14,908 nucleotides of DNA from Octopus sinensis (lineage: Eukaryota). Where the stretch lies: positions 1 through 14,908 of the forward strand of contig NW_021825660.1 in the NCBI RefSeq assembly GCF_006345805.1. Reading direction: 5' to 3'. Of this stretch, positions 1-14,908 are shown one piece after another (the first letter of the stretch is position 1; each line of letters starts with the position of its first letter). Under the pieces are notes generated by a model. It saw only the letters and a program-made list of their open reading frames with translations. It did not search any database and had not been told where the DNA came from. Both the position numbers and the translations under genes were made by a program.

Positions 1-793
1 CAGAATGTGACCATATGAGGGTACTTGAGATTATGTAATAAATTACCTAATATATTGGGTAACATATTATGAAATTTGGGGAATTCCCTAGATTTGAGGA
101 TATGTGAGTATTTGAGATTATTTAATAAATTACGTAATATATTAGGTAACATATTATTCAATTTGAGAGGTCCCTAAATTTGAGGATATGCAATTTGAAG
201 AGGTCCCTAGATGTGACGATATGGGGTACTTGAGATTATTTAATAAATTACCTAATATATTGGGTAACATATTATGAAATTTGGGGAATTCCCTAGATTT
301 GAGGATATGTGAGTATTTGAGATTATTTAATAAATTACGTAATATATTAGGTAACATATTATTCAATTTGGGAGGTCCCTAAATGAGGATATGCAATTTG
401 AGGAGGTCCCTAGATGGTGACAAAATGGGGGGTACTTGAGATTATTTAATAAATTACCTAATATATTGCGTAACATATTATGAAATTTGTAGAGGTCTTT
501 AGATTTGAGGAATGGGGGTACTTGAGATTATTTAATAAATTTATTCATTTCAATTTGGGGAGATCCATAAATTTGAGGATATGGGGGTACTTGAGATTTT
601 GTAATAAATTACGTAATATATTATGTAACATTATTCAATTTGAGAGGTTTTTGTATTGTGCATATTTGGGTATTTAAGATTATGTAATAAATTATGTAAT
701 ATATTGCGTGAGTATTATGCAATTTAGAAGGTCCTTAGATATGAGGATATGGGGTACTGAGATTATGTAATAAATTCACGTAATATATTGTAA
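1..793. repeat. AT-rich tandem satellite, ~87-bp unit built from an ~54-bp A module and an ~33-bp B module
   Basis: Motif GTAYTTGAGATT (with variants) recurs at 21, 108, 226, 313, 432, 518, 587, 670 and 754, giving spacings of 87, 118, 87, 119, 86, 69, 83 and 84 bp. B module (caatttg.gaggtccctagatttgaggatatg) is doubled in the 118/119-bp units. The array runs off the left edge of the window. Confidence 0.95.
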
Positions 794-3700
794 GTATACT
801 TTATTAAAAGAAACAAAATTTAACTTAAGCTAGACTATTTAATTTAGATTCTCAGTCCCGATTATTGGAATCTCTTCTCTCCTTTTAGGAGAAGAGCTTG
901 CAACCAGTTCCTCCTCACTCTCCATCTCCCAGTCAGATAGATTTTCTATTTGTCTCATATCTTTCACCGGCGTGTCACGGCAGCATGCCACTTCTGCAAG
1001 CTGGTAAGCAGCAGAGGCGTATTCTTCGGCAGATACTCTCACTCCATGTCTGTGTTCAACTACCATGCTTTCTAGAGTCCTTTTTAAAACAACAGATTGA
1101 ATATAAGTTCTTGTGGCTTTTTCGATCGATAATTTGTCCATATAGTTTTTGAAATATCTCGAAACAACACCGTCCCAGGTCAAGACAACCGGGATAATCT
1201 TTACCTTTGCATCATAAAGTATCGAAAGTTCGTTTGCGAGCAGATCATATTTATGAAATTTCTCGATTTCGACTTGTTTGAGGCGATCTTGTGACGTGAT
1301 GCCAACTTCAATTAAGGTTATCTCTTGTTTGGTTTGTCATACACGAAGATATCTGGTTTGTTGGATTGAACTTTAGTTTCCGTCATGATTGACATATCGA
1401 CTCTGATTTCAACATTCTGCGTCGATAATATGGACTGAACAGAATGAGTCTTTAATTTGCTTCCTCTCTTAATACCGTAGGTTCGACACAAATGAAGGTG
1501 AATGCACTTCACAACTTCATTGTGTCTCCGCAGATAATCACTGTTTAACATCTTCCCACACTGCGTAGCCAAATGATCAACTGTTTTCTTGCATTTTTTG
1601 CAGTGACTGCATAAAGATCCCATGGATGTGAAGAACAAATTCCTATCCTGCAAGAGACAGTACAATGCTTCACTCCGTGGACCATTATTTCCTTTAGATA
1701 ACCACTCTGAGGATGTGGCTAGATCAACATTTTGTTCGTCCATGCATTTGAATAGAACCGAATGTAGCATTTTACAATTGATGTTTTTAAGCAAATATTT
1801 TCTTTGAGCATCTTTGATAAACTCAACACCCAAATTCTCCATGTCGAGAATTGCATACTTGGAGGCGAGAAATCCTGCAATGTGGCCATATGCCATTTAT
1901 TGTTTGTATCACACGCAGGATTCCCGATCTCCGTAAGCATACTGTCGACTGTCTTTCTAAACTTTTCATGAACTGGAAAAGTATCAGTTCACTTCTGAAA
2001 GAGACTGAAGCAAGTCCTCTCCCAAGAGATTTCCGATTTAATATAACCTCTCTTTATTTGCAGGTTTGAGATGGAGTCTGAGAGTCGTAAGAAGTTGTCG
2101 TATTGACGGTCAATACAATCAAATTCATGAGGTTCAATATTAATGAGTCCGATGTAATAATTATATAGAGAAATGGCATTTCATTTATAGCGTGGAATAA
2201 ATTTACCGCATTTAATTTCGTCTTTGAAAGCATGGTTATCCTTTCCTTTACATTTCCAAGGATAGAATCCATTACTTTACTCTTAAGAACATTACTTCCT
2301 GCATCTTCAAGTACACCCAAGTAGCGATATCCTTTGACTCCTTCCAAAATCTCACAACAAGATAAAGATTTGACATTTGATGCTGACTTTTCTGATTTCA
2401 TCTCCAAGCCAACAGTTTAAAGAATCCATCAACAGCTTCCATCATTTTAATTACTACATCTTCTTTAAGAGCGAATATCTTTAGGTCGTCAATGAAGAAC
2501 AAATGATTAGTAGAATAGGTCAACATATTTGGGTCCTGTTGATTAATCTGAACCTTTGGAAACATGGCATTAAGAATCCTGCTTAGTGGGTCCATCACCA
2601 TAACAAACAGTTGCGGAGATAACGAGTCTCCTTGTAAAATCCCTCGGCTCAACTTTACAGAGCCAATTCTCCTTCCGTCAACATGGAGCTTTACAGTCCA
2701 CATTTGTACAGTCCTTTTCACAAAGTTAACAATCCATAAAGGTATCCCAGAGCACTCCAACACATGAAATAGAAAGTCGTGGTCAACAGAATCGAAAGCC
2801 TTCTTGACATCAATCCATGCAGAGTATAGCCCATTTCCATACTCTTTATTTAGGCATTGGTTAATAAGGGCCTGTTCTTTAGCACCCTGACACTGTCTCC
2901 TCGTACCAAGTTGATTGTCGGAAATTAAGCCAAATACATCCATGAACTCAGACAGTTTTCCATTAACACACTTGGTAACTAACTTATAAAGTGTCGACAT
3001 GCATGTTATAGGCCGTAAATCTTTCGGGGTCTCACAATCGTTCTTTTTAGGAATTAGATATGTAATTCCAGTATAAAACCAGTTTTCTGCATGTAATCAC
3101 CGTTGATTATTTTCTTGATTTCAACACATAAAAATTCATGCAGAGATTCTAGTCTTTTAATGAAGAAATTATATATTCCGTCACATCCCGGTGCCTTCCA
3201 GTCAGGAAGATACTTAATGATCTCCATTATGTAATTATTTGTTAAATCTGGCAACATGTCTTCACTGCCGGTTATTCTTTTACTAACATTGTCCAGTGGC
3301 ACGGATATTTCGCGCCTTTTGCTCCATACTTTTTCCCAGAACGACATGCACTCCTCATCGTCAAAAGAGTATGTTGTGACTTCATTACTCTTTGATAAGT
3401 TTCTGTAAAATCTTCTTCTGTTTAGTTCGAAGCAAACATTGTCCTTACGAAAGTCCTTCCTCCAGTTATATACAGCAATTTGTTTTTTCTTAACTCTGAT
3501 TAGGTCATGTAGTAAGGATTCGATTCTCGAAAGCTCTCCTTTTTTTTTCCTTTTATATCCATAACGACATAGAATATCCATCACATTTTGTTTTTCACAC
3601 TGTGGCAGAGCCTGTCTTACGTAACAATTTACAAGTTCTAGTTCTGCGGATAATTTTGAAATCTTCGCCTCGGTATTTCCCAGCCATGTAGTCTGTGGCT

Positions 3701-4415
3701 TAACTTTCTTAGTTAAGACTGAGTAGGCACACTGGGCAGCATATAAAATATCACAAATTGCATTGATATCTCGAGGTGGATCGTCCTTTGTAATATGATA
3801 TATTGCAGAGTTTAATCCCATTAAAATATCAGCTTTGACATATTTTCTTGGAATTTTCCATGTAGGCTTACGAGCCTCTCTCGGTATCGATTTAACTTCC
3901 TTAATTTGGAAGTTAATCTCTTCCAGGCAATTTCTGAAATTGGAGATTTCCACTTGTTCCCTTGTTGGGAATTGTTTGCTATTAGATCCACCAGCTTCAT
4001 TATTGTTACCAACTACTGGTTTGAGTTTGGCCATATTTTTCAATCTGGTTAGACTCGTACTCTCAGAAAATTTCACGTTGAACTTTTCAAAGATAAAACT
4101 CCAGCCACCTCTGGGTATTCTCCCCAGTCTTTGTCTGGTGGCATGAACAGCCTGTGACACCCATTCATTCTTAGAGACACAATTGACATCCTCAATAATG
4201 GCAGAAAGAGTGTGAAAGTTAGTATTGGCAACATGACTTCCAAACGTAGGGTTATTGTTTATACAAGCTCTTGTGGCATTATCCAGCCCCAGAGACATCG
4301 TTCCTGCATCCACCATATCTTTTTTATAATTTACTTCTGCAGGAGGGCCCATGGGATTCATTTTCTTCTTATCGAGAAAAACGGACATGAACAGCACCAC
4401 AACAACAACAATTTT
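794..4415 (-). mobile_element. R4/Dong-type non-LTR retrotransposon (single ORF: RT + CCHC + restriction-like endonuclease), ~3.6 kb, inserted in the satellite
   Basis: The same satellite flanks both sides. Imperfect TSD: taatatattgtaa (781-793) vs taatatttgtaa (4416-4427). AATAAA on the minus strand at 800-805 after a short 3' UTR. Domain motifs are listed under the ORF. Exact ends are approximate. Confidence 0.88.
839..4361 (-). pseudogene. Frameshifted RT-RLE polyprotein of the R4-type element
   Basis: Stitching ORFs 3054-4439, 2398-3000, 2054-2407, 1318-1896 and 839-1183 gives: WKAPGCDGI; LRPITCMSTLYK; WIDVKKAFDSVDH; GILQGDSLSPQLF; HLFFIDDLKIF (RT YxDD equivalent); GYRYLGV; CxxCx6Hx4C (CKKCKKTVDHLATQC); RHN; PDIFVYDK..ITLIEVG (PD-(D/E)xK-type RLE). 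Likely start is MNPMG at 4361. About seven apparent 1-bp deletions (~3089, 2420, 2180, 2103, 1900, 1880, 1335). Confidence 0.92.
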
Positions 4416-4665
4416 TAATATTTGTAATATATTATACAATTTGAGGAGGTTCCTAGATGTGAGGATATGGGAATACTTGAGATTTTATAATAAATTACGA
4501 ATATATTGCGTAAAATATTATGAAATTTGTAGAGGTCTTTAGATTTGAGGAATGGGTACTTGAGATTATTTAATAAAATATGTAATATATTGAGTAACAT
4601 ATTATGAAATTTGGGGAATTCCCTAGATTTGAGGATATGTGAGTATTTGAGATTATTTAATAAAT
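4416..4665. repeat. Continuation of the ~87-bp satellite (about 3 units)
   Basis: Same modules as 1-793. For example, 4601-4665 matches 66-130 (tatgaaatttggggaattccctagatttgaggatatgtgagtatttgagattatttaataaat). It ends abruptly at 4665. Confidence 0.95.
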
Positions 4666-4868
4666 CCTCTGTCTTAGCCAAGAAGATTCGCTTGCATCCA
4701 TGTTTCTCCGAGCGATAAGGAGGCAGACGTGTTTTAAGAAGAACTTGGATGTTTGCGGGACAAAGGCTGCGGAGATCTCGAATGCCAAAGGGACAATTAC
4801 TAGTTGCATTTGGATTGTTGAAATAGTTATTTAAAGAACAAATAAATAAAACAATTATTTTTAAAGTG

Positions 4869-5234
4869 TTATTTTGTATTCGTGTACTTAGTAACTGCCT
4901 TTGCACCCTCTGTAATAGCATGTTTTGCCAATTCACCGGGAAGAAGAATCAGACGAACTGCAGTCTGTATTTCACGTGAGGTAATGGTAGCCTTCGAATT
5001 CTGATAGACTAGATTTGATGCCTCGGTTTTTATTTTGTCATAAACATCAAATGTGAAACTGTCCATAGCCATCATAGCCTTCTTTGACATCCCAAGTTGA
5101 TTATGTACTGTCTTTAAAATTTTCATAAATATATGGAAAAAGTTTTCCTTTTCTTTTTTTTCTTGTAGCAACAGAAACATTTTTGCTTTTTATAGGAGCT
5201 CTTTTTGTCCCTTTGTGCTAACTTTAGGTGCCAT
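4869..5234 (-). CDS. H2B: Histone H2B, divergent (copy 1; three 1-bp deletions and one 3-bp insertion relative to the reconstructed frame)
   Basis: MAPK start at 5234. Core motifs [59 protein letters not shown]. Stop at 4869-4871. The copy at 10110-10474 supplies the missing bases. Confidence 0.93.
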
Positions 5235-5247
5235 TATCCACAAAATT

Positions 5248-5299
5248 TGCTATTACAGAGGGTGCAAAGGCAGTTACTAAGTACACGAATACAAAATAA
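5248..5299 (+). pseudogene. H2B: H2B 3' fragment (last ~16 codons, [16 protein letters not shown])
   Basis: Exact reverse complement of 4869-4920. It begins at the fold-back junction and has no start codon. Confidence 0.9.
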
Positions 5300-5359
5300 C
5301 ACTTTAAAAATAATTGTTTTATTTATTTGTTCTTTAAATAACTATTTCAACAATCCAAA

Positions 5360-5571
5360 TGCAACTAGTAATTGTCCCTTTGGCATTCGAGATCTCCGCA
5401 GCCTTTGTCCCGCAAACATCCAAGTTCTTAAAACACGTCTGCCTCCTTATCGCTCGGAGAAACATGGATGCAAGCGAATCTTCTTGGCTAAGACAGAGGA
5501 TCTCTGGTACAATCATGCGCGGCAACACCAAGCTATTCTTTTGACCGGGATCTGATCGTTCTCTGTTTTTT
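5360..5571. other. Element X: unidentified GC-richer segment between H2B and H3
   Basis: 58/120 G+C at 5401-5520 vs 6/60 at 5641-5700. Near-identical copies at 9841-10060 and, partially, at 4664-4810. T6 run at 5566-5571. No RNA or protein family recognised. Confidence 0.55.
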
Positions 5572-5716
5572 CTTTAATTAGTTCACTAGTAATTTAGTCT
5601 GTAATCTCGAAAAATTCATCAATTTAAGCAATAGTTACAATTATTTGATGGTGCTGATAAAATATTATTTTAAAAATATTTAATTTTTTAATTTTAAAAA
5701 TGATGAGTGATTTAAC

Positions 5717-5790
5717 CAAAAAATTTTCGGAATGATACTTTTTTGCATCACTCGAAAAAATTCGGAATAATGTTGTTTAACTATATAAAA
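5717..5790 (+). promoter_or_regulatory. H3 promoter: TTTCGGAATGATACTTTTTTGCAT motif block plus TATA box
   Basis: TATATAAAA at 5782-5790, 46 bp upstream of the ATG. TTCGGAAT at 5726-5733 and 5761-5768. The same motif block occurs in the H2A/H4 intergenic region. Confidence 0.6.
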
Positions 5791-5835
5791 CAAAAATAAC
5801 TAGCCTGAAACTGTTCTGTCTGAAATAAAAAAAAT

Positions 5836-6249
5836 ATGGCTAGAACTAAACAAACTGCTCGAAAATCTACTGGAGCAAAAGTTCCAAGGAAACAATTGTC
5901 TGCAAAATCTGCTCGCAAGTCTGTTTCACAATTTGGAGGGGTAAAGAAACCTCATCGATTTCGACCTGGAGTTGTTGCAATGCGAGAAATTAGACGATAT
6001 CAAAAGAGCACTGATTTGTTACTACGAAAACTTCCATTCCAGAGACTCGTGAGAGAAACCGCTCAGTTTATCAAAACTGATTTGCGTTTTCAATCGTCAG
6101 CGATTGTCGCTCTCCAAGAAGCGGCAGAGAGTTACCTAGTTGGAATTTTTGAAGATAGTAATTTGTGCGCAATTCACGGAAAAAAGAGTAACTATAATGC
6201 CAAACGATATGCATTTATCGAGAAGAATTCGAGGTGAAAAAAAACATAA
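5836..6249 (+). CDS. H3: Histone H3, divergent (copy 1; extra A in the run at ~6180-6185 and two extra A near the end)
   Basis: [80 protein letters not shown]. With copy 2 the C-terminus corrects to [22 protein letters not shown] (135 aa after Met). Confidence 0.96.
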
Positions 6250-6476
6250 TTTGTATTTTAAATAAAAAATGATTTATTGTTTGGATAATTCTGAGACAAT
6301 TTTTAAATTTTTTGTTGAAGTTTGTAGAGAAAATGTAATGTTGCACCTCGTTTAGATAAAAAGAGGATACTAGTTGTGTATTTTAGAAAATATATAATAA
6401 AAATGTTTAATACGGTTGTTGGATAATTAATATATAGCAGGAAAACAAACAAAAACCTATAACCATGAACAAGCTA

Positions 6477-7940
6477 TAGTGAACAAAAATAAAAACTGAA
6501 CATGCTTTTTCTTATAAATTTACAATTGGACAATATTGCAAATATGTCTCAAATTTATTTTTAACATAGATTAAAGTATTTCACATTTTTTTAGTTTTTT
6601 AATAAATATATATTTATGCCTTTTTTATGATATCGAAAATTTAAAACCAAAAAAATACTGAACAAATTTAAATTACTTATATATATCAAAAAAAGGTTTT
6701 ATTTTTTAAAATTCGTTCAAATTCAATCATTTGTAACCTCTCTACGTAGCCAATCATTGAACATTTGAAGAAAAAGGCAGAATAATTGGCATGTATAAAT
6801 CTGGAAAAACATACAGAGAAATACAAGATATCACGAAAAAGTATGCTTGGCACGATATTGCAAATTATCAAAAGCTATTCAAATAAGTGCTTGACGGACA
6901 AAAAAGTTGGGTCTGGTTGACCATTCGTTGCTCAATCGTCAAAAATATTTTAAATTAAAGAGGCTTGAAAAGTGGATGTCAATTTCAACTGTTTTTAATT
7001 TACTAAAACATTTACAGAAAAAAGGGAAATCAGTAACAGCTCAAACAATAAGAAATACCACGAAAAAATTGGTCTGAATGCATATCCGCCACGAAAGACC
7101 ATTCTTACAAAAACCCTAAACTTCAATGATTAAAGCTATGCCAACATGCAATATGCTCTCAAAATATTTCGGGAGCGAGTTATTTTAAGTGATGAAAGTA
7201 AATTAATATGTAAAATAGTGATGTACGAACTTTAGTATGGAGAAATCGCAAGGAAAAATATTTAACAAACAATCTTACAAAACAGTAAAATTCGGTAAAG
7301 GAACTATCATGAACTATCATGCCATAATCAATATTGGATTCATTAATTTGGTTTTGATAAAAGAAGATTGGTGGAGCTTTGTATGTTAACATATTAACGA
7401 ATAATATGATCTCATTTCTGAACAAAATCGAACATAAAGATCCTAGTTCCAACAAGACAATGATCTGAAACATACTTCGACAATAGCAAAGAGCTTTTTC
7501 AAGTAAATAATATCGAATTACTACTATGGCCAACACAAAGCCCAGATTTAAACCCTATAGAGAATGTTTGGGCCTTTATTAAAGAAAAAATCAAAGGAAG
7601 AGAATTTTTGAAAAGGAACATTTATTGCAAAAATATCATCCATTTGGAATTAACTCAAAATAGAATACGCAAAAAGTCTTATTAATAGCATGCCAGGCCG
7701 AATACTAGATGTAATTAGAGCTAATGGAGGACATAATAGATATTAAATAAATTTGTTCATTTTTTGGGTTCTGAATTATGAATGAATGGAAAACCGTATA
7801 AATATAATATTTTTTAGACAAACTAAAAAATAAAGCAAAACTTTATTTAATTTTATAAATCAATAGATGTTATTTTTTAAATATTGTTTCATAGTAAATT
7901 CATGAGAAAATGCTTTTTCAGTTTTTATTTTTGTTCACTG
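6477..7940 (+). mobile_element. Tc1-family DNA transposon, 1464 bp, degenerate
   Basis: TIRs 6477-6500 (tagtgaacaaaaataaaaactgaa) and 7917-7940 match 23/24 and continue imperfectly inward. TA TSDs at 6475-6476 and 7941-7942. Internal transposase remnants. Confidence 0.92.
6761..7746 (+). pseudogene. Tc1 DD34E transposase remnant
   Basis: HTH-like EEKGRIIGMYKSGKTYREIQ at ~6767-6826. VILSDESK at ~7180-7203. FQQDNDLKHT (D at 7456). WPTQSPDLNPIENVW (E at 7560), 34 residues from D to E after correcting one base. C-terminus DVIRANGGHNRY*. Many frameshifts and stops; the start was not located. Confidence 0.88.
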
Positions 7941-8189
7941 TATATATTTACTATTTTTTGGGATAATTTAGCCTAAGTAAATAAATTATATTGGACTAAA
8001 AAAATATTTCGCCAATGATAAAATAACACAGTATTGCGATATTTTATCTATAATTACTTCTAAATGTTTATTCGTTAATTGTGTTTGAAATTTTTTTGAA
8101 ATTCGTTAAAAAAACTTAACTGGTTGATCTATTGTTTCGAAAACAATATTACAAAATAACAGTGCATTATTCAAATAATTAATTTAAAG

Positions 8190-8548
8190 TTAGGAAGTTG
8201 GTTTAGGAGTTTCTGCAGTTTTGCGAATCATAAATCCACCAGATGAAATAATAGCTTTCTGAGTTAATTCTTTTAATTCGTCGTCATTTCCAATTGCCAA
8301 CGACAATGTGACGTGGTTTAATTCTTCTTTTTCCACATTTTACTGCTGTATTTCCAGCAAGTTCAAGCATTTCAGCCACAGCATATTCAATACTGCGCAC
8401 ATATATACGGCGGCAGGAATTCCTACTCGCATTCGGGTTTCATGACGGAGACACCGGTGAATGCGTCCAACTGGAAACTGTAACCGGCCCGAACGGATTT
8501 GCTTTTAGCCTTTGACCGTACTTTTCCTCCTTTTCCTCTTGAAGACAT
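8190..8548 (-). CDS. H2A: Histone H2A, divergent and short (~119 aa; two 1-bp deletions and one 1-bp insertion). Not visible in the supplied ORF track
   Basis: Manual translation: MSSRGKGGKVRSKAKSKSVRAG(L)QFPVGRIHRCLRHETRMRVGIPAAVYMCAV(L)EYAVAEMLELAGNTAVKCGKRRIKPRHI.LAIGNDDELKELTQKAIISSGGFMIRKTAETPKPTS*. Indels at ~8482, ~8389 and ~8302. Confidence 0.92.
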
Positions 8549-8713
8549 TATACTCTGCTAACTATTTTATTTACATAATAAAAAAAATGGCATTCCGAAA
8601 TTTAGTTGAAAATTTTTTTCGGAATGGTCCTTTTTTGCATAGTCGAAAAATTTGGCAATGCTACTTTTTTTGCATAGGTTGAAAATAGTGTTTATTTAGA
8701 GAGAATTTTCCTA
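8549..8713. promoter_or_regulatory. Bidirectional H2A/H4 promoter region (165 bp)
   Basis: Divergent ATGs at 8548 and 8714. Perfect 10-bp inverted pair cattccgaaa (8591-8600) / tttcggaatg (8617-8626). Two tandem CTTTTTTGCATAG blocks ending at 8642 and 8677. Confidence 0.7.
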
Positions 8714-9020
8714 ATGTCTGGACGTGGTAAAGGTGGCAAAGGAGGAAAGAGTGGTGCAAAACGATTTCGAAAGATATTAATTGACAATATACAAGGAATA
8801 CTAAGCCAGCAATAAGAAGACTATGTCGAAGGGGGTGTTCGAAGAATTTCTGGAAAAATTTACGAGGAGACACGTTCTGTCCTTAAGATTTTTATTGAGC
8901 AAACTGTTCGTGATTGTATTTCTTATACTGAACATGCCAAAAGAAAAAACTGTTATCGCAATGGACGTTGTTAATGCCTTGAAACGTCAAGGTAGGACAA
9001 TTTACGGATTTGGTGGATAA
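8714..9020 (+). CDS. H4: Histone H4, divergent (102 aa reconstructed; indels at ~8800, ~8830 and ~8945)
   Basis: [102 protein letters not shown]. The 5' half is confirmed by the intact-frame copy at 14608-14765. Confidence 0.95.
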
Positions 9021-9097
9021 ATTATACATAATTTTTTTAATAAAATACATTGATATTCCTTACAAATTAACCAGATAAAAATTAGCAATTTCATAAA

Positions 9098-9146
9098 GGT
9101 ACTTTTGTCGATCTAAAAAAACTGCGACCACTTCGACAAAAGTACC
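9098..9146. repeat. Perfect 14-bp inverted repeat (GGTACTTTTGTCGA) with a 21-nt spacer
   Basis: 9098-9111 ggtacttttgtcga and 9133-9146 tcgacaaaagtacc, between the convergent 3' ends of H4 and H3. Confidence 0.95.
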
Positions 9147-9170
9147 ATCATTTTTTATTTAAAATACAAA

Positions 9171-9578
9171 TTATGTTTTTTCACCTCGAATCTTCTCGAT
9201 AAATGCATATCGTTTGGCATTATAGTTACTCTTTTTCCGTGAATTGCGCACAAATTACTATCTTCAAAAATTCCAACTAGGTAACTCTCTGCCGCTTCTT
9301 GGAGAGCGACAATCGCTGACGATTGAAAACGCAAATCAGTTTTGATAACTGAGCGGTTTCTCTCACGAGTCTCTGGAATGGAAGTTTTCGTAGTAACAAA
9401 TCAGTGCTCTTTTGATATCGTCTAATTTCTCGCATTGCAACAACTCCAGGTCGAAATCGATGAGGTTTCTTTACCCCTCCAAATTGTGAAACAGACTTGC
9501 GAGCAGATTTTGCAGACAATTGTTTCTTGGAACTTTTGCTCCAGTAGATTTTCGAGCAGTTTGTTTAGTTCTAGCCAT
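9171..9578 (-). CDS. H3: Histone H3, divergent (copy 2; three 1-bp deletions)
   Basis: Reverse complement of 5836-6249. 408 bp vs the 411 expected; missing bases at ~9529, ~9349 and ~9190. Confidence 0.94.
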
Positions 9579-9621
9579 ATTTTTTTTATTTCAGACAGCA
9601 GTTTCAGGCTAGTTATTTTTG

Positions 9622-9695
9622 TTTTATATAGTTAAACAACATTATTCCGAATTTTTTCGAGTGATGCAAAAAAGTATCATTCCGAAAATTTTTTG
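9622..9695 (-). promoter_or_regulatory. H3 promoter copy 2 (TATA box and TTCGGAAT/TTTTGCAT block)
   Basis: Reverse complement of 5717-5790. Confidence 0.6.
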
Positions 9696-9840
9696 GTTAA
9701 ATCACTCATCATTTTTAAAATTAAAAAATTAAATATTTTTAAAATAATATTTTATCAGCACCATCAAATAATTGTAACTATTGCTTAAATTGATGAATTT
9801 TTCGAGATTACAGACTAAATTACTAGTGAACTAATTAAAG

Positions 9841-10060
9841 AAAAAACAGAGAACGATCAGATCCCGGTCAAAAGAATAGCTTGGTGTTCCGCGCATGATG
9901 TACCAGAGATCCTCTGTCTTAGCCAAGAAGATTCGCTTGCATCCATGTTTCTCCGAGCGATAAGGAGGCAGACGTGTTTTAAGAACTTGGATGTTTGCGG
10001 GACAAAGGCTGCGGAGATCTCGAATGCCAAAGGGACAATTACTAGTTGCATTTGGATTGT
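9841..10060. other. Element X, copy 2
   Basis: Reverse complement of ~5350-5571; differs by two 1-bp indels near 9887-9900. Confidence 0.55.
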
Positions 10061-10109
10061 TGAAATAGTTTTTAAAGAACAAATAAATAAAACCATTATT
10101 TTTAAAGTG

Positions 10110-10474
10110 TTATTTTGTATTCGTGTACTTAGTAACTGCCTTTGCACCCTCTGTAATAGCATGTTTTGCCAATTCACCGGGAAGAATCAGACGAACTGCA
10201 GTCTGTATTTCACGTGAGGTAAGGTAGCCTTCGAATTCTGATAGACTAGATTTGATGCCTCGGTTTTTATTTTGTCATAAACATCAAATGTGAAACTGTC
10301 CATAGCCATCATAGCCTTCTTTGACATCCCAAGTTGATTATGTACTGTCTTTAAAATTTTCATAAGATATATGGAAAAAGTTTTCCTTTTCTTTTTTTTC
10401 TTTGTAGCAACAGAAACATTTTTGCTTTTTATAGGAGCTCTTTTTTGTCCCTTTGTGCTAACTTTAGGTGCCAT
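10110..10474 (-). CDS. H2B: Histone H2B, divergent (copy 2; one 1-bp deletion at ~10222)
   Basis: [84 protein letters not shown]|[37 protein letters not shown] (121 aa reconstructed). Confidence 0.94.
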
Positions 10475-10621
10475 TATCCACAAAATTTGCAAGTTCTGGA
10501 GGAGGAAAAATTTATTAGTTAAGGGAGGCAGTTAAAAACTAACTAAGTAGACCTTCGGCATCGCTGCCTTTTCAGTCTCCATCACACACACGCCTCCCTA
10601 CACACAACCACAAGTTAAGAC

Positions 10622-13230
10622 TTACCGCCTTACCTGCCATCCAGAAATAATCTTCTCTAGGACCTCAGAGAGGCCTTTGAGGGATGATTCCTGGGCGTCG
10701 GAGAGCTCAGTCCGGAATCCTAAGCCATAGGCTAGCCTTATGGCTCGTCTTCTAACTTTTTTAAGCACGTCAACATGCTTATGCCTTATCCCTGTCCTCA
10801 TAGAGGTACCAAGCGTGGACGCCATAGGTCAAGACGGGTAACACCATGGCGTTAAACACGCGGAACCAGGCACCTCTGCTCAAGCGGAAAGCACGCAACG
10901 CACCTAATCGCTGCATTGCACGCATTTTCGTACGTGCAATGTGATCATCAAACTTACCGGACGGCTTAAAGAGCACGCCCAATAAGTCATCCGATCAACT
11001 GCAGCGATTGCTGACCCGCTCAGCAATAACCTAGGAACAAATTAGTGTAACCCCTCGTCCTTTTACAGACTTTAAGGACACTGCACTTGTCCGCGCACAT
11101 TCTCAGACCCCTACTCCCACACCAGTTTGCAAGTCCATCCACAGCAACCTGAAGCCTACGACACGCACACTCCGGTTTCATTGAGTGATCCAGAGGATAA
11201 GTCGTCTGCATAGATTACCATTTCAGTACGAGCATTGACTGGCATAGGCGCAGTGGCCATAAACACATTGAATAGTGTCGGACTGAGCACAGAGCCCTGA
11301 GGGACCCCGCGAAGGACTGTTGCGACTTTAGAAAAGACCCCCTGATGCCGCACGACCTGTCTGCGAGATTCAAGAAACCCCGACAGCCAGCGCCTTAGAC
11401 ACGGAGAAACCCCGCACGTGGCAAGGGAACTCCGGAGGCCGTCGTGCCACACCGAGTCGAAGGCCTTTTCAATGTCGAGACTAACTAAAATACCGCATTC
11501 CCTTTTCTGGAGGGCGCTCTTCATACTAGACGACACCTTGTGAAGGCAGTCCCCGCATGAGCGGCCCTCCCTGAAGCCCCATTGGAACTCAGGGAGGGCG
11601 TCTGCCACCATCAGCCCCTCCAGGAGCCTTTGGTGCATAATTCTTTCTAGGATTTTAGATATCGCGGGGAGCAAGGAAATGGGCCTATATCCCCCGGGGA
11701 CATCATGTGGCTTCCCGGGTTTTCCGATAAGGATCACCTCAGCTACTTTCCACCTGGAAGGAATCATCCCAAGTCGCAAGCTCCCGTTAAATAAAACCTT
11801 TAGCGCAGTGATTAACCGCGGCGGGGCCTTCTTAAAGATGGCCATCGGGATCCGATCCAAGCCCGCCGCGGTGTTCTTACTTCGGGAGATTGCTGCCAGA
11901 TCTCCGCTTCAGTAATTTCGCCTGCATCGTCCATTGATATATCCAGCTGGCAGCGCTTGTCCCACGACAATATCTGCTGGACAGTATCAAAGGACGATGT
12001 CTCTACGAACTGACTTCCGTCAGTTCCCGAGATGTCATTGAGATGGGCTGAAAGTATTTCAACCACCTCAACCGGGTCCGAAGCGAGGGTTCCATCAGAG
12101 CGTTTAAGGCGCACTGACTTAGCCCCCCTTCTCCCCGACAGGCTCTTCAACTGCTTCCAGAAGTCCGGAAAGCGAGGGTCCACCCTTCGGCAGGCCCTCT
12201 CCCCCGCGAACTTTCGAGTTCGCGGATTTCTCTTCGGATCTCCCTCTGAAGCCGGCTAATCCAGCCACGAAACCAACACGGTTCTCCTCGTAAATGCATT
12301 TGTCCCGTAGTCTGGATAGCCGGCGCTTGAACCTAATTTTATTTAAGATCCGGTGAGGGAGCGTGGAATGTGACTGACCCTGCACTGAGTTCTGTTTGAA
12401 ATTATCTCGCATGTAATCAGTCAGGGCAGCATTGATTCCATTATCAAGCGCCTCCAACTCACGTATGTTGGCGCAGGTTTCCCCACCAGAAGTGAGGGCA
12501 ACCTGCTGGCCATGAAACTCTCCAGGTTAGCCCAGGAACCCACCCGGAGGTCAAAGTATCCTGGGACCCTTTGAGGAACTGGCTCACGGAGTTCGTGCAA
12601 TAGAGGCAGATGGTCGCTCCCAATATCGGGCAATAAAATAGTTTTACTAACCCAATTTAGAAGACCGGGACTGACCAGAGCAAGCCCTAGCCAGTCACGT
12701 CCTCCCCTCGTGTCGACGTGGTTTGGCTCGCTCGAGGTCCGGATTTCCAGCCCGAGTTCTTCAATCAGCGTCTTCAGAGCCAAACCATGCGAGTTGGTTA
12801 CCCTGAAGCCAAGATCTTGATGCTTGGCATTCAGGTCCCCAACAACCATGGCCTTCGGATGCTTTTCAAAGAACTCCCGTACTGCCAGGAGCACGCCGTA
12901 AAGTTCTTCGAGTACATCCCTCCTAGGTAAAATGTAAGCTCACCTATGCGAATTCTCACTTGGAGGAATTCACATAGGCTACATAAACATAAACCTGAAC
13001 TTTGTAGGGGAAGGTACGGCTTGTAGAAGAGGCTAGTTCCCGTGCCACATATTGACCCTTCTTCCAGGGTATGTGACGACAGTTGTAGCCATCAACTACG
13101 TACGGACCCCCCCTTATCTTCGTTTCGTTGACCACCAGAATGTCCGCACTCGTGGTGGCCAACATCCTCTGAACGGCGTCCCTTTCCCTTCCAGGGAACG
13201 CGCGTTCACCGATATGATGTTGAGCATCAT
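10622..13230 (-). pseudogene. LINE ORF2: APE endonuclease + reverse transcriptase, multiply frameshifted
   Basis: MMLNIISVNARSL (start 13230); DILVVNETK; VVGDLNAKH; DIGSDHLP; YRPISLLPAISKILER; LDIEKAFDSVWHDGL; GVPQGSVLSP; YADD; LPVLTYG. Stop at 10622-10624. No RNase H or C-terminal CCHC seen. Confidence 0.92.
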
Positions 13231-14607
13231 ATCGGTTCTTCGCCAAGGATCTTCTTGGCCTCGGCAACGTTGCAGTGTAGCATTTCATCTACACTGCAAT
13301 TCATCTCCCTACAAAATTTTAATAGGGAAACGCATAATTGCACCGCAGGACTAATACTGTCCTGCGGTACACGCTCGCCAGGGGCTGAGTGCAATGGCAT
13401 CTCCACGTATGGAGGACGCCTTTTCAGCCCCAGGTTGTGCCGGACGGTGCCCGCCGTTTAGCCGCCTCGGAAGGCATTGCCGCCTTAGGCAACCAAGCGG
13501 ACTCGGAAGCTTTCGCCTGCTTTGCCAACTTTGTCGGCGAAGGCTGCACCGACCCACACGCAGCATGGCTCACAGGTTCCACTGGCTTCGCCACCCTAGC
13601 GGGTTTGGGAGGTTTGGCCAGTATCGCCTGCTTGTCAGGTTTTGGGGCAGGGGGCGCGACGCGAGGCGGGCGCCTTACCTTTGGGATTACATCCCCACCT
13701 ACCTTTCGGGTTGCCTCCTTAAACTTGGGGCAGCCTCTGAAGTTGGCAGTGTGTCCTAACTTACCGCAGTTGACACACTGCCTCTCCTTGGATGGTGAGG
13801 GGCACGTCTTGCGACCATGCTCTCCACCGCAGATAAGGCACTTAGCCTTATCCGTGCACTTCGTAGAGATGTGCCCGAACCCCTGACACCGAAAGCATTG
13901 GGTTGCTTTCGGGCGGGGCCAGGCAGCTCGGATCCTAATGTAGCCGATCCTGGTACCAAGAAGTACCAGGCGCTCGGCCTCTGCAGGAGATCCCAGTGTT
14001 AGCTCCGCCACTTCAAGAGGGCGATTACCCTGCTTGAAGCGTGCAATGGCAGAGGCACTGGGGTACTCCTGCAGCAGGTGATCTAGGAGGTCATTATCCT
14101 CGAAGTCCCGAGGAACCCCGAGGAGGAGGACACTTACCTTTCTTACCTTACGTTCGATCCTGACTAGGCGATGCATGCCAGGACCGAACGGATTTGACTT
14201 CTCCAACTCCCCTTTGAAGTTGGAGAAGTCCTCCTTCTCCCATCCAAGCAGAATTGGGTGGGTTCCCTCTTCAGGACTCTATACAGCTTTGAGGCTGGAT
14301 AGAGTCCAGACACCTAAAATTTTTATGACCGAGGCCTTCCCACTAATAGGGAGGACCTCAAGTCGTGCCACAGCACCAAAGGTAATTCTACACCCCCGGC
14401 GCCAGTGGTCTTCTTGGGTGTGCATCCACCTGGGCGGACACACACCCAGTACCTAAAACATTAGGGGGGGTTGGACGGCCGGCAACACGTTTGGGTTTCC
14501 CCACCGTGTGCCAACCGTCCTCGGGTGAAACCTTATTTCCTGCCGAGGAAGAAGAGTCTCCAGTGAGTGCTGAACCCACGTGGGAGGGTCCAGGCTTCTT
14601 CTTCCTT
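13227..14607 (-). pseudogene. LINE ORF1 (Gag-like nucleic-acid chaperone), N-terminally truncated and disrupted
   Basis: QCFRCQGFGHISTKC, CLICGGEHGRKTC, CVNCGKLGHTANFRGCP (three-knuckle ORF1). [12 protein letters not shown] near the N-terminus. Ends ..EAKKILGEEPI* with TGA at 13227-13229. Frameshift ~14450, in-frame TAG ~14280, frameshift(s) ~13425. Confidence 0.88.
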
Positions 14608-14765
14608 TCCTCGTAAATTTTTCCAGAAATTCTTCGAACACCCCCTCTTCGACATAGTCTTCTTATTGCTGGCTTAGTAATTCCTTGTATATTGTCAATT
14701 AATATCTTTCGAAATCGTTTTGCACCACTCTTTCCTCCTTTGCCACCTTTACCACGTCCAGACAT
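14608..14765 (-). pseudogene. H4: Histone H4 5' half (codons 1-53), truncated by and fused in frame to the LINE
   Basis: Identical in translation to H4 up to ..ISGKIYEE. Identity with the 8714-9020 copy ends at aaatttacgagga (14608), then continues as [10 protein letters not shown].. (ORF 14388-14765). Confidence 0.93.
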
Positions 14766-14908
14766 TAGGAAAAATTCTCTAAATAAACACTATTTTCAAC
14801 CTATGCAAAAAAAGTATCATTGCCAAATTTTTTCGACTAATGCAAAAAAGGACCATTCCGAAAAAATTTTCAACTAAATTTCGGAATGCCATTTTTTTTA
14901 TTATGTAA
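14766..14908. promoter_or_regulatory. H2A/H4 bidirectional promoter, copy 2 (inverted; H2A predicted beyond the window edge)
   Basis: Reverse complement of ~8571-8713 with small indels and one substitution (gcaatgctac vs gcaatgatac). Confidence 0.75.

Follow-up and report, generated by a model that had tools for sequence, protein, structure and literature searches.

An APE-type LINE lineage of Octopus sinensis appears to land preferentially, though not solely, at a short distance 5' of histone start codons in one array, and the in-frame H4::ORF1 fusion described here is one junction of such an insertion; we give this reading a probability of about 0.7. The fusion lies in a stretch of 14,908 nt (the window), whose context is a tandem array of divergent core histones, and it is a real insertion junction.

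The fusion ORF (14388-14765, minus strand) has 125 aa and an ATG start, and in it H4 residues ending in ISGKIYEE pass in frame into LINE ORF1 at codon 53, as a sequence-only reading of this DNA had proposed. Its H4 part (14608-14765, minus strand) comprises codons 1-52 and two bases of codon 53 of a divergent H4-like gene, is 98.9% identical to positions 12616-12790 of the O. sinensis contig L002, and matches the O. sinensis 'histone H4-like' protein P0034 / XP_029654015 at every residue. Upstream lie 143 of the ~155 bp of the divergent H2A/H4 intergenic promoter region (14766-14908, minus strand; 84-100% identical to 8571-8713), and H2A itself would be past the window end; the native L002 intergenic region and H4 5' part are 94.7% identical to their window counterpart. 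Compared with the full H4-like copy of the window (8714-9020, plus strand; upstream region 8571-8713), H4 homology runs from 14908 through the promoter to the second base of codon 53 and ends abruptly at 14608, where GC content steps from the 24-40% of the surroundings to the 49-59% of the LINE. The junction sequence, ATTTACGAGGAAAGGAAGAAGAAGCC, has counterparts in H3::LINE and H2B::LINE junctions and shows 0-1 nt of filler and an AGGA repeat. A 21-mer of the exact window junction was absent from L001-L004, so that this particular junction occurs once, and the RefSeq models P0039 and P0145 contain only read-through from a LINE 3' end into H4. The junction places ORF1 behind a histone promoter and ATG, which could possibly be used for expression.

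The LINE itself (10498-14607, minus strand) is a 4110-bp copy of a subfamily that we call A, 95% identical by blastn to L001 3950-7986 plus 8171-8235 and 96-98% identical to copies at L003 and L004. Its ORF1 core (13424-14206, minus strand) translates into an RRM-like region and three CCHC zinc knuckles (CX2CX4HX4C), for which Pfam zf-CCHC falls below the cutoff in the window (E 0.0014) and above it in an intact relative (1.6e-5). The N-terminal part of ORF2, spread over two ORFs (12421-13288, minus strand), encodes an APE-type endonuclease (Pfam Exo_endo_phos_2, 1.1e-10; Exo_endo_phos, 1.7e-5), and the reverse transcriptase and C-terminal region follow at 10622-12183 on the same strand (RVT_1, 8.8e-33 on 11156-11860). 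In a relative with an intact ORF2 (L001 15331-17943, 870 aa), RVT_1 scores 1.2e-35 and the protein matches the structures of human L1 ORF2p and the R2 reverse transcriptase. The 3' UTR (10498-10621, minus strand), defined by alignment of four 3' ends, terminates in CTTAACTAATAAATTTTTCC(TCC)n. With a reverse transcriptase, an APE endonuclease, a CCHC ORF1 and a common 3' tail behind varied 5' truncation points, and without LTRs, the element is a non-LTR retrotransposon of the APE type. Searches with ORF2 returned only relatives of 29% identity or less and no further copies, and a metagenome scan with ORF2 found no relative. As the sequence-only reading had it, the window copy is 5'-truncated and has no ATG of its own: L001 c1 and the copy at 15335 of L004 are fuller and hold ~115 nt at the 5' end, including a candidate ATG, that it lacks; a 188-nt N-terminal segment which two relatives have is missing as well, and no in-frame ATG precedes an internal Met at ~14177.

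As written, the window copy is broken. The LINE-derived part of the fusion ORF (14388-14607, minus strand), whose frame we checked against L001 c1 and the L004 copy, holds ~64 codons in the true ORF1 frame, a 1-nt deletion at ~14416 and 8 shifted codons before a TAG at 14388-14390. Where two lesions had been counted, a frameshift at ~14450 and a TAG at ~14280, comparison with the closest copy gives five indels ahead of the RRM, at 14416 (-1), 14393 (+2), 14310, 14293 and 14252 (-1 each), which lie between the fusion ORF and the RRM/knuckle part; the TAG is a product of the frameshifts, not a point mutation. The frame is therefore not open from the histone ATG to the functional domains of ORF1, and the fusion ORF as written cannot yield an ORF1 protein with RRM and knuckles. 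Beyond the first frame break, at least 18 more indels disrupt the reading frames of the LINE. The C-terminal ~80 aa of ORF1 are out of frame owing to two private insertions of 1 nt, at 13459 and 13452, and ORF2 carries 11 more private 1-nt deletions and one 7-nt insertion: its endonuclease ORF is split by 1-nt deletions at 13187, 13061 and 12883, and its RT/C-terminal region is broken by 1-nt deletions at 11900, 11201, 11190, 11042 and 10983 and by the 7-nt insertion at 10789. Many of these indels are possibly assembly errors; the window has an excess of 1-nt deletions, which is typical of long-read consensus errors, and H3 and H4 carry frameshifts that may likewise be errors of the consensus.

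The native unit of the host array, seen on L002, spans ~5.1 kb with H2A pointing away from H4, H2B and H3, all three in one orientation; the H4 ATG is at 12633 and the H2B ATG at 13868, and a 1.05-kb spacer separates the two genes. Measured against this order, the window lacks H4 +160 to H2B -24, ~1053 bp, which bears out the earlier unit model in which the insertion replaced the 3' half of H4 and the H4-H2B spacer. Downstream of the LINE, 10113-10497 (minus strand) holds 23 nt of native H2B upstream sequence and an H2B-like gene identified by tblastn (ATG at 10474-10472), and window 9147-10511 aligns collinearly, at 95.6% identity, with the native sequence of L002 5978-4641. Since H2B and H3 behind the LINE thus remain in native context, which runs on past both genes, we rejected the idea that they are retrocopies. 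The 3' junction is ambiguous over 10498-10511, because the last 12 nt of the LINE 3' UTR are similar to the sequence natively found upstream of H2B, ATTTTTCACTCC.

Identity to canonical histones is 81% for H4, 78% for H3, 54% for H2B and 57% for H2A, so the near-invariance of canonical H3 and H4 is not found here; between lineages H3 and H4 share 92-93% of amino acids at ~76% nucleotide identity, indicating purifying selection. An AATAAA lies 3' of the H4 stop codon. The replication-type histone stem-loop (Rfam RF00032) gave no match at E<=1 in the window and L001, nor at E<=5 around the intact genes of L002, and no H1 was seen with the array quartet. The S-phase, histone-type expression earlier envisaged for the fusion is thus unfounded. 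Elsewhere this complete, divergent quartet is intact and conserved, which makes it probable that its promoters are live. A decayed pseudogene array with a non-native H4/H2B orientation was considered and rejected, because the L002 genes are intact and identical and their native order is H4 to H2B. Within the window, H2A lies divergently upstream of the second H4 copy, at 8548-8229 (tblastn), and that copy adjoins an inversion. The window also carries fold-back-like inverted joins, where assembly artefacts are possible, and both it and L001 have undergone heavy rearrangement and contain gene fragments as well as inverted duplications. Exact-match look-ups returned no entry for the fusion ORF, for H3 or for the RT of a second element in the window; the presumed restriction-like endonuclease of that second element had no R2 match in the PDB, and an Rfam scan gave just two sub-threshold chance matches (HepC_CRE at 14193-14262 and MIR9481).

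The position of LINE 3' ends is the main evidence for preferential landing. Among 14 LINE 3' ends on five O. sinensis contigs, a sample skewed to histone contexts because all loci but three were retrieved via H4, ten lie at most 140 nt upstream of a histone ATG in that gene's own orientation, seven of them at 9-23 nt. From the 3' end to the H2B ATG the distance is 23 nt in the window and 16 nt in L001, where the element is another LINE, LINE-2; to the H3 ATG it is 17 nt for LINE-2 in L002, 19 nt and 135 nt in L004 and 82 nt for L001 c2; and to the H4 ATG it is 18-20 nt for L001 c3, 17 nt for a short L002 element whose tail is the same, 9 nt in L004 and 140 nt in L003. Three genes with unrelated upstream sequences, and three or more element lineages, are represented among these ten array-flanked ends. 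Under random insertion into a 5.1-kb unit, at least 7 of 10 ends within 25 nt in the gene's own orientation would have a probability of ~1e-12, or 1.4e-7 if only four of six are taken as independent. At H2B and H3 the 3' junctions fall 16-23 nt after TATA-like motifs, from which the start-site position is read rather than mapped. The other four ends have different flanks, so targeting is preferential and not exclusive: no histone gene occurs within 10 kb of the LINE at L006 and L007, two of the loci found via LINE ORF1, and the 3' flanks are not histone sequence at L008 and at one of the L003 copies. The earlier suggestion of a histone-gene-targeting LINE with recurrent insertion near H4 codons 48-53 therefore stands in part. 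Relatives do recur in the array at strongly non-random junctions, but the recurrent feature of the aligned flanks is that the 3' end stops 9-23 nt short of the start codon of the next gene (H2B, H3 or H4), with the 5' end in the upstream gene, and the family is not confined to histone sites.

The copies also derive from separate events. Differences between the window copy and L001 c1 number 62 at third codon positions versus 30 and 20 at the other two, with 50 synonymous versus 39 nonsynonymous changes in single-change codons, and the two share no frameshift, which argues for separate insertions from selected masters instead of duplication of one dead copy. The codon-position bias and the unshared frameshifts, together with uneven flank divergence (98.4% vs 91%), likewise speak against the two as orthologues distinguished by a 1.08-kb deletion, a relationship that we considered. 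The same internally deleted derivative occupies two sites (L003 1-616 and L004 15376-17460), and this indicates real transposition within the array. At L004 17557-18563 a 5'-truncated copy has both flanks within the H3 promoter, and at L001 LINE-2 is nested behind c1 at the same insertion point. No target-site duplication was found at any copy, and insertions are accompanied by loss of 20 bp to ~1 kb of target DNA.

We infer the mode of integration, the basis of site choice and any expression from these junctions. An APE-type LINE would have integrated in the array in the orientation of its genes, presumably by the usual target-primed reverse transcription, with its 3' tail attached ~23 nt before the H2B ATG, on the 3' side of the TATA-like box. 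An incomplete cDNA, ~115 nt short, would then have had its 5' end joined farther upstream, within H4 after codon 52/53, and the target would have lost ~1.05 kb, comprising the spacer and the 3' half of H4, during integration or through a later deletion.

The 5' junctions raise the tentative possibility of functional capture, in which the array lineage relies on upstream histone promoters and ATGs and makes a histone-tail::ORF1 protein, with in-frame junctions being selected or reproduced. Each of the three 5' junctions within coding sequence keeps the ORF1 frame (H4 codon 53 in the window, H3 codon 28 in L001 c1 and H2B codon 25 in L004), and the fusion ORFs of the relatives lie at 8041-8421 (minus strand) and 15231-15626, respectively. 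A lone junction would be in frame with a chance of 1/3, on which we agree with the sequence-only reading, and what goes beyond chance is the recurrence at related loci; for the frame, the probability is 0.037 for three of three and 0.11 for the two besides the window, and three junctions are too few for such a statistic. The 5' joins of c2 (63 nt upstream of the H2A ATG position) and c3 (367 bp after H3 codon 34) also lie 3' of a histone promoter and in that gene's orientation, and, as noted, the array promoters are probably live. The fullest copies open with 38 nt that match H4 codons 32-43 at 30-31/38 positions, in both the H4 frame and the ORF1 frame (chance ~5e-6), which indicates that retrotransposition carried an older H4 fusion along; in the dispersed sister subfamily at L006 the 5' end is unrelated and supplies an ATG of its own. 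Because L006 reaches further and has that ATG, we rejected c2 and c3 as full-length copies that fix the true 5' end. Against capture, L001 c1 and the L004 copy at 15335 share a 5' terminus, to within 6 nt, inside the H4-derived piece and not at the start of an H4 mRNA, and a candidate ATG of their own (MNCRSRG...) follows. This common terminus suggests that the element may use its own transcription start, contrary to the earlier idea of masters driven by the H4 promoter. Moreover, upstream H2B start codons are mutated in L004 and L001 (ATA and TTG), and the frame of the window copy is gone after 64 codons. We regard as doubtful the fullest form of this idea: a lineage specialised on a variant-histone array, possibly maternally expressed, that would integrate between TATA box and ATG, set its 5' end in frame on the preceding histone's tail, borrow promoter and start codon, and so produce an ORF1 protein with a histone tail. 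If it were true, the fullest copies would preserve a fossil of such borrowing in the H4-derived codons of their 5' end.

Three other explanations fare worse. A LINE that arrived by chance and was then shuffled and multiplied by unequal crossing-over, deletion and inversion, with the fusion and the hot spot as by-products, would accord with the rearranged state of the window and L001, the missing target-site duplications, the copies outside the arrays and the 1/3 chance of an in-frame join. It is nevertheless unlikely: A, B, LINE-2 and the short tail-sharing element all end at the same relative position at three genes with unrelated upstreams, which amplification of a single event cannot explain; the probabilities under random insertion are ~1e-12 to 1e-7; and the third-position bias marks separate retrotransposition events. 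Template switching of the reverse transcriptase between LINE RNA and abundant histone mRNAs, with the 3' junction at a cap site, the 5' junction at a switch in the upstream gene's mRNA and the chimeric cDNA resolved by array homology, would suit the H2B and H3 junctions, which follow TATA-like motifs by 16-23 nt, a possible position for a cap site, as well as 5' junctions that fall in the coding sequence of the upstream gene and share its orientation, the missing duplications and the missing intervening DNA. We consider it improbable, because the genes behind LINE tails run into native spacer beyond any mRNA end (window; L001 c3; L004 H3 and H4), so that each event would need homologous resolution at both sides; in addition, the junctions vary (9, 16, 17, 19 and 23 nt), some lying 82-140 nt upstream of the ATG, and untemplated cap-derived bases are not consistently seen. 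Least probable is an assembly chimera, in which one H4 copy would have been falsely joined to one LINE copy where repeats abound. The single occurrence of the window junction, the fold-back-like joins and the excess of 1-nt deletions would fit it, yet false joins usually form inside shared repeats and not between unrelated ones, the succession H4, LINE, H2B, H3 matches the native unit exactly, and like junctions occur in an independent assembly.

The host array is itself worth attention, as a complete conserved quartet without a stem-loop whose H4 is only 81% identical to canonical H4. Sea urchins have a cleavage-stage histone set that is replication-independent and polyadenylated, and, compared by description, the octopus quartet is similar in being complete, divergent, clustered and without a stem-loop, with AATAAA after the stop. 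The insertions, for their part, have parallels in human L1, for which 5'-truncated insertions, target-site deletions, microhomology-mediated 5' joining and 5' transduction are familiar. The octopus LINE shows the same 5' truncation, loss of target without target-site duplication, 0-1 nt of filler and an AGGA repeat, and its daughter copies bear a host piece (H4 codons 32-43) at the 5' end, as in L1 5' transduction. Unlike the L1 cases, the octopus deletions repeatedly span the N-terminal coding part of one histone to the upstream region of the next gene, and the carried host piece is coding and in frame. In-frame junctions and an H4-derived 5' end together raise a testable question, whether a LINE without a promoter can subsist in a gene array on the promoters and start codons of its host.

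Target-specific non-LTR retrotransposons include R1/R2 (28S rDNA), Utopia/Keno (U2 snRNA), NeSL/CRE/SLACS (spliced-leader genes) and TRAS/SART (telomeric repeats), and known LINE targets are rRNA, snRNA, spliced-leader and tRNA genes and telomeric and simple repeats; a LINE that targets histone arrays was not found in the literature and is missing from the published target list, which is absence of evidence only. Like those elements, the octopus LINE occupies a tandem host gene family in gene orientation (10 of 10 array-flanked 3' ends), with several lineages per niche. As in those elements, too, its tail resembles the target (ATTTTTCCTCC, compared with ATTTTTCACTCC at H2B and AATTTTTCCTA at H4) and nested insertion at one point occurs (LINE-2 behind c1 on L001). 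It differs from them in that its target is a Pol II protein-coding histone array, that its insertions delete 20 bp to ~1 kb of target, and that, instead of essentially all copies lying at one nucleotide of one target sequence, its junctions are spread over 9 to 140 nt in front of three genes, at unrelated sequences, with copies elsewhere too. A preference for Pol II histone gene starts would add a new type of safe haven for LINEs.

Such a preference would also be a further case of position-specific integration beside yeast Ty3 and Dictyostelium TRE5-A, which integrate at Pol III genes near the transcription start. As for Ty3 and TRE5-A, the position of the octopus LINE appears to be set relative to the gene start and not by shared sequence, and its orientation is consistent; unlike those elements, which depend on Pol III factors and tRNA genes, it lands at Pol II histone genes.

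The open reading frame at 14388..14765(-) starts with an ATG and encodes 125 amino acids, an H4-like N-terminus to ...ISGKIYEE followed by residues of a LINE ORF1. Aligned to the full H4-like copy at 8714-9020(+), identity spans the window end, the promoter, and the coding sequence up to 14608, two bases into codon 53, and the in-frame H4::LINE fusion proposed in the sequence-only reading stands. The fused element is a LINE on all features tested. The block 10501-14500 has a GC content of 49-59% versus 24-40% around it and codes for three CCHC knuckles, and the LINE contains an APE endonuclease (Exo_endo_phos_2, 1.1e-10) and a reverse transcriptase (RVT_1, 8.8e-33). With its ORF1, one close relative was found, an Octopus sinensis protein. 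An Rfam HepC_CRE match in the ORF1 region (14193-14262(+); 25.9 bits, E 0.006, versus a gathering score of 140) was taken to be chance.

On the minus strand, the window reads H2A/H4 promoter, H4 codons 1-53, LINE (14607-10498), native H2B upstream sequence (23 nt left), H2B, and H3. From H2B onward it is collinear with a native O. sinensis array locus, L002 (95.6% over 1.37 kb). Because the H4 and H2B ATGs of L002 lie at 12633 and 13868, ~1053 bp is absent from the window, starting at H4 +160 and ending 24 nt before the H2B ATG; the earlier model, in which the insertion replaced the H4 3' half and the H4-H2B spacer, was correct. The last 12 nt of the LINE tail, ...CTTAACTAATAAATTTTTCC(TCC)n, are similar to the native H2B upstream sequence ATTTTTCACTCC, and the 3' junction is therefore ambiguous over ~12 nt. 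The window LINE has no target-site duplication, and its 5' junction has an 'AGGA' repeat with 0-1 nt of filler. The window also comprises array pieces in alternating orientation (4664-5250(-), 5241-9103(+), 9147-10511(-)), with a head-to-head join at ~5241-5250, 7-17 nt upstream of an H2B ATG, and a tail-to-tail join at 9103-9147, reflecting either genuine palindromic rearrangement or a fold-back assembly artefact.

We compared the window with loci fetched via the LINE protein (L001), via H4 (L002-L004 and L008), or via other ORF1 cluster members (L006, L007), a sampling skewed toward histone loci; ten LINE 3' ends were flanked by array DNA, and all ten were oriented as the downstream gene. 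Upstream of the H2B ATG, 3' ends lie at 23 nt (window, subfamily A) and 16 nt (L001; LINE-2, a different LINE); upstream of the H3 ATG, at 17 nt (L002, LINE-2), 19 nt (L004, A), 82 nt (L001 copy c2, subfamily B), and 135 nt (L004 15376-17460, an A/B deletion derivative); and upstream of the H4 ATG, at 18-20 nt (L001 copy c3, B), 17 nt (L002, a short element with a B-like tail), 9 nt (L004, A), and 140 nt (L003 1-616, the A/B deletion derivative also in L004). Were insertion random across a 5.1-kb unit of four genes, finding at least 7/10 ends at 25 nt or less and oriented as the gene would have P = 1e-12, or 1.4e-7 if only 4/6 3' ends are taken as independent. The H2B and H3 junctions fall 16-23 nt past TATA-like motifs. 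Real, targeted transposition is supported by three observations: the H2B, H3, and H4 upstream sequences are mutually unrelated; a truncated copy (L004 17557-18563) has both flanks within the H3 promoter; and the A/B derivative, which joins subfamily A nt 1-1680 to the subfamily-B 3' end (nt 3627-4029) and resembles a non-autonomous element that was mobilised in trans, occupies two sites (L003, L004).

An intronless innexin ORF in L004 (14121-15260; Pfam Innexin 5.9e-64) is missing ~45 positions at the start of the profile and stops 55 nt short of an H2B fragment, the break lying 17 nt upstream of the H2B start, at the same hot spot. The ORF may be a retrocopy that LINE machinery put there. In two RefSeq models, XP_029656692 (175 aa) and XP_029656690 (509 aa, 'innexin unc-9-like'), the final 72 LINE ORF2 codons are spliced to H4 (L004 9279-10657 and 14121-15203), the longer model continuing into the innexin ORF. 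As annotation chimeras, they give a hint that transcription may read through from the LINE into H4.

The junctions are most likely explained, with a probability of roughly 0.7, by target-primed reverse transcription at the histone start, with 5' joining upstream and loss between. Synthesis would begin from a nick between the TATA-like box and the histone ATG, the incomplete LINE 5' end would be joined further upstream, and the DNA between would be lost. The site could be chosen by tethering to promoter-bound factors or by open DNA at the start site or, alternatively, by similarity of the LINE tail to the upstream sequences. Untargeted insertion followed by array turnover is improbable given the P values for random insertion. 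Template switching with histone mRNAs is slightly less probable still; the histone genes behind the tails run on into native spacer and are therefore in place, which rules out retrocopies. An assembly artefact, to which the window's inverted pieces and frameshifts might point, is very improbable; comparable junctions are present in an independent assembly.

Functional capture of a histone promoter and ATG is doubtful in our judgment, and the 5' junctions bear on it in both directions. The 5' end of L001 copy c1 is joined to H3 codons 1-28 (ORF 8041..8421(-), ...SAKSARK|LSALRRLCRSGGV...) and that of an L004 copy to H2B codons 1-25 (ORF 15231..15626, ...NVSVATK|RQLSALRRLCRSGGV...). Repeated insertion near H4 codons 48-53, which the sequence-only reading proposed to look for, is not what these show, with junctions at H3 codon 28 and H2B codon 25. 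Both keep the ORF1 frame; with the window, 3/3 coding junctions do so (P = 0.037), which is suggestive only. By position, c2 begins 63 nt before the expected place of the H2A ATG, in H2A's orientation, and c3 begins 367 bp past H3 codon 34. The two fullest subfamily-A copies start within 6 nt of each other, in a 38-nt piece 30-31/38 identical to H4 codons 32-43 and in frame (reading SALRRLCRSGGV; chance ~5e-6). This piece is the fossil of an older H4 fusion carried along by retrotransposition, and the common terminus within it argues that present masters would start transcription there, not at an H4 promoter.

The window copy itself is damaged. L001 c1 and the L004 copy at 15335- reach ~115 nt further 5', where they have a candidate ATG (...ACGATGAACTGCCGG, MNCRSRG...). 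The window copy has no such ATG and reads PSHVGSAL for the PSQMGSAL of its relatives; its first in-frame ATG is therefore the Met of GPGMHRLV, at ~14177. A 188-nt N-terminal segment of both relatives is also absent. Compared with its relatives, ORF1 has frame-breaking indels of -1 at 14416, 14310, 14293, and 14252, of +2 at 14393, and of +1 at 13459 and 13452; ORF2 has 11 private 1-nt deletions (13187, 13061, 12883, 12479, 12276, 12204, 11900, 11201, 11190, 11042, 10983) and +7 at 10789. The true ORF1 frame covers only ~64 LINE codons of the fusion ORF, which, as written, is probably not functional. The LINE's 13 private single-base deletions are mostly outside homopolymers (only 5/13 checked in runs of at least 3 bases). 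This count is high against a neutral-like divergence of ~1%, a rough estimate from window versus c1 substitutions, and many deletions may therefore be long-read consensus errors left in the source assembly. Frameshifts also occur in the window H3 (6182) and full H4 copy (8760-8840) and are absent from intact O. sinensis units.

As to INDEPENDENCE of copies, differences between c1 and the window copy number 62 at third, 30 at first, and 20 at second codon positions; single-change codons comprise 50 synonymous and 39 nonsynonymous, ORF1 divergence is 3x that of ORF2, and no frameshifts are in common. Much of this divergence arose under selection in active lineages, and the two copies are separate insertions. 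Both are tied to the site upstream of H2B, with LINE-2 between the c1 tail and the site in L001. Away from the array, a subfamily-B copy in L006 has a 5' end and ATG of its own (MVVFPVMRKND...) and is nested within another element close to a ferlin gene; no histone gene lies within 10 kb of it. L007 carries a LINE fragment and no histones, 279 nt of a subfamily-A 3' end lie in non-histone DNA in L008, and the 3' flank of one copy in L003 is non-histone. Targeting of histone starts is therefore a strong preference, not exclusive.

A second, AT-rich RT element (window 839-4439(-); RVT_1, 4.7e-21) sits inside a ~205-bp satellite (flanks 1-720 and 4438-4714). Inspected by eye, its C-terminus shows CX2CX5HX4C and RHN...KPD motifs resembling those of LINEs with a restriction-like endonuclease (R2/Dong type), but no R2 match was found in PDB. 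Related pieces lie beside the same satellite in L004 (1688-5110, 8377-8577).

The targeted genes are not ordinary S-phase histone genes. L002 is organised as <-H2A H4-> H2B-> H3->, repeating every ~5.1 kb, with four intact genes of 119 aa (H2A), 102 aa (H4), 121 aa (H2B), and 136 aa (H3). The quartet (window 4869-9020 and 9188-10474; all of L002) is found complete and without differences in several O. sinensis units. Identity to canonical sequences is 81% (H4), 78% (H3), 54% (H2B), and 57% (H2A); joining window H4 codons 1-53 to the C-terminus of the other copy gives a composite that matches 'histone H4-like' XP_029654015 at 100% identity. AATAAA follows the H4 stop codon, and no 3' stem-loop (RF00032) was found in the window, L001, or L002. 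These genes could represent replication-independent variants, perhaps of the germline or embryo. The same divergent quartet occurs in a 2.2-kb scaffold of the ant Vollenhovia emeryi assembly (L005, DF945167) and in two Logan assemblies (L009, ERR12370323; L010, ERR12408770), in the compact order <-H2A H2B-> H4-> H3-> within ~2.1 kb. Amino-acid identity of 72-93% versus only 71-78% for nucleotides indicates purifying selection on the proteins; these occurrences reflect either a wider host range or contaminants from other cephalopods. In the H4 copies at L008 9882-10312 and L003 614-1067, the match to the array starts ~105-145 nt before the ATG and ends only ~3-6 nt after the stop; one of them is on a 224-kb contig away from any array. 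They look like dispersed 'orphon' copies with a common 3' break.

The pattern of 3' ends at histone starts, reached via the fusion ORF, is unusual and directly testable; full-text literature searches found no histone-targeting LINE, and histone arrays are missing from the published list of LINE targets. R1/R2-type elements have all copies at one sequence, whereas copies of the octopus LINE do not. Ty3 and TRE5-A are position-specific elements, and the behaviour of the octopus LINE is closer to theirs, but at Pol II histone genes.
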